64,000 nucleotides of DNA from NCBI GenBank assembly GCA_963759805.1, contig CAVXAT010000011.1:58816-122815 (forward strand), given 5' to 3'. Position numbers and translations under genes: made by a program. Positions 1 through 64,000 of this stretch are shown here, in pieces. Numbering within the stretch: the first letter of the stretch is position 1; each line of letters begins with the position of its first letter. The notes beneath the pieces are model-generated. The model was not told the origin of the DNA and ran no database searches. It was given only the letters and a program-made list of their open reading frames with translations. The DNA comes from an uncultured bacterium (GTDB lineage: Bacteria > Babelota > Babeliae > Babelales > RVW-14).

Positions 1-1
1 C

Positions 2-106
2 ATGCCAATGCCGTCTATGCCAATGCCGTCTATGCCAATGCCGTCTATGCCAATGCCGTCTATGCCAATGCCAACTATGTCAATGCCGTCTACGTCAATG
101 CCAACT
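2..106 (+). repeat. 15-nt coding tandem repeat (ATGCCAATGCCGTCT): 4 perfect and 3 degenerate units
   Basis: Directly visible 15-nt periodicity encoding MPMPS. Confidence 0.95.
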
Positions 107-349
107 ATGCCAAGTGTGGCGAATATGCCAATGCCAGCTATGCCAAGTGTGGCAAATATGCCAAGCATGCCGAGTACGAGTGGATTTATAACGCCGCAAG
201 CATTCTCTAATCCAGCAGCCCAAATGCCCGGGGCTATGCAGACGCTTTCATTCGAACCAGCACCAAGCCAATTCGGTGGTAGCTATATGCAGTCTGTAGC
301 GCAGACATTCGACACAACAACCGGATACAAGGCGCCTGGGATAAGATAG
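2..349 (+). CDS. C-terminal part of a Met/Pro/Ser-rich low-complexity protein (probably 5'-truncated by the window edge)
   Basis: Open frame from the window start; MPMPS repeats followed by a unique tail ending in TAG at 347-349. Confidence 0.6.
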   Translation: MPMPSMPMPSMPMPSMPMPSMPMPTMSMPSTSMPTMPSVANMPMPAMPSVANMPSMPSTSGFITPQAFSNPAAQMPGAMQTLSFEPAPSQFGGSYMQSVAQTFDTTTGYKAPGIR

Positions 350-427
350 TATTACGATATCCTGAACAAGCGTCGGCAAAGTTATGATTTTTAATTTTCC
401 TAGCATGACCAAATGGAAGGTTTTACG

Positions 428-1165
428 ATGAAACGTTTTCTACAAACATTAACCCTGGGCTGCGTAGCCCTTGCACTCACCACTACCGTTGCCATGCCTG
501 CCGCACAGCCGCCAACAAGTACTGCGACAGACTATAAAGCTTCAACCTCAACAGCACAACCATCGACGACTGCTCAGGAGTCCGTCAGAATCCCTGGTAC
601 CCAAGCCAAACTATCTTTAGTTCAAGCAAGTGCTTACGCTATCGCTAACCAACTCCTCCAAGCAGGCTCCAACCTTAACACACAAGCATTCTCAAGTCCT
701 GCTGCATTTTGTAGCAGAATACCGAATGATGTCAAAGAAGCTTTAATCACAGAACTTACAAGACAAGCACTCATTAGCTGGCCGAGACAACCTATTGGCT
801 GGGGCATCCAAACAATCAATACACACACCATGCTGATTTCGAAAGTAAAATTCAGCCCTGTAGGGGAGGTCAGAAAATGTTCGTTCAGCCCTGATGGCAA
901 TACCCTTGCCTCTGGATCAAGTGACGGCTCAGTCACCATATACACCCGTACTCCTAACAACACTTGGAATATTGTGCGGACCTTTGATCACACTAATGGC
1001 GGCCACCATATAAGCTGGGTCACTAAACTTTCGTTCAGCCCTGATGGCAATGCCCTTATTTCGGAATCAACAGACAGTTCAATCAAAATATACACCCGTA
1101 CCAACACACTTGAGGCATTACTGCAACAGATACAATCGCTACAGCAGCAACAACAGACTCATTAA
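428..1165 (+). CDS. Secreted WD40-repeat protein with poly-Q tail
   Basis: Sec-type signal MKRFLQTLTLGCVALALTTTVA; two WD40 repeats (SFSPDGNTLASGSSDGSVTIY, SFSPDGNALISESTDSSIKIY) that are also DNA repeats. Confidence 0.8.
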   Translation: MKRFLQTLTLGCVALALTTTVAMPAAQPPTSTATDYKASTSTAQPSTTAQESVRIPGTQAKLSLVQASAYAIANQLLQAGSNLNTQAFSSPAAFCSRIPNDVKEALITELTRQALISWPRQPIGWGIQTINTHTMLISKVKFSPVGEVRKCSFSPDGNTLASGSSDGSVTIYTRTPNNTWNIVRTFDHTNGGHHISWVTKLSFSPDGNALISESTDSSIKIYTRTNTLEALLQQIQSLQQQQQTH

Positions 1166-1181
1166 TTAAAATAGGAAACAC

Positions 1182-1216
1182 TAATCCATGGATGCTGAAA
1201 TAAATTCAGCATGACA
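1182..1216 (-). repeat. REP-like hairpin, family B, copy 1
   Basis: Reverse complement is TGTCATGCTGAATTTATTTCAGCATCCATGGATTA, matching copies at 6395, 40230 and 63932. Confidence 0.9.
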
Positions 1217-1432
1217 GATCTCTGATCGGAAGCTACTTTTGACATCCACAGCTATTTTTACTAGTTATCGAACTGGCGTTAAGTATTTTCGGTTGGCGAA
1301 AATCCAACACGGATAAAGGTTAGCCACCAGCCCATAACTAAACCAATGTCTTGCAGTTGAAAACAGTTTAGACAGTTACTTGGAAGCAATTAATCAATCC
1401 CAAACTATTTGAGCGATTAAGAAAGAAATTTA

Positions 1433-2497
1433 TTACTCAAACAACATTGTTAAAACCAGTTGTTCGAATTTTTCCGGATTAGAAATCAACTCATCTTGAT
1501 AAACAATTTTAAACAGCTCCGGATGTTCGTCCGCCATTGCCTGAGCATTTTCAACCTGGTGTCCCGTTGACGCTGCAACAAGCGGCACAACGATTGAACG
1601 TTTTCGAAAAAACTCAAGTTCAAAAAGGGTTCCCGCACCTGCACGAGAAATTACCAAATCAGCGAGAAGATAAAAATTTTGAATATTCTCATCATAGGAA
1701 AAAAGCACGGCAGGCTCAGACATCTCTTTATAAAAAGTTCGCCAATCAAATGAGATATCATTACCAATTTGATGAATAACCTGAATTTTGTCATGAATGT
1801 TTTTATTATGCTCCAAGAATGTTCTTAAAGCCTGATTCAACAGTCTTGAACCCTGAGATCCACCAAGTAAAAAAATGGTTTTTCGTTGCAAAGAAAAAGG
1901 CTTATCTGTTTTTTCATTTATCTGGTCGACTATCTCATTTTTACTTGCATTAAAAACATCCTGCCTAAAACGTATGGGATAATGTATCAGCTCACATTTT
2001 TTGGCAAAATTTAAACCTGCAAACTTACATAATGAAATTGTATTTTTAAACGCGACAAAAATTTTACTTGCGATAGGCATCAGTACTTTTACAGCCTTAC
2101 CCGGATCAAGATTAAGTTCGTAAATTTCAATGGGCACAAGTGCAAGCTTACAACCCAAACACACCGGTATTGAAATCAGTCCACCGGTGCTGATTATTTT
2201 TTCCGGTCTATCTTTTACTGCTCTGAAAAAACTTTTAAAAAAAGCCCACAAAACTTGTACTATTAAAATGGGTAAAAGCAAAATTCTTTTGATGCTAAAC
2301 TTACCTATTCCTAAACTGATAACCTCTGACAAAAAATCAGTCTTTGCAACAATCTTATGATCCAAAGCCCCTGATGCACCCCAAAAAATAACTTTCCCCT
2401 GTGGATTTGCGTCCAACCAACGTTTTGCAAAAGTTAATGCCGGCAAAATATGCCCACCCGACCCGGCCGCTACGACATAAAGTGTTTTATAACTCAT
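1433..2497 (-). CDS. murG: UDP-GlcNAc:lipid I N-acetylglucosaminyltransferase MurG
   Basis: AGSGGHILPA, TGG, GGSQGS and ISRAGAGT motifs; HQVENA. Confidence 0.93.
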   Translation of the reverse strand: MSYKTLYVVAAGSGGHILPALTFAKRWLDANPQGKVIFWGASGALDHKIVAKTDFLSEVISLGIGKFSIKRILLLPILIVQVLWAFFKSFFRAVKDRPEKIISTGGLISIPVCLGCKLALVPIEIYELNLDPGKAVKVLMPIASKIFVAFKNTISLCKFAGLNFAKKCELIHYPIRFRQDVFNASKNEIVDQINEKTDKPFSLQRKTIFLLGGSQGSRLLNQALRTFLEHNKNIHDKIQVIHQIGNDISFDWRTFYKEMSEPAVLFSYDENIQNFYLLADLVISRAGAGTLFELEFFRKRSIVVPLVAASTGHQVENAQAMADEHPELFKIVYQDELISNPEKFEQLVLTMLFE

Positions 2498-2519
2498 CTT
2501 AAAATCCCCCACACCTTTA

Positions 2520-4350
2520 TTATTTAATATCGCTTTTTACTTGCGCAATATGTTCTATAATCACGGCATCCCCCGGAGAAATTGTTAAGGCTTTTTCAAA
2601 TAACTCAAGAGCCTGTTCTTTTTTGCCCATTTTTGAAAGTACCAAACCCTTTGTATCAAGATAAAAAGGAGAGTTGGCATCGTCCAGCAACGCCTTATTA
2701 ACATAATCAAGCGCCTCGGGTAGATTTTGCCCCTGCTTTGCATAAGCGTATGCAAGTAAATTATAAGAGGCAGGATAAACAACAGGATGTTTTATTGACT
2801 GCAGAAGAATATTTTCCATATTTTTAGTTTGATTAGTTAAGAAATAGATATAGGCAACCTGATACAAAACCTTTGATTTTAAATCAAAATCCGGTACCGA
2901 ATCAAAAATCTTTTTATATAAAGCAATGCTGGTTTTGTAATTCTTCTGTTCGACACAAATATCTGCCAATGCGGCCCAAACTCCAACAGTGGCTCTGTTG
3001 GCCTTTAAAACATCTTCCAACAAACTTGCTATGGCAGATTTAGAAAAACCGGCCTGACTCAGCAACAAAATAGTATGTATGACAGAATTATCATATGGTT
3101 CGCGTTTTAACCAATCACCCATAAACGTCAAAATTTGATTATGATTCTTCATCGCAAGCAGTATCTCAACTTTTAACAGCTTGCCACGAATAAAATTTGG
3201 AGCCTTTTGAATACAGGTATTTATATGCTGCAATGCCTTTTTGTAATTTCCGGAATTAAATTCGATCATTGCCATATCAAAGAAATACTCCGGGGTGTCT
3301 CCTTTAAGTTTTTTAAGATACTTTAGAGCTTCAGGCATTCGATTTTGCGAAAACATAAGCTGAATTAACTGTTTCTCAATCATCTCATCACGCCCAACAA
3401 GAGTCAAGAAATGTTGATATCCCTTAATTGCTTCATTAATATTTCCAAGTTGCTCAAGAAGCATCGCTTTTAAAAGCAGCGCTTTATCAAATTTAGGAAA
3501 CATCTCAAGACTCTTCTCAATGTCACGCATAGCCAAATCGTTTTTACTCATGTGCATATGAACTTTTGAACGTAAAAAATAAAACAGGAAGGCTCTTGGC
3601 TTGAACATCGGCTTTTCCAAACACTCATTAAGATATGCCAAGCTTTTTTCAAGCTGATTATTTTTTATAAGAGACACGGCAAAGTAGTATGCCACCTGCT
3701 CATTATCCGGAAAGTCTTTTGCCAAATTTAAAAAGATTTTCTCAGCTTTTTCATCCTGGTTAGCCATTAAAAATGCCTGCGCTACCAAAAGATTAAATTC
3801 CAGATTTTTTTCGAAGAATTTTTTGAATTTGTCTTCGCTTTTTTGATAAATTTCAACAACCTTCAAAATTTGTCCGATATCAAATAAAAATCTAAAGTAT
3901 CCATCATAAACAAAGATCGGCGGATTCTTTGCAAAAAGTTTTTTATAAATCTGCATTGCCTGCTTGGCATCACCCTTGGAATGAAAATAATTTGCTTGAG
4001 ATGTAAAGATTATAAGTGGCTTCATCTGATTTTGAATTATTACCATCTAAATCTGCAGGCTGGTCATCTACAAAGGCAATTTTGCAACCACTGTCATCTT
4101 CTAGCTGAGTAGCTTTTGGTTTAGCAGATCTCTTCTGGCACTCGCATCCTTCGACAGGCTCCAGCCGTCGCTCTTGGAGAGCTATGGCCGGCACGGCAGG
4201 ACGAGCGCCTTTAAGTAGGCGCGCTCGTGGTGAGCTTGTCGAACCATCACCCATAGGTGACGCGCCAGAGTTCATCTGATCGGGCAAGACCACTCCAAAA
4301 ACTGTGCTTAAACAACTCAGAATAATCAACTTCCTAAACAAATTCTTCAT
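2520..4350 (-). CDS. Secreted tetratricopeptide-repeat protein, split by a one-base frameshift near 4000 and carrying an in-frame palindromic insertion
   Basis: ORF 3970-4350 has a signal peptide and overlaps the dciA stop (ATGA). ORF 2520-4046 has TPRs (YNLLAYAYA...YLDTKGLVL). Removing one base at TAC ATC T CAA GCA joins them. Confidence 0.75.
4125..4278. repeat. Palindromic element family A, copy within the TPR gene, with nested 36-nt hairpin at 4162-4197
   Basis: Shares CTCGCATCCTTCGACAGGCTC...GCGCTCGTGGTGAGCTTGTCGAACCATCACCC...GGTGACGCGC with the 13513 and 37438 copies; right boundary approximate. Confidence 0.9.
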
Positions 4351-4802
4351 CTCTTTTCTCCCCTCATTTTTTTACAACGTACCCCAAATTCGTACATGAC
4401 ATCGCGCAGATCAGTATCTGTAACTTTATCTAACACAATTTGTTCTGTTTTTGAAAGCTTTTTGCAAATAGGGTCTATTACATGATCTTGAATTCGATTG
4501 TTTCGATGTTTATTTTTTTTCTTAAAACTGGAATCTATCACCTTAAATCTGATTGCCTTAATCCTAGGCTTGTCCAGGCAGGCATTTATCTTTGTTTTAA
4601 GCATGGGAGAAAGCATGTGCAACTCCTGCGCCCAAACGGGATGAATGACGCCAAGATACAAAACATCGTCTTTGATCTGATCGATGATTACCTTGTCCTT
4701 CAGGTTTCCAATAATATTTTCCCAATTCTGAAAAAGAACAATCTTCCAGCTATGTTCTTTGGGAATCATATTTATAAGAAAATCGCTTAAACGCTTAGTC
4801 AC
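4347..4802 (-). CDS. dciA: DUF721/DciA family replicative helicase loader
   Basis: WENIIG...IKDDVLYLGVIHPVWAQEL...IKAIRF pattern typical of DUF721. Confidence 0.75.
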   Translation of the reverse strand: MTKRLSDFLINMIPKEHSWKIVLFQNWENIIGNLKDKVIIDQIKDDVLYLGVIHPVWAQELHMLSPMLKTKINACLDKPRIKAIRFKVIDSSFKKKNKHRNNRIQDHVIDPICKKLSKTEQIVLDKVTDTDLRDVMYEFGVRCKKMRGEKR

Positions 4803-5015
4803 TCAACATCCCGTGTCTTTTTAGTTATAATCTGGGGTTAGAAAAATATCGTAAATAATCGAAGAGTATTTATATTATCAAAATTAAAGAGTTATACCCA
4901 AAAAAATAAAAAGTTTTCTGCGATACAGCAAGATGCAGTATAGTTTAAATTTGAAAACGGCGGTAAAATACATGAACAATTATTTATAAAACAAAGACAA
5001 TTAACGGATATTTTA

Positions 5016-6383
5016 ATGGACATATTTCAGTATCAAAAACAACAAAATTTGAATTCTGGGAAATCGAACTCCCAAACCCCAAACACGGGCGCTTCAGAGT
5101 TCAGAAAAAGTCCCATTCCACTAGCTGCTCGCATGCGTCCAAAAACGCTTGCCACATACATCGGGCAAGAGCATATTTTGGGGCAGGGCAAGTTGCTGCG
5201 CAAAGCCATTGAAACCGACAAGCTATTTTCTTCCATGATTTTATGGGGACCTCCTGGCACAGGAAAAACAACTCTTGCAACAATAATTGCAAACTCCACC
5301 AAATCTAATTTTGAGGTAATCAGCGCCGTGACGGCAGGAGTTGCAGAAATAAGGCAGTTGGTTGCAACAGCCAAACAGAAGCTCGAGATTTATAATCAAA
5401 GAACAATTGCCCTTGTTGATGAGATTCATCGTTTCAATAAAGCGCAGCAAGACGCCTTATTACCGCATGTTGAAAATGGAACAATAATTTTAATTGGTGC
5501 CACAACTGAGAATCCGTATTTTGAAGTTATTTCAGCACTTCTCTCGCGCTCACGCGTTTTTAATTTAAAGCCTTTAACCCAAGAACAACTTATAAATTTA
5601 CTAAATCAGGCAATTAACGACAAACATAATGGATACGGCGACAGGCAGATAAAAATTACTGTGCCTGCCCTTGAGCATATCGCAAATATCGCCGGTGGCG
5701 ATGCACGCTCTGCGCTCAACGCCTTAGAACTCTCAGTCGAGGCGGTAAGCCCGGACCAGGACGGAATGATCAACATTGATCTTGAAACTGCACAGGAAGC
5801 AATGCAACAAAGGGCTGTAAGCTATGACAAAAATGGCGACGGGCATTATGACACAATCAGTGCATTTATAAAATCCATTCGCGGGTCTGATCCTGATGCC
5901 GCTCTGTACTGGCTTGCAAAAATGATTTATGCAGGAGAGGATCCCAAATTTATCATGCGCCGGTTACTTATTCTTGCATCAGAAGATATTGGCCTTGCCG
6001 ACCCACTTGGAATCGTAGTTGTTTCAGCCTGTGCCCAGGCGCTTGAATGGTGCGGGTTACCCGAAGCTCAATATCATTTGGCTCAAGCAACTGCTTATCT
6101 TGCAACAGCAGCTAAGAGCAACTCCATGAAAAGTTATTTTGAAGCGCTGGGCGAAGTACAAAAGGAGGGGAAAGTGCAAGTCCCGACCCACCTCCAAGAT
6201 TCAAGCCGGGATGGAAAGGCGCTGGGTCATGGCCAGGGGTATAAGTATCCACACGATTTTCCGGGTCACTGGGTTGAACAGAATTATATGCCCGAGAATT
6301 TGCAGGGTAAAAATTTTTATACCCCAAGTGATCAGGGGTATGAGAAAAAGATTTCTGAGAGATTGAAAAATATGGTAAAATAG
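5016..6383 (+). CDS. rarA: Replication-associated recombination protein A (AAA+ ATPase)
   Basis: [55 protein letters not shown]. Confidence 0.96.
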
Positions 6384-6394
6384 GGGCGCAGGCT

Positions 6395-6428
6395 TGTCAT
6401 GCTGAACTCGTTTCAGCATCCATGGATA
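6395..6428 (+). repeat. REP-like hairpin, family B, copy 2
   Basis: TGTCATGCTGAACTCGTTTCAGCATCCATGGATA immediately after the rarA stop. Confidence 0.9.
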
Positions 6429-6498
6429 AATTCATTCCACATTATTGCAATTAGGTAAACTGTCTAATTTAAATTTAAAAAACTGTAAGGCCAATTTT

Positions 6499-8151
6499 AT
6501 GACGACTGATTTTTTAGTACTCCTCCCCCCATTAATCGTAATTTTAATGGCAACGTACACAAAAAACACCCGAATATCTCTGTTTTTAGGAATTTTTTCT
6601 GCCGCTCTTATTATTAATAACTTTTTGATTTGGGGGACATTAAAAACAATTTTTGATAATTTCTTAATCGCCATTGAATTCGACAAATTAAAAAGTTTGC
6701 AGACACTTTGGAGTTGTGAAAGAATTTTTATTTTATTATTTCTCTTGATGCTGGGCATAATCATTTCATTGCTAGAACATTCGGGCAGTGCTTATGCCTA
6801 TGGAAACTATGTAACAACAAAACTTAAATCAATTAAAAAAGCAGAGCTGTCTTCTTTAATTCTCTCATTCTTTTTCTTTATAGACGATTATTTTAGCTGC
6901 TTAACTGTCGGATCTGTTATGCAACCAATTACAGATCAGTTTAAAATACCCCGAGTAAAACTGGCATTCTTGGTAAGTTCGGTAGCAGTTCCGCTTGCAA
7001 TCATATTTCCCCTGTCAAGCTGGGTTGCTTACATTTTGGGGCAATTAGGACAAACCGGAGTATCAACTTGCATAAACGCTTCAACTGTCATCCAGGGCGA
7101 TCCTTTCTTTTTATACCTAAAGACTATTCCATTTCTGTTCTATGCCTTAATTGTCGTATTTTCAATCTGGTTTATAGTTTTAAGGCGCTTGTCATTTGGA
7201 GTTGTTGCAAAGCATGAGGCAGTTGCCCAAGCAACCGGAACTCTTTTTGGAGGGAAGCAGGCCTTGACCCGCAAATCACAAGAATCAATGGCCGAAAGAG
7301 ATAGTTGCACACCCAAAAATTGTACGCTCTGGGATTTTCTTCTTCCAATCATGCTACTAATAACCTCGACAGTAATGGAAACTTTAAGAAGCGGACAATT
7401 TTTTATTTTTGGGGGCTCCAACGGAATTATTCAAGCTTTATTTAACGCAAATATCTCTGCAGCGCTTTTTAAAAGCAGCGTGTTTACTATCATTATCACA
7501 GCTACTTACTTTATCATTAGAAAAAGAGTTCATATTAAAGATTTAGGCATGATCGCGAGAGAAGGCATAAACCTGATGAAATCATCTGTGCTGCTTCTCG
7601 TCTTGATCTTGACATTCAGTAAAATTTTACAGAATGATTTGAAAATAGGGGATTTTATTGTCCAACATATTGGATATATCAATATCAGTTATCTTCCTGT
7701 AATTTTATTTTTAATAGCAGGTCTGGTGACTACACTTATGTGCTCTGCATGGGCATCAATGGGACTAATCATTCCAATTGGAATACCAATGCTGGTTTCT
7801 CTTTCTGGTGTAGAAACTCCCATTGCACTATCTAGTATTCCAATGATTTACCCGGTACTTGGAGCAATAATTTCAGGCGCTATCATTGGAAATCAATTAT
7901 CACCTGTAGCAGACGTCATGTTAATGTCGGCTACAAGTTCCGGATGTTATCACATGGATCTTGTTAAAGCTCAAGCAAGTTTAACAATTCCAAGCATATT
8001 TTCCGGAGCATTGGCATTTTTGTGTGCCGGATTATTAATATCAAAATGCGGCGTCGCAGCATCTTTAGGGGTATCTCTCTTAGTTGGTATATCAAGTAAT
8101 TTTATAATTTTATATGTTCTGGATTTACTTCAAAGAAGAAGATCTTCTTAA
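6499..8151 (+). CDS. Na+/H+ antiporter NhaC-family / ion transporter superfamily membrane protein
   Basis: Many TM segments; FFIDDYFSCLTVG, PLSSW, GAIIGNQLSPVAD...SATSSGC.HMDLV motifs. Confidence 0.8.
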   Translation: MTTDFLVLLPPLIVILMATYTKNTRISLFLGIFSAALIINNFLIWGTLKTIFDNFLIAIEFDKLKSLQTLWSCERIFILLFLLMLGIIISLLEHSGSAYAYGNYVTTKLKSIKKAELSSLILSFFFFIDDYFSCLTVGSVMQPITDQFKIPRVKLAFLVSSVAVPLAIIFPLSSWVAYILGQLGQTGVSTCINASTVIQGDPFFLYLKTIPFLFYALIVVFSIWFIVLRRLSFGVVAKHEAVAQATGTLFGGKQALTRKSQESMAERDSCTPKNCTLWDFLLPIMLLITSTVMETLRSGQFFIFGGSNGIIQALFNANISAALFKSSVFTIIITATYFIIRKRVHIKDLGMIAREGINLMKSSVLLLVLILTFSKILQNDLKIGDFIVQHIGYINISYLPVILFLIAGLVTTLMCSAWASMGLIIPIGIPMLVSLSGVETPIALSSIPMIYPVLGAIISGAIIGNQLSPVADVMLMSATSSGCYHMDLVKAQASLTIPSIFSGALAFLCAGLLISKCGVAASLGVSLLVGISSNFIILYVLDLLQRRRSS

Positions 8152-8159
8152 TTTTTAAA

Positions 8160-8187
8160 AGGGGCCTCTTAATTTTTAAGAAGCCCT
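8160..8187. terminator. Possible terminator hairpin between convergent genes
   Basis: Imperfect stem AGGGGCCTCTTAA/TTAAGAAGCCCT between converging stops. Confidence 0.4.
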
Positions 8188-8197
8188 CATATCAATC

Positions 8198-11100
8198 TTA
8201 AGATTTTGCAACTCTAATATTTGTATATGCGACAGGCACATCCCAACCGCCCAATCCAAAATATTTGGGAGTTATTTGATTCGCTGAGGCTATTGTCCAG
8301 CTACCCTTTACATTTGAACCGGCAACACTCCCTGTTCCAAATGAAAGCTTGCTTCCAACTAACTGCACCCAGTAATTTCCCACTCCACTGCTCACACCAA
8401 CTCCTTGAATATCAGTCCCCAGAGAGGTGCTATAGTTTGCATCGCCTACCAGGCTTGTGTAACTATTATTACCCCTCCCAATAGCAATCTGATAAATCTT
8501 TCCAGATCGGTCTAGGGTTGACGAAAATGCCACTACAATCGACCTAGCTCCACTCGCTTGAAATAACAGCACCGCTCCATTACTGTAAGTCCATTGTGAA
8601 CTAAACAAAACAGCTCCGGTTCCCATTGTCGCCGGAACAAAATTAAAAGATGCTCCACCAGGTGTTCCTAAAGCAATATTTATCAAATCCGAACTAATGT
8701 CACTATTCATCGCCGCAAAACTCTCTGCTGGAGAAATTAATTTTGATGTTACAAGAGTTGCATACCAAGCAAGTAAAATCTGTAATTTTGCCTGGTCTGT
8801 TCTTGGCCTTGCATTGTGTAAATTAGTTAATGCTGTCCAAAAGCTTGCCTGTACTGAAGTGTAATCAAATTTTGTATTTACACTTGTTACCAATGCCTGT
8901 AACACTGACAACTGTGAGTCATAAGTTGATGCCGTCACAGCAAAATTATTTAATATACTATTCACTCTTGCCATCTCAGCCTGTTGAAGAGCCACTTGGG
9001 CAATACTTGCCAAATCCGAATTAATATCATTGTTCATTGTCGTAAAACTGTTAGCTGTCGAAACTAATTTTGATGTTGCAAGAGTCGCATACCAGGCGCC
9101 TAAAGCCTGCAATCTTACCTGGTCTGTTCTCGGTCTTGAATTGTGTAAATTAGTTAAAGCAGTCCAAAAACTTGCCTGAACAGAAGTGTAATCCAGTGAT
9201 GGATTTGCCTGCAAATTTGTAGCTACACTTGTTACCAATGCTTGTAATACTGACAACTGAGAGTCATAAGTCGATGCTGTTACAGTAAAGTTATTTAATA
9301 TATTACTCACTCTTGCCATCTCAGCCGATTCTTGGGTAAGATACGCTAAATTTGCATTAATATCGCTATTCATCACAGCAAAACTGCTAGTCGAAGCAAC
9401 TAACTTAGATGTTGTAAGGGTTGCATACCAAGCTAGCAACGTCTGCAATCTTACCGGATCGTTTGTTGGTCTTGCAGCATGCAAATTAGTCAAAGCAGTC
9501 CAAAAACTTGCCTGCACCGATGAATAATTCAATGATGGATTTGCCTGCAAATTGGTATTAACACTTGTTACCAATGTTTGCAAGCACTACCAACTGAGAG
9601 TCATAAGTTGAAGCTGTCACAGTAAAATTCTTTAATATATTATTAACTCTTGTCATCTCAGCCGATTGAATAGACGCTTGTGTAATACTGGCTAAATTTG
9701 AATTAATATCATTAATCATTGATGTAAAACTACTGGTCGATGAAACCAATGGTGATGTTGTAAGAGTTGCATACCAAGTTTTCAAAGCCTGTAATCTTAC
9801 CGAGTCTGTTGTTGGTCTTGCAGCATGTAAATTAGTCACAGCAGTCCAAAAACTTGGTTGTACTGCAGCATAACTCACTAACGGGTTTGCCTTTACATTC
9901 GCATTTACAGTTGCCACCAATGCTTGCAATGCTGCCAACTGAGAATTATAGTTTGCAGCCGTCACGGTAAAATTATTTAATGTATTACTTAGTGCTGCAG
10001 ACGATTGGGTTGAGGTCACAGTTTCTACTCCAACCTGCGTCAACCAGGTTGTCACATTCGCATTTTCCGCAAAAGTTAAAAAGTTTTGATTCAAAGCATT
10101 ATTTAACAATGTCTGCAGATCTGTCAATGTAGATGCCGTTCTGTTGTTATAAAAATTTTGAATCGCCGAGTAAATCGAATTCCCTACACTTGGGTAATCC
10201 TGCAAATAACTCTGATTGAACAACCCTGAGGTCAGCCCAACGACATTAGCATTCAACAATGCGGATGTTCCCGACTGTGTTTTATCACTTAATATCGTCA
10301 CCAAAGCCTGTTGAGTCTCAGTCACAATCTGTGCCAACCAACTTTGAATTGTAGAAGCTTGGGATGAGGTCAAAAACGCCTTATTTTGCGCATTGGTTAG
10401 CAATAGCTGCACATCTCCTAATGGATATGACGTCCTGTTGTTATAGAAATTTTGAATTGCCGTAAAAATCGAGTTGCCTGAACTTGGATAATTTTGTAAA
10501 TAAGATTGATTAAAGCTTGCAATTAAACTCACAGCCATTGAATTGACCGGACCGGTTGTGAATTGTGGAGCCGTGCTTGTTGCAGTGGGCGAAACCACAT
10601 TTGCATTCAGCAATGCCGGCGTTCCGGACTGCGCCGGATTGGCTAGAATTGCACTCAAAGAGGCCTGTATATCCTGCCTAACCAGCGTCAGCCAATTTTT
10701 GACATCCGAACTCTCTGATGTAGTTAAAAAAGCTTTATTTTGAGCATTATTTAGCAATATCTGCACATCTCCATTGGAAAGAGGTGTTCTATTAAGATAG
10801 AAATTCTTAATTGCCGCATAAATTGAGTTTGAAATATTTGGATAATCTTGCAAGTACGATTGATTAAACACATTATTTGCAGCTGCAACCACATTTGCAT
10901 TCAATAACGCCGGAGTTCCGGACTGTGTCACGTCTCCCAATATCGAGACCAAGGATGCCTGAACCTGAGATTGAGATTGCACTTGAGAGGAAGGGGTGGC
11001 GTTGGAGAAGGAGTTTGTGGTGGGTGTTGGAGCAGGTGTAGTAGCAGGCGTTGGAGTGGGTTGGTGTAAGGGTTGGTGTTGGAGCAGACGTTATAGTCGG

Positions 11101-11904
11101 AGCTAGTAGGACTGAGTTGGTGTTGGAGGTAAATATCCAGGAGTTGTAGTTATAGGCGCTGCAGCTTTGGCAGGCGCAACCACGGGTTGTACCTGCACAC
11201 CCTGTGTTACCGGAAATTGTGCAACCGGTGCTATGTGCTGCTTGTACCTGTGTTGAGATTGGATAACCAACTTGTGGAGCTTGCCAACTTGCTGGCACTA
11301 CTGGCACACTTGGTTGCACCACAGGTGGTTGACCCACAGGCAATACTGCTGAAAAATCTGGGGCCGTAAATGTGGATGGCTGTGATACAGGTGCTGGGAA
11401 AGCTCCTGGTGTTAAACCCGAAGACGCAGGAGTAGGCCCAAAAGTTTGGGGGCCAGCGGCAGCGGCAGCACTAGCAGGAGTAGCAGCAGGAGCCTCTGGC
11501 TCCAACAAGTCTAAAGCTAATTGACTTTGCGCCGATGTATCTTGTGAGGGTGGCAGGTTCTGTAAGCCAGGTTTGTGCAGGAGCAGGTATGGTGCAGGAG
11601 CTAAGCCGGTTGCAGTAACAGAACCAGGCGCAGCTGCAGGAGCCAAACCGGTTGCAGGCGCGGGCACAGCTGCAGAAGCTAAGCCAGACGCAGGTGCAGG
11701 AGCCAATCCGATAACAGGCGCGGGTACGGCAGCCGAGACTTGTAATTGCTCAGACCTTACAACATTCCCAGACGGTTCCAATAATTCTGAAATCAAATCT
11801 TGATCCGAAGAGGCTCGTACTGACATAAACTGAGTTTGCAGACCAAATAACGCAATCCAAACCAGTAATGGTGAGACCAATCTTTCATACCACTTCATTC
11901 CCAT
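8198..11904 (-). CDS. Large secreted/surface repeat protein (~1230 aa when joined): Pro/Ala/Thr linker, two repeat types, C-terminal beta domain; interrupted by several frameshifts
   Basis: Signal peptide and RBS at 11904; ORFs 10873-11904, 9558-10982 and 8198-9583 are collinear, and a repeat unit continues across the 9583 break (337-nt unit = 336+1). Confidence 0.7.
8690..9995 (-). repeat. Four ~112-115 aa coding repeat units (NNFTVTASTYDSQL...FWTALTNLH..RP...WYATL)
   Basis: Conserved DNA blocks recur at about 9647, 9310 and 8965. Confidence 0.9.
10030..10960 (-). repeat. Three ~100 aa coding repeat units (QSGTPALLNANVV...FNQSYLQDYP...NFYNNRT...NKAFLT)
   Basis: Visible in the translation of ORF 9558-10982. 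Confidence 0.85.
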
Positions 11905-11920
11905 TCTCCTTCTTACTACA

Positions 11921-13483
11921 TCATTTATTCAAAAAATGAAGTTTAATCCCAAACTGTTTTCTAGTTAAAAATGCAAATAACATAACTACGCCGCCCAATC
12001 CAAAAACAATAATCCAATAACCAATCCCGATATTAAAGAAGTTAGTCCATGAGGTATCTTTCACTAACCACAATATCAAGAAATACTCGGTTAAAAAAAT
12101 TATACTTGCAAGCACAAGTTGCGCCACATATCGAGCTAAAAAATTAAAATAATTTGCGAAATAAAATGTAAAGTGATGCTTTTTGTGCAAAAAGTAGAAG
12201 CATAAAACTGTAACAATCATGCCTGATGCACTAGCCGCAGCCGCAAAACCATAAGCCCCAAAATAGTAAATTCCCAGAGCATCACCCATTATATTAACAA
12301 GTGCAGAACAAGCCAATGCAATCGTTGTTGAAGTTGTATCTTTCATTGCATAAAAAATAGTTAGTAAAGATTTGTTTAAACAAAAGAAGAAAAGACCTGA
12401 AAGATAAATAATTAAAATCCAAGCGCCTTGAGATGCAAGAACCGGGTCTTTAGTTTTGGCCAGCATAACATTGGAAAAAAGATGATTAGAAACAAACATT
12501 AAAAAAATTGTTGCCGGAATAATCATCCATGAAACAAATTTTGTAACCTCAAGAATATAAAAGTTTAGGCGTTTTGGAGCATAAAGGACCACACGTGAAA
12601 AATGAGCAAACATTACATTTGAAAATGCCACAGCAAAAACGCCTAGCGGAATATTCATAAATCTGCTGCCATAGTAAAGTAATGTAGGCAACCCAACTGA
12701 TAGATATGATGCAAGAATATTACTGACAAAAAGATTTATTTCTACTATTCCTACCCCAAAAAAACATGGCAAAAATTTGGCTAAAACGCTTTTGAACTCT
12801 TTTATAGATTTCGATGAGATATGCCCAAGCATAAAACCATGCTTGAGGTAAAAAAACGTATTCATTGCAAGCCAAGCAAATCCTCCCACAATTATTCCAA
12901 TACAAATAACTGTAGCAGATGGAATAAAGTAAAGAGCCACGATGGCCCCACCCACAAAGCAGATATTCCACAAGACAACTCCAAATGCCGGAATGGCAAA
13001 ACAATTTACGGCATTTAACGCGCCCGCAAGTAATGTGCTGCTGGAAACCAAAAGCAAAAATGGAAAAAGTATTCGCAGAAAGGGAATTGCGTAATTAAGA
13101 CGTTCTTGTGAAAATCCGGGAGCAAGAAGCCACATAACAAATTCCGTCTTAAAAAATACAAAAATGCTAAGTAAAAGAATCACGCCCTCAAAGAACAGAA
13201 ATGACACTGTCATCAAGCCGCTTGCCTCTTTTTTATCACCCTCTTTTAAAGATTTTACAAACGCCGGAACAAAGGCTGCACTCATGGCTCCTTCTGCGAA
13301 AATGTGTCTTAAAAAATTGGGGAATTTTAAAGCAGCATAAAATGCATCTGACATTGCCCCAACTCCAAAGAATTGGGCAAGTAAAATCTCTCTTGCTATA
13401 CCTAAAAAACGGCTAATAAGAGTCATTGCACCGGTTTGGGCTGTTTTTTTTAAAATATCACGTTTATTTAACGAAAGACTCAT
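11921..13483 (-). CDS. murJ: Lipid II flippase MurJ (MviN)
   Basis: ISRFLGIARE, SDAFYAALKFPNFLRHIFAEGAMSAAFVP, RFMNIPLGVF; start set at 13483 because the upstream extension derives from the repeat. Confidence 0.95.
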   Translation of the reverse strand: MSLSLNKRDILKKTAQTGAMTLISRFLGIAREILLAQFFGVGAMSDAFYAALKFPNFLRHIFAEGAMSAAFVPAFVKSLKEGDKKEASGLMTVSFLFFEGVILLLSIFVFFKTEFVMWLLAPGFSQERLNYAIPFLRILFPFLLLVSSSTLLAGALNAVNCFAIPAFGVVLWNICFVGGAIVALYFIPSATVICIGIIVGGFAWLAMNTFFYLKHGFMLGHISSKSIKEFKSVLAKFLPCFFGVGIVEINLFVSNILASYLSVGLPTLLYYGSRFMNIPLGVFAVAFSNVMFAHFSRVVLYAPKRLNFYILEVTKFVSWMIIPATIFLMFVSNHLFSNVMLAKTKDPVLASQGAWILIIYLSGLFFFCLNKSLLTIFYAMKDTTSTTIALACSALVNIMGDALGIYYFGAYGFAAAASASGMIVTVLCFYFLHKKHHFTFYFANYFNFLARYVAQLVLASIIFLTEYFLILWLVKDTSWTNFFNIGIGYWIIVFGLGGVVMLFAFLTRKQFGIKLHFLNK

Positions 13484-13512
13484 GCAAATCCTACAACTTT
13501 TAAAAATCTCAT

Positions 13513-13677
13513 TAGATCTCTTCTGAAACTCGCATCCTTCGACAGGCTCCCAGCCTTCGCTTTGGGTAGCTTCGGCGGGCACGGCAGGATGAGCGCATCG
13601 GGGAGTCGCGCTCGTGGTGAGCTTGTCGAACCATCACCCATACCAATGGGTGACGCGCTGGGCCTCAGAAAATTTCA
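13513..13677. repeat. Palindromic element family A, intergenic copy, with nested 36-nt hairpin at 13550-13585
   Basis: TAGATCTCTTCTGAAACTCGCATCCTTCGACAGGCTC...GGTGAGCTTGTCGAACCATCACCC...GGGTGACGCGC. Confidence 0.9.
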
Positions 13678-14361
13678 TTTTACAAGTAAACCATCATGTA
13701 ATGTATAAACAACTTCCATTCTATTATAAACATCCGGGTCGTGTGAACAGATGATCACACCCATCCCCCATTCCTCTTTTGCCCGTAACATTAAATCTAC
13801 AACATTTTTTGCATTGTCAGAATCTAAATTTCCGGTTGGCTCATCGGCAAGTAAAAATAAAGGTCTGTTAAAAATTGCTCTGGCAATTGAAACCCTCTGC
13901 TGCTCCCCGCCTGAGAGCTCTCCTGGATAATTATTCTCTTTACCCATTAACCCCATGATTTGCAACAACTCAAATGCCCTAACCCGACATTTTTTACTGC
14001 GTTCGCCCTTGACCAGTCCAACCAACATAATGTTTTCAAGTACAGTTAATTCTTTGATTAAGTAGTGAAACTGAAAAACAAATCCCATTGTGTGACTTAA
14101 AAATTTTTCTTTTTCCGACTGTTTTAATTTATAAATATCTTTTGTATCAAACGTCACCAGCCCACTAGTTGGAGCATCCAATCCGCCTAAGATATGCATT
14201 AGGGTAGATTTTCCACTTCCCGAAACACCCTTAATTGCATAAGAGATCCCCTTGCAAAAGTCCACAGATATGCCTTTCAGGACATGGCTAAGTTTTTCGT
14301 CACTACCAAAATCTTTACAAACATTGGTTGCAATCAAGCGATCGGAAAATTGCCCAAGCAT
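13675..14361 (-). CDS. lolD: ABC transporter ATP-binding protein, LolD/MacB-like
   Basis: GVSGSGKST, GFVFQFHYL, LSGGEQQRVSIARA, LADEPTGNLD. Confidence 0.8.
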   Translation of the reverse strand: MLGQFSDRLIATNVCKDFGSDEKLSHVLKGISVDFCKGISYAIKGVSGSGKSTLMHILGGLDAPTSGLVTFDTKDIYKLKQSEKEKFLSHTMGFVFQFHYLIKELTVLENIMLVGLVKGERSKKCRVRAFELLQIMGLMGKENNYPGELSGGEQQRVSIARAIFNRPLFLLADEPTGNLDSDNAKNVVDLMLRAKEEWGMGVIICSHDPDVYNRMEVVYTLHDGLLVK

Positions 14362-14541
14362 TTTATTCTCCAAAAAGTAATTCCGCGTTTTTTTTAAACA
14401 TCTTAATCATTATTACCCCCTTAAAATACGATATTCTTTTAGATATTACCAATTCTATTGCATTATCAAAAGCAAATTCTTTAAAATTCAATTTAGAATA
14501 CAGGGGCAAATTTAGGACAAATCAAAGGGGGAAGGGGAGTA

Positions 14542-16884
14542 ATGGAACACAAAAAAAAGGACTCTGTCGATGAAAGCATACCACAAGTAATTCCGATAAT
14601 CCCAACAATAGATGTGGTTGTTTTTCCTCATATGGTCGTTCCACTGCTAGTTTTGGATGAGAAGATAATAAATGGGGTCAATTTGGCGCAGGAGGATTCC
14701 AAGAAAGTTCTTTTGCTTGCAGCGCATCAACCGTCGCAAGGCTATACCGGCCCAATCGGAATCCAAGATCTTTATAGCGTTGGAACAGTTGGTAATATCA
14801 TGAGAATCATGGATTTACCCGAAGGAGGAATTAAAGTTTTAGTACAAGGGGTTGCAAAGGTACGAGTAGAAGATATACTCGCAGACAATGATATGCTACA
14901 AGCTCAGATCACAAAATTCAGCTCAAAGCCAATCGCTTTCAATAAAACAAAAGCAGAATCTCAATTAAAAGATATTTTGAAGTCGCTTGAGAAACTTTGC
15001 GCACGAGGTCAATTAATAGGATTGGATTTTCATTCCATAACCTCCCAAATTCAGGATCTTGAACATGCAGCCGACTTCATCCTTTCGCATCTTAATGTCG
15101 ATGTAAATAGGGCTCAAGAACTCCTTGAGATGAGTAACTTAAATGATATGCTAACTGGAATAGAAAATTATTTAAATAATGAGGTGGAGGTCACGGGAGT
15201 CCAAGAAAAAATACAAAGCGATGCACGTGAATCAATCAATAAATCACAACGGGAGTATTATTTACGGGAGCAACTCAAAGCAATTCAAAAGGAGCTGGGA
15301 GACGATCCCGAAAATGAAATTGATAATCTGAAAAAAATAATAAACGAAAAAAATATACCTGAAGACGTAAAAGCCGAAGCTGTAAGACAGATACGCAGGC
15401 TTGAAAAAACGTCGCCTGATTCAATGGAAGCAACTGTCATCCGAAACCATCTTGAATGGCTTCTAGAAATTCCATGGGGCGTATTTACCAAAGACAACTG
15501 TGATATAAACAAGGCCAAAGAAGTCTTGGATTCTAACCACTTTGGACTTGAGGAAACCAAGGAGCGTATTCTTGATTTTCTTTCAATAAAATTTTTAAAA
15601 GACGATTGTCCAACACCAATTTTATGTTTATTTGGGCCTCCGGGCGTAGGTAAAACTTCCTTGGGCTTTTCAATAGCTAAAAGTTTGAGCAGAAAATATG
15701 CGCGAATTTCGCTTGGCGGCGTTTATGATGAGTGCGAAATTCGCGGTCACCGTAGAACTTACGTAGGAGCCTTGCCGGGTAGATTTATTCAGGCAATTCG
15801 CAAGTCAGGCTCATGCAATCCTGTTTTGGTTATCGATGAAATTGACAAAATTGGCACATCCAACAGGGGTGATCCTTCTGCCGCATTGCTTGAGGTTTTG
15901 GATCCGGAGCAAAATAGTACATTTTATGACAATTATCTGGGCGTAAACTTTGACATGTCAAAGGTCATGTTTATCACAACAGCCAACGACCTTTCAACAA
16001 TTCCGGGGCCACTACGCGATCGTATGGAAATAATCCAAATTGCAGGTTATGTGCAAGAGGAAAAAATTGAGATAGCTCATCGTCATTTAATGCCAAAAGC
16101 GCTGAAAGAATCAGGCCTTGACGGAAAGGGCCTTGATCTTGGTAAAAATGTTTTGGGCACAATAGTAAACCATTATACAAGAGAATCAGGAGTGCGAGAT
16201 CTTGAGCGAAATATCAAAAAGCTCTGTTCAAAATACGCTCGTGCACTTGTTGAAGGTAATAAAAAGCTTAAATTCTCAAGCGATAATTTACATGAATATC
16301 TAGGCCCACGAAAGACCCCTGAAGAGACATTTGGACATTCTAACAAGATTGGGGTGACAAACGGCCTTGCGTGGACGCCTTACGGCGGTGAGGTTTTGCA
16401 GATAGAAGCCGTTTTAATGAAAGGAACGGGAAAATTACTTCTTACCGGTCAACTTGGTGATGTGATGAAAGAATCAGCGCAGGCGGCAGTAACATATGCA
16501 AAAGCACATGCCGACAATTTCGACATCAAGCCAGAACGTTTTACGGAGTATGATTTACATATTCATATTCCAGCAGGAGCTATTCCCAAAGATGGCCCTT
16601 CTGCAGGCGTCACACTGCTATCATCAATTCTGTCAGTTCTTACAGACAGAGCTATCAATGGAACATACGCAATGACCGGTGAAATTAATTTACAAGGCAT
16701 AGTACTTCCAATCGGGGGATTAAAGGAGAAAATACTGGCCGCAAAACAAAATGGTCTTAAAAACATAATTATCCCTAAACAAAACGAAAGGGATCTAGTC
16801 GGATTAGATAAGCTATTTAAAGGATTAAAACTTTATTTTGTTGATGACGTAAGAGAGGTGCTAACCCACGTCTTAATTAAGTAA
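14542..16884 (+). CDS. lon: ATP-dependent protease La
   Basis: N-domain VVFPHM, GPPGVGKTS, IRGHRRTYVGALPG, PKDGPSAG (catalytic Ser), GGLKEK. Confidence 0.98.
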   Translation: MEHKKKDSVDESIPQVIPIIPTIDVVVFPHMVVPLLVLDEKIINGVNLAQEDSKKVLLLAAHQPSQGYTGPIGIQDLYSVGTVGNIMRIMDLPEGGIKVLVQGVAKVRVEDILADNDMLQAQITKFSSKPIAFNKTKAESQLKDILKSLEKLCARGQLIGLDFHSITSQIQDLEHAADFILSHLNVDVNRAQELLEMSNLNDMLTGIENYLNNEVEVTGVQEKIQSDARESINKSQREYYLREQLKAIQKELGDDPENEIDNLKKIINEKNIPEDVKAEAVRQIRRLEKTSPDSMEATVIRNHLEWLLEIPWGVFTKDNCDINKAKEVLDSNHFGLEETKERILDFLSIKFLKDDCPTPILCLFGPPGVGKTSLGFSIAKSLSRKYARISLGGVYDECEIRGHRRTYVGALPGRFIQAIRKSGSCNPVLVIDEIDKIGTSNRGDPSAALLEVLDPEQNSTFYDNYLGVNFDMSKVMFITTANDLSTIPGPLRDRMEIIQIAGYVQEEKIEIAHRHLMPKALKESGLDGKGLDLGKNVLGTIVNHYTRESGVRDLERNIKKLCSKYARALVEGNKKLKFSSDNLHEYLGPRKTPEETFGHSNKIGVTNGLAWTPYGGEVLQIEAVLMKGTGKLLLTGQLGDVMKESAQAAVTYAKAHADNFDIKPERFTEYDLHIHIPAGAIPKDGPSAGVTLLSSILSVLTDRAINGTYAMTGEINLQGIVLPIGGLKEKILAAKQNGLKNIIIPKQNERDLVGLDKLFKGLKLYFVDDVREVLTHVLIK

Positions 16885-16922
16885 AATATTAAATTGCGAT
16901 AAATAACTATATCTCCAGCCAC

Positions 16923-16969
16923 ATCATCCCCAACTAAATTACAAGTTTAGCTTGGGGATGATTATTTTT
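16923..16969 (+). terminator. Rho-independent terminator after lon
   Basis: ATCATCCCCAA...TTGGGGATGAT stem followed by TATTTTT. Confidence 0.6.
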
Positions 16970-17012
16970 GATCAGAACATAAATAACAACAACTCGCCAA
17001 CCCGAATTGTGT

Positions 17013-17044
17013 AGCCCCGGCAGAAAAAAGCGCTGGGGCTTTTT
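17013..17044 (+). terminator. Terminator-like hairpin
   Basis: AGCCCCGGC...GCTGGGGCT followed by a T-tract. Confidence 0.55.
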
Positions 17045-17071
17045 AATGTTCAATTGAGAGAATGATATATT

Positions 17072-17608
17072 TTAATCCTCGTTCTTACCCGCGCCAATCC
17101 CCTTTAAATCCTGTAAATTCACCTCAATCACGCGCAAGTAATACTTTAAAGCCTTTAGTTGTTTCGATGGAATACTATCCCTAGAACAGGATTTTATCTC
17201 AGCAATGTGTTTTTTCAGCTTAGATTTTTCATTATGCATGGCCCTAACAAGAGCTTGAAGTGTCTCCGGATTTATATCACAAGCCTCTTTTGGTCTTGAA
17301 TATCGTAAATATTCAAGATATTTAACCTTCTCGCAAGCCTCAATCAGATTAAGCATATTTTTGAAATCATAGGTAAGCAAGCTAGCCATATCGTCATTTC
17401 TATCAGCCGTTGGTCCATCAGCTTTTGGTTCATCAGTTTTTGGAATATTAATATCTTTAAAATCAAGCCTAAATTGATTGTGAGCCCCATCAGACTCAGG
17501 ATTGGACGTATTTGGTAAATATTTATTGCAAGCCACCTGTACCCCTTTGAGCACAAGAATGGCCACCGTAAAATAAAAACAAATTTTAATAATTCTGCCA
17601 GCATTCAT
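17072..17608 (-). CDS. Hypothetical membrane-anchored or secreted protein
   Basis: 178-aa ORF with an N-terminal hydrophobic segment; three 15-nt repeats (PKTDE PKADG PTADR). Confidence 0.6.
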   Translation of the reverse strand: MNAGRIIKICFYFTVAILVLKGVQVACNKYLPNTSNPESDGAHNQFRLDFKDINIPKTDEPKADGPTADRNDDMASLLTYDFKNMLNLIEACEKVKYLEYLRYSRPKEACDINPETLQALVRAMHNEKSKLKKHIAEIKSCSRDSIPSKQLKALKYYLRVIEVNLQDLKGIGAGKNED

Positions 17609-17743
17609 GTTTTACTCTTCATGTGTTTGTTTTTGTGTTTGTTTTTTTGGCTTTCACCCTATCATTTATAATTGTAAATAAACCGGAAGCAAAAAACAAT
17701 AGATTCAATAAATACGTTTAAGCTTAAAAATCCAAATAAACAA

Positions 17744-18292
17744 GTGAATCGCACCGGCTTAAAAGCGCGGTGCTTCTACCTTATTGATTTTTTATGTACT
17801 CTCTAACTTTATTCACATTTACCTCACCAACCGTCTCAGCAAAATATCCATCTGACCAGAAGCTGTCACCCCATAAGAACTCTTCAAGCTCCGGAAACTC
17901 TTCCCTAATTACTTTGCTGCTTCCACCCTTTAACAACTGAACTGCATAGCTTACACTTATATTTTGTTTTAACTGAATTAGCATATGCACGTGATCTTCT
18001 TGAATGCTTAGCTCTTTAACTTCCCATTTATTAACGTCTGCGCACTGTAAAAACAACTCCTTCAGTCGCTCCGCGACCTTTCCCTTCAATACTCTTTTTC
18101 TATACTTGGGAATCCATACTATATGATACATTAGCCTGTGTTTCGTATGCGCACCTGTCCAATACTTTTCCATGTATCATAGTATGCCATTTCCAGTGGC
18201 TCTTCGCAAAATTTAGTAAACTAATTTTGCTTCGCGCCAGCGGTGAGCTTTCATCCCCAGGCTTGAAAGACCTGGGGGTTTCAGCTCTTTTA
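17744..18292 (-). mobile_element. Minimal IS200/IS605-family element (tnpA only)
   Basis: Left-end hairpin CCCCAGG-CTTGAAAGA-CCTGGGG at ~18254-18278; right-end hairpin GCACCG...CGGTGC ending TTCAC on the minus strand at 17744; left boundary approximate. Confidence 0.8.
17781..18173 (-). CDS. tnpA: IS200-family HUH (Y1) transposase
   Basis: YHIVWIPKYRK, DHVHML (HUH), LKGGSS, FWSDGYF, catalytic Tyr in VREYIKNQ. Confidence 0.96.
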   Translation of the reverse strand: MEKYWTGAHTKHRLMYHIVWIPKYRKRVLKGKVAERLKELFLQCADVNKWEVKELSIQEDHVHMLIQLKQNISVSYAVQLLKGGSSKVIREEFPELEEFLWGDSFWSDGYFAETVGEVNVNKVREYIKNQ

Positions 18293-18440
18293 CTAAATTA
18301 AATATAAAAACTATTATGCAAACCTAAGTGGGGGGCATTTGGACTTTGTAAATAATTTTGGTATAACGATATAACAATGAAAAGCTATTTTGACAGATAA
18401 TAAGAATTTTCCCTAGAATAAATTGCGATAAACTTAAAAA

Positions 18441-20123
18441 ATGACATTTTTAGTGCTTTTATTTGGCTGTATTTTCACGATTTTATCAATTTTGATCCTT
18501 TCATACATCTCAATTGCAACGATATTAGGCCCTTGGATTGCCCCAACTATCGTACTTTTCAGTATGGGTATATCTAAAACATTGTCAGGAATAAGGCAAA
18601 AATCGTTTTCTTTGCAGGATATCATAAAAATACAGGCAATAGCTGCCGGCGGCGGAATCATTGCAACAGCAATAGGTTTTTCGCTCCCTATCATCTTTTT
18701 CTTAGAAAATGAGACATTTGTGCATTGGATGAGTCATCCCTTTTATTTCTGCTGCATGATAGGGACCATATGCCTTGCCGGAGGAGCACTTGGACTGTGT
18801 ACGGCACGCATATTTTCAAAAACAGTTATAAAAAAAAAATCGCTCTCATTCCCCGTAAGCCAACTAACATTTCAAATCGCATCCACCACTAAAAATAAGA
18901 AATCCGACGCTAAAGCTCTATTCTATGGCATTGCAGGCACATTAGGAATTCTTGTTTTGCGCGATGGAATTGGAAAATGGAAGGGCTTAATTCCTAAATA
19001 TTTCCCGGTACTTCAATCTGTATTTGCAAACGAATTTTCATTTTCCATCCGCCCAATGCTCTGGGCAATAGGATACTCAACTGGGCTACAGACCCTCATC
19101 CCGCTACTGATAGGGCTAGTATCAAAATATCTGATTCTTTACCCTCTAAATTATCACTCCAGATATCTACCCTTTAGCCTGTTTGAACCATATACACCAA
19201 TCCAGTTCGCATTTGCCTTCTGCTGCGGAATTTTGCTTTATGAAATTTTTCATATCATCCCCCGTTATGACGAAATTATCTCACAAATTAAACTATTTTA
19301 TCTTTGGGCTAAAAGTAGGCCATCGAGCTTATTAAAAAATATATTAACGCATAAAATCAAGACCAAACCTGACCTTCCATTTATTTCAAAAATTATCATG
19401 TACGTAGAACCTATAATTACTGTAGTCCTGGCATCTATACTGCTTGGATACTTCCAATTCCCAATTTTGGCACAAATATCATTAATCATATTCTGTGTAA
19501 TAGGCACATACCAAATTTGCCTGATAAGTGGAAAAATTGGACTTGTACAATTTGGACGCTTCTCAACCCTTGTAACTTTACCAATGTATATTTTATTTAA
19601 TCTAAACTTCGTACAGGTAACGATTGTGTGCATATTTTTCAACGTATGCGCAGCTGTTGCCTCAGATGTACTCTTCGATTACAAAACAGGATCATTGTGC
19701 AGTATTACACAGACCAAAATGCATAGATATCAGTGGCTAGGCCTATTTGTAACGGCATTAAGCGCCGGAGTGATTTTTTGGCTTCTTTTTACTTATCTAA
19801 AAATAGGATCCCCGGATCTTTTTGCGCAGAGGGCTCAGGCAAAGGCTGCAATAATTCAAACATTTAAGTTTGATAAGTACATCGTTGCAGTAGGCTTTAT
19901 ATTCGCATTTATACTTAAAAAATTTAACGTAAGTCCTGCAATGACATTTGGTGGAATTTTAATGCCTAATGACATGACATTTGCTCTGATTATAGGCGGA
20001 CTAGTCTCTCATCTTACAAAGCACGAAAATAACAACTCCCTGAAAGACTTCTTTTGTGCCGGGGTATTCTCAAGCGAATCAATCTGGGTCTTTATAAAAA
20101 TTATATTTAAGATATTTGTTTAA
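18441..20123 (+). CDS. Multi-pass membrane protein, probably OPT/YSL oligopeptide transporter family
   Basis: Many TM segments; L.FP motif (SLSFPVSQ), AASD..FDYKTG and APQA-like AQRAQAKA pattern. Confidence 0.6.
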   Translation: MTFLVLLFGCIFTILSILILSYISIATILGPWIAPTIVLFSMGISKTLSGIRQKSFSLQDIIKIQAIAAGGGIIATAIGFSLPIIFFLENETFVHWMSHPFYFCCMIGTICLAGGALGLCTARIFSKTVIKKKSLSFPVSQLTFQIASTTKNKKSDAKALFYGIAGTLGILVLRDGIGKWKGLIPKYFPVLQSVFANEFSFSIRPMLWAIGYSTGLQTLIPLLIGLVSKYLILYPLNYHSRYLPFSLFEPYTPIQFAFAFCCGILLYEIFHIIPRYDEIISQIKLFYLWAKSRPSSLLKNILTHKIKTKPDLPFISKIIMYVEPIITVVLASILLGYFQFPILAQISLIIFCVIGTYQICLISGKIGLVQFGRFSTLVTLPMYILFNLNFVQVTIVCIFFNVCAAVASDVLFDYKTGSLCSITQTKMHRYQWLGLFVTALSAGVIFWLLFTYLKIGSPDLFAQRAQAKAAIIQTFKFDKYIVAVGFIFAFILKKFNVSPAMTFGGILMPNDMTFALIIGGLVSHLTKHENNNSLKDFFCAGVFSSESIWVFIKIIFKIFV

Positions 20124-20314
20124 AAAACCCAAAAACCCCGTTTTTATATAAAATCGCAGGTAGAAAACTTATTAAAAGTTTAAAAATACCCTATTTTTGC
20201 ACTTTGAATAGATAATTTGACTATCTGCATGAATATTGTAATCTGAAAGTCAATATCGTGAAGAATAGAAAGACTGTGTATTGTATATTATTTACTTAGG
20301 ACGGGGGTTATATC

Positions 20315-20998
20315 ATGATCTCAACAAAACTTAGAGTCAAAGAGTATTTAAGAGAACGTCGTTGGACGACCAAGGTTCTGGCTGAAAAGACCGGAATGTC
20401 GGAAAGTTATCTAACCCACATAAAAAATGGGACGCGTCGCTGGAATGAGGATGCACTTAAAAAGTTAGCTGAAGCTTTTGAAGTTGATGCTACAGATCTT
20501 TTTGAGACCTCAACCCAAAGTCGTAAAGATCTTCCTGTAAACATTCAAATTCCAGACGAAATTAAAAATCAACTTTCAAACTACACTTTAAAATTAAAAA
20601 TTGTTCCGGTTGTGGGACAAATTCCATCTCAACCATCAGCTTATAATAATCAATTACTTCAAGTTTCTTCCGGATACAAAGATCAATTTGTAACAGTTAT
20701 CGGCAGTGACGATGAAAACATGTTCTGCTTAGCTGTCGATGATAACGGCATGGCACCCAACTTTGTAAAAGGTGACTTGCTGGTTGTTTCTCCGGCTACC
20801 TGGACAAACTCCGGTGATATCGTTGCGGTTGAATATGGAACAGACACTCCAACCAGAGCGATCATGCAGGTAAATTTCATGGAAGATTTGGTTGTGCTTG
20901 AAGCTGTCAATCACAAAAAGGCACCGATTGCCCTCTCAAGAGGCAAAGATCAGTTTCGAATTATTGGTAAAGTTATTCACAGATTCCAAAAAATATAA
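20315..20998 (+). CDS. XRE-family HTH regulator with degenerate S24 (LexA/CI-like) domain
   Basis: HTH LAEKTGMSESYLTHIKNG; C-domain VPVVGQIP...FCLAVDDNGMAP.F.KGDLLVV...GDIVAV...IIGKVI. Confidence 0.85.
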   Translation: MISTKLRVKEYLRERRWTTKVLAEKTGMSESYLTHIKNGTRRWNEDALKKLAEAFEVDATDLFETSTQSRKDLPVNIQIPDEIKNQLSNYTLKLKIVPVVGQIPSQPSAYNNQLLQVSSGYKDQFVTVIGSDDENMFCLAVDDNGMAPNFVKGDLLVVSPATWTNSGDIVAVEYGTDTPTRAIMQVNFMEDLVVLEAVNHKKAPIALSRGKDQFRIIGKVIHRFQKI

Positions 20999-21056
20999 TA
21001 TCCTTACTCCCCCGAGTAGGAAAATTTTTATGGCGGAAAATGGAGGAAAAATTTTT

Positions 21057-21878
21057 ATGAAAAAAAATCAAAAGATAGTATTGCTATCGCTGATATTTGG
21101 AATTTTTGGAATTTTAAATTCGGATGTCTTAGCATACGGCCAAGAATCTTACCAATCCAAGTTTTCAAACTTTCTTGGCGAAGATGTGCAAGAAGAGTTA
21201 CAAATGGCCCCTGCACCTGAAGCACAACAACTGGACCCTGTTCAGGAAGAGCTGGTAGCTGAGCATTTAGACCAGATCCCTGACTTAAATATGCAAAATC
21301 CGGACGATATAATAACTGCAATAGTAGGAATTATGGCGATACATCCAGATGAACAAAACGAAGCAGTACTTTTACAAAATATACAAGCAACCCTTGCTGC
21401 AATTGACATGAACAACATAGATGTTGTTGATCCAAATACTGGAATGACGGCCCTACATAAAGCCATTCAAACGGAACAGCTAAAATTAGTGCAAATTATT
21501 GTTGCATTGGGAGCAGATGTAAATGCTCAAATCGCATTCCCAGGCGACGACCAAATACAAGCAAACCCAGAGCTGGAATCTATAATTGATTTTACGCCAT
21601 TACATTTGGCAATTAAAAGTGGTCGAGCAGATGTTGCTCTGCTTTTAGCTCAAAATCCTAATGTTGATCTTGAAATAGAAGCCAACAATTTTCTGCTAAG
21701 TCCTATATATAGAAGTATTATTAGCTTTGCACAAGAGTATGGCTCACCAGCAATTGCCGGCATACTTCGACAGGCATATGCAAGAAGGGGAATTCAGTAT
21801 GACAGAATCATGGAGCCTGTGAATGATGACGACCAAGGCCCTGCAACCCCAAGAAAACTTGATTTTGATCAAATTTAA
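21057..21878 (+). CDS. Secreted ankyrin-repeat protein
   Basis: Signal peptide; GMTALHKAI...GADVNA and FTPLHLAIKSG. Confidence 0.88.
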   Translation: MKKNQKIVLLSLIFGIFGILNSDVLAYGQESYQSKFSNFLGEDVQEELQMAPAPEAQQLDPVQEELVAEHLDQIPDLNMQNPDDIITAIVGIMAIHPDEQNEAVLLQNIQATLAAIDMNNIDVVDPNTGMTALHKAIQTEQLKLVQIIVALGADVNAQIAFPGDDQIQANPELESIIDFTPLHLAIKSGRADVALLLAQNPNVDLEIEANNFLLSPIYRSIISFAQEYGSPAIAGILRQAYARRGIQYDRIMEPVNDDDQGPATPRKLDFDQI

Positions 21879-21918
21879 CCAATAGACTATTTAAACTATT
21901 TAAAATGGAGAACCTTTT

Positions 21919-22749
21919 ATGAAAAACATAACTAAAATACTATTAACAGGATTTATCGCAGGATGCGGCGTTGCAAACATATTTGCAATGAAAGTAGATG
22001 AGACAAAAGAGGTGAAAGTCCCTGAGGTAGCGGCTGCCACTGCTGCTGCACCAAACACTACTGAATTTCACATGCTAATTCCTATCACAGAAGATTTAGA
22101 CATTTTGTCAGCATCAACTGATGAAGTATTGCGAAATATTTTAGCACGGCATGTTGGAAGTTATTTCGCAGAAAGTTATTTAAACAACGTATTTAATCAA
22201 GGCATACTTCTTAAAAAACTCGAACTAGCAATCAATAGACTAAAAGAACTAAGATTTGTAAAGCACAGATTCGCAATTTTTTTAACACACCAAGAGATGA
22301 TAAATATTTTAATAGAAGCAAATATAGTTAGATATGCCAATCAATATAATCCTGATATAGGAGAGACACTGCTGCACAGAGCCTTACGTATTGGAAAATT
22401 TGATTTAGCCAAATTTTTAATTGAAGCAGAGGTAAATATTAATTCTCCAACTCGCGCCCCAATAGATCCAAAAATTCTTAGGCGTTTTCCTGTTGGGACA
22501 ACTTCTTTGCATATGGCATCCAGAGCAGGACGCCCTGAACTGGTAAGATTATTGACAGAACGTGGAGCAGATGTCACGGCAGCAACCTCTAGTCCCTATC
22601 GACACTTAGATAATCTCACAGCGTTGGATTATGCAAGAAATGCTGATTGCACAAAGATAATTGCCATTCTTGAAGGAGCATATACTGCAAGTAAATCTCC
22701 TATTCCTAGCGATGAAAATAGCGATATCCCTAATTTTAGCCTTGGATAA
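21919..22749 (+). CDS. Secreted ankyrin-repeat protein with degenerate F-box
   Basis: Signal peptide; GETLLHRAL, GTTSLHMAS...GADV, TALDYA; paralog of 22789-23670. Confidence 0.88.
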   Translation: MKNITKILLTGFIAGCGVANIFAMKVDETKEVKVPEVAAATAAAPNTTEFHMLIPITEDLDILSASTDEVLRNILARHVGSYFAESYLNNVFNQGILLKKLELAINRLKELRFVKHRFAIFLTHQEMINILIEANIVRYANQYNPDIGETLLHRALRIGKFDLAKFLIEAEVNINSPTRAPIDPKILRRFPVGTTSLHMASRAGRPELVRLLTERGADVTAATSSPYRHLDNLTALDYARNADCTKIIAILEGAYTASKSPIPSDENSDIPNFSLG

Positions 22750-22788
22750 GCCAATATAAAAACCAATACAAAAATAAAGACATTTATT

Positions 22789-23670
22789 ATGAAAAACATT
22801 AATAAAATACTATTAACAGGATTTATTGTAGGATGCTCTGTTGCAAGCATATTTGCAATGAAAATAGATGAGGTAAAAGGAACGCAAGCCCATGAGACAG
22901 CGGCCGCATCTGCCGCTGCTAAAGCACCAAGCGCTACTGACGTTCACGTACTGATGCCTATCGCAGGAAATTTAGGCTATTTGTCAACACTACCAGATGA
23001 ACTGATAGTAAAAATTTTGGTTCATTCTATTGAAGAAATCAATCTTGCAATATTAGAGCTAAAAAGACTAAGACTTGTAAACAAAACATTCAAAAATTTT
23101 TTATCAGATCAAGAAATCGCAAAGATTTTGGGATTTAAAAATCTTGAAAATATAGTTATATATGCTAACCAAATCAACCCTGATAAGGGAGAAACTCTAC
23201 TGCACAAAGCCATACGTACTAGGAAATTTGCATTAGCCAAATTTTTAATTGAAGCAGGGGTAAATATTAATGCTCCAACGATATCCCCCAGAGACCCAAA
23301 ACTTCTTAAGCGTTTCCCAGTTGGGACAACTTCTTTGCATATGGCAGTCAGAAAAGGACCGCCGCAACTTGTAAGATTATTGATAGAGCGTGGGGCAGAT
23401 GTCACTGCAGTCTGCCACAGCGATTATCCACGAGAGAACAACATCACCGCTTTGGATTATGCAATAAGAGCCAATCGACAAGACATTATTGCCATTCTTG
23501 CCGAAGGATATAAGGCAATGGGCTTGACTATGCCTGCTGCTACCGCAGTTGCGCACCCTCATGTCCCAAGACCGCTAAATTTTGATAGAACAGAAGACGA
23601 AAATAACGCAGGCGATGGTAATTTCGCAATTCCACCTGCACCAAAGCGTCACGAGCCTTCGGCCCAATAA
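22789..23670 (+). CDS. Secreted F-box plus ankyrin-repeat protein
   Basis: Signal peptide; LSTLPDELIVKIL...LRLVNKTFKNFLSD (F-box-like); three ankyrin repeats. Confidence 0.85.
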   Translation: MKNINKILLTGFIVGCSVASIFAMKIDEVKGTQAHETAAASAAAKAPSATDVHVLMPIAGNLGYLSTLPDELIVKILVHSIEEINLAILELKRLRLVNKTFKNFLSDQEIAKILGFKNLENIVIYANQINPDKGETLLHKAIRTRKFALAKFLIEAGVNINAPTISPRDPKLLKRFPVGTTSLHMAVRKGPPQLVRLLIERGADVTAVCHSDYPRENNITALDYAIRANRQDIIAILAEGYKAMGLTMPAATAVAHPHVPRPLNFDRTEDENNAGDGNFAIPPAPKRHEPSAQ

Positions 23671-23697
23671 TTTCAAAATATTAATATAGTATTTGTG

Positions 23698-23729
23698 GGG
23701 CTATTGCAGCTATGCGGTAGCCCATTTTT
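23698..23729 (+). terminator. Rho-independent terminator of the ankyrin cluster
   Basis: GGGCTATTGCA-GCTA-TGCGGTAGCCC followed by ATTTTT. Confidence 0.75.
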
Positions 23730-23743
23730 ACCGTTATTTTTTG

Positions 23744-23771
23744 TTGCATAAACGCCTATTTTTGCTATTCT
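23744..23771 (+). promoter_or_regulatory. Putative sigma70 promoter of rpsF-rpsR
   Basis: TTGCAT-16nt-TATTCT with extended TGn. Confidence 0.5.
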
Positions 23772-23792
23772 AAAAATAGTTCTTTGTATTTT

Positions 23793-23880
23793 TTAAGGGT
23801 TCCATTTGCAGCCACGCAGCTGGTTGCTATCTCCCCTTAACAGAATGGTTGTATGTTCAAATTATTTTTAGTTGGGAGAA
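23793..23880 (+). promoter_or_regulatory. Structured 5' leader of rpsF (candidate r-protein autoregulatory RNA)
   Basis: TTAAGGG...GCAGCCA/TGGTTGC...CCCTTAA hairpin; TCTCCC complementary to the SD GGGAGA. Confidence 0.45.
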
Positions 23881-23883
23881 CCT

Positions 23884-24336
23884 ATGTTACGCTATGAAAC
23901 ATTATTCTTAGCAAGTACAGAAATTACCGATGATGAATTATCATCAATCGAGCGTTATCTGGACAAAGAGCTTGCAAACGTAAAAGGCAAGCTTTCAGTT
24001 TTCGATAAATGGGGAAAATATCGCCTCGCTTATCCGGTCAAAAAAAGTGATTACGGAGTTTATATCCTCGCTCGCTATGAGATTGCAGACAATGCAGGGG
24101 TTACTAACTTTGTAAAAGAGCTTGATTCTTTCATCAAAATCAAATGTGATGAATTTATTCTGCGCTACTCCACTGTCAAGCTTCCTAACAATGCACCATC
24201 GGCATACATTAAGCCTGATCCAATCGATTCCGGAAGAGTGACTAACGTTGATAAATTCGTAAAAGAGCACAAGATGGAAGGTCTGCTGGGTAGCGACTTT
24301 GAAAGTAAAGATATTGATGTTGAGAATAACGAATAA
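23884..24336 (+). CDS. rpsF: 30S ribosomal protein S6
   Basis: RYETLFL, DKWGKYRLAYPVKK, GVYILARY; SD GGGAG before ATG 23884. Confidence 0.95.
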   Translation: MLRYETLFLASTEITDDELSSIERYLDKELANVKGKLSVFDKWGKYRLAYPVKKSDYGVYILARYEIADNAGVTNFVKELDSFIKIKCDEFILRYSTVKLPNNAPSAYIKPDPIDSGRVTNVDKFVKEHKMEGLLGSDFESKDIDVENNE

Positions 24337-24351
24337 AGCAAGGATTAACTC

Positions 24352-24636
24352 ATGGCAAAACATAAATTAAAGATAAGCACTCGCTTATTAAGTAAAAAAG
24401 TAAGAAAATCCGCTTACTTATCTCAAAAACATTGCCGTTTTTGTGCAATACCTGAGCAGGAGGCATTAATAGATTACAAGAACGTAAACCTTCTCAGAGG
24501 ATTTTTAACAGAACGTTACAAAATACTTCCTTCAAGAGTTTCAGGAAACTGCTTCTATCATCAAAGAACTCTTTCCAAACAGATCAAACTTGCTCGTACA
24601 ATGGCATTGCTGCCATTTTGTGCTATCAATAGATAA
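24352..24636 (+). CDS. rpsR: 30S ribosomal protein S18 (zinc-ribbon form)
   Basis: CRFC, IDYKNVNLL..FLTERYKILPSRVSGNC..HQR, IKLAR.MALLPF. Confidence 0.96.
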   Translation: MAKHKLKISTRLLSKKVRKSAYLSQKHCRFCAIPEQEALIDYKNVNLLRGFLTERYKILPSRVSGNCFYHQRTLSKQIKLARTMALLPFCAINR

Positions 24637-24642
24637 CTATTT

Positions 24643-24684
24643 AACAAAGAAAGTTAGCTTTTTGGTTAACTTTCTTTGTTTTTT
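24643..24684 (+). terminator. Terminator after rpsR
   Basis: AACAAAGAAAGTTAGC/GTTAACTTTCTTTGTT stem followed by a T-tract. Confidence 0.7.
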
Positions 24685-24827
24685 ATTTCTTTTTGCAAAG
24701 CTCACATTATTTTGTTAGAATTTTTCTAGTATCTCAAATAAGAACCGTCATTCACTAAATTTATCGGTTTTGCTTCGGGATTGGTGAGGGGTTTAAAGAT
24801 TTAATTTGATTTTTTAAGAGGAATACA

Positions 24828-26657
24828 ATGAGTTTTAAGCAAAGGCTTGATATTCGAAATATTGCCATCATTGCACACGTTGACCATGGCAAAACAACTT
24901 TAGTTGACCAAATGTTAAAGCAGTCCGGCACGGTCTCTAATATTAATTTGCAGGAAAATGAGCGTGTCATGGATTCCGGCGAACTTGAAAAAGAACGAGG
25001 AATCACTATTCTTGCAAAAAATACATCCATCAGACTCCCCGAAGGACAGATAAACATCGTCGATACACCGGGCCATATGGATTTTGGTGGTGAGGTTGAA
25101 AGAACGTTGCAGATGGTTGAAGGCTTTCTGCTTCTGGTAGATGCAGCTGAAGGACCCCTTCCGGGTACACGTTTCGTTTTACAAAAGGCATTGCAACTTA
25201 ATTTAAAACCAATTGTATTGATAAACAAAATTGATAGAAAAGATGCGGATATTGCTCATACCGAAAATTTAATTCATGAACTTTTCTTGGACCTTGCAAC
25301 TTCTGAAGAACAGCTTGATTTTCCAATTTTATACGGCTCTTCAAGACAAGGTTTTGCAAGTCTTGATTCAAACACTCCTCATGAAGGAACACTTGATCCA
25401 TTATTTCAAGCAATACTAAAACATATTCCGGTTCCGTCACAAGAGACAAACGATCTTGCCATTCTAATTACAAACATTGATCACTCCGAATATCTTGGAA
25501 GAATTGCAATCGGTCGTATATTCAGCGGAACAATCCATATTTCAAACCAGTTAATTGCCTGCAAAGACAAATATGTTGGCCAACCCACAAAAGTTCTTAA
25601 AATTTACCAATTTCAGGGAATTAAACGTGTTGAGGTTGAATCCGCACAATTTGGGGACATTGTTGCACTGGCCGGAGTAGAAGAAGAGATTACAATCGGA
25701 ACAACGCTGTGCGATGTTGGCAAACCCAACCCTCGTCCGTACGTTGCCGTTGATGAACCAACACTTTCCATTAACTTCTCAGTCAACGACTCACCTTTTG
25801 GCGGCAAAGAAGGCGATTATCTGACCTCCAGACACATTCGTGACAGACTGTTCAAAGAATTAAAAACAAATTTGGCCTTACGGGTTGAAGAGACCGAATC
25901 TGCAGATACTTACAAAGTTTCCGGACGAGGGCAACTACACCTTTCAATTCTTGTTGAGCAGATGCGTCGCGAAGGATTTGAACTGCAACTCTCAGCGCCG
26001 GAAGTTATTTACAAAACAGTTGATGGCAAAAAGTGCGAGCCTTATGAGTATTTAATTATCGATGTTTGCGATGAGTACCAAGGAATTATAATGGAAACGC
26101 TTGGTAAACGCCGAGCTATTCTTAAAAATATGATTCACCATGGTGCTAACAAAGTTAGACTCGAATTTAAAATTCCTGCGCGAGGCCTGATTGGATTTAG
26201 AAGCCAATTTTTAACTGATACCCGCGGAACAGGAATGCTCAGCCACAATTTCTTGGGATACGAAGAGTATGCCGGTCCAATTGCAGGACGAACAAAAGGG
26301 GCTATGATCTCCATGGAAGCCGGAACAATTACAGGATATGCGCTAGACACGCTTCAAGAACGTGGCGTACTGATCTCAAAACCAACTGATGAAGTTTATG
26401 AGGGCATGATTGTTGGTGAACACAGCAGAGAGAATGATTTAGCAGTTAATCCTACAAAGCGCAAAAAACTTACAAATATGCGAGCTTCAGGCAGTGATGA
26501 TGCAATAAATCTTGCACCTCCACGCACCATGACAATTGAAACTGCTCTTGATTGGATTAATAACGATGAATTAATTGAAGTTACGCCAAAATCAATTCGT
26601 ATGCGTAAAAAATATCTCAATGCAACCGATCGTAAACGTAAAGAAAGAACAGAATAA
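24828..26657 (+). CDS. typA: Translational GTPase TypA/BipA
   Basis: AHVDHGKTT, ERGITILAKN, DTPGH, NKID, VSGRGQLHL, TNMRASG, EVTPKSIR. Confidence 0.98.
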   Translation: MSFKQRLDIRNIAIIAHVDHGKTTLVDQMLKQSGTVSNINLQENERVMDSGELEKERGITILAKNTSIRLPEGQINIVDTPGHMDFGGEVERTLQMVEGFLLLVDAAEGPLPGTRFVLQKALQLNLKPIVLINKIDRKDADIAHTENLIHELFLDLATSEEQLDFPILYGSSRQGFASLDSNTPHEGTLDPLFQAILKHIPVPSQETNDLAILITNIDHSEYLGRIAIGRIFSGTIHISNQLIACKDKYVGQPTKVLKIYQFQGIKRVEVESAQFGDIVALAGVEEEITIGTTLCDVGKPNPRPYVAVDEPTLSINFSVNDSPFGGKEGDYLTSRHIRDRLFKELKTNLALRVEETESADTYKVSGRGQLHLSILVEQMRREGFELQLSAPEVIYKTVDGKKCEPYEYLIIDVCDEYQGIIMETLGKRRAILKNMIHHGANKVRLEFKIPARGLIGFRSQFLTDTRGTGMLSHNFLGYEEYAGPIAGRTKGAMISMEAGTITGYALDTLQERGVLISKPTDEVYEGMIVGEHSRENDLAVNPTKRKKLTNMRASGSDDAINLAPPRTMTIETALDWINNDELIEVTPKSIRMRKKYLNATDRKRKERTE

Positions 26658-26700
26658 ATTTGGTCACGCAATAAACTGCATGGTTTTGTTTTTAAATTTT

Positions 26701-26733
26701 AAAAGCCGCTTGTTTAATTACAGGCGGCTTTTT
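26701..26733 (+). terminator. Terminator after typA
   Basis: AAAAGCCGCTTGT...ACAGGCGGCTTTTTT. Confidence 0.8.
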
Positions 26734-26871
26734 TGCGTATAAAAATAAAATAAAAATAAAAATTTGTTTTTATGTGTTTTCTAAAACTATAAAATCATTT
26801 AAAATTATCAAATACGCATCTGCTGATATATACATTTTTTCTTATTCTCAAAAAATAAATCAAGGAGGAGT

Positions 26872-29800
26872 ATGAAGAAGAAGTTAGTTTTTATATGGCT
26901 TTTAGCGTTCATCACTCAATGTTTACAATCATCTACAAATAAATTACCACGCAATAAATCCATACGTAAATGGTCCCGGCAGTTAAGTCGCTCAATCTCG
27001 GTCGGATCGCTGGGAGCGGATGCAAATGTGACGGCATTTGCAGGTCCGAGCCAATTTTATATCGGTACAGCCGCAAATAATGCGGACAAGTCCCTAACAC
27101 GGGTATACACTACTCGTGGAGATGATGGTACCCTGAACCTGGGATTTCAAGGTATGGCTCCAAACGACGGCAGTGTAATGATCAACACCGAACCTGACCA
27201 AAACAGTCCCCTGAATGCACAAAACATTAGTAATCTTGTAATCGGCGCTAATAAGTACCCAATAGTTGGCCTGGTTGATGGAACAGATGGGGTCGAGGAA
27301 TACCCTACCGAAGGGATATTTATATATCAAGTTATTGATACAAATAAGGGCGAATTTATTTTACAAACAGCAAGTGCAGATCTTTCAGATAAATATCCAC
27401 TAAATGATGCCGAAGGTGTAGATATTTCAAGTGAGTATCCAGAACCCGGTACGGCCAAAGGGCTCCATGCGCTTGCAGCAACACAAAAAAATGTTTTTTC
27501 GAACGTACCTATGATATTTGCGCTTGTTTCCAGTAGCACATCTCTAAATGCTGCAAAACCTGCAAGTATTGGTGTTGTACCTGTAAGTGTTAACACTGAT
27601 TATCTTAATCCACTTGACGCTACCGATTTCGCTAAGTCAGGAGAAGAGAACAAAGCGAAACCAATTATGGGAATGCTCACAATTCCAACCAATTCTTCAA
27701 CAATTCCAACATTTCTGGAAGGCGCGCTGGTAAATATGTGGTGGGATGATACTTTACAAACTTTGTATATCGCAGTATCAGCCATGCAAACGGGAAATAA
27801 TGCCGGCAATGGCGCAATCGCGCTTTTGATTGGAAAAATAACAAGCGTAACCACCGGAGTCATCACAACCAACAGCTTGCAAATACAAAAAAGCGTCGAT
27901 CTTTCAACTTCAGGCTGGCCCACCGGAGCTACAAATAAAAATTGGATCGTTGGGTATGTAAATGATAGCACCACTAAAACACAAACTATAAATCTTTACA
28001 AAGTACGCGTAATGCATACAAGCACCGGTAAAGATTATGTAATATTAAACGGTGAAGTTGCTCAAACTATCGACAACACAATGTGCGTAGTTTATGCCCT
28101 ACCGGTCATGCCAAATAATCCTAACCTGCCAAATAATAATGCCAATGCCGGAAAATTGGCAACTGCAGATCCCAATACCGGAAATTTTTCGGTAATAACT
28201 CAGGGGAGCCAGTTACTTAGAGACACAGATCCTAAATCCATCGTTGGAACAAATCCCCCAACAGTTGGAGCCAACACCCTAACCAATCCCCAATATATTG
28301 TTCACGCAACCACCGCCGCAGCATTTTCTAACGCAACAATCAATGATATGCAAATTTCAGGTGATACAGTTTATGTCTCAGTAGCAGGAGATCGAGGTAA
28401 TGGTGGATCAAATACAGCAGGAGAAGCCGGGATATTCGCTTCAACTGCAGTTTTTGATAAAAACGGTGTAATTCGTGCATGGACTCCATGGCAAAGGGTT
28501 ATGGGATTTACAGACAAAGCTTATGGATTTGGCTTTGACACGGGATCAAATAACTTTTGGTACATTGGTACGGATAAACAGACAGCAAAAATGACGGCTT
28601 GGAGTTCCGGAGATGCATCTCCAACAGGAATTCATGAAGGAAGTCCTCTTTCCACCGCACTTCAACCCTATTTTTCCGCAAATGCACTTGGAATCGTAAA
28701 TCTTTCAAACTTTGATGATCAAACACCTGGATTTAAACCATGGGATCCGGCATCTTTATATCCGGCCTTTTCAATGATGATCGCATCCGGATTGGGCAAT
28801 GTTGCCTTGATACAAACAGGCGACCGATCAAGCACAAATCAATCTGCCTTTAAACCAACAACAGGTTTCGTTCCTACACTTGTTCAAAGTACAACTACTA
28901 CAACATCAGGAACCCCTAATGTTTTTGTTTTTAACAACACGGTCACTCAAGCCTTAGGATTTATAACAACTGCTGAAGTTTCACGAACACAAACATCTGC
29001 CATTCCTTCAAATAGGCAAACGGTATATCAGACAGGTGGGTGGTTATTTATTGGCGGCAGCAATGGTATTGCAGTACTATGCCAATCAGACGGCTCGGGG
29101 TGGAATACATCTACCGGGCTTTCAGGTTTATCCAACACAAACTTTCCTGTTAATGGGTACGCCTTTAACCTGCTAACGCCACCACCAGGCGTAACTCCGG
29201 CATACAATTTTTCAAACATTTTAAAACTCGTATCTGACGGCAAGTATCTTTATATTTTAACCCCATCTGATTTATACAGACTTGAAATGAATGCAAATGA
29301 TTTTGCACCTAATGCAACTATAAATCCCAGACGCATAAATCGCATTGCGGGGATTGATAAAGACATTGACAGATTTTTTGACTTATTAGTAATTGATGGC
29401 ACAAATAACGCAAAAAAACTCGCAATTGCAACAACACAAGGCGTTTGGGTGTCCACTGAGATAAAAGATAATTTTGTACCTATAACTAGGACCCAAAAAT
29501 TGGATGGCCCATCATTAAGCTTTGACTTTTTATCCGTTCAACGCGGAGGCGGCACCACTGACAACAACGGTAATAATATGGTCAATGGCAACCTGTATGT
29601 GACAGCCATCGATCCTACATTCAGCAATTTAGCCGTTTATCGTTTTGACGTAAATAATGGTTCATTAACTTTATTTAATGAGCCATACGATACAAAATAT
29701 TTTTATACACTAGCAACTCTAGGAAACACATTTAAGGGAATACAATTTGGAGTTCTTGATCACGTTGGACGCAACGGTCAACTCTCGCAAAGCATTGGAG

Positions 29801-29976
29801 TAATACCTGATCCAATTAAATTTTTACCAAAAACTTTAAGCATTTTACCGTATTATGCAGCCATTGATCTGGGAATGGATCCCCAAGCGGCCTTGCATCT
29901 TTTTTCAATAATCCAAGATACGGCATCAGGAGCCCTTTACATACCGGGAGAATTTAATGTTTTTGTTAACGAATAG
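26872..29976 (+). CDS. Large secreted beta-rich protein (possible beta-propeller), paralog 1
   Basis: Signal peptide, strong RBS AGGAGG; shares KVRVMHTSTG, AWTPWQRVMG, GWLF.GG..G.AVL and a terminal VNE with the next gene. Confidence 0.8.
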   Translation: MKKKLVFIWLLAFITQCLQSSTNKLPRNKSIRKWSRQLSRSISVGSLGADANVTAFAGPSQFYIGTAANNADKSLTRVYTTRGDDGTLNLGFQGMAPNDGSVMINTEPDQNSPLNAQNISNLVIGANKYPIVGLVDGTDGVEEYPTEGIFIYQVIDTNKGEFILQTASADLSDKYPLNDAEGVDISSEYPEPGTAKGLHALAATQKNVFSNVPMIFALVSSSTSLNAAKPASIGVVPVSVNTDYLNPLDATDFAKSGEENKAKPIMGMLTIPTNSSTIPTFLEGALVNMWWDDTLQTLYIAVSAMQTGNNAGNGAIALLIGKITSVTTGVITTNSLQIQKSVDLSTSGWPTGATNKNWIVGYVNDSTTKTQTINLYKVRVMHTSTGKDYVILNGEVAQTIDNTMCVVYALPVMPNNPNLPNNNANAGKLATADPNTGNFSVITQGSQLLRDTDPKSIVGTNPPTVGANTLTNPQYIVHATTAAAFSNATINDMQISGDTVYVSVAGDRGNGGSNTAGEAGIFASTAVFDKNGVIRAWTPWQRVMGFTDKAYGFGFDTGSNNFWYIGTDKQTAKMTAWSSGDASPTGIHEGSPLSTALQPYFSANALGIVNLSNFDDQTPGFKPWDPASLYPAFSMMIASGLGNVALIQTGDRSSTNQSAFKPTTGFVPTLVQSTTTTTSGTPNVFVFNNTVTQALGFITTAEVSRTQTSAIPSNRQTVYQTGGWLFIGGSNGIAVLCQSDGSGWNTSTGLSGLSNTNFPVNGYAFNLLTPPPGVTPAYNFSNILKLVSDGKYLYILTPSDLYRLEMNANDFAPNATINPRRINRIAGIDKDIDRFFDLLVIDGTNNAKKLAIATTQGVWVSTEIKDNFVPITRTQKLDGPSLSFDFLSVQRGGGTTDNNGNNMVNGNLYVTAIDPTFSNLAVYRFDVNNGSLTLFNEPYDTKYFYTLATLGNTFKGIQFGVLDHVGRNGQLSQSIGVIPDPIKFLPKTLSILPYYAAIDLGMDPQAALHLFSIIQDTASGALYIPGEFNVFVNE

Positions 29977-30007
29977 TATCCAACCCATATTTAAAATAAG
30001 GAAATTT

Positions 30008-33000
30008 ATGAAAAACAGAAAGTCGCTGATCTTCAAAAAGTCACTGTACAAAAAATCAGTAATATGCTTGATGTTGATGTTGTTGTTAACTAGTCAAAAT
30101 GCTACACTTTTTTCATCGGTGGAACATTTTGTCCCTCTCGATCCGGCAGGAACAAATAAACTCATCTTCGGTAAAACTGTTTTTGACAACGCAAAATCTA
30201 ATTTTTTTCTGGGAGCACAAACTTATACTCCCGTTAGCGTTGCCACCACATATGTTGACCCAAAGACATTCGCCATAACCAGAGCAGCAACTGATAATGC
30301 TCTAACCGAAATTTTTGGCATTACACCTCAAACCACTTCAATGCCAAACCCATCACCGGAAGCAGGCAATCCAGTATACGAATCAGTGCCAAATCCTCTT
30401 TATGGACAAGTAATTTTAAATCTTGGCTTATTCAGCAATATTTATCCAATAGTTACATGGACACAAGGTTCCAGCAGTTCCACGTACAATTTTGTAGCCT
30501 TAATTCTAGCCCCACAGGATGGAAGTGCAACCATAACAACAACCAACACGTTATGTGATGCCGGAGGACAACCAACCCAAGAGATAAAGGCTTTAACCGG
30601 ATCAAATAAATACGTTTTTGCTGCAGTCTCTGCCACCGGCCTAAATTGGAACGATCCTTCCACGACAGATTACAATCGTGGAATAGCTGCTTTAACAACC
30701 ACTGTGACTACAGCACCTGCAACGATTTCTCAAATTCCTGCACCAACTATAAACGTTCCTACAAATGCACCAAAGGCTCAAATCGTTGATGTAAGAACAA
30801 ATGCCAAAATGATAAGTTTCAGCGATGCAGTAAGTCCTACGCCCGGAACCATACAAGCCCTTATTGGTTCTGATGTCGACATGTACTGGGACAGTGGTTT
30901 ATCAAGACTTTTCATTGGATTATCAGGTGTAAAACGCGACGTCCCTACTAATGAAGGGGGATGCTTCAGCGTTCTGGTTGGAAGAATCGATACAGACAAA
31001 ACATCTGGAAAAGACATTGCTTTTAGTTTATCACCAATTTTATCTTCACCATCAAAAACTCAGTTTACCCCTGATTCAACCAATTTTATGATTGGTTTTT
31101 ATTACAATACAACAGGTACAAATGACATCACAATTTCTGCAAACAAAGTACGCGTCATGCACACAAGCACAGGTTACAATTACTTAATCGTAAATTGCGA
31201 TGTAACTGAAAGTACTCCTAATACATATAGCGGAGTTTTTGCATTACCTTTGATCGGCGCAACAAAATCGGATGGCACCACACCCCAGGATCCAAAACTT
31301 ATTGGAACACTCGCTCAAGTTCAACCAGTTAATTTTTATGCAGCTCCAACCGCCCCTGCAAACATGCCTCAAAAAAATCAAGTCCCTGTTATAGTCGGAG
31401 GTAAAACTTTACCCATGGGAGATTTAAGTGACATGTTTGTACGCGGAGACTCAGTCTTTATTTGTTTAAAGAATTTAACTGATGTTCAAGACGCAGGAAT
31501 CTTTCAAAGCACAGCATTGTTCGACAAAAACGGCTTTATCATCGCTTGGACCCCATGGCAGAGAGTCATGGGAGATATTCAGCAAGTTTATGGTGGAGGT
31601 GTTGATAAATTTAGCAATTTCTATTTTCTTGCAACAGAAAATCCAACAGATCCCTCAAAAATAGACCCAAACACCATAAGAATTACACAGTGGGGAACAA
31701 CTGAGAATGTTAATGAAATCGAAACTATAACCATTCCAACCACACCAACCGGTACGACACCTGCAACAAATCCTAAGGCTGAGATGAATCCAGATCCAAA
31801 CAGAAATTTGTCAGCAGTTCTCTCCGGCATCTTTCCCCAGGATCAATGCGGCGCATTGCAGATAATTAATTTCGATGAAAAAACACCGGGATTTAATCCA
31901 AACTTTTCTATGATGGTTGCGATTGGATACAATTCAGTTGCACTAATTCAAACAATGAAAGCCGGAGTACCGGTAACAAAATTTGAAACATCGGGCACAA
32001 ATCAAAATGTTTTTGTCTTTAAAAATGATGCCCTGAATGCAATCGCTCCCCTTTGCTTTGTCGAAGTTGCCAGAAGGCCCGCCGATCCATCAACTCCAGA
32101 TGTTTACGCAAATGCAGGCTGGCTTTTTGTCGGTGGGTACAAAGGCGTTGCTGTCTTGAGCCAAAACGATGGTAGTGGCTGGGATTCGAACACAGGTCTT
32201 GATAATCTTGCCAAAGCAACCCCTCCAGACACCACCCCAACATTCCCAGGTACTGGTTACACTTTTAAACAATTAACCCCAAGCAATGGTGGTGATTTTG
32301 ACAATGTAAGAAAGCTGGCAAGTTTGATAAGTGCTGATACTCAAAAATTATTTATTCAAACAAGAGATAATTTGTACGCAATTGCTCAAGATGCAAATAA
32401 ATTCAGCAATTCTCCAGAGGCACTTAATGAGCAAAAGCTTTTAAATAATCTTCCTGAAGATTTGAAATTCACTGATCTTTTAATAATTCCAAATTCGGAT
32501 GATCCTACGGCAACACAAAGCAACAAATTTACATTTCTGCTCGGCTCAACGTCTGGATTATTTGTTGGGAGTAATTATGATAAAATTAATGGGAAAATAG
32601 ATATTATCAATCCATACCCTGGCGATCCAGTCTTACAACTGTGCTATATTTCGCAAACCAAAGGTCTAAACAGCACCAAAGGCAATCTGTATGCACTTTC
32701 AGCAAATTTTCTAAGCAGCACCGGCAAAGTTAACAGATATTCAGTCAATGGAAGCCTACCTACGCTGGCCAATCGAATTAATCCGCTTGGCACAAGTCCA
32801 TTCATTGATCTCTACAACTTCCGCGGCGATTTCATAACCGATGGAGCCTTCGGGTTCAGCATGATTGCAAGGGGCCCTTCCAACAATTTCTTGACTGATC
32901 TTTATCAAATCGCACAAACTCAAATAGAAACCGGTTCAATTGATAGTTTACTTGGACTGAAAGGTTCAAACTGGTATATAGGAGTAATAAGTCGCAACAC

Positions 33001-33055
33001 TGCCTCAGGATCATGGATGGTCCCAGGCGATTGGGGTATAAGAGTTAACGAATAA
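30008..33055 (+). CDS. Large secreted beta-rich protein (possible beta-propeller), paralog 2
   Basis: Signal peptide; same motif series as 26872-29976. Confidence 0.8.
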   Translation: MKNRKSLIFKKSLYKKSVICLMLMLLLTSQNATLFSSVEHFVPLDPAGTNKLIFGKTVFDNAKSNFFLGAQTYTPVSVATTYVDPKTFAITRAATDNALTEIFGITPQTTSMPNPSPEAGNPVYESVPNPLYGQVILNLGLFSNIYPIVTWTQGSSSSTYNFVALILAPQDGSATITTTNTLCDAGGQPTQEIKALTGSNKYVFAAVSATGLNWNDPSTTDYNRGIAALTTTVTTAPATISQIPAPTINVPTNAPKAQIVDVRTNAKMISFSDAVSPTPGTIQALIGSDVDMYWDSGLSRLFIGLSGVKRDVPTNEGGCFSVLVGRIDTDKTSGKDIAFSLSPILSSPSKTQFTPDSTNFMIGFYYNTTGTNDITISANKVRVMHTSTGYNYLIVNCDVTESTPNTYSGVFALPLIGATKSDGTTPQDPKLIGTLAQVQPVNFYAAPTAPANMPQKNQVPVIVGGKTLPMGDLSDMFVRGDSVFICLKNLTDVQDAGIFQSTALFDKNGFIIAWTPWQRVMGDIQQVYGGGVDKFSNFYFLATENPTDPSKIDPNTIRITQWGTTENVNEIETITIPTTPTGTTPATNPKAEMNPDPNRNLSAVLSGIFPQDQCGALQIINFDEKTPGFNPNFSMMVAIGYNSVALIQTMKAGVPVTKFETSGTNQNVFVFKNDALNAIAPLCFVEVARRPADPSTPDVYANAGWLFVGGYKGVAVLSQNDGSGWDSNTGLDNLAKATPPDTTPTFPGTGYTFKQLTPSNGGDFDNVRKLASLISADTQKLFIQTRDNLYAIAQDANKFSNSPEALNEQKLLNNLPEDLKFTDLLIIPNSDDPTATQSNKFTFLLGSTSGLFVGSNYDKINGKIDIINPYPGDPVLQLCYISQTKGLNSTKGNLYALSANFLSSTGKVNRYSVNGSLPTLANRINPLGTSPFIDLYNFRGDFITDGAFGFSMIARGPSNNFLTDLYQIAQTQIETGSIDSLLGLKGSNWYIGVISRNTASGSWMVPGDWGIRVNE

Positions 33056-33080
33056 TGTTTTCAAAATTGAAGGGAAATAA

Positions 33081-34364
33081 ATGAAATTTAAAAGAATAGT
33101 ACAGAGCATATTGGCTACAGGCATAATAAGCTCTTCGTGCTTTTGCGTTTTTGCACCATCAAATACATTTCCACCTTATGACCCAAACGTAAGACTCCCA
33201 AAATGCCCAAACATGCATATTCATTTTGGGGCAACGGCAGAGTATGGGCAAGATGACAGCGCAAGAGACTATGGAGGAGATAAACACAATGTTTTAAAAA
33301 TTTATGATCATTTTCAAGATGCTGCAACAATGCTCAAAAGCCCTTCTGCTGAGAACCAAAGCGCAGTAACAGAAGTATATAACAATATGTACGCGGCATT
33401 TGGTGGACAACTTTTGACCGCTCCGGTATCACTCGAGGGTAAATATCGAGAATTTGATTTAACATTATTTGGAAAATATACGGTTAAAAACTTCATTGAA
33501 GGAGATTTGAACATAGGCGTACATTTACCCGTATGTTGGCGTAGAATTGATGGAATTAAGTATAAAGACTTATCATCTGAAACTTTACCAATGGTTCCAT
33601 ATGACTTCCAGCAAAATTATACAAAAACGTTTGAGATCTTCAAAACACAGATGAAGAAGCTGGGCAATCTCGATTTTGGAGAATTCGATAAATCAGGAGT
33701 AGGTGATCTGGTTGTGTTGCTTGAATGGCTGAGAAGTTTTAAGCAAAACAAAGAGGCACTGAAAAATGTTGATCTGTTTTTAAGACTTGGGATAAGCTGT
33801 CCAACGGCACAAAAAAGAGACATCGACAAAGTCTTCAGTCTCTCACTAGGTAATGACGGTGCCTGGGGCTTGCCTATCGGTTTCGGGCTGGGACTCGATT
33901 TCAGTAACAGCATAAGAGCCGGAGGCGATGTTGATTTTTTTATTTTATTTAATGAAACAAAAGAACGTAGATTAAAAACTGATCCACATCAAACGGAATT
34001 TTTACTTTTAAACAAGGGCCGCGCCACGCTTGATTCAGGGTTAACATGGAAATTTAACATTTATTTACAAGCCTACCGTTTTTACAAAGGGCTTTCGCTT
34101 AAAATGGATTATGAGTACATCAAACACGATGACGATACGCTGTATGAAAAAACAGATACATTTGATAGACACATCATCAACACGGCACATAGTTTAAAAG
34201 AGTGGAACACACATAATTTAATCTTCGAATTAAATTATGATTTCTTTGTACCAAAAGGTTTTTTAACCAGACCACAGATAAGCCTTTTCTACAAATATCC
34301 GATAACAGGTAAAAATATTATAAATCTGAACACGTTCGGCGGTCAGCTTGGGTTTAATTTTTAA
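33081..34364 (+). CDS. Putative outer-membrane beta-barrel protein
   Basis: Signal peptide, amphipathic alternating beta strands, C-terminal GGQLGFNF (terminal Phe, BAM-signal-like). Confidence 0.65.
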   Translation: MKFKRIVQSILATGIISSSCFCVFAPSNTFPPYDPNVRLPKCPNMHIHFGATAEYGQDDSARDYGGDKHNVLKIYDHFQDAATMLKSPSAENQSAVTEVYNNMYAAFGGQLLTAPVSLEGKYREFDLTLFGKYTVKNFIEGDLNIGVHLPVCWRRIDGIKYKDLSSETLPMVPYDFQQNYTKTFEIFKTQMKKLGNLDFGEFDKSGVGDLVVLLEWLRSFKQNKEALKNVDLFLRLGISCPTAQKRDIDKVFSLSLGNDGAWGLPIGFGLGLDFSNSIRAGGDVDFFILFNETKERRLKTDPHQTEFLLLNKGRATLDSGLTWKFNIYLQAYRFYKGLSLKMDYEYIKHDDDTLYEKTDTFDRHIINTAHSLKEWNTHNLIFELNYDFFVPKGFLTRPQISLFYKYPITGKNIINLNTFGGQLGFNF

Positions 34365-34381
34365 AATATACTTAAATTAAG

Positions 34382-34422
34382 AATAATAAGGGCTCTCCAG
34401 ATGCGGGAGCCCTTATTATTTT
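34382..34422 (+). terminator. Terminator after the three-gene outer-membrane operon
   Basis: AATAATAAGGGCTC...GAGCCCTTATTATT stem. Confidence 0.8.
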
Positions 34423-34524
34423 ATCATAGTAATTTTTATCACAAAAAGTTTGTCCCTACCCCTTTTTGTGATATGATTATCTCTCGTTAAGCAAGTTTTA
34501 GGAATTTGGGGGCAAAATCAATTC

Positions 34525-36441
34525 ATGCCAAAACTCTTCACAATAAAACGCATATTTATAATAGGCTTCGCGTTTTTCACCATAATCACCGGAGTCTGTT
34601 TTTTCCTACTCGAACGTGAATGGGTCGACCTTTCCATGCTCGAGCTTTACTCAAGCACATCTGCATCCGTAATTCTTGATGATGAAGGTGTAGAATTTGC
34701 ACGATTTGAATGTGACAGACGCACTCCGATCCCATTTGAAAAAATACCCACAATTCTTGTGCAAGCGTTTATAGCGGCAGAAGATCATGACTTTTTCACC
34801 CACCCGGGAATATCGGTAAAAAGTATTGTCCGTTCATTCTTAATAAATTTATATCACCATCGAATAGTTCAAGGGGCAAGCACTATCACACAGCAACTTG
34901 CAAGGCTAATGTACTTAACATATGAACGAACTTTTTATCGTAAATTTCAGGAACTATTTTTGGCTTTACAACTCGAACAGCAACTAAGTAAACAACAAAT
35001 TTTTGAACTTTATGTTAATAATATTTACTTTGGACAAGGAATTTATGGTATTGAAGCTGCATGTAAAAGATTTTGGAATAAACAACTCAATGACATAACT
35101 GTTGATGAAGCTGCAACACTTGCAGCTGTTGCAAACTCTGCAAGAATCTACTCCCCTCTCAACTCCACAAAAAATTCACGCCGCCGTAGGAATATCATTC
35201 TTAAAAGCATGCTAAAATTAGGCTTTATCAGCCAGGACCAATTTGATCAAAGTTCAAAAACAAAAATCAAAATTGTAGATTACATGCCGGGAAGCCCAAT
35301 CAAGCTTTACATTCAAGAATGGATTAGAGCCTGGGCCGAAAATAAGTTTGGTAAAGAGGCTCTGTACAAAACACATCTCAAAATAAAAACTACCATCAAT
35401 CCGGACATGCAAAACATTGCAGAACAAGCTTATGCCCCTGTGATTTACGGATTACGAAAACAACATGGTGATAACCTAAATGGCGGAGTAATTTCAATCG
35501 AATCTAGCACCGGAAAAATCAAACTGTTTATAGGTGGAATGGATTTTAAAAAATCTCAATATAACCGAGCACTTCAGGCCAAACGACAGATGGGTTCATC
35601 ATTTAAACCAATTTTATACTCTTTTGCAATATCTAAGGGCTACCAATTCGATGCCACTTTTGTTGACGAACCAATCGAAATTACTATGCCCAATGGACAA
35701 ATATATGCACCAAAAAATTGGGATGGGCAATTTGATGGACTTATGACATTGGCCAAAGCTCTCACCGATTCAAAAAATACTATTGCAGTTAAACTATATC
35801 TCGAGATATACAAATATTTCGATTGGCTACCATGGATTAAAAACTTTGGAATAATGGCAGATATCCCACTATACCCATCATCCGCTCTTGGAACAGCAGA
35901 GGTAACTCCTGAAGAAAATTGCGCCGCTTTCAACGTATTTGCAAACAATGGGGTTTATGTAAAACCTTATCTCATAGAATGGGTTAAAAATGAACGTGGG
36001 GAAAAAATCTGGGAAAACGAACCTGCAAGCCATAAGGTCCTTGATCCGAAAATAAACTCAGTCATGATCTGCGCACTAAGCCAACGCATGATTTTGAACA
36101 AAAACTTTTTGGGGAAAAATAACTGGTTTGAGGCAGACTCGATCGGCAAAAGCGGCACTACAAACGGCGCTGTTTCTACCTGGTTTGTAGGAGCAACCCC
36201 TGAACTAACAACGGCAGTTTACATTGGTCGGGATGATAATAAACCAATGGGAGAGTCAGTTTTCGCAAGCAGGACAGCCCTTCCAATCTGGCTTGAGATA
36301 AACAGAAAAATTAAGTGTGATAAAAAACACTTTTACATTGATCCTACGCTGGAAGAAACTAATATAAACTGGCGAACGGGTGAATATTCTGTTGAACGTC
36401 CATACGTTGATCCTGATATTATTAAAATTCTGAAACATTGA
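34525..36441 (+). CDS. Bifunctional penicillin-binding protein 1A family
   Basis: Transglycosylase AAED..F..HPG and GASTITQQL; transpeptidase SSFK, SKN and KSG motifs; N-terminal TM. Confidence 0.93.
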   Translation: MPKLFTIKRIFIIGFAFFTIITGVCFFLLEREWVDLSMLELYSSTSASVILDDEGVEFARFECDRRTPIPFEKIPTILVQAFIAAEDHDFFTHPGISVKSIVRSFLINLYHHRIVQGASTITQQLARLMYLTYERTFYRKFQELFLALQLEQQLSKQQIFELYVNNIYFGQGIYGIEAACKRFWNKQLNDITVDEAATLAAVANSARIYSPLNSTKNSRRRRNIILKSMLKLGFISQDQFDQSSKTKIKIVDYMPGSPIKLYIQEWIRAWAENKFGKEALYKTHLKIKTTINPDMQNIAEQAYAPVIYGLRKQHGDNLNGGVISIESSTGKIKLFIGGMDFKKSQYNRALQAKRQMGSSFKPILYSFAISKGYQFDATFVDEPIEITMPNGQIYAPKNWDGQFDGLMTLAKALTDSKNTIAVKLYLEIYKYFDWLPWIKNFGIMADIPLYPSSALGTAEVTPEENCAAFNVFANNGVYVKPYLIEWVKNERGEKIWENEPASHKVLDPKINSVMICALSQRMILNKNFLGKNNWFEADSIGKSGTTNGAVSTWFVGATPELTTAVYIGRDDNKPMGESVFASRTALPIWLEINRKIKCDKKHFYIDPTLEETNINWRTGEYSVERPYVDPDIIKILKH

Positions 36442-36445
36442 GATG

Positions 36446-37576
36446 CTAAGCATTAACCTGTGTTTTTATAACAAAATATCCACGCTCTTCAAAAAACGTT
36501 GCAACTTTTGATTGTAGATCAATCTCCGGCGTAAGTGCAAAAACCAACCCGCCACGCCCGGTGCCGGTAAGTTTTGCACCCAATGCGCCAAGCTCACAAG
36601 CTTTATCAGTAATCATATCAAGTTCAGGACAAGAAACCCCAAGTGCTTGTAATAATTTTTGGTTTTTATTCATGTACATGCCAAGTTTTTCTAAATTATT
36701 ATTTTCAAGCGCATCCAAGCCAAGAGAAAAAATATCTCTGTACTGTTCGAAAATTATTTTTGTTTTATCCGGATTTTTTTCAATAAAATCACGCACAGAT
36801 GATACAACTTGTTTGATATTCGTTTGCTTGCCACTATCGATAATGACAATTCTGATTGGATTGGAAATTTGAATTTTTGAATAAGAAAACGCAGGAGTAA
36901 AGAAGCCCGCTCGTGGTGAGTGCGCACCTTGTGCGCGTATCGAACCATCACCCGAAGGGTGACGGGCAGAATCTCTACAAAATTTTATTACCCCACCAAA
37001 AACAGCCGCAGTATTATCAATGCCACTGGGAGTGCCATGCACGGCAAATTCTCCCTCAAACGCCGCTTGATTAACCTCTTCATCGCCCAAATTAAGATTA
37101 AATTTAGAATTTACTGCACGGGCAAAAGATGCTGCAGCCGCCGCGCTTGAGCCAACCCCTCCGCAGGTTACGGGTAGTGTACCTGTAAAAGTCACGGTTA
37201 AATTTCTCTGTTTAATTCCCCAAAAATTCAGAATTTTTTCACACATGCATCTGTATTGCGTTGTTTTGCTGAGAACAAAACCTGGAGATTTTGGTCTGTT
37301 ATCAACTAAAACTAGACCGTTACAAGAATTATCTTGAATCTCAGCGTAAGTTTTTAAATTAAGTGATACAACAAGCGCAGGTAACCCATGTACAACAAAA
37401 TGCTCACCTAAAAGAATAATTTTCCCATATCCAAAATTAGATATTTTTTGAAACTCGCATCCTTCGACAGGCTCAGGACGAGCGCCATTAAGTAGGCGCG
37501 CTCGTGGTGAGCTTGTCGAACCATCACCCTTGGGTGACGCGCCGGATTTCAAAAGAAGTCTATCATCTAATTTCAT
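36446..37576 (-). CDS. mvk: Mevalonate kinase (GHMP) with two in-frame palindromic insertions
   Basis: GKIILLGEHFVVHG, GVGSSAA, HGTPSGID, GAKLTGTGRGG; last gene of the MVA operon. Confidence 0.92.
   Translation of the reverse strand: MKLDDRLLLKSGASPKGDGSTSSPRARLLNGARPEPVEGCEFQKISNFGYGKIILLGEHFVVHGLPALVVSLNLKTYAEIQDNSCNGLVLVDNRPKSPGFVLSKTTQYRCMCEKILNFWGIKQRNLTVTFTGTLPVTCGGVGSSAAAAASFARAVNSKFNLNLGDEEVNQAAFEGEFAVHGTPSGIDNTAAVFGGVIKFCRDSARHPSGDGSIRAQGAHSPRAGFFTPAFSYSKIQISNPIRIVIIDSGKQTNIKQVVSSVRDFIEKNPDKTKIIFEQYRDIFSLGLDALENNNLEKLGMYMNKNQKLLQALGVSCPELDMITDKACELGALGAKLTGTGRGGLVFALTPEIDLQSKVATFFEERGYFVIKTQVNA
36905..36967. repeat. Palindromic element family A, short 63-nt in-frame copy inside mvk
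   Basis: GCCCG-CTCGTGGTGAG-[TGCGCACCTTGTGCGCGTA]-TCGAACCATCACCCGAAGGGTGA-CGGGC. Confidence 0.85.
37438..37562. repeat. Palindromic element family A, full-length TA-flanked copy inserted in frame at the mvk N-terminus
   Basis: TAGATATTTTTTGAAA...TTTCAAAAGAAGTCTA imperfect inverted ends; 125 nt including both TA, 123 nt net. Confidence 0.92.
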
Positions 37577-37971
37577 AATACAGGCACAAATTTCAAACCA
37601 TACTCGATTATGCCATTTGCTCCATGTGAATAAAATTTTCGAAAAGTCGACTGCACTCTCATTCCAATCTTTAAATCCCCAAGCCCAACATCTGCAAGAG
37701 CCACTGTAATTTGTGGACCCTCATCCAGCAGCACAAGACCAATGCAGTAAACTGGCATATGCTTAAATTCCATACAAGAACTAGTGATATTAGTAAATGA
37801 AATCAATTTTCCAAATCCACTAAATTTAAAAGTCTTGAAATCTCTGGATCCACACGAACATAAAAAGCTTTTTAAGTAATAATTTTTTCCACAAATTGCA
37901 CATTGGGTTCCATCAAGGCTATATCGCTTGGAGTACTGTCTCCATCCAGGAATTGAACTTGAACTAAACAC
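37573..37971 (-). CDS. DUF35 family Zn-ribbon/OB-fold protein (thiolase/HMGS scaffold)
   Basis: GTQCAICG...CSCGS, GKLISFT, IGLVLLDEGPQI, IGMRVQSTFRK, IEYGLKFVP. Confidence 0.9.
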   Translation of the reverse strand: MFSSSSIPGWRQYSKRYSLDGTQCAICGKNYYLKSFLCSCGSRDFKTFKFSGFGKLISFTNITSSCMEFKHMPVYCIGLVLLDEGPQITVALADVGLGDLKIGMRVQSTFRKFYSHGANGIIEYGLKFVPVL

Positions 37972-37980
37972 TCATTCTCC

Positions 37981-39135
37981 TCATTCTCGTTCAAAAATGT
38001 GAACAACTGCGGTGGTTCCAATTCCACCAATATTGTGAGTGAGGCCATATCTGGCATTTTTTACCTGATGCTGACCGCATCTTCCCAATAACTGATTTAC
38101 AATTTCAGTTACTTGTGAGATACCGCTGGCGCCAACGGGGTGCCCTTTTGCTTTAAGCCCACCTGAGGTGTTGACAGGTAAATCACCGCCAATCTGAGTC
38201 TTTCCTAAAGCGGTTTCAAACCCAGCCTTCCCTTTTCCAAAAAAACCAAGATCTTCAAGCGCAATTATTTCCGCCATGCTAAATGCATCATGAACCTCTG
38301 CAACATTTATGTCGCGATGGGTAATCCCAGCCATTTCAAAAGCTTTTTTACCGGCTACTCTTGTCGCTTTAAAACTTGTTATTTCTTCGCGGCTTGCAAG
38401 ATCTAATGTATCAGTAGCTTGCGCGCTAGCAATTACATTAATCCCATTTTTTTTATATTTTTTTGCAAAATCATAACTTGAAATTATAACTGCTGCAGCT
38501 CCATCGCTAATTGGCGCACAATCAAGTAATCGCAACGGATCGGCAACAACAGGAGATTTAAAGTAGTCATCCAGCGTCATTTTTTTGCTAAATTGAGCCA
38601 ACGGATTTAACACTGCATTGTTATGATTCTTAATACTGACAGCAGCAAGTTCTTGATTTGTAAGACCATATTTTTGCATATAAAGACGTGTAACCATGGC
38701 AAAAAGTCCTGGAAATGTTGCTCCTGCAAAATGTTCTGACTGATAATCTCCCGCTCCCATCAAAGCAGATGTTGCCTGTGATATGGCAACATCACTCATT
38801 TTTTCAACACCAATTACCATAACAACATTGACAGCACCTGAAAGTATTGCTTGAATCCCGCATGCAAGAGCCGAGCTTCCAGATGCACAAGCATTCTCCA
38901 CTCTTGTACTAGGCACTGTAATTCCAAGTTGCTGTGCAGCAATTGCACCCAAATGTGCCTGTCCGTTAAATTGTTGAGCCAGCATGTTGCCAACGAAAAT
39001 TGCACCTATCTGGGCAGGTGAAATTGCGGCATCATCAAGAGCATCAAACTGAGCTTGCGCAATTAAATCATGCAGCCCCTTATCCCACAACTCTGCAAAC
39101 TTTGTACATCCAACGCCAAGCACTGAAATCTTCAC
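37981..39135 (-). CDS. Archaeal-type acetoacetyl-CoA thiolase (SCP2-like motifs)
   Basis: ENACASGS, GVEKMSD, EVHDAFS, KGHPVGASG, HNIGG; GTG start after CAGGA. Confidence 0.92.
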   Translation of the reverse strand: MKISVLGVGCTKFAELWDKGLHDLIAQAQFDALDDAAISPAQIGAIFVGNMLAQQFNGQAHLGAIAAQQLGITVPSTRVENACASGSSALACGIQAILSGAVNVVMVIGVEKMSDVAISQATSALMGAGDYQSEHFAGATFPGLFAMVTRLYMQKYGLTNQELAAVSIKNHNNAVLNPLAQFSKKMTLDDYFKSPVVADPLRLLDCAPISDGAAAVIISSYDFAKKYKKNGINVIASAQATDTLDLASREEITSFKATRVAGKKAFEMAGITHRDINVAEVHDAFSMAEIIALEDLGFFGKGKAGFETALGKTQIGGDLPVNTSGGLKAKGHPVGASGISQVTEIVNQLLGRCGQHQVKNARYGLTHNIGGIGTTAVVHIFERE

Positions 39136-39148
39136 TTCACATCCTGCT

Positions 39149-40219
39149 TCACTTCGCATCCTGATAAAGTAAGTCAATATTTCTTCGATATTCAGAGTAT
39201 GTTAAATATTTTTTGCAATCCAAATGACTTTTCAAATTAGTTATATTATTTGATAATTTATTAACTACTCTTTTTATATTTTTAGTAGTTTTTAAAATAA
39301 AAGCATCACAACCGCTCCCACTTCCATAGCTAACAAGTAATATTCTTTGGTCGGGCTGCGCTTGATCAAGAACGGCACACAACCCCAATAAAGAACTGGC
39401 ACTGTAAGTGTTACCAATTTGCTGAGCAACTAGCCCCGGATTGATCTGTTCCGTATTAAACCCTAAACTTTTTGCAGCTATTAACGGAAGTTTGCCGTTA
39501 GGTTGATGCAAAACAACGTAGTCAAATGAATCCGGACCACAGGAATGTTTAGTAAAAATTTTTTTCACGATTGCGCTAATATGTTTTAAATATGCCGGTT
39601 CTGAGGTAAAACGTCCTGAATGTTCAGGATATTTTTGCATGCTACGCCGCCAAAAATCAGGCGTATCGGATGCAATTGAAATCGTATCTTCAATATTCGC
39701 GATGATTTTTGATTCATCTGATCCGATAATAAACGCGGCAGCTCCCGCTCCGGCGCTATACTCAAGAATGTCCCCGGGAGCAGCTTGGGCGGTATCAGTC
39801 CCAATGGCCATCCCCAACTTTGCAAAACCGGATTTTACCAATCCAAGACAAACGCCCAACGCGGCCGTTCCCGCCTTGCATGCAAATTCCATATCGGCAG
39901 CCATACAAAAGGCATTGGCCCCAATTGCTTGTCCAACAATTGTTGCAGTTGGTTTTACGGCATATGGCGCACTTTCACTTCCAACATAAATTGCATTAAT
40001 ATCATTGGGATTCACACCACTTTGTAAAAGGCCATTATTTGCAGCATTAACAGCAAAAGTAACGGAATCCTCATCAATACCCGGAACGGATTTTTCTTCA
40101 ATTAAAAGACTGGATTTAATTTGATTAAGATTTTGTTGCCAAGCTTTGGCAATCTCTTCACACTTTATTCGGTAAACCGGAATATAGAACCCATACCCGA
40201 CAATTCCAACATTCATCAT
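39149..40219 (-). CDS. Archaeal-type hydroxymethylglutaryl-CoA synthase
   Basis: GSESAPYAVKP, MEFACKAGT, HQPNGK, GNTYSAS, VSYGSGSGCDAF. Confidence 0.93.
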   Translation of the reverse strand: MMNVGIVGYGFYIPVYRIKCEEIAKAWQQNLNQIKSSLLIEEKSVPGIDEDSVTFAVNAANNGLLQSGVNPNDINAIYVGSESAPYAVKPTATIVGQAIGANAFCMAADMEFACKAGTAALGVCLGLVKSGFAKLGMAIGTDTAQAAPGDILEYSAGAGAAAFIIGSDESKIIANIEDTISIASDTPDFWRRSMQKYPEHSGRFTSEPAYLKHISAIVKKIFTKHSCGPDSFDYVVLHQPNGKLPLIAAKSLGFNTEQINPGLVAQQIGNTYSASSLLGLCAVLDQAQPDQRILLVSYGSGSGCDAFILKTTKNIKRVVNKLSNNITNLKSHLDCKKYLTYSEYRRNIDLLYQDAK

Positions 40220-40229
40220 CAACTCTTAC

Positions 40230-40274
40230 TGTCATCCTGAATTTATTTCAGGATCCATGGATTAATAAGTTCCT
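40230..40274 (+). repeat. REP-like hairpin, family B, copy 3
   Basis: TGTCATCCTGAATTTATTTCAGGATCCATGGATTAATAA. Confidence 0.9.
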
Positions 40275-40329
40275 CTGGATACACTCCTGCACCACTCGAG
40301 AAGTAAGTCTACCACCTTTTATCATCTAT

Positions 40330-41505
40330 TCAATCTATTAAATTTCGTAAGTGCAATTTCATATGTCCCTTCTGAATTCCTTCCCCAACAAGGGCTTTAA
40401 GCGCTGCAAAATTTTGAGCCAGCCCAACGCTTGCAATAATTTGAGCAAGTTCTGATGCAGATTTAACATCAAGAATTTTCAAACAAAGCCTGGCAAAAGG
40501 ATTACTCTTTGTAGCACCCCCAACAGTACCAAGTGCAAGCGGAATTTCAATTGCCCCAATCAGGTTTTCCTGCTCATCCTTTGAATATTCTGTTAAGGGT
40601 TTATAAGAATTATTTATGGCAGCATACCCATGAACGCCCGCCTCAACAGCGCGAAAATCATTGCCTGTTGCCAAACAGACGGCATCAATTCCATTCATAA
40701 TCCCTTTATTATGGGTGACAGCTCGAAAGATATCGATTTTTGCAATCTCATTTGCCTGAATAATTTTGTCTATCAAATCAGATCCAATTTCTTCTTTCGA
40801 CCAAATGGCTTGAGCTTTTACGATTCTGTTAACAGCCAGATTTGACAATATTTTTAACAACACGGTGCCGCCTGTTAATTTTTCTATAACAGGTGCTACT
40901 GCCTCACACATCGTGTTAACAGTATTTGCCCCCATTGCATCTTTGACATCAACTAGAAGATGTACAACTAAAATTTTTCCCAATGCCCCAAATATCCCAG
41001 TGGATAAAGCCTCAATTTCTCGAATATTTAAATCAAAAGCACCCCCACCCAATGTTATAAGCACAGGATCTTGAGAATTTGCCAGTTCAAGAATCTCTGC
41101 TTTGCACTCTTCTATTTTTATTTTTGCTTGCAAAACATCCACAATATCTAAAATATGCACCTGTCCAATCATCACAGATCTACTGGCAGTTGCAGTAAAG
41201 CCACCGTAGGATCTAGCCAATTTTGCAGCATTGCTTGCTGCAGCAATCACACTAGCCTCTTCTGTTGCCATAGGAATCAGGTAATCTATACCGTTAATTA
41301 TAAAATTTGCAGCAAGCCCAAGTGGCATGGGAAAAACAGAAATCATATTTTCAATCATCTGTTCGGCAAAGCCAACCCCCAAATTATCTTTTAAATTCAG
41401 CAACAAAATATCTTGCTCTGAAAGATTCGCAAACTCTTTTAATAAATTAAGCCGCTCAAGGCGGCTTAATTTGTAAAACTCTTTTATTCTGCTGTTTTTT
41501 TTCAT
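40330..41505 (-). CDS. mvaA: Class II HMG-CoA reductase
   Basis: IENMIS, ATEEASVIAA, DAMGANTVNT, THNKGIMNG, GNDFRAVEAG, EGIQKGHMKLH. Confidence 0.95.
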   Translation of the reverse strand: MKKNSRIKEFYKLSRLERLNLLKEFANLSEQDILLLNLKDNLGVGFAEQMIENMISVFPMPLGLAANFIINGIDYLIPMATEEASVIAAASNAAKLARSYGGFTATASRSVMIGQVHILDIVDVLQAKIKIEECKAEILELANSQDPVLITLGGGAFDLNIREIEALSTGIFGALGKILVVHLLVDVKDAMGANTVNTMCEAVAPVIEKLTGGTVLLKILSNLAVNRIVKAQAIWSKEEIGSDLIDKIIQANEIAKIDIFRAVTHNKGIMNGIDAVCLATGNDFRAVEAGVHGYAAINNSYKPLTEYSKDEQENLIGAIEIPLALGTVGGATKSNPFARLCLKILDVKSASELAQIIASVGLAQNFAALKALVGEGIQKGHMKLHLRNLID

Positions 41506-42008
41506 GATTCCAAGATCACCATTTTTTCAGAAATCGCACATAGCAGATCTTTAATAATACAAACAGTTGCATGTTGTTTTATTACCTGTATTAAAAAAAT
41601 GTTTATTCCCGAGAAGATTTTGTTGCACAAAATTTTTATTTCATCTTCAGAAGCGTTGGGCATTACTAATTTAAAATAACTTAACAATAATAAATGACCA
41701 TTCGAGCCCCAAAGATCTTCAATCCCATAACCTAGTTGTAAGAGTTGCTTAATTATTGAATACATAAATCTTTGATACTCACAATAAGGCGGCTTTGAGT
41801 CATGCAACCCTTCTTTTGGACAAAAACAAAAATCCTCAGACGATTTCTCATATTGCCTAAATGATTTTTCAAAATTATATCTAATTTTTTGCGCTAAAGG
41901 CTCTTTACTTAATCTTTCAGACAACTCTTTATCTATTACTATTTCAGACCTCAGAGCTAGCACATTCATGGATGCAACTATAAACACATAAATCATCAAT
42001 TTTTTCAT
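41502..42008 (-). CDS. Hypothetical secreted protein leading the MVA operon
   Basis: Signal peptide MKKLMIYVFIVASMNVLA; stop overlaps the HMGR start (ATGA). Confidence 0.65.
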   Translation of the reverse strand: MKKLMIYVFIVASMNVLALRSEIVIDKELSERLSKEPLAQKIRYNFEKSFRQYEKSSEDFCFCPKEGLHDSKPPYCEYQRFMYSIIKQLLQLGYGIEDLWGSNGHLLLLSYFKLVMPNASEDEIKILCNKIFSGINIFLIQVIKQHATVCIIKDLLCAISEKMVILES

Positions 42009-42181
42009 TAGAAAACTCCGTTAAATTCAAGCAATTTCACAATTATGAAGGTTATGTTATTTAAAACGTTTTTTAGAAAAAATCAAGTTTTTTAAATTAG
42101 AAACGAAAAAATATAATTTTTTTGATAAGATAAATAGTCAGTAAACTTAAAATATCCCCAATAACATTCAAGGCATCTATT

Positions 42182-43183
42182 ATGAACAAAGCAGTCCTGG
42201 TTGTTGGCGGCGCCGGTTACATAGGATCGCATACGTCATGGCTTCTACACAAGCAGGGTTACGAAGTTATAATTCTAGACGCACTGCTACAGCAACAAAA
42301 ATTCACACATAGTTGGGCAAAACTTATAAAAAACGATTTTGCAGATACTCAAACTCTTAAAAAAATTTTTACGACTTATAAAATCGACATTGTAATGCAT
42401 TTTGCGGCTTTTATTGAAGTCGGAGAATCCGTCAAAAGACCAAAAGATTTTTATAACAACAATGTCACTAAAACTTTAACTTTGCTTGATACAATGCTTG
42501 AATACAATATTAAAAAATTTATACTCTCTTCAAGCTGTGCTGTATATGGCATTCCGCAAAAGCTTCCGCTTGATGAAAACCATCCGCTAGCACCCATTAA
42601 TCCTTATGGTAAAAATAAGCTCGTAATCGAATTTGCCTTACAAGACTATCAAAGAGCGTATGATTTAAACTATGTGTCACTGCGTTATTTCAATGCTGCC
42701 GGATCACTTTTTGAGCAAGGGCTTGGCGAGCAACACAATCCGGAAACGCATGTCATTCCCTTACTAATAAGGGCCGCAATGCAGAATAAAGATTTTTTTA
42801 TTTTTGGTGATGATTATCCAACATCGGATGGAACATGCATCAGAGATTATGTGCACGTTGCTGACATCGCCCAAGCACACATATTGGCTTATAACTACCT
42901 AGAAAAACATGGAAAATCAAATATCTTCAATCTCGGCTCACAAAATGGTAATACAGTTAAAGAGTTAATTAAACAGACTGAGCAAATTTGTAAAACAAGA
43001 ATTAAAACAAAATGTTATCCAAGACGAGAAGGAGATGTCCCTATTTTGGTTGCAAATTCAAGTAAAGCACAACAAGAACTTGGCTGGAAAACAAAATACT
43101 CAAGTCTGGAAAATATTTTAACTAGCGCTTACGAATGGGAGCTAATACTTAAAAAAATTAGGCATGATGACAATGTAGGGTAA
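42182..43183 (+). CDS. galE: UDP-glucose 4-epimerase
   Basis: GGAGYIGSH, HFAAFIEVGES, YGKNK, LRYFNAAG, DGTCIRDYVHV. Confidence 0.95.
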   Translation: MNKAVLVVGGAGYIGSHTSWLLHKQGYEVIILDALLQQQKFTHSWAKLIKNDFADTQTLKKIFTTYKIDIVMHFAAFIEVGESVKRPKDFYNNNVTKTLTLLDTMLEYNIKKFILSSSCAVYGIPQKLPLDENHPLAPINPYGKNKLVIEFALQDYQRAYDLNYVSLRYFNAAGSLFEQGLGEQHNPETHVIPLLIRAAMQNKDFFIFGDDYPTSDGTCIRDYVHVADIAQAHILAYNYLEKHGKSNIFNLGSQNGNTVKELIKQTEQICKTRIKTKCYPRREGDVPILVANSSKAQQELGWKTKYSSLENILTSAYEWELILKKIRHDDNVG

Positions 43184-43200
43184 AAAATAGGGGAAAAGAG

Positions 43201-44769
43201 ATGTTTGAAGTAATAAAAAAGTACAAGTGGTTTTTGGTTGGTCTTTTTGCTTTTGCTCTGTTTGTTCGTGCTGCGATTTTTGTTGGGTATTTAAGCAAAA
43301 ATCAAAATTTCTGGCAAGTTGATTCCAATACCTACCATTTAACAGCGAAACAAATTTCCCAAGGGCATGGGATATGCACTGATCAAGATCATCCTAATTT
43401 TTATAGACTCCCGGGATATCCATTATTTCTGGCCACATTTTATAAAGTATTTGGACCTGATACCAAAAATGTTTTATGGCCTCAAATTTTTCTGGCCGCA
43501 TTGATACCACTTCTGATTTTTCTACTTGGATGTGTGCTCTTTCCACAAAATATCTTAATTGCAAAAGCCGCAGGCATTTACAGTAGTATTCATATTGGTT
43601 TTGTCCTGTATTCCGGCTTTTTTATGGCCGAAAGTCTATTTATTCTCCTGTTTTTAATCTTCGCAATTCTGTTTTTATCCTCTGTTCATCTCTTCTTCTG
43701 TTTTCAAAACAGATGTACATGCCAAGAACAGTATGGTTTTTTCCGGCATCTTAGTTTGCCTGACCCGATAGCAACAAGCGAACCCTATCTCATTCTCTTT
43801 GATGATATATTTGAAAATGAACAAAGAAACATAATTCAGTGCACCTGCCAAGAGACAGAACTTATTCAAGCGTCTCGAACTCTTTTCGGGGCAGGATTTG
43901 CACTTGGGCTTGCAAGCCTTGTACGCCCGGTTGGGCATTATTTAATTTTGCTTTCAATTTTGATCCTAGTTTTTTCAAATGAAACTTGGAGATCAAAAAT
44001 CAATAAGAGTTTCACACTTTTTTGTGGATGGATTGTCCCGGTAATCTTCTGGCTTGCCCGCAATTTTATACTCACTGGCCACATATTTTTCCATACCCTT
44101 CCCGGCGGACATTTTCTTTACTTTTCGGCAAGCCGCGTAGCAATGCATGAATGCCATTGCTCTTATGATCAAGCAAAAGAGATCTTGAGAAAAAAAGTAG
44201 ATGAATTAGTCGCAGAAAAGGAACAAGTAAAACACGAGAAATTATCCGAAATAGAACAGTGCTACATACGAGAAGATCTTGCTAAACAGTATTTTAAAAA
44301 ATATCCAATGGTGTCAGCCAAACTCTGGTTAACGGACATATTACGAACTGCCACGTCACTTTACAGCGCTGAACTACTTTATATTGAATCCGGGCGAAAA
44401 GAAGTTGATTATTTTAATGAGGAAAGAACCATCAAATCCATGATAAGTAAGTATATTTGGCCACAAACAGATAAAGCCTGGCTAAGATGGCTAATCAGGC
44501 TAGAAATCTTCATGTTCCTGCTGATAATTCTGGGACTTATTTTGGGCTTTTTAAGAACAATTTTCAAAAGTTTTAAAAATTGGGACAACGAGATAAATAG
44601 AATCGACCTCTGCTCATGGCTCAGAGGACTTGCATTTGCAACACTTTTCATTGTAATTGGACTTGCCGGAGGGTATGCACGCATGCGATTGCCTGCAGAG
44701 GCATTTTTAATTATACTATCAATGAGTTTTTGGATAAATTTTTTGAAAATTAAAATAGGATCTAATTAA
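43201..44769 (+). CDS. GT-C fold membrane glycosyltransferase (ArnT/PMT-like), paralog 1
   Basis: TM1 then DS..Y, RLPGYPLFLA, AESLF, LVRPVG, RN..LTG, GYARMRLP.E. Confidence 0.8.
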   Translation: MFEVIKKYKWFLVGLFAFALFVRAAIFVGYLSKNQNFWQVDSNTYHLTAKQISQGHGICTDQDHPNFYRLPGYPLFLATFYKVFGPDTKNVLWPQIFLAALIPLLIFLLGCVLFPQNILIAKAAGIYSSIHIGFVLYSGFFMAESLFILLFLIFAILFLSSVHLFFCFQNRCTCQEQYGFFRHLSLPDPIATSEPYLILFDDIFENEQRNIIQCTCQETELIQASRTLFGAGFALGLASLVRPVGHYLILLSILILVFSNETWRSKINKSFTLFCGWIVPVIFWLARNFILTGHIFFHTLPGGHFLYFSASRVAMHECHCSYDQAKEILRKKVDELVAEKEQVKHEKLSEIEQCYIREDLAKQYFKKYPMVSAKLWLTDILRTATSLYSAELLYIESGRKEVDYFNEERTIKSMISKYIWPQTDKAWLRWLIRLEIFMFLLIILGLILGFLRTIFKSFKNWDNEINRIDLCSWLRGLAFATLFIVIGLAGGYARMRLPAEAFLIILSMSFWINFLKIKIGSN

Positions 44770-45668
44770 TGTTTAGTTTTAGGCGATTTTTATTACTTTC
44801 TATCCCAATTCTATTTTTACCATCCTGCTCACTTTTTAAGGCTGACATCAAAGAAATTGATTCGCTAACTCAAGTAGAAAACGAGTTGCACAAGATGGGC
44901 AAAAATGACCTGGTCGTATTCGACATGGACCACACCATTATTAATCCACAAGAAAGCGTATTCAACTTGTTATATGAGCCAGCGTCAATTTTTGATTCGT
45001 CTGACCAGAATTTTATTAAAGAGATCAGGACAGAATGGCAAGCTTTGAGGATTTCAAAAGGGGAAAATTATTTCAACAAGCTTTTGAGTGCTGTTTGGGA
45101 AAAAACCTTTTTCAAACCTGTTGAATCAAACACAGTACCAATAATTAAAGATTTGCAGAACAGAGGCATAAAAGTTATAGCACTTACGTCCAGTAATACA
45201 GGTAAATTTGGCGTAATTGAAAATATGCAGCAATGGAGACTCTCCAATTTGCATCAAGTCGGTTTGGATTTTAGCGCAAGTTTTGAGCTTCAAGAAACTG
45301 AGTTTAAAAATCTTCCACCACAATTTGGGTTTCATCCCATTTTTTATAAAGGAATCTTGTGTTCAGCAGGGAATCCAAAAGGAAAAATGCTCGCTGCTTT
45401 TCTTGAAAAAATTGGATTTCAACCTAAAAAAATTCTATTTTTTGATGATAATATTGAACAATGCAAAAGTGTTGACAGAGAAATGAAAAAGCTTAGTATA
45501 TCTGTTCAATGTTACTGTTACAGAGCTGCATTTAAAAATAAAATTAAGCTAAACCAGAAAGTTGTAAGATACCAGTCTGATCACTGGATTGAACAAGAAG
45601 CGTTTATTCCAGAAAAAGAGGTGCTGGAAATGCTCTCTGATTTGATAAAAACAAGTAAAAATCAATAG
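44769..45668 (+). CDS. DUF2608-like HAD-superfamily lipoprotein
   Basis: Lipobox LPSC; VVFDMDHT, IALTS, KG...L, FFDD motifs. Confidence 0.75.
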   Translation: MFSFRRFLLLSIPILFLPSCSLFKADIKEIDSLTQVENELHKMGKNDLVVFDMDHTIINPQESVFNLLYEPASIFDSSDQNFIKEIRTEWQALRISKGENYFNKLLSAVWEKTFFKPVESNTVPIIKDLQNRGIKVIALTSSNTGKFGVIENMQQWRLSNLHQVGLDFSASFELQETEFKNLPPQFGFHPIFYKGILCSAGNPKGKMLAAFLEKIGFQPKKILFFDDNIEQCKSVDREMKKLSISVQCYCYRAAFKNKIKLNQKVVRYQSDHWIEQEAFIPEKEVLEMLSDLIKTSKNQ

Positions 45669-45675
45669 GAACACC

Positions 45676-46020
45676 ATGCAAATTGTTAATGAAAAGATCT
45701 CGATTCCAGAGCTAAAAGCAATGTCTCAAAAGATGTTTGATGGCCTTGTAAAAGCAGTTGTAGACATTGAAAAAGAAATTATGGTTGTGGATGCTACTAT
45801 GCATGCTGATGAAGAACAGCTACTTTTGGAAGAAGGCTCCGAACAAGGAAATCTCTGGGGTATAAACATTTACCCTGAAAAGATGTGGGATCAACGATGG
45901 ATTGTGTTTGATTCAATGATAAATGTTCGTCCTTCTTGGGGAAACAGGACTCGGGGTGTTGATAATCCACAAATTCAAGAAAAAATAAAAAAAATAGTAA
46001 CCAAATTGGTGACAAAATGA
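45676..46020 (+). CDS. DUF5674-like small protein
   Basis: VKAVVDIEK..MVVDA.MHADEEQLLLEEGSEQ.NLWGINIYP...FDSMINVRP..GNR.RGV pattern recognised from memory. Confidence 0.7.
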   Translation: MQIVNEKISIPELKAMSQKMFDGLVKAVVDIEKEIMVVDATMHADEEQLLLEEGSEQGNLWGINIYPEKMWDQRWIVFDSMINVRPSWGNRTRGVDNPQIQEKIKKIVTKLVTK

Positions 46021-46355
46021 TTATACATAAAGATCTTACGCCTGAACGCTGGTTCAAATTTTCACTTATGGAGCAACTGGCAAATATCGGCAGCGACATT
46101 GAACGTACAATTCAATGGAAGAAAGATGGAGATATGGAGTATAGCAAAAAGGCCTTTGAGCGTGCGTTAGAGTTATTGTACTATACTGTTGAAGACGCTA
46201 AAAACAGAGGCCCTAGATTAAGAGAAATTCTACGTGCACGCGAAGCGCTCGTTGACCATTTTATGTATGATAATGAATACAAAACTACGGACGAACAATG
46301 GCAACAGTATTTTTATGATTTTAATTACGCAGCAGCACTGCAGCGTGGGAGATAA
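46017..46355 (+). CDS. Small helical conserved hypothetical protein coupled to the DUF5674-like gene
   Basis: ATGA overlap; RWFKFSLMEQLANIGSDIER...ERALEL...REILRARE. Confidence 0.75.
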   Translation: MIIHKDLTPERWFKFSLMEQLANIGSDIERTIQWKKDGDMEYSKKAFERALELLYYTVEDAKNRGPRLREILRAREALVDHFMYDNEYKTTDEQWQQYFYDFNYAAALQRGR

Positions 46356-46386
46356 AATTTAATTTTTTCGAAAAGTGAGAGCAGTC

Positions 46387-47829
46387 ATGATCGAGTTAAT
46401 AAAAAAAGAAAAAAAGTTTTTGCTACTCACATTTTTTTTATCACTTACAATCAAAGCGATTTTCTTTTTAATTTTTCTCAAAAACAACCCCTGCTTATTA
46501 ATGTTCGATTCAGGACAGTATCACAAAATTGCCCTTAATATTTTGGCGTGGACAGGTCAGCCCAATTTTTACAGGCTACCAGGCTACCCGGTATTTTTAG
46601 CTGCTTGTTACAAAATTTTTGGAGTGCATCCAACAGCAGCACTTATATTACAGATACTTATCAGCTCGTTTATTCCAGTACTAATATTTTTATTAACACT
46701 AACTTTGTTTGATAAAACAAGATTCACTAATCCAATAAAAACAGCCAAACTAGCAAGCCTAGTTGCCTGCTTTGATCTTGGTTACATAATTTTTCCCGGA
46801 CTGATCATGTCCGAAGCGCTCTTTGTTCTATTTTTCACAATCTTTCTAATCTTGTTTCTGTATAATTACACGCCATTTTTTTGCAAAAAAAACACTTTAA
46901 CTAAAGACACTTTAACTTCAGACGGGAATGCAGCTTCCAGATTTTTTTTAGCTGGGATAGCGCTTGGCATTGCATGCCTGATCAGGCCAGTCGGATACCC
47001 CGTACTTTTAACATCAATTTTTATGTTATTAATTTCAAAAAATAAACTTTTTATAAAAATAAAGTTCACAACGGTAATAACCATTGGATGCATAGGCACA
47101 CTGGGCATATGGATAATCAGAAATTATCTCCTAACCGGCTACATTTTTATGCACACACTTTCCGGCCCACACTTTTTAAATCACACCGCAGTAAGACTAT
47201 GCATGATGGATGAAAAAATAACTTATGAGCAAGCTCAGAAAAAAGTTTATGCCGAGCTTAAAGATCTTGAAACGGAGAAAATACAGGATGACAAAATTGG
47301 ATTTAGACGACCATTACAAGAGATCGAACGCTGCCTGTTGTCAGAAAAACTAGCAGTATCTTACATGCTTAAAAATCCGATACTTACAACCCAACACTTT
47401 GTATCAAACATGCTAAAAACAACGTTTGGACTTTACAGTTCCGAGATACTTGTAATTGATTCCGGAGGACAACTTCCTGAGTACAGTAATGATCGAAGTT
47501 TTAAAAACATTTTGAAACGATTTTTAATACCGGATGTAAAAAACAGATTTATAATCGCAATAATATATTTTGAAATTATATTTTTTTTACTTCTTTTACT
47601 GGGCATAGCCATATTTATTATTCAATCATTCTTTGATCACGAAAAATTATGTATTCTAGTGAAAATATTACCATTCACATTCTGTTTAATATTTTTGACT
47701 CTTTCGTGTGGTTATGCCAGATTAAGGTTGCCAATCGAATCATTTTTAATTATTTTATCGATTGTGGGATGGCAACTTTCATTGACAAAAAAAGGGAGTA
47801 AATGGCAACAAGCAAAAAAAATATCTTAA
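46387..47829 (+). CDS. GT-C fold membrane glycosyltransferase, paralog 2
   Basis: DSGQY, RLPGYPVFLA, SEALF, LIRPVG, RNYLLTG, GYARLRLP.E. Confidence 0.8.
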   Translation: MIELIKKEKKFLLLTFFLSLTIKAIFFLIFLKNNPCLLMFDSGQYHKIALNILAWTGQPNFYRLPGYPVFLAACYKIFGVHPTAALILQILISSFIPVLIFLLTLTLFDKTRFTNPIKTAKLASLVACFDLGYIIFPGLIMSEALFVLFFTIFLILFLYNYTPFFCKKNTLTKDTLTSDGNAASRFFLAGIALGIACLIRPVGYPVLLTSIFMLLISKNKLFIKIKFTTVITIGCIGTLGIWIIRNYLLTGYIFMHTLSGPHFLNHTAVRLCMMDEKITYEQAQKKVYAELKDLETEKIQDDKIGFRRPLQEIERCLLSEKLAVSYMLKNPILTTQHFVSNMLKTTFGLYSSEILVIDSGGQLPEYSNDRSFKNILKRFLIPDVKNRFIIAIIYFEIIFFLLLLLGIAIFIIQSFFDHEKLCILVKILPFTFCLIFLTLSCGYARLRLPIESFLIILSIVGWQLSLTKKGSKWQQAKKIS

Positions 47830-49313
47830 TCATAGGCGCCGGTCCCGCAGGACTCACCGCTGGCTATGAACTCTTAAAAACACAAAATTTCTGTGTAGAA
47901 ATCATAGAAAAAGAGAACCAGATCGGCGGACTTGCAAAAACAGTCGATTATAAAAATTATAAATATGATATCGGGCCACACCACTACGTCACAGAATCAA
48001 AAGAAATTGAAGAGTGGTGGAAAAATGTAATCAGTAAAGATGAGTTTGTAAAATTAAATCGCTTTACACGCATTTATTACAATAAACATTTTTTCTTGTA
48101 TCCCCTTCAACCAATCAATGCCTTAATGGGGTTGAACCCATTTGAATCAATACATTGCATTTCCAGTTATTTTCGATATAAATTATGGCCAAAAAAAGTT
48201 AAATCTTATGAAGATTGGCTATCAAATAGATTTGGCAAAAGGCTTTTTGAGATATTTTTTAAATCTTACACAGAAAAACTCTGGGGAATAAAATGCGACC
48301 AAATATCTGCCGATTGGGCTGCACAAAGAATTAAAAACTTTTCACTTGGCAAGGCTATGTTCTTCGCATTCTTCGGCAAAATTTTCAAAAAATATACCCC
48401 TCGAACTATTTTAAGTGAGTTTTACTATCCAGTCCATGGCGCAGGAACTTTGTGGGACGGTGTTGGTAAAAAAATAATAAATTCCGGATATGGTAAAATT
48501 CATACTAACAAAAAGGTTGTATCAATTGAACATGATGGCAAGAAAATTCTGGCTGTTTTGACAAAAAACACACGTAATGAAAATCAACACAATGACAATC
48601 GGTCTAGTGAAAATCAACACCTAGAAAATCAACTTGTAGCTCAAAAATTAATTCGTCATGACGGAGACTACTTTTTATCAACTATGACATTACGTGATTT
48701 GGTTTTAAATATGGATCCACTCGCACCAACAGAGGTTATTGAAGCGGCTAAACAGCTACGTTGTCGCGCGCTTATAACAATTAATTTAATTATCGATAAA
48801 AAACATATAACTCCTGACCACTGGCTTTATATTCATGAAAAAAGTGTGCGCACAATAAGAATTGGCAACATGAACAATTTTTCAGCTAAATTAAGGCCTA
48901 ATGAAAATCACTCTGCAATAAGCCTTGAATGTTTTACCTTTACAGATGAACCATTTTGGTTTAAAACAGACGAAGAGTTACTTGAACAGGCCAAGCTCGA
49001 AATTGACAAGATTGGGCTTGTGAAAAAAGATCTAATTATTGACGGCATGGTTTTGAGAATCCATGATGCTTACCCAATTTATGAAGGCAACTACAAAGAG
49101 CATTTAAATATCGTTTACAACTATCTTGGCCAATTTAAAAATCTTAAATTGATGGGCCGAAATGGCATGCACCAGTATAATAACATGGACACAGCAATGC
49201 TTTCTGCCATGAAAGCGGTTAATGACATAATAAAGGAGACACCAAATGTAGTCACAAACGTAAAAACAAAAACGAGAAAGCACGGAGTAAATGAGCCTTT
49301 AATTAATGTCTAA
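47802..49313 (+). CDS. FAD-dependent oxidoreductase (amine oxidase / UDP-galactopyranose mutase-like) of glycosylation loci
   Basis: IIGAGPAGL, EK..IGGLAKT, DIGPH, YTEKLWG, AYP.Y, GRNGMHQYNNMD. Confidence 0.85.
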   Translation: MATSKKNILIIGAGPAGLTAGYELLKTQNFCVEIIEKENQIGGLAKTVDYKNYKYDIGPHHYVTESKEIEEWWKNVISKDEFVKLNRFTRIYYNKHFFLYPLQPINALMGLNPFESIHCISSYFRYKLWPKKVKSYEDWLSNRFGKRLFEIFFKSYTEKLWGIKCDQISADWAAQRIKNFSLGKAMFFAFFGKIFKKYTPRTILSEFYYPVHGAGTLWDGVGKKIINSGYGKIHTNKKVVSIEHDGKKILAVLTKNTRNENQHNDNRSSENQHLENQLVAQKLIRHDGDYFLSTMTLRDLVLNMDPLAPTEVIEAAKQLRCRALITINLIIDKKHITPDHWLYIHEKSVRTIRIGNMNNFSAKLRPNENHSAISLECFTFTDEPFWFKTDEELLEQAKLEIDKIGLVKKDLIIDGMVLRIHDAYPIYEGNYKEHLNIVYNYLGQFKNLKLMGRNGMHQYNNMDTAMLSAMKAVNDIIKETPNVVTNVKTKTRKHGVNEPLINV

Positions 49314-49348
49314 TTTTTGTTTTTAAGAAAATTAAATAGGAATTTATC

Positions 49349-50250
49349 ATGAATAAGTTAATTAAATTTGTAAGCCTGGTTGCAATTTTATTCTCCAATC
49401 TTTCATTATCTGCTGTCATGGAAGAACCAACTAGCCTCGCTTCAGAGCCTATAAATTTTTCCGCGGGCAGGGGTCTGCTACATCTTCATCCAGAACAATT
49501 TCTTCTCGTGCCTTACATGAACACATTTTCCCTGGATATCGAAAAAATTGAAGAAATTGAAGGAAATGTAATTAGTTATGACAAAATAAAAGCTTTATCA
49601 TTGTTAATTAACAATAGACCACTAGTGACAGCTGATTACTTAGCATCGTTGGAACCTCAAATTACAATTAATTTGTTACAGAAAAACAATCTAATAAAAG
49701 TTGTATTTGCAAATGCTGAAACATGCCGTAAGAATAGTGCTTTGCTAAAAGATTTAACTGAAGAATTATATACCTAATTTCAGAAATAATCCTGAAAAAT
49801 ATGAAGAGATAGCACAATATATTATAAAGAAAGAAGGACCCTCTAACGTGAGAAGTCGATTAACACCATTAAATAAGTCAGTTTCTAATTTTTTGAAAAT
49901 TATTCTTATGCCCTCGGCTTTTTTGTTTAGCCTGTCATCTTTCAATTTACGAAGAAGTTTCATAAAAAATGGTACCTTACATGCAAATGGGGTATATAGC
50001 CTAACATGCAAATATCTTATTATGATGGCCAAATAATATGTTTGGTAACAACTTGCAATAGAAAAACGTTTAGGGCACATGACGATTACAAGATTGACGG
50101 GCCTAATTTACCGATCCTCCTAAAGAAAAATTTAGAAAATTATTATTTGATAACCTAAATAACATTGACATTGTTGTATATACCATGTGTGAGATGAGAG
50201 AGTTATTAAAGGCAATTGATAATGTTTTAGCATCAGCAGAGACGAATTAA
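49349..50250 (+). pseudogene. Frameshifted paralog of 50253-51155 (pseudogene or sequencing error)
   Basis: Same signal peptide MNKLIKFVSLVAIL; DNA homology runs to ...TMCEMRELL..IDNVLAS stop at 50250 with several indels. Confidence 0.7.
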
Positions 50251-50252
50251 TC

Positions 50253-51155
50253 ATGAATAAGTTAATTAAATTTGTAAGCCTGGTTGCAATTTTGTCCTCC
50301 GATCTTTCATTATATGCCATGGAGCAAGACACCAGCCGCGACATAACCCCTCTATGGTCTTCTGCTGGAGGGGGCATATGTCATATTCAGCCGCAACAAT
50401 TTCTTCTCGTATGTTGTATTGATGGAGCTACCCTGCATACCGGAGAAATTGAAGAAATTGAAGGAAATTTAATTGGTTATGAAAAAGCACGAGCTTTATG
50501 TTTGGCCAAATTGAATGGGCAACAAATTACATTTGATTTTTTACAGAAACATAATCTAATAAACGTTGTATTTGCAAATGCTGCAACATGCAATAAGAAT
50601 AGTGCCTTACTAAAAGATTTAACAAATAGGTATATACCTAATTTCAAGAATGATTCTAAAAGATATGAAGATCTAGCAAAAGATATTATATGGGGAGAAG
50701 AATTCTCTAACGTAACAAGCCTAATAACACCATTAAAGAAAACAGTGCGTGCATTTTTTAAAAATTATTCTTTTCCCTCTGCTTTCTTGTTTAGCTTGTC
50801 CAATCTTTCAGTTTATGAAGAAGAAAAAGAGCGGAACATTTATGTAACTTATGTAACTATGGGGCATAATAAGCCTTCATTCCTAAGTAACGAATTATAT
50901 ATACGAATAAGATTTTTGGTAACACTTGCAATGGAAAGATATACAACTTTCATCTATACGCTGCGAAATTATAGTACGATACAAACGTACGAAAGCGGTT
51001 TCAATCCTTACATTGAAACATCTCTTATTGATCGAGCATTGGGTTGGCGGCAAACTAATGTTGACATTGTTATATATACCATGTGTGAGATGAGAGAGTT
51101 ATTAAACGCAATTGATAATGTTTTAGCAAGCGAATCATCAAGAGAGGCTAAATAA
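50253..51155 (+). CDS. Secreted hypothetical protein (tandem paralog family)
   Basis: Signal peptide; paralogous to both neighbours (TMCEMRELL). Confidence 0.75.
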   Translation: MNKLIKFVSLVAILSSDLSLYAMEQDTSRDITPLWSSAGGGICHIQPQQFLLVCCIDGATLHTGEIEEIEGNLIGYEKARALCLAKLNGQQITFDFLQKHNLINVVFANAATCNKNSALLKDLTNRYIPNFKNDSKRYEDLAKDIIWGEEFSNVTSLITPLKKTVRAFFKNYSFPSAFLFSLSNLSVYEEEKERNIYVTYVTMGHNKPSFLSNELYIRIRFLVTLAMERYTTFIYTLRNYSTIQTYESGFNPYIETSLIDRALGWRQTNVDIVIYTMCEMRELLNAIDNVLASESSREAK

Positions 51156-51250
51156 TTTAGGCTCAAGAAGGAGAAAGGAGAGAACAAAAAGCATTCTTCA
51201 GTAAGTATCTGATTTTTATTTTATAAAAATTTTATAAAAAAGGGGAAAAA

Positions 51251-51934
51251 ATGAAGATAGAAACGAAGATGAAAACTATGTGTACATTCACAATTTTGGC
51301 AGCAAGCTTTTCTTTGCTTACGGCACAAATTTCAGCCATGAAAACCATTGAAGGCTTTGAAATACAACCAAATAAATTGCTAACAACAGTATATGTAAAG
51401 GATTTTTCTATAAATCCCGAAGAATTGGGAAAAATCATTATAAGTGAGGATTGCGTAAAAGGATTAATTGCAGAATATAAACCAATTTTTAATAACCATT
51501 CCCAAATATACGAAAACATAGCACGGGAAATTATAGCGAAATCTAAGGATTTTGCAGGTTTGAAAAAAATAGTTTTTAGATTACAAAATCTTGTTGCACA
51601 CTTTTTTAAAAATTACGATTATGAAGTGGGTCTTAACATATCACTTTCATTAGTAATGGGAACAAATATTCCTGAAAATAATCAATCTGATATTAACATA
51701 AACCAAAATCCTTATCTCGTAAAAAATATGCTCAATTTAGTTAACCTTGCAATCAGAAGAAAAATTGGAACCTACTTTGACACAGATAAAAGCAAAATAT
51801 TAGCACTCCCAACAGCTCCTGCATCAGAATGCAAAACAAAAATATTAGAAACCCTTGATGATAACTACATTATTGCAGTCACAATGTGCGAAATGCGAGA
51901 GTTGTTAATCGAACTATTTTACGCTATAAATTAA
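51251..51934 (+). CDS. Secreted hypothetical protein (diverged third paralog)
   Basis: Signal peptide; Y.P.F.N....YE..A..II, FFKNY and TMCEMRELL shared with 50253. Confidence 0.7.
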   Translation: MKIETKMKTMCTFTILAASFSLLTAQISAMKTIEGFEIQPNKLLTTVYVKDFSINPEELGKIIISEDCVKGLIAEYKPIFNNHSQIYENIAREIIAKSKDFAGLKKIVFRLQNLVAHFFKNYDYEVGLNISLSLVMGTNIPENNQSDININQNPYLVKNMLNLVNLAIRRKIGTYFDTDKSKILALPTAPASECKTKILETLDDNYIIAVTMCEMRELLIELFYAIN

Positions 51935-51962
51935 TTAAATATTTTAACCTAAAAAGTTTTTT

Positions 51963-53888
51963 ATGTGTGGATTTACAGGATATTTCAATATTGATAGTAA
52001 AAGCTTCACCGTCGACGAGCAACTTTTAGAACAGATGCAACAAGCAATTGCTCACAGGGGGCCCGATGCTCATCAAATTTACAAATCGGATGCACATCAG
52101 CTAGGGCTTGCATACAGACGCTTATCAATCATTGACCTGTCCCCTTTAGGCAATCAACCAATGTTTGACAGACAAAAAACTGTTGTTGCCTGTTTTAATG
52201 GTGAAATTTATAACTATCAAGAGTTACGACGCGAACTTGAAAATTTAAATTACGAATTTTTCTCAAAATCCGATACTGAAACAATTTTATACGCATACAA
52301 AGAGTGGGGAATAAATTTTGTACACAAACTTGTTGGTATGTTTGCAATCTGTTTGTATGATTTTGAAAAACGTGAAATTTACCTAATTCGTGACAGAATT
52401 GGGGTCAAGCCACTGTACTTCTCGCTACAATCAAATATTTTAAGCTTTGGCTCTGAAATCAAAGCATTGTGGCACTTGCCCTGGATCAAAAAAGAGATTA
52501 ATCCTGTCGCGCAGTATCACTATCTTACCTTCATGGTTACACCCGCACCATACACAATTTATAATAATATTTATAAACTTCCTGCAGGTTTTTATCTTAA
52601 AATTGATATAAATAAAAATGTAACTTTTCAAGAATGGTATAACCCAATAAAACCAGTAAGTGCAAGCGAAAAAAAACAGTTTGAATCAGAAGATTTTTGT
52701 ACAGAAAATATAACTAATCTGTTAATCGAGTCTACAAAAAAACGGATGATTGCAGATGTCCCCGTAGGCGCATTTTTATCTGGGGGCATTGATTCAAGCC
52801 TGAACGTAGCGCTGATGTCCAGATATGCACATGCTGTAAAAACATTTACAGTTGCGTTCTCCGATGGGCCAGAATCTAATGAAACTAAATGGGCACGAAT
52901 GGTAGCCAAGAAATTTGGAACAGATCACCACGAAGTAATTATCTCAGAGAAAGAAGCTTTTGATTTTTTTCAGACTATGGTTTACCACCTGGACGAGCCC
53001 CTGGCTGACTGCGTTTGCATACCATTTTATTACGTTTCTATGCTGGCCAGAGAAAAGGGAATCGTCGTTGCTCAGGTGGGAGAAGGAGCAGATGAACTAT
53101 TTTTCGGATATGGCACATACGCAACATACAAAAAATTTTATGATAAATTTTGGTATCCAACTCAACAGATAATTCCTGCGTTTGCACGCAAAGCAGCACA
53201 AGCTATACTAAATCCATTTTTAAAATCAAATCCAACCAAATCAGATCTGCTCAAAAACTGGACACATAATCGTGAACTTTTTTGGGGCGGGGCAATTGCA
53301 TTTAATGAGCAACACAAAAGCTTTTTATATAAAGAGAAAGAAGATCTATTTTTCGATCCGGTAGTCGAAAAAATTTATCCGGGCATGCAGCAAAATTTTG
53401 ATAGTTTTTCAATTGTGGATTATCATATGTCAAAATTAAAACAACTCGATCCAACTGCAGATTTTTGCAAGCAAATGCTTTATCTTGAGCTCAAACAAAG
53501 GCTTCCTGAATTGCTTTTAATGAGGGCAGATAAAATGTCTATGGCACAAGGTGTTGAAGCACGCGAACCATTTTTGGATCATAATCTTGTTGAATTTATG
53601 CTTAATGTTCCCGCCCATTTAAAATTTAAAAACAACACAACCAAATATCTCTTAAAGAAAATATGCCGCGGAATTCTACCGGATGAGATAATAGATCGCA
53701 AAAAAGTCGGTTTTGCAGCCCCTACAGTACGATGGTTTAATAGCGGGAAATACTTTCCAGCTTACTTTCAAAATTTAAGTCAAAAACATGGGCCCCCAAA
53801 TAATATCGAAAAGCTTTATAAAAATAGTATGCACGGTACTGCTGTGCAAAAGTGGGTTTTGCAAAATCTATGGGCAATCAAAAATTAG
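51963..53888 (+). CDS. asnB: Asparagine synthase-like glutamine amidotransferase
   Basis: N-terminal MCG, HRGPD, RLSIIDL, NGEIYN, SDTE, LSGGIDSS, GEGADE, RADKMSMA..VEAREPFLD. Confidence 0.94.
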   Translation: MCGFTGYFNIDSKSFTVDEQLLEQMQQAIAHRGPDAHQIYKSDAHQLGLAYRRLSIIDLSPLGNQPMFDRQKTVVACFNGEIYNYQELRRELENLNYEFFSKSDTETILYAYKEWGINFVHKLVGMFAICLYDFEKREIYLIRDRIGVKPLYFSLQSNILSFGSEIKALWHLPWIKKEINPVAQYHYLTFMVTPAPYTIYNNIYKLPAGFYLKIDINKNVTFQEWYNPIKPVSASEKKQFESEDFCTENITNLLIESTKKRMIADVPVGAFLSGGIDSSLNVALMSRYAHAVKTFTVAFSDGPESNETKWARMVAKKFGTDHHEVIISEKEAFDFFQTMVYHLDEPLADCVCIPFYYVSMLAREKGIVVAQVGEGADELFFGYGTYATYKKFYDKFWYPTQQIIPAFARKAAQAILNPFLKSNPTKSDLLKNWTHNRELFWGGAIAFNEQHKSFLYKEKEDLFFDPVVEKIYPGMQQNFDSFSIVDYHMSKLKQLDPTADFCKQMLYLELKQRLPELLLMRADKMSMAQGVEAREPFLDHNLVEFMLNVPAHLKFKNNTTKYLLKKICRGILPDEIIDRKKVGFAAPTVRWFNSGKYFPAYFQNLSQKHGPPNNIEKLYKNSMHGTAVQKWVLQNLWAIKN

Positions 53889-53897
53889 GAAACTTTG

Positions 53898-55229
53898 ATG
53901 ATAAAAAGAAAAACAGCTCTGTTTTTAATACTATTTTCTGTGATTTTTTTAAATCTAGCACTGATACTTTTCTTGCAAGTTTCACAATTAACTCCTTTCT
54001 GTGATATAGATTCAAAAGCTTATATCGAAAAAGCAACTCTACTGTATAAAGAAAATAGTTTTGCGCCAACACCACAAATGCAAAATCAGTTCCCTTACTA
54101 CGCCCTGGGGTACCCAATTATTATGGGAATAATTTTCAAAATATTTTCACCACAAACCGAATGGATCATTTTAATTCAAATTTTATTAACGCTACTCTCT
54201 GCTCTTTTGATTTTTGTTACAGCAAGGCGGATTTTCAACGAAACAGTCGGTCTGATAGCATTTGCACTTACATGTATTAATGTAGGATTTTTAACATTTT
54301 CTCAATTTATTTTAACAGAATCTTTTCTCGCTTTTTTTTTAATACTCTTTTTTGAACGGTTTACAGCCTATCTTTATACCAATAATCGCAAGAATTTAGG
54401 ACAGGCCGCCATGGCTCTGGGTTTGTCCATTCTGATCAAACCGGCAGCTCTTTACTATCCGATACTGCTATTACCATTAATTTATTACACTGCACCAAGC
54501 AGTAAAAAATTAATTTTTATGCTCTTTTTTTCACTGCTATTTGCAGCACCAATTTTGCCATACATGCTTCACAATAAGGCAACATTTAACCAGTTTAAAA
54601 TCGCAAATTTGGATTCAGTAAATGTTTATTTCTGGTTTTATCCAAATGTTTTGGCACAAGAACATGGAACTACTTCAGATATTGAAAGATTAAAACTGCG
54701 ATTTATTGCCGGGCCGGATAACTGCAATTTGGAAGTAATCAAAGAAACGTTTAAGCATGACTTAAAACAAAAGCCTCTGCTTTTTGCATATGTCTGGATC
54801 AAAAATGTATTTAAAACACTTGTGGGATTATTTACAACAAACTTAAAAGTTTTGGTTGAGCCGGCAGTCAAAGGCGGCGACATCTCATTTTTTAAGATTA
54901 AAGGTAAATTACTTGAAAGAACCTGGCTTTACATAGAATCCGGTGCCACATCAACTTGGCTGAAGGCGGTTGGTCTTTATGAGACAATTTGGAGTTTAAT
55001 TCGATATATCTTATGTTTTTTTGCACTCTTGATAATATTTAATAATCGCAGATATACGCTCTTGTATTTTATTGGCTCGTACATTTTTTATTTTTCGATT
55101 ATAACTGGACATGATGGTTGTGCCAGGTTCAGAATGATGTTTGAATTTGTTTTAATTATTCTTGCATCACTAAGTCTGTGGCTTCTGTTCGCAAAGAAAA
55201 AACCTAATGGAGCTAAGGATTTATCATGA
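53898..55229 (+). CDS. GT-C fold membrane glycosyltransferase, paralog 3
   Basis: DS..Y, GYP, LTESFL, LIKPAA, GCARFRM..E; many TMs. Confidence 0.78.
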   Translation: MIKRKTALFLILFSVIFLNLALILFLQVSQLTPFCDIDSKAYIEKATLLYKENSFAPTPQMQNQFPYYALGYPIIMGIIFKIFSPQTEWIILIQILLTLLSALLIFVTARRIFNETVGLIAFALTCINVGFLTFSQFILTESFLAFFLILFFERFTAYLYTNNRKNLGQAAMALGLSILIKPAALYYPILLLPLIYYTAPSSKKLIFMLFFSLLFAAPILPYMLHNKATFNQFKIANLDSVNVYFWFYPNVLAQEHGTTSDIERLKLRFIAGPDNCNLEVIKETFKHDLKQKPLLFAYVWIKNVFKTLVGLFTTNLKVLVEPAVKGGDISFFKIKGKLLERTWLYIESGATSTWLKAVGLYETIWSLIRYILCFFALLIIFNNRRYTLLYFIGSYIFYFSIITGHDGCARFRMMFEFVLIILASLSLWLLFAKKKPNGAKDLS

Positions 55230-56257
55230 ATCACTTTGTTATTCTTGCAGGAGGCAGCGGGCAAAGACTGTGGCCGCTAAGCACAAAAAAATGTCCCAAA
55301 CATCTTATTCCATTTCTTAATAATAAATCTCTTCTCGAGCAAACAATTGAAAGAATAAGTGCATCACAAAATAACCAAAAAATTTGGGTTTTGACAAACC
55401 AAGATCAATTAGAACTCGTTAAAAAATATTTAAATAATTCACAAGTAAATCATTCAAATACAACAGTTGTGGCAGAGCCAATGGCTAGAAACACTGCACC
55501 GGCAATACTGTGGGTATGCGAAAAAATAAACAAATTAGATTCTGATGCAACAATAATTATCTTACCTGCAGACCACTTTATTCCTGAAAAGGAGATTTTC
55601 AATCAAACACTTGAGCATGCAATAACATTTGCACAGAATAACCCCAAAATTGTAACATTGGGAATTGTACCAACCCTGCCGGCCACAGGGTATGGCTACA
55701 TTCAAGCCGATACTTCCGTATCTGAAAATATATTCCCTGTAATTAAATTTCACGAAAAACCTGATCTAGCAAAAGCCAATCAGTATCTAAATCAATACAA
55801 TATGTTTTGGAATGCAGGAATTTTTGTTGGAAAAACTTCAACATTTTTAAATGAGTTCAAAACATGCAGTAAAAAGCTTTTTGATGAAATGCAAAGCTTC
55901 ATGAACGGCAAATCTGACTATGCAGAATTGGAAAATATCTCAATTGATTATGCCGTGATGGAAAAAAGTTCAAATATATCCCTGATTCCTGCAACATTTG
56001 AATGGCACGATGTTGGAAACTTGGCAGTTTTTTTATCATTAAAAAAACGCTTTGACAAAAACATAGAAGATATTATAAATATCGATGGGAAAGATAATTT
56101 AAGCAGCACCAACAAAAAATTGGTTGTATGCGTTGGAGTAAGTGATTTATGCATAGTTGAAACTGATAACATAATTTTGGTATCCAAAAAGGATTGCGCC
56201 GAGAATGTAAAGAATGCTTTGCCAAAAGTCAAACAACTCTATAGCATGGGATTATAA
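55226..56257 (+). CDS. manC: Mannose-1-phosphate guanylyltransferase
   Basis: ILAGGSGQRLWPLS..PK, EPMARNTAPA, PADH, TGYGYI, FHEKP, WNAGIF, SIDYAVMEK, WHDVG. Confidence 0.94.
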   Translation: MNHFVILAGGSGQRLWPLSTKKCPKHLIPFLNNKSLLEQTIERISASQNNQKIWVLTNQDQLELVKKYLNNSQVNHSNTTVVAEPMARNTAPAILWVCEKINKLDSDATIIILPADHFIPEKEIFNQTLEHAITFAQNNPKIVTLGIVPTLPATGYGYIQADTSVSENIFPVIKFHEKPDLAKANQYLNQYNMFWNAGIFVGKTSTFLNEFKTCSKKLFDEMQSFMNGKSDYAELENISIDYAVMEKSSNISLIPATFEWHDVGNLAVFLSLKKRFDKNIEDIINIDGKDNLSSTNKKLVVCVGVSDLCIVETDNIILVSKKDCAENVKNALPKVKQLYSMGL

Positions 56258-56277
56258 ATAAAGAAAGGAAGAGTAAC

Positions 56278-56991
56278 ATGAAAAAACTTGATGAGTTAAT
56301 GCACACGCTCGATGAAAAAGTAGATGCAGAATTGGGTTCTGTTACAAAAAAAGGTCCTTCGAAAAAATTTAAAAAGTATTTCGCAATTTTTAGCGCAACA
56401 GTGCTAGTCAGTCTTTTTATTATATTTTTGGTTAAAACATCAAAAGAAGGCCCTGTTCAGTTGGCCACAATAATTCAAAATGACCTTGAGCAGATCGAAA
56501 AAACTCTAACTGACATAGACACAACCTGCAATATTTTAAGCTTTAATTACGACAATGTACGAATCAACTTTTTCACCGTGGAAAAATTTGTCGGATCAAC
56601 CATAGGATGCCTGAATCTTGCATATCCGGGAAAATGGCATGGGCCTTACATGCAACGCAACCCAACACTGCAAGGCAAATTTTATGAAGTCATGAGAGTA
56701 AAAGAGGGATTTTTTATAACACCCGGCATTGGAGTTAAACTTCCAAGCGGTCAAGTCATTGGCAAAGACTTTGTAATAACACCAAATACGTCCATGACTG
56801 ACCTACTCGCAGATGGTGGACCAATGAATTACAAGGGGCAAGAACTCGCTAGAAAAATTGAATTCAAAATAGGCGACTGGAACAGCGTCTTCACACAAAC
56901 AACAACGGTAGACAAAATTAATGCAGGGTTAAAAGAGTTCAATGAGGCCATGCCTTTTACGCAAGCACAAACCAGCAATAAAAAGGCATAA
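56278..56991 (+). CDS. Membrane-anchored protein with GspG/pseudopilin-like domain
   Basis: Single TM, then a long helix (IQNDLEQIEKTL) and KWHGPYMQRNP resembling the GspG W.GPY motif. Confidence 0.5.
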   Translation: MKKLDELMHTLDEKVDAELGSVTKKGPSKKFKKYFAIFSATVLVSLFIIFLVKTSKEGPVQLATIIQNDLEQIEKTLTDIDTTCNILSFNYDNVRINFFTVEKFVGSTIGCLNLAYPGKWHGPYMQRNPTLQGKFYEVMRVKEGFFITPGIGVKLPSGQVIGKDFVITPNTSMTDLLADGGPMNYKGQELARKIEFKIGDWNSVFTQTTTVDKINAGLKEFNEAMPFTQAQTSNKKA

Positions 56992-57027
56992 GTTTCAGCT
57001 TCTTCATTTAGCCCATTGCTGACGGGT

Positions 57028-57976
57028 CTAGGCACTTTTAAACTGCGCAAATCCCTGTAAAAAATAGTTAGTCAGACCAATTAAGATTTTGTCTGCGATA
57101 TATCGTTGATCTTTCGTGTTACTATCAGCCTGTTTAAAAGATAAAGCAATAAATGCAAGCATTTGTAGATATGGCTGGATATCGGCAACAGATTGAATCG
57201 TGCTATTTTTAACACCTAATTCTTGCCAAACTTTGGCGGCATCACTGCCAAGCTGGTTAGCATTTTTCATTGGAACAAGCATATTAAATAACTGATTAAT
57301 AACAATTTGATCAAAAGTAACAGATTGAAATAAAGCATTTTTAAAGTTTTGCAAAAAAGTTATTATTCTCGCATTCACACAAATTATAAATAAAAAAAAT
57401 CGCCGTTCGTAAAAGATAATATCCCAGAATTCCAGACAGCCCACCGGCCAAATTTATTAGAATTTTTTGCAGAGACGTGTATTTTTTTTGCTTATATTTT
57501 CCCTGTGCATCTGATTCCGACGTATTAAAACCGGACATGGGATCAAAACCGTCGATACTAAGATATTTTGAGTTAATTAGCGACTGATCTCTTTCATCAC
57601 AATTCTTATCCGCAAAATTCTTACCTAAATGTATTTTGAAATCTGATCCTGTTAAGATTTTTTTTGCAATTCCATGGCCAAGTTCATGGAAAAATGTGCA
57701 TGCAAAATTCATGCAGTATGTTGATGCAAAATTAAGCGCTAAATTTTCTGGTTTAAACTGAGATTCCAAAGATTCAGGCATCTGATTGGCTTGGGCTTGA
57801 TAAACGCCCAAAAACATTAATGCCAGCAAACAAGAACCAATTGCAACGTTATGTTTCAAATCACCTGGAGCACCTGAAATTTCAGGTTTAATTTGTGCTT
57901 GACCAGATAATAAACCAGCTCCAGAACCATTAAATAATATAGAAATTAAAAAAACCCAAACCCAACGCTTAGGCAT
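57028..57976 (-). CDS. M50-like zinc metallopeptidase membrane protein, frameshifted at an A6 run (57353-57358)
   Basis: HELGH, INLAGG, then N.LVP...GSDAAKVW in the next frame; removing one T from AAC TTTTTT G joins the frames. Confidence 0.6.
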
Positions 57977-60425
57977 TAACTTTGCTAACATAGCTTGCCA
58001 ATAACTTTTTCTGCCCACATTTAAATGCCACTGTTAAATAGAAGTCTTCAGAATTTTTTTCAACTTTGACGATAACCCCTTGCCCAAATTTTTTATGAGC
58101 AACCATAAGCCCACTTCTCCAGCCCCCCATTAATTTGCCGGTATCCAAAGAAGAAGATTTTGTAACCGAAGGTTTTGTAACCAAGTTCTTGGAAACTGCC
58201 AGCTTTGAACCCGTTGGGTTCGAAACCGTTGGTTTTGAAGCCGCTGGCTTTGAAAACGTCATTACGGAACTGGGCAAAACACGTCCGGAAAACCATGATT
58301 CAAGAGTTTCAGTTATTTGCATACCCAACATTTTCTCAAAATCAACTTTGTGAACTAACTTGGAAGGAATTTCAGATAAAAATCTTGATGCCACTTGCTC
58401 AACAATCTGCCCATAACTGTTGCGATATGAAGCAGTAAAAAGCAATAAATACTCCTGTGCTCGTGTTATACCGACGTAGAACAGGCGCCGCTCTTCTTCT
58501 AACGCCTCAGAAGTACTTAAAGATTTTGAGCCGGGAAGAAGTCCCTCATCAAGACCCGAAATTATTACCGCTTCAAATTCAAGACCCTTTGCCGCATGCA
58601 GAGTCATCATCTGAACTTTGTCGCTATTTTCATTCTGCGCAAGTTTTTCCTGTAACAGTGCAATATCATACAGATAATTTTCGAGTGAGGGTGCTGTCGG
58701 CGCCCACGTATCAGAAAAATCACCCAATGGGTCATCAGGAGAAGATATCAATGCAACGTTAACAACTTTGGCAGACGTAGCCAAAGTACTTGCAACCTTA
58801 GTGCCGACAACCTTTTTTTCAGTGCTGACAACTTTTTTTTCAAAAAACTGCGCCGAACTCAAAAATTCTTTAACGTTCTCAATTTTTGCTTCAGCCTCTT
58901 TAGGATCATAATTTTGACGAAGATATCCCAAATAATCAGTCTCTTTTAAAATTTTTTCAATCGCCTTATCGGGTAACATTGAGCTATCAAGGCCATCAAA
59001 AACTCTTAAAAAATCCCCAATTGAAATCTGCTTTCCCATCGGCTGGGAATCTTTTAGCAACTTCAAAATCTGCTTGAAATCAAGCATCGGATTTTGCATC
59101 CATGCATCAAGAACATCCTGTTCAAATTTGGGGCCCAAGCCACGGGCCGGACAGTTGATAGCACGAAACAAACTAAGTTTATCAAATGGATTTGCAATTA
59201 TTCGCATGTAAGCAAGCAGGTCTTTTATCTCTTTACGTTCATAGAACTGCAGCCCTCCAATAATTTTGTAGGGAATAGAGTGATAAATTAGGGCCTCTTC
59301 AATCTGTCGAGACTGAAAATGAGTTCTATATAAAATTGCAACATCACTCAACTTATTTTTTTTATCTAATTTCTTATTTTTATCTTTTACAAAACTTTGG
59401 ATGAAACGTGCAATAGCGGCAGATTCCTGCTCACTCGAGCGACAATGTCCAACCAGAATTCGATTTTTGGCCTCTTTTTCAGACCAAAGATTTTTGGGAT
59501 TACGTAAACGGTTATTCTCTATAACATTATTAGCCGCGTCAAGAATCGGTTGCACCGAACGATAATTTTGTTCAATCTTAATGACACTCACGGGCGAAAA
59601 ATCACGTTGAAAAGAAAGCATATTTGCAACCGTTGCACCACGCCAAGAGTAAATCGACTGATCTTCATCACCCACTGCACACAAAGACTTTATCGCAAAT
59701 TTGTTATCCGCATCAAGTGCCATGTACTGTAACAACTGATGTTGCACCACACTTGTGTCTTGGTATTCATCAACAAGAATGTGTCGAACCCGTCTTTGAA
59801 ATGTTTTTCTAAAATCAGCATTTTTACTGAAAAGATTTAATCCCTGTATCAACAGATCATCAAAATCTAGGCAGTGCGCAGCAGCCTTTTCAATCTCATA
59901 TTCACGATGAATTTCACGAATAAATTGTGGAACTAAGTCTTGGGCCTGTTTTGTTAAAAGATTATTTTTATAGGTTGAAATCTGATAGCAAGCTTGACTT
60001 GCAGTTGTATACTTTGTCAAAGCGTTCTTGGTTATAATTTTTCTTATAATATCTACTTGATCATCGCTGTCGATAATTGAAAATTCAGGAAACGGCAGCA
60101 ATGCGGAATTTCTTCGTAAGAGCAACAGACAGTATGAGTGGAATGTCCCTACAAATGGCACCTTTTGTGATGGACCTAAAAATGAGGATATTCGCTCCTT
60201 CATCTCCCCTGCCGCTTTATTTGTAAAAGTAAGTGCAACGATTGATGATGGATCCGCATCCTGATTAAGAATTAGATTTGCAATGCGTGCGGTGATTACC
60301 CGAGTTTTACCCGAACCCGCACCGGCAATAACCAATGTGGCAGGATCTTGGCTTTTAACAGCCTTCTTTTGAGGAGTATTTAAATTCTTTTTTAAAAATT
60401 CGTCAAACGCTTGTTTATGTTCCAT
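57969..60425 (-). CDS. uvrD: UvrD/PcrA ATP-dependent DNA helicase
   Basis: LN..QK.AV, AGAGSGKT, TFTNKAA, DEYQD, VGDEDQSIYSWRGA, EQNYRS, TLHAAKGLEF, EERRLFYVGITRA; C-terminal H.KFG.G domain. Confidence 0.96.
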   Translation of the reverse strand: MEHKQAFDEFLKKNLNTPQKKAVKSQDPATLVIAGAGSGKTRVITARIANLILNQDADPSSIVALTFTNKAAGEMKERISSFLGPSQKVPFVGTFHSYCLLLLRRNSALLPFPEFSIIDSDDQVDIIRKIITKNALTKYTTASQACYQISTYKNNLLTKQAQDLVPQFIREIHREYEIEKAAAHCLDFDDLLIQGLNLFSKNADFRKTFQRRVRHILVDEYQDTSVVQHQLLQYMALDADNKFAIKSLCAVGDEDQSIYSWRGATVANMLSFQRDFSPVSVIKIEQNYRSVQPILDAANNVIENNRLRNPKNLWSEKEAKNRILVGHCRSSEQESAAIARFIQSFVKDKNKKLDKKNKLSDVAILYRTHFQSRQIEEALIYHSIPYKIIGGLQFYERKEIKDLLAYMRIIANPFDKLSLFRAINCPARGLGPKFEQDVLDAWMQNPMLDFKQILKLLKDSQPMGKQISIGDFLRVFDGLDSSMLPDKAIEKILKETDYLGYLRQNYDPKEAEAKIENVKEFLSSAQFFEKKVVSTEKKVVGTKVASTLATSAKVVNVALISSPDDPLGDFSDTWAPTAPSLENYLYDIALLQEKLAQNENSDKVQMMTLHAAKGLEFEAVIISGLDEGLLPGSKSLSTSEALEEERRLFYVGITRAQEYLLLFTASYRNSYGQIVEQVASRFLSEIPSKLVHKVDFEKMLGMQITETLESWFSGRVLPSSVMTFSKPAASKPTVSNPTGSKLAVSKNLVTKPSVTKSSSLDTGKLMGGWRSGLMVAHKKFGQGVIVKVEKNSEDFYLTVAFKCGQKKLLASYVSKVNA
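58156..58260 (-). repeat. Seven degenerate 15-nt units in the UvrD C-terminal linker
   Basis: GATTTTGTAACCGAA / GGTTTTGTAACCAAG / ... / GGTTTTGAAGCCGCT / GGCTTTGAAAACGTC. Confidence 0.85.
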
Positions 60426-60551
60426 CCGAAATAACTTTCAACCAAATTCCAACTAAAATTCGAAAGTAATAACGAATGGCAGTATACAAAAATTTTCAGG
60501 CGCTGGGAAATAAAATATAAATATGGGATGCGTTAAACGCTTAACTTGTCT

Positions 60552-60592
60552 ATTGCAATAAAATAAATAGCCCCTTATTATTTTATTGCAAT
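60552..60592. promoter_or_regulatory. Perfect 15-bp inverted repeat overlapping a sigma70-like promoter
   Basis: ATTGCAATAAAATAA-11nt-TTATTTTATTGCAAT; TTGCAA-17nt-TATTAT. Confidence 0.55.
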
Positions 60593-60652
60593 TTCGAGTA
60601 CCGTTGTTTTAGAATGAAATTTAAAGCTATTTTTCACGAAGGGGTTTCACTT

Positions 60653-60985
60653 ATGTTTATTGAAATTGATACGACAATGAAGTGTGGTAACTGTGGCAGA
60701 GAAATGGGCTTGATGGAATTTTTAACCTACGTCGAAGCATATTTTCTTAAAACAATAGTTCCTGCAACAATACCTTTTTTGCTTGCTGCAATAGCAACTA
60801 AGCTTTCGATTGGCACAAAAGAGATCAATATTGGTAAAACGAGAGGAGTAATTGACACCAGCATGGCAGGACTTTCCAATAATTTTTCAATTACTTGCCC
60901 TCATTGCAAGCAAGTTGACTGGTACCCAGCTTCGGGAAAAAAGCCCCAAAAAGTGAAAGCAAAAAGCAAGAATGTAGTAGTTTAA
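60653..60985 (+). CDS. Small protein with two CxxC pairs (zinc-binding candidate)
   Basis: CGNC...CPHC; RBS-like AGGGG before ATG 60653. Confidence 0.65.
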   Translation: MFIEIDTTMKCGNCGREMGLMEFLTYVEAYFLKTIVPATIPFLLAAIATKLSIGTKEINIGKTRGVIDTSMAGLSNNFSITCPHCKQVDWYPASGKKPQKVKAKSKNVVV

Positions 60986-61009
60986 AAAATATTAAGGGGG
61001 AGATTGGAA

Positions 61010-61471
61010 ATGAAGTTTGAAAATAGCATTTTTACATGCTGTGCTTTGATGGCTCTGTTTTTAGGTTTTTTGCAATGCGAAAACCTGGTTGATCTTAATG
61101 ATCCACAAGTTATTAAGCAGCAAACAGAAGATGTTGCCACATTTGCCTCTATGGTTACCTCATGGAAAAATGCAATCGAAAAATATTCTCAAAAAAATAA
61201 CATTGATCTCGAAATTAAATGTAAAAACTGCGACCAAAGGGTATTATCCTTGGGCGAGTTTGATGGCTGCTTGTTGGCATGGATTATTAAAGCTATTTCT
61301 GATGGACACGATGCATTTGAAAAAAATAAAGCGATTGCTGAGGCGTTCATCAAGTTGCTCTCTGACAATGCTTCGGCCGAAGAACTTATAAATTTTATGC
61401 TTAAAACATCAAATGACATGAAGCAAGTTTGCACTAATTGTCACGGTGTTATTTGGGAAAAAATAGCTTAA
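61010..61471 (+). CDS. Secreted or lipoprotein-like protein with two CxxC pairs
   Basis: Hydrophobic N-terminus ending FLQC; CKNC...CTNC. Confidence 0.65.
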   Translation: MKFENSIFTCCALMALFLGFLQCENLVDLNDPQVIKQQTEDVATFASMVTSWKNAIEKYSQKNNIDLEIKCKNCDQRVLSLGEFDGCLLAWIIKAISDGHDAFEKNKAIAEAFIKLLSDNASAEELINFMLKTSNDMKQVCTNCHGVIWEKIA

Positions 61472-61611
61472 AATGGTGGGATATACAAGTTTTTGCTGTA
61501 TTTAAGCACAAAGGATGTCGGGGACTAGGAGTTTTTATATAAAAAACAAGAAAAATGCTCCAAAAACTTGGCTTACCTGGCAATAAACGACAATTTTGCT
61601 AGCATGAGCCT

Positions 61612-63867
61612 ATGAATACAGTAAAAATTAAACGAATTTCAATATTAATCGTAGGACTTTTGGCACTGTTTGCAACCACATGGGTTGAGCTTTTTCTGCA
61701 ACGCGAGCAGAACGCAATTGGCGCCGGAATCAATCGTGCCTTTCTTTTCCTGCTGATTAATTTTCACGTGATTATAATAGCTTTTCTGTTGTATGTAATA
61801 ATCAGACAGAGCATAAAACTGTTTCTCGAGTGGCACCGCTCAACTCCTGGATCGGTTTTCAAGCGCAACCTACTTTTTGCCCTAACACTCTTCTCCGTCA
61901 TCCCATCATTCTTTGTTTTTTTCACTGCAGGCAAGTTCATATCAACAAGCATTGATGACTGGTTCCACATACGCATAAACCAGGGACTGCAAAATGGATT
62001 AAAACTTCACGAGATTCAGACAGAAAACATGCGTCAATCTATAAAAGAGCTGGGGCAGGATCTTTTTAGAAACATAACTTCAAAAGTCAAACTGGAAGAT
62101 TTGCAAAATCCAAAATCTGTCGAAGTCTTTAATGCTGAATTCGAAAACTTAAAATCAACTCATCCTGAGACAAAAAATTACTCATTTTATGTTTGGACAG
62201 AAAATCGAATTGGAATTTTGGGAAAAACAAAGGATGAAGTTTTGGTCTGGCGCGATTATCGAAAACTTAATGATCGCACAACGCATCATCTTAGAAAAGA
62301 GTTTTTTCGGGCCCTAAAAAATCATGAGAGTAAAGATCGTGAAAATGGGATCCATGAAAGCATAGAGCCTTTCGATTTTTACGGTTCATTGTACTGGGCA
62401 AAAAAAATTAATAACGTGTATTTTATATTAGTTCAAAGATATCCATCATCAATCAGATATCCACTTATTGAGATTCAAAATTCAATTTCAGATTATCAGC
62501 AGTTAAAATCAATGCGTAATCCAATTTACTTTTCTTATATCTGCACCTTTATTTTTATCACACTTCTAATCTTGCTTTTATCAATGTGGTGTGCATTTTA
62601 CTTCGCACGCGGGCTTGTAAAACCAATTCAAGAACTTTTGAGTGCCATGACACAGATAAGAAACGGTAACTGGGATGTAAAAATAAATTATCATCCGGAT
62701 AATGATTTAAGCCATTTAACACATGGATTTAATGATATGACCAATGCGCTCCAAACTGCACATCTGCAGCTTAATGAAAAAAACCGTGAAATGATGTTAA
62801 TTCTTGAAAACATTCGAGCATCAGTCTTTTTGGTAAACAAATTTGGGCGGATAATAACCTCAAACATTCCGGGCCAAAAGATGATTCTCAGCTTTTCCGG
62901 CAAATCAGAATGCAAAAACAAAAAAATAAACATCTTTGGCCCCGAAATTAAAAATAAGATAATTGAGTTGACCCGTGAATTAATAAAAACGCAAAAGCAA
63001 AGCACAATCAAAGAAATCTCACTCACACCATGTATTAATAATGGGGAGGAAGATAAAACCCTCATGATCCATCTGGCAAAAATTAACATTGAGCACTCTA
63101 TGCAAGGCCCTGAGGCGGGATTACTTATATTCATTGAAGATTTAACGGATATAGTCAAGATTAATACACTCAAAACCTGGCAAGAGGCTGCCAAGCAGAT
63201 GGCACATGAAATTAAAAATCCATTAACTCCCATTCAAATAGCCACACAACGCCTACAGCGTAAATACAATACTATATTAAATAATGACCAAGCATTTCTC
63301 GACTGCACAAATACAATTCTTGAGCAGGTAAAAACAATCAAAGATCTGGTTTCACATTTTTCAAAATTTGCATCAATGCCGCAACTTTTCCTTGAGATGG
63401 CAAATATAAACCAGCTTATTACTGACACAATGCGTTTATACCAAGTTAGCTACCCAGAGATTAATTTAACGCTTAATCTTGATCATGCTATTCCTGAAAT
63501 AAAACTAGATAAGAAAAAAATACGCAGGGTATTTACAAATTTACTCGATAATAGTGTCAGAGCAATTCAACAAGCAGAAACACAAAAAACAGACTACAAG
63601 CCATTTATCAAAATTCAGACACGATTTATAAAACATCAAAACAAAATTGAAATTTTATTTATCGATAATGGACCGGGGATTTCCAAAATAGTTCAAAATA
63701 AACTTTTCATGCCTTATGTTTCCACTGATAAAAAGAATATGGGGTTGGGGCTTGCAATAGTTCGTGATATTATTGAACAGATGGGCGGAAAGATTGAGCT
63801 GAACCAAGCCGAACCTGGAACCAAAGAAATCGGCGCTCAGTTTAAAATAGAACTTCCTGTAAGTTAA
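61612..63867 (+). CDS. NtrY-like sensor histidine kinase (TM-HAMP-PAS-HisKA-HATPase)
   Basis: WQEAAKQMAHEIKNPLTPIQ, NLLDNS, DNGPGI, F.PYVST, GLGLAIV. Confidence 0.92.
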   Translation: MNTVKIKRISILIVGLLALFATTWVELFLQREQNAIGAGINRAFLFLLINFHVIIIAFLLYVIIRQSIKLFLEWHRSTPGSVFKRNLLFALTLFSVIPSFFVFFTAGKFISTSIDDWFHIRINQGLQNGLKLHEIQTENMRQSIKELGQDLFRNITSKVKLEDLQNPKSVEVFNAEFENLKSTHPETKNYSFYVWTENRIGILGKTKDEVLVWRDYRKLNDRTTHHLRKEFFRALKNHESKDRENGIHESIEPFDFYGSLYWAKKINNVYFILVQRYPSSIRYPLIEIQNSISDYQQLKSMRNPIYFSYICTFIFITLLILLLSMWCAFYFARGLVKPIQELLSAMTQIRNGNWDVKINYHPDNDLSHLTHGFNDMTNALQTAHLQLNEKNREMMLILENIRASVFLVNKFGRIITSNIPGQKMILSFSGKSECKNKKINIFGPEIKNKIIELTRELIKTQKQSTIKEISLTPCINNGEEDKTLMIHLAKINIEHSMQGPEAGLLIFIEDLTDIVKINTLKTWQEAAKQMAHEIKNPLTPIQIATQRLQRKYNTILNNDQAFLDCTNTILEQVKTIKDLVSHFSKFASMPQLFLEMANINQLITDTMRLYQVSYPEINLTLNLDHAIPEIKLDKKKIRRVFTNLLDNSVRAIQQAETQKTDYKPFIKIQTRFIKHQNKIEILFIDNGPGISKIVQNKLFMPYVSTDKKNMGLGLAIVRDIIEQMGGKIELNQAEPGTKEIGAQFKIELPVS

Positions 63868-63931
63868 GTAACCCAATTCGACAGCTCAGGAAAAGGACTA
63901 AGGTATCGAAAGCGTCTTCCAATCAAAGATT

Positions 63932-63978
63932 TGTCATCCTGAACTTGATTCAGGATCCATGGATTAATAAACTTCCCT
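63932..63978 (+). repeat. REP-like hairpin, family B, copy 4
   Basis: TGTCATCCTGAACTTGATTCAGGATCCATGGATTAATAA. Confidence 0.9.
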
Positions 63979-64000
63979 GTTTTTGATTATTTAATCTTTT

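Follow-up and report, generated by a model that had tools for sequence, protein, structure and literature searches.

A mevalonate kinase gene of the Babeliales with two in-frame insertions related to a palindromic repeat with IS5-type ends

The mevalonate kinase (MVK) gene in the window (the whole analysed stretch of 64,000 nucleotides from an uncultured member of the Babeliales) has two insertions, both of which are probably in-frame copies of a multi-copy repeat with IS5-type ends, likely inserted by an IS5-family (ISL2-like) transposase acting in trans at a 3-bp AAT/ATT target. The repeat ends, the duplication of 3 bp, the sites that are empty or shorter in relatives, and the bias towards lengths preserving the reading frame are seen directly. 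Protein-coding palindromes of Rickettsia (RPEs) have been known since 2000; what is added here is the shared ends, the 3-bp target and a candidate transposase. RPEs, intragenic REPs and an active RPE-bearing guanylate kinase are established, judging from the available text of PMC10969869, PMC3733652, PMC3184786, PMC2229807, PMC9769881, PMC1779305 and PMC11602168, and double insertions in one open reading frame have been described for the REPs of R. conorii and O. terrae (available part of PMC3733652). The available parts of these seven papers and of PMC3196728 name no transposase for RPE. The literature search, with the primary RPE papers, ISfinder and supplements outside its scope, yielded no paper linking RPE to IS5/ISL2 and none on these Babeliales repeats; such work may be in print.

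The MVK gene (36446..37576, minus strand) encodes 376 amino acids and scores above the TIGR00549 cut-off in a profile search (201 bits vs 163). Its frame is open across both inserts, and the two separate in-frame insertions reported in the initial annotation are both present in the sequence. MVK is the last gene of an operon (36446–41505, minus strand) that includes the thiolase/OB-fold/HMG-CoA synthase trio: it is preceded by the OB-fold (DUF35-type) gene (37573..37971) and, at 37981..41505, by the genes for thiolase, HMG-CoA synthase and HMG-CoA reductase, as identified from translations and homologs. By the labels of homologs, the genome belongs to the Babeliales (Dependentiae/TM6); many of the MVK homologs are labelled archaeal. 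The AlphaFold2 model built on an alignment of 119 sequences has a confident GHMP fold, with pLDDT of at least 90 at 291 residues, and the closest fold is that of L. major MVK (2hfu, rmsd 2.0), Leishmania being the source of the nearest solved structure. A single-sequence model (pLDDT 31) was set aside, and the alignment-based one was used instead.

Insert 1, the element proper, is 123 nt long (37439..37561, minus strand), encodes residues 6–46 and has a GC-rich hairpin core enclosed by RPE-1/IS5-type ends that form an imperfect inverted repeat; the inverted ends had been correctly described, for 37438–37562. It is flanked by GAT upstream (37562..37564, minus strand, Asp5), one change from AAT, and by AAT downstream (37436..37438, minus strand, Asn47), which we interpret as the two copies of a 3-bp target duplication. 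The proposed excision of 123 nt holds for the element, whereas the event as a whole adds 126 nt and its removal leaves MKLDNFG, not MKLDDNFG. The net gain relative to the nearest relatives is only 108 nt, because these keep five extra codons at this site. The insert folds far better than its shuffled versions (z = −5.5, none of 200 shuffles as good), and its sequence differs from that of every other copy in the genome, which makes an assembly artefact at site 1 less likely, as does the recurrence of site 2 in three other proteins. None of the screened sequencing runs had more than 0.08 of the words, and no RNA run was listed.

Insert 2 (36905..36967, minus strand) lies between strands 196–201 and 230–235. 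Its 63 nt encode residues 204–224 exactly as quoted earlier, but they form only the inner palindrome of an eroded copy rather than a whole element: the outer ends have eroded, with no recognisable intact end and no duplication left. The net gain relative to the relative G003 is 63 nt, and the folding signal is weaker (z = −2.4, 3 of 200 shuffles as good). Structure prediction, proposed as a check on the placement of the inserts, puts insert 1 in a disordered N-terminal arm and insert 2 in a loop between two strands, both at low pLDDT (36–49 and 48–64, respectively, vs at least 90 in the core). MVK is predicted to fold normally, with the two additions disordered and conferring no new function.

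The duplicated target is not TA, as had been suggested, but the 3-bp sequence AAT/ATT (AWT), insert 1 having one mismatch. The 3-mers on the two sides are the same in 62 of 78 RPE-1-type copies (mean of 32 in shuffled sets, 0/2000), in 15/23 metagenome elements (8.7 in shuffled sets, 6/2000), in 11/12 young Babeliales copies and in 7/13 copies of this genome and the relative G002. Conversely, 2-mers agree in only 7/78 copies vs 18.5 in shuffled ones, and direct 3-mer pairs are much more frequent than complementary pairs, so a TA duplication was rejected; the TA seen around insert 1 is the last base of the duplication followed by the first base of the element. In Sarmatiella, direct alignment of an insertion sequence (IS) with and without an inserted copy demonstrates duplication of AAT (the automatic search for filled and empty sites found none); the same alignment contains a further, nested insertion that is not clean. 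Among full-length IS, the 3-bp duplication is exact in only two of seven.

The MVK insertion alone is ordinary for this genome. Starting from twelve seed copies, BLAST identified 76 loci with some module of the repeat, of which 43 with shell or core were retained by hand; the other 33, having other hairpins only, were left out of the family count. The copies are modular, 99–219 nt long. Twenty-seven are in frame in open genes, one breaks the frame of an ABC-F gene, one extends a C-terminus and 14 are non-coding. The related copies noted earlier at 4125 and 13513 are among them, the former (4125..4285, minus strand) in frame in a TPR-repeat gene, the latter (13513..13680, minus strand) directly following the upstream gene's stop codon and with a left end identical to the family consensus. 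Thus, the suggestion of a non-autonomous multi-copy palindromic element sitting in frame in genes is borne out on the genome scale. Short, multi-copy, with terminal inverted repeats and no transposase in its copies, the family has these properties of MITEs. The host genes, named from G003 orthologs, include those for AlaRS, MnmA, TruA, UvrC, PRPP synthase, transketolase, iPGM, UDG, PgeF, a MiaB-type enzyme, TamB and a DprA-type protein (C1:344894); one more copy is in a NurA-domain gene (C2:96518). The Rfam search gave no match within the window, and a 25-base family-specific pattern had none in metagenome contigs; viral contigs gave two uninformative hits.

Filled and empty sites were compared with 1.43 Mb of the roughly 1.5 Mb of G003, where both flanks could be paired for 33 of the 43 loci. 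The net length is a multiple of three at 23 of 24 coding sites vs one of eight non-coding sites (p = 1.8e-5 in a Fisher test that excluded the C-terminal case), as anticipated in the initial annotation. Since gene-breaking insertions are purged, this bias demonstrates selection, not design. Most junctions are unclean, the net gain relative to G003 being usually smaller than the element. Four family sites are common to G002 and empty in G003; the G002 comparison covered only 379 kb, chosen around the copies of G002 itself.

Several further features of the repeats were observed. Many non-coding copies begin right at the upstream stop codon (window 13513, C17:762, C21:6752, C2:53752, C4:23719). 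A different hairpin family, with about 28 copies of its core genome-wide, is present in the window at 1182–1242, 6395–6442, 40230–40277 and 63906–63979, and hairpins of this type also bracket a GIY-YIG gene in L384. The window starts with a 15-bp tandem repeat (2–149). Outside the window, the phosphomevalonate kinase gene has a 54-aa in-frame insertion (C11:41428-41543) that belongs to a second palindromic family, whose ends are different; the two kinases of the mevalonate pathway together have three inserts.

The likeness to RPE ends, proposed in the initial annotation, stands up to comparison of the termini. The family consensus end agrees with the RPE-1 end at 14 of 17 bases (12–14 for the ends of insert 1 itself), and a 21-base end pattern retrieved 146-bp, TIGR01045-positive Rickettsia elements. 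This pattern occurs in at least 128 stretches in GTDB genomes; among the matches listed, 80 of them named, most are from Rickettsia, Tisiphia, Sarmatiella, Legionellales, Parachlamydiaceae and Chthoniobacterales, and 146 bp is the commonest element length. Membership of RPE-1 itself is another matter: the interiors are unrelated (9/9 local comparisons within the shuffle range), and MVK does not match TIGR01045, the RPE1 model, in a search where three of three Rickettsia proteins passed and three from other taxa fell short of E 1e-8. The model found nothing in this genome either, in a search where the controls were also silent. RPE-1 (Ogata et al. 2000, 2002, as summarised in the available text of PMC10969869, PMC2229807 and PMC3733652) resembles the Babeliales family in its class of ends, the 3-bp duplication as measured here, a similar size and a long stem-loop, and also in its in-frame location in housekeeping genes with empty orthologs and its one preferred frame. 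In contrast, it has a fixed length of 144 nt and is found in Rickettsia, whereas the Babeliales family is modular, has an unrelated interior and belongs to another phylum. Hence, judged by sequence, the Babeliales element shares the ends and the habit of RPE-1 yet is not RPE-1. In the available part of PMC2229807, the target duplication of RPE is marked with a question mark, and no mobilising enzyme is named.

A candidate for such an enzyme emerged from a metagenome scan with a variant end derived from G002 copies. The 128 loci examined yielded 54 distinct elements with both ends, and nine of these were 900–1220 bp long with a two-frame transposase. Pfam domains HTH_Tnp_4 or DDE_Tnp_4 (PF13613/PF13359) were found in seven of the nine; the eighth has the same frames and the ninth is its near-copy. 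One element of 2 kb has an IS630-type domain instead. The size and the two-frame layout given in the available text of PMC3196728 for ISCaa2/3 of Amoebophilus, from the ISL2 group, fit the nine elements; no direct repeat is listed there for ISCaa2/3. The family consensus end agrees at 15 of 17 bases with that of an IS5 remnant in genome G005 of the same bacterial family, and at 14 of 17 with the Sarmatiella IS end; the ends of insert 1 itself agree with these at 12–14. Of the 206,079 TA-started 17-mers in this genome, 9 agree with the G005 end at 14 or more bases. Sarmatiella has 45 matches to this transposase, and the ends of a 953-bp IS in it match the RPE-1-like ends without a mismatch for 18–19 bases. 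The IS5 transposase genes of Sarmatiella themselves contain RPE-1-like copies and another small element (L400:1292-1437, L159). In the bacterial family of this genome, the end motif is present in 13 of 35 genomes (52 matches vs one in reversed controls) and transposase remnants in 3 of 24; remnants are named in G004, G005, G007 and G014. Protein, tblastx and PF13359 searches of this genome, which is 88.7% complete, and its multi-copy ORFs yielded no transposase of this type, and none was found in G001–G003, G008, or the tested Rickettsia and Parachlamydiaceae genomes with RPE-1-type copies. Thus, the family shares with the ISL2-like group of IS5 and its MITEs the ends, the A(A/T)T flanks and the transposase remnants in related shells, and differs from it in that the copies here have no transposase; the partner IS was assigned to this group by its size, two-frame layout and Pfam domains, not by ISfinder comparison. 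RUP, a MITE from IS630-Spn1, is different, since it duplicates TA and is non-coding according to the available text of PMC2229807.

We suggest the following scenario. The shell would be an IS5 derivative that lost its transposase (a MITE) and may have captured GC-rich hairpins of the kind that bracket GIY-YIG nuclease genes. A copy whose length is a multiple of three, together with a 3-bp duplication, would keep the frame when it lands in phase on an Asn or Ile codon, and copies at the N-terminus or in a surface loop would survive selection. Later, the ends would erode, and hairpin modules would be gained, lost or rewritten in multiples of three.

The MVK orthologs show filled, trimmed and empty sites. 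We aligned the kinases of 14 relatives (one with an incomplete N-terminus) and the 19 closest homologs, and none of them has the full insert 1; G001, G002 and G003 are among those without it as such. The initial annotation had reasoned that the same extra residues might occur in orthologs free of the repeat; relatives without the repeat lack these residues. At site 1, the basal kinases start with M-x-x-x-NFG or similar, and six close kinases have 6–24 residues between an MKLD-like start and NFG, beginning with Asn in four of the six. The Asn-five residues-Asn arrangement of G002 could represent a remnant enclosed by the two duplicated codons. In four proteins (MVK and three others) site 2 is filled, with three different lengths, always in frame, once with a different inner module; G002 has a 51-nt variant. 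It is empty in G001, G003 and P0005. Of 166 genes, 154 place G002 and G003 as sisters, and the grouping of the site-2-filled kinases into a single clade is rejected (p-AU 0.0016); hence site 2 was either precisely lost at least once or gained twice. Elsewhere in these alignments, hairpin-like peptides are seen in kinases P0011, P0002/L002 and L003, either at a third internal position (41 aa) or added by read-through at the C-terminus, and G003 has short in-frame leftovers (C12:24535-24570; L239:12520) at positions where a copy is present, or apparently once was, in relatives.

Inserts 1 and 2 share exact matches of 12–18 bases with hairpins bracketing the GIY-YIG genes of this genome, which has five stand-alone GIY-YIG matches besides UvrC. 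In other Babeliales, eight of 13 shells contain a GIY-YIG gene or its fragment, and one G014 shell contains a C-terminal transposase remnant. The genome G016 has a 639-bp composite (L412:498-1136) that combines IS5-type ends and an ATT duplication with hairpins and a complete GIY-YIG gene; G014, G015 and G002 have shorter derivatives of it. The modules resemble REP/BIME/REPIN elements (intragenic GTAG/CGTC REPs, available text of PMC3733652), which likewise are GC-rich hairpins that nest, pair and lie in frame in genes. REP/REPIN are associated with RAYT genes, whereas the Babeliales modules bracket GIY-YIG genes and lie within IS-type ends, GIY-YIG being the only association considered here.

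Plain transposition followed by decay does not explain how the copies diverge, and this counts against the IS5 model. Across 18 main-subfamily copies, deviations from the consensus affect 26% of positions in the 14 terminal bases (42% at the other end) and 0.5% in the 22 bases next to them; these copies were found by their cores, which itself biases the comparison this way. Between this genome and G002, the uvrC copy is 94% identical and its flanks about 82%, and at one common site the two genomes have different subfamily interiors. We take this as a sign that cores may be rewritten from other copies, and have no explanation for it. Allele exchange between the two genomes at the common sites was considered and rejected, as the flanks follow the species tree. 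An alternative is that hairpin cores move alone, by GIY-YIG/REP-type cut-and-copy or gene conversion, into old shells or end-like sites, IS5 having made at most the original shells and not the present MVK copies. It would account for nearly invariant cores within eroding ends, for the different interiors at one site, and for the scatter of filled site 2 on the kinase tree, with the ancestral-length loop in G003, the sister of G002; it also agrees with the presence of stand-alone GIY-YIG genes and the absence of an IS5 of this type in this genome. However, unrelated sites do contain whole shells whose ends are intact and whose 3-bp duplications are exact, and the flanks of common sites show no trace of exchange. 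We know of no way in which a GIY-YIG nuclease would produce a 3-bp duplication. Thus we consider movement of the cores alone unlikely, and retain insertion of whole copies by an IS5-type transposase as the preferred reading.

It is considerably less probable still that the gene is decaying or that the inserts are outside the working protein, as in a pseudogene, with an internal start or by hairpin skipping. In favour of decay, one family copy does break its frame: the ABC-F ATPase copy (C1:255731-255915) shifts it by a net 106 nt. That gene has lost its C-terminal part and still has dN/dS of 0.047. The dN/dS of MVK relative to G003 is 0.15, at the upper quartile of the genome (median 0.09, 572 genes); even so, its frame is open over 376 codons, and the constraint on 21 tested host genes is no different from the rest of the genome (p = 0.27). 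The stop codon of the OB-fold gene overlaps the MVK ATG, and therefore the MVK start is fixed upstream of insert 1; the overlap recurs in the DNA of G001–G003. The sole further start-like codon among the first 60 is TTG at codon 9, which is inside the element, so that most of insert 1 would still be read. The initial annotation had allowed for translation starting downstream of the element, and no ATG, GTG or TTG lies between insert 1 and the first conserved motif. Moreover, MVK is the only mevalonate kinase among three GHMP matches, a search for IspG in four genomes of the genus found none, and all three lengths seen at site 2 keep the frame.

Recruitment of the inserts for a function, such as kinase regulation, mRNA structure or partner binding, is the least plausible explanation, since, for all that site 2 is filled in four related proteins and copies tend to be oriented along transcription (32 vs 9 against, and 10 vs 2 outside genes, by hand count, a bias that is unexplained), length and sequence vary freely at both sites, site 2 is missing from two nested relatives, some 25 unrelated proteins contain the same peptide, and RPE-1 in guanylate kinase was neutral or slightly harmful, as summarised in the available text of PMC2229807. 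The best reading is that the inserts are probably tolerated in floppy loops.

A broader generalisation, to which we give somewhat less than an even chance, is that RPE-1 and its look-alikes in the Babeliales, Chlamydiae, Legionellales and Verrucomicrobia form one superfamily of IS5 (ISL2-like) MITEs, in frame because of the 3-bp AWT target, and that in the Babeliales a GIY-YIG-linked hairpin system rewrites the cores, the two tiers together writing, editing and erasing protein loops. A transposase family with a 3-bp target would explain the in-frame habit of such repeats without any special mechanism, and the IS5-type ends likely name the enzyme that moves them into genes. The observations extend protein-coding palindromes to a distant phylum of host-associated bacteria, and in the MVK family the graded series of filled, trimmed and empty sites provides a record of inserts leaving short new loops.
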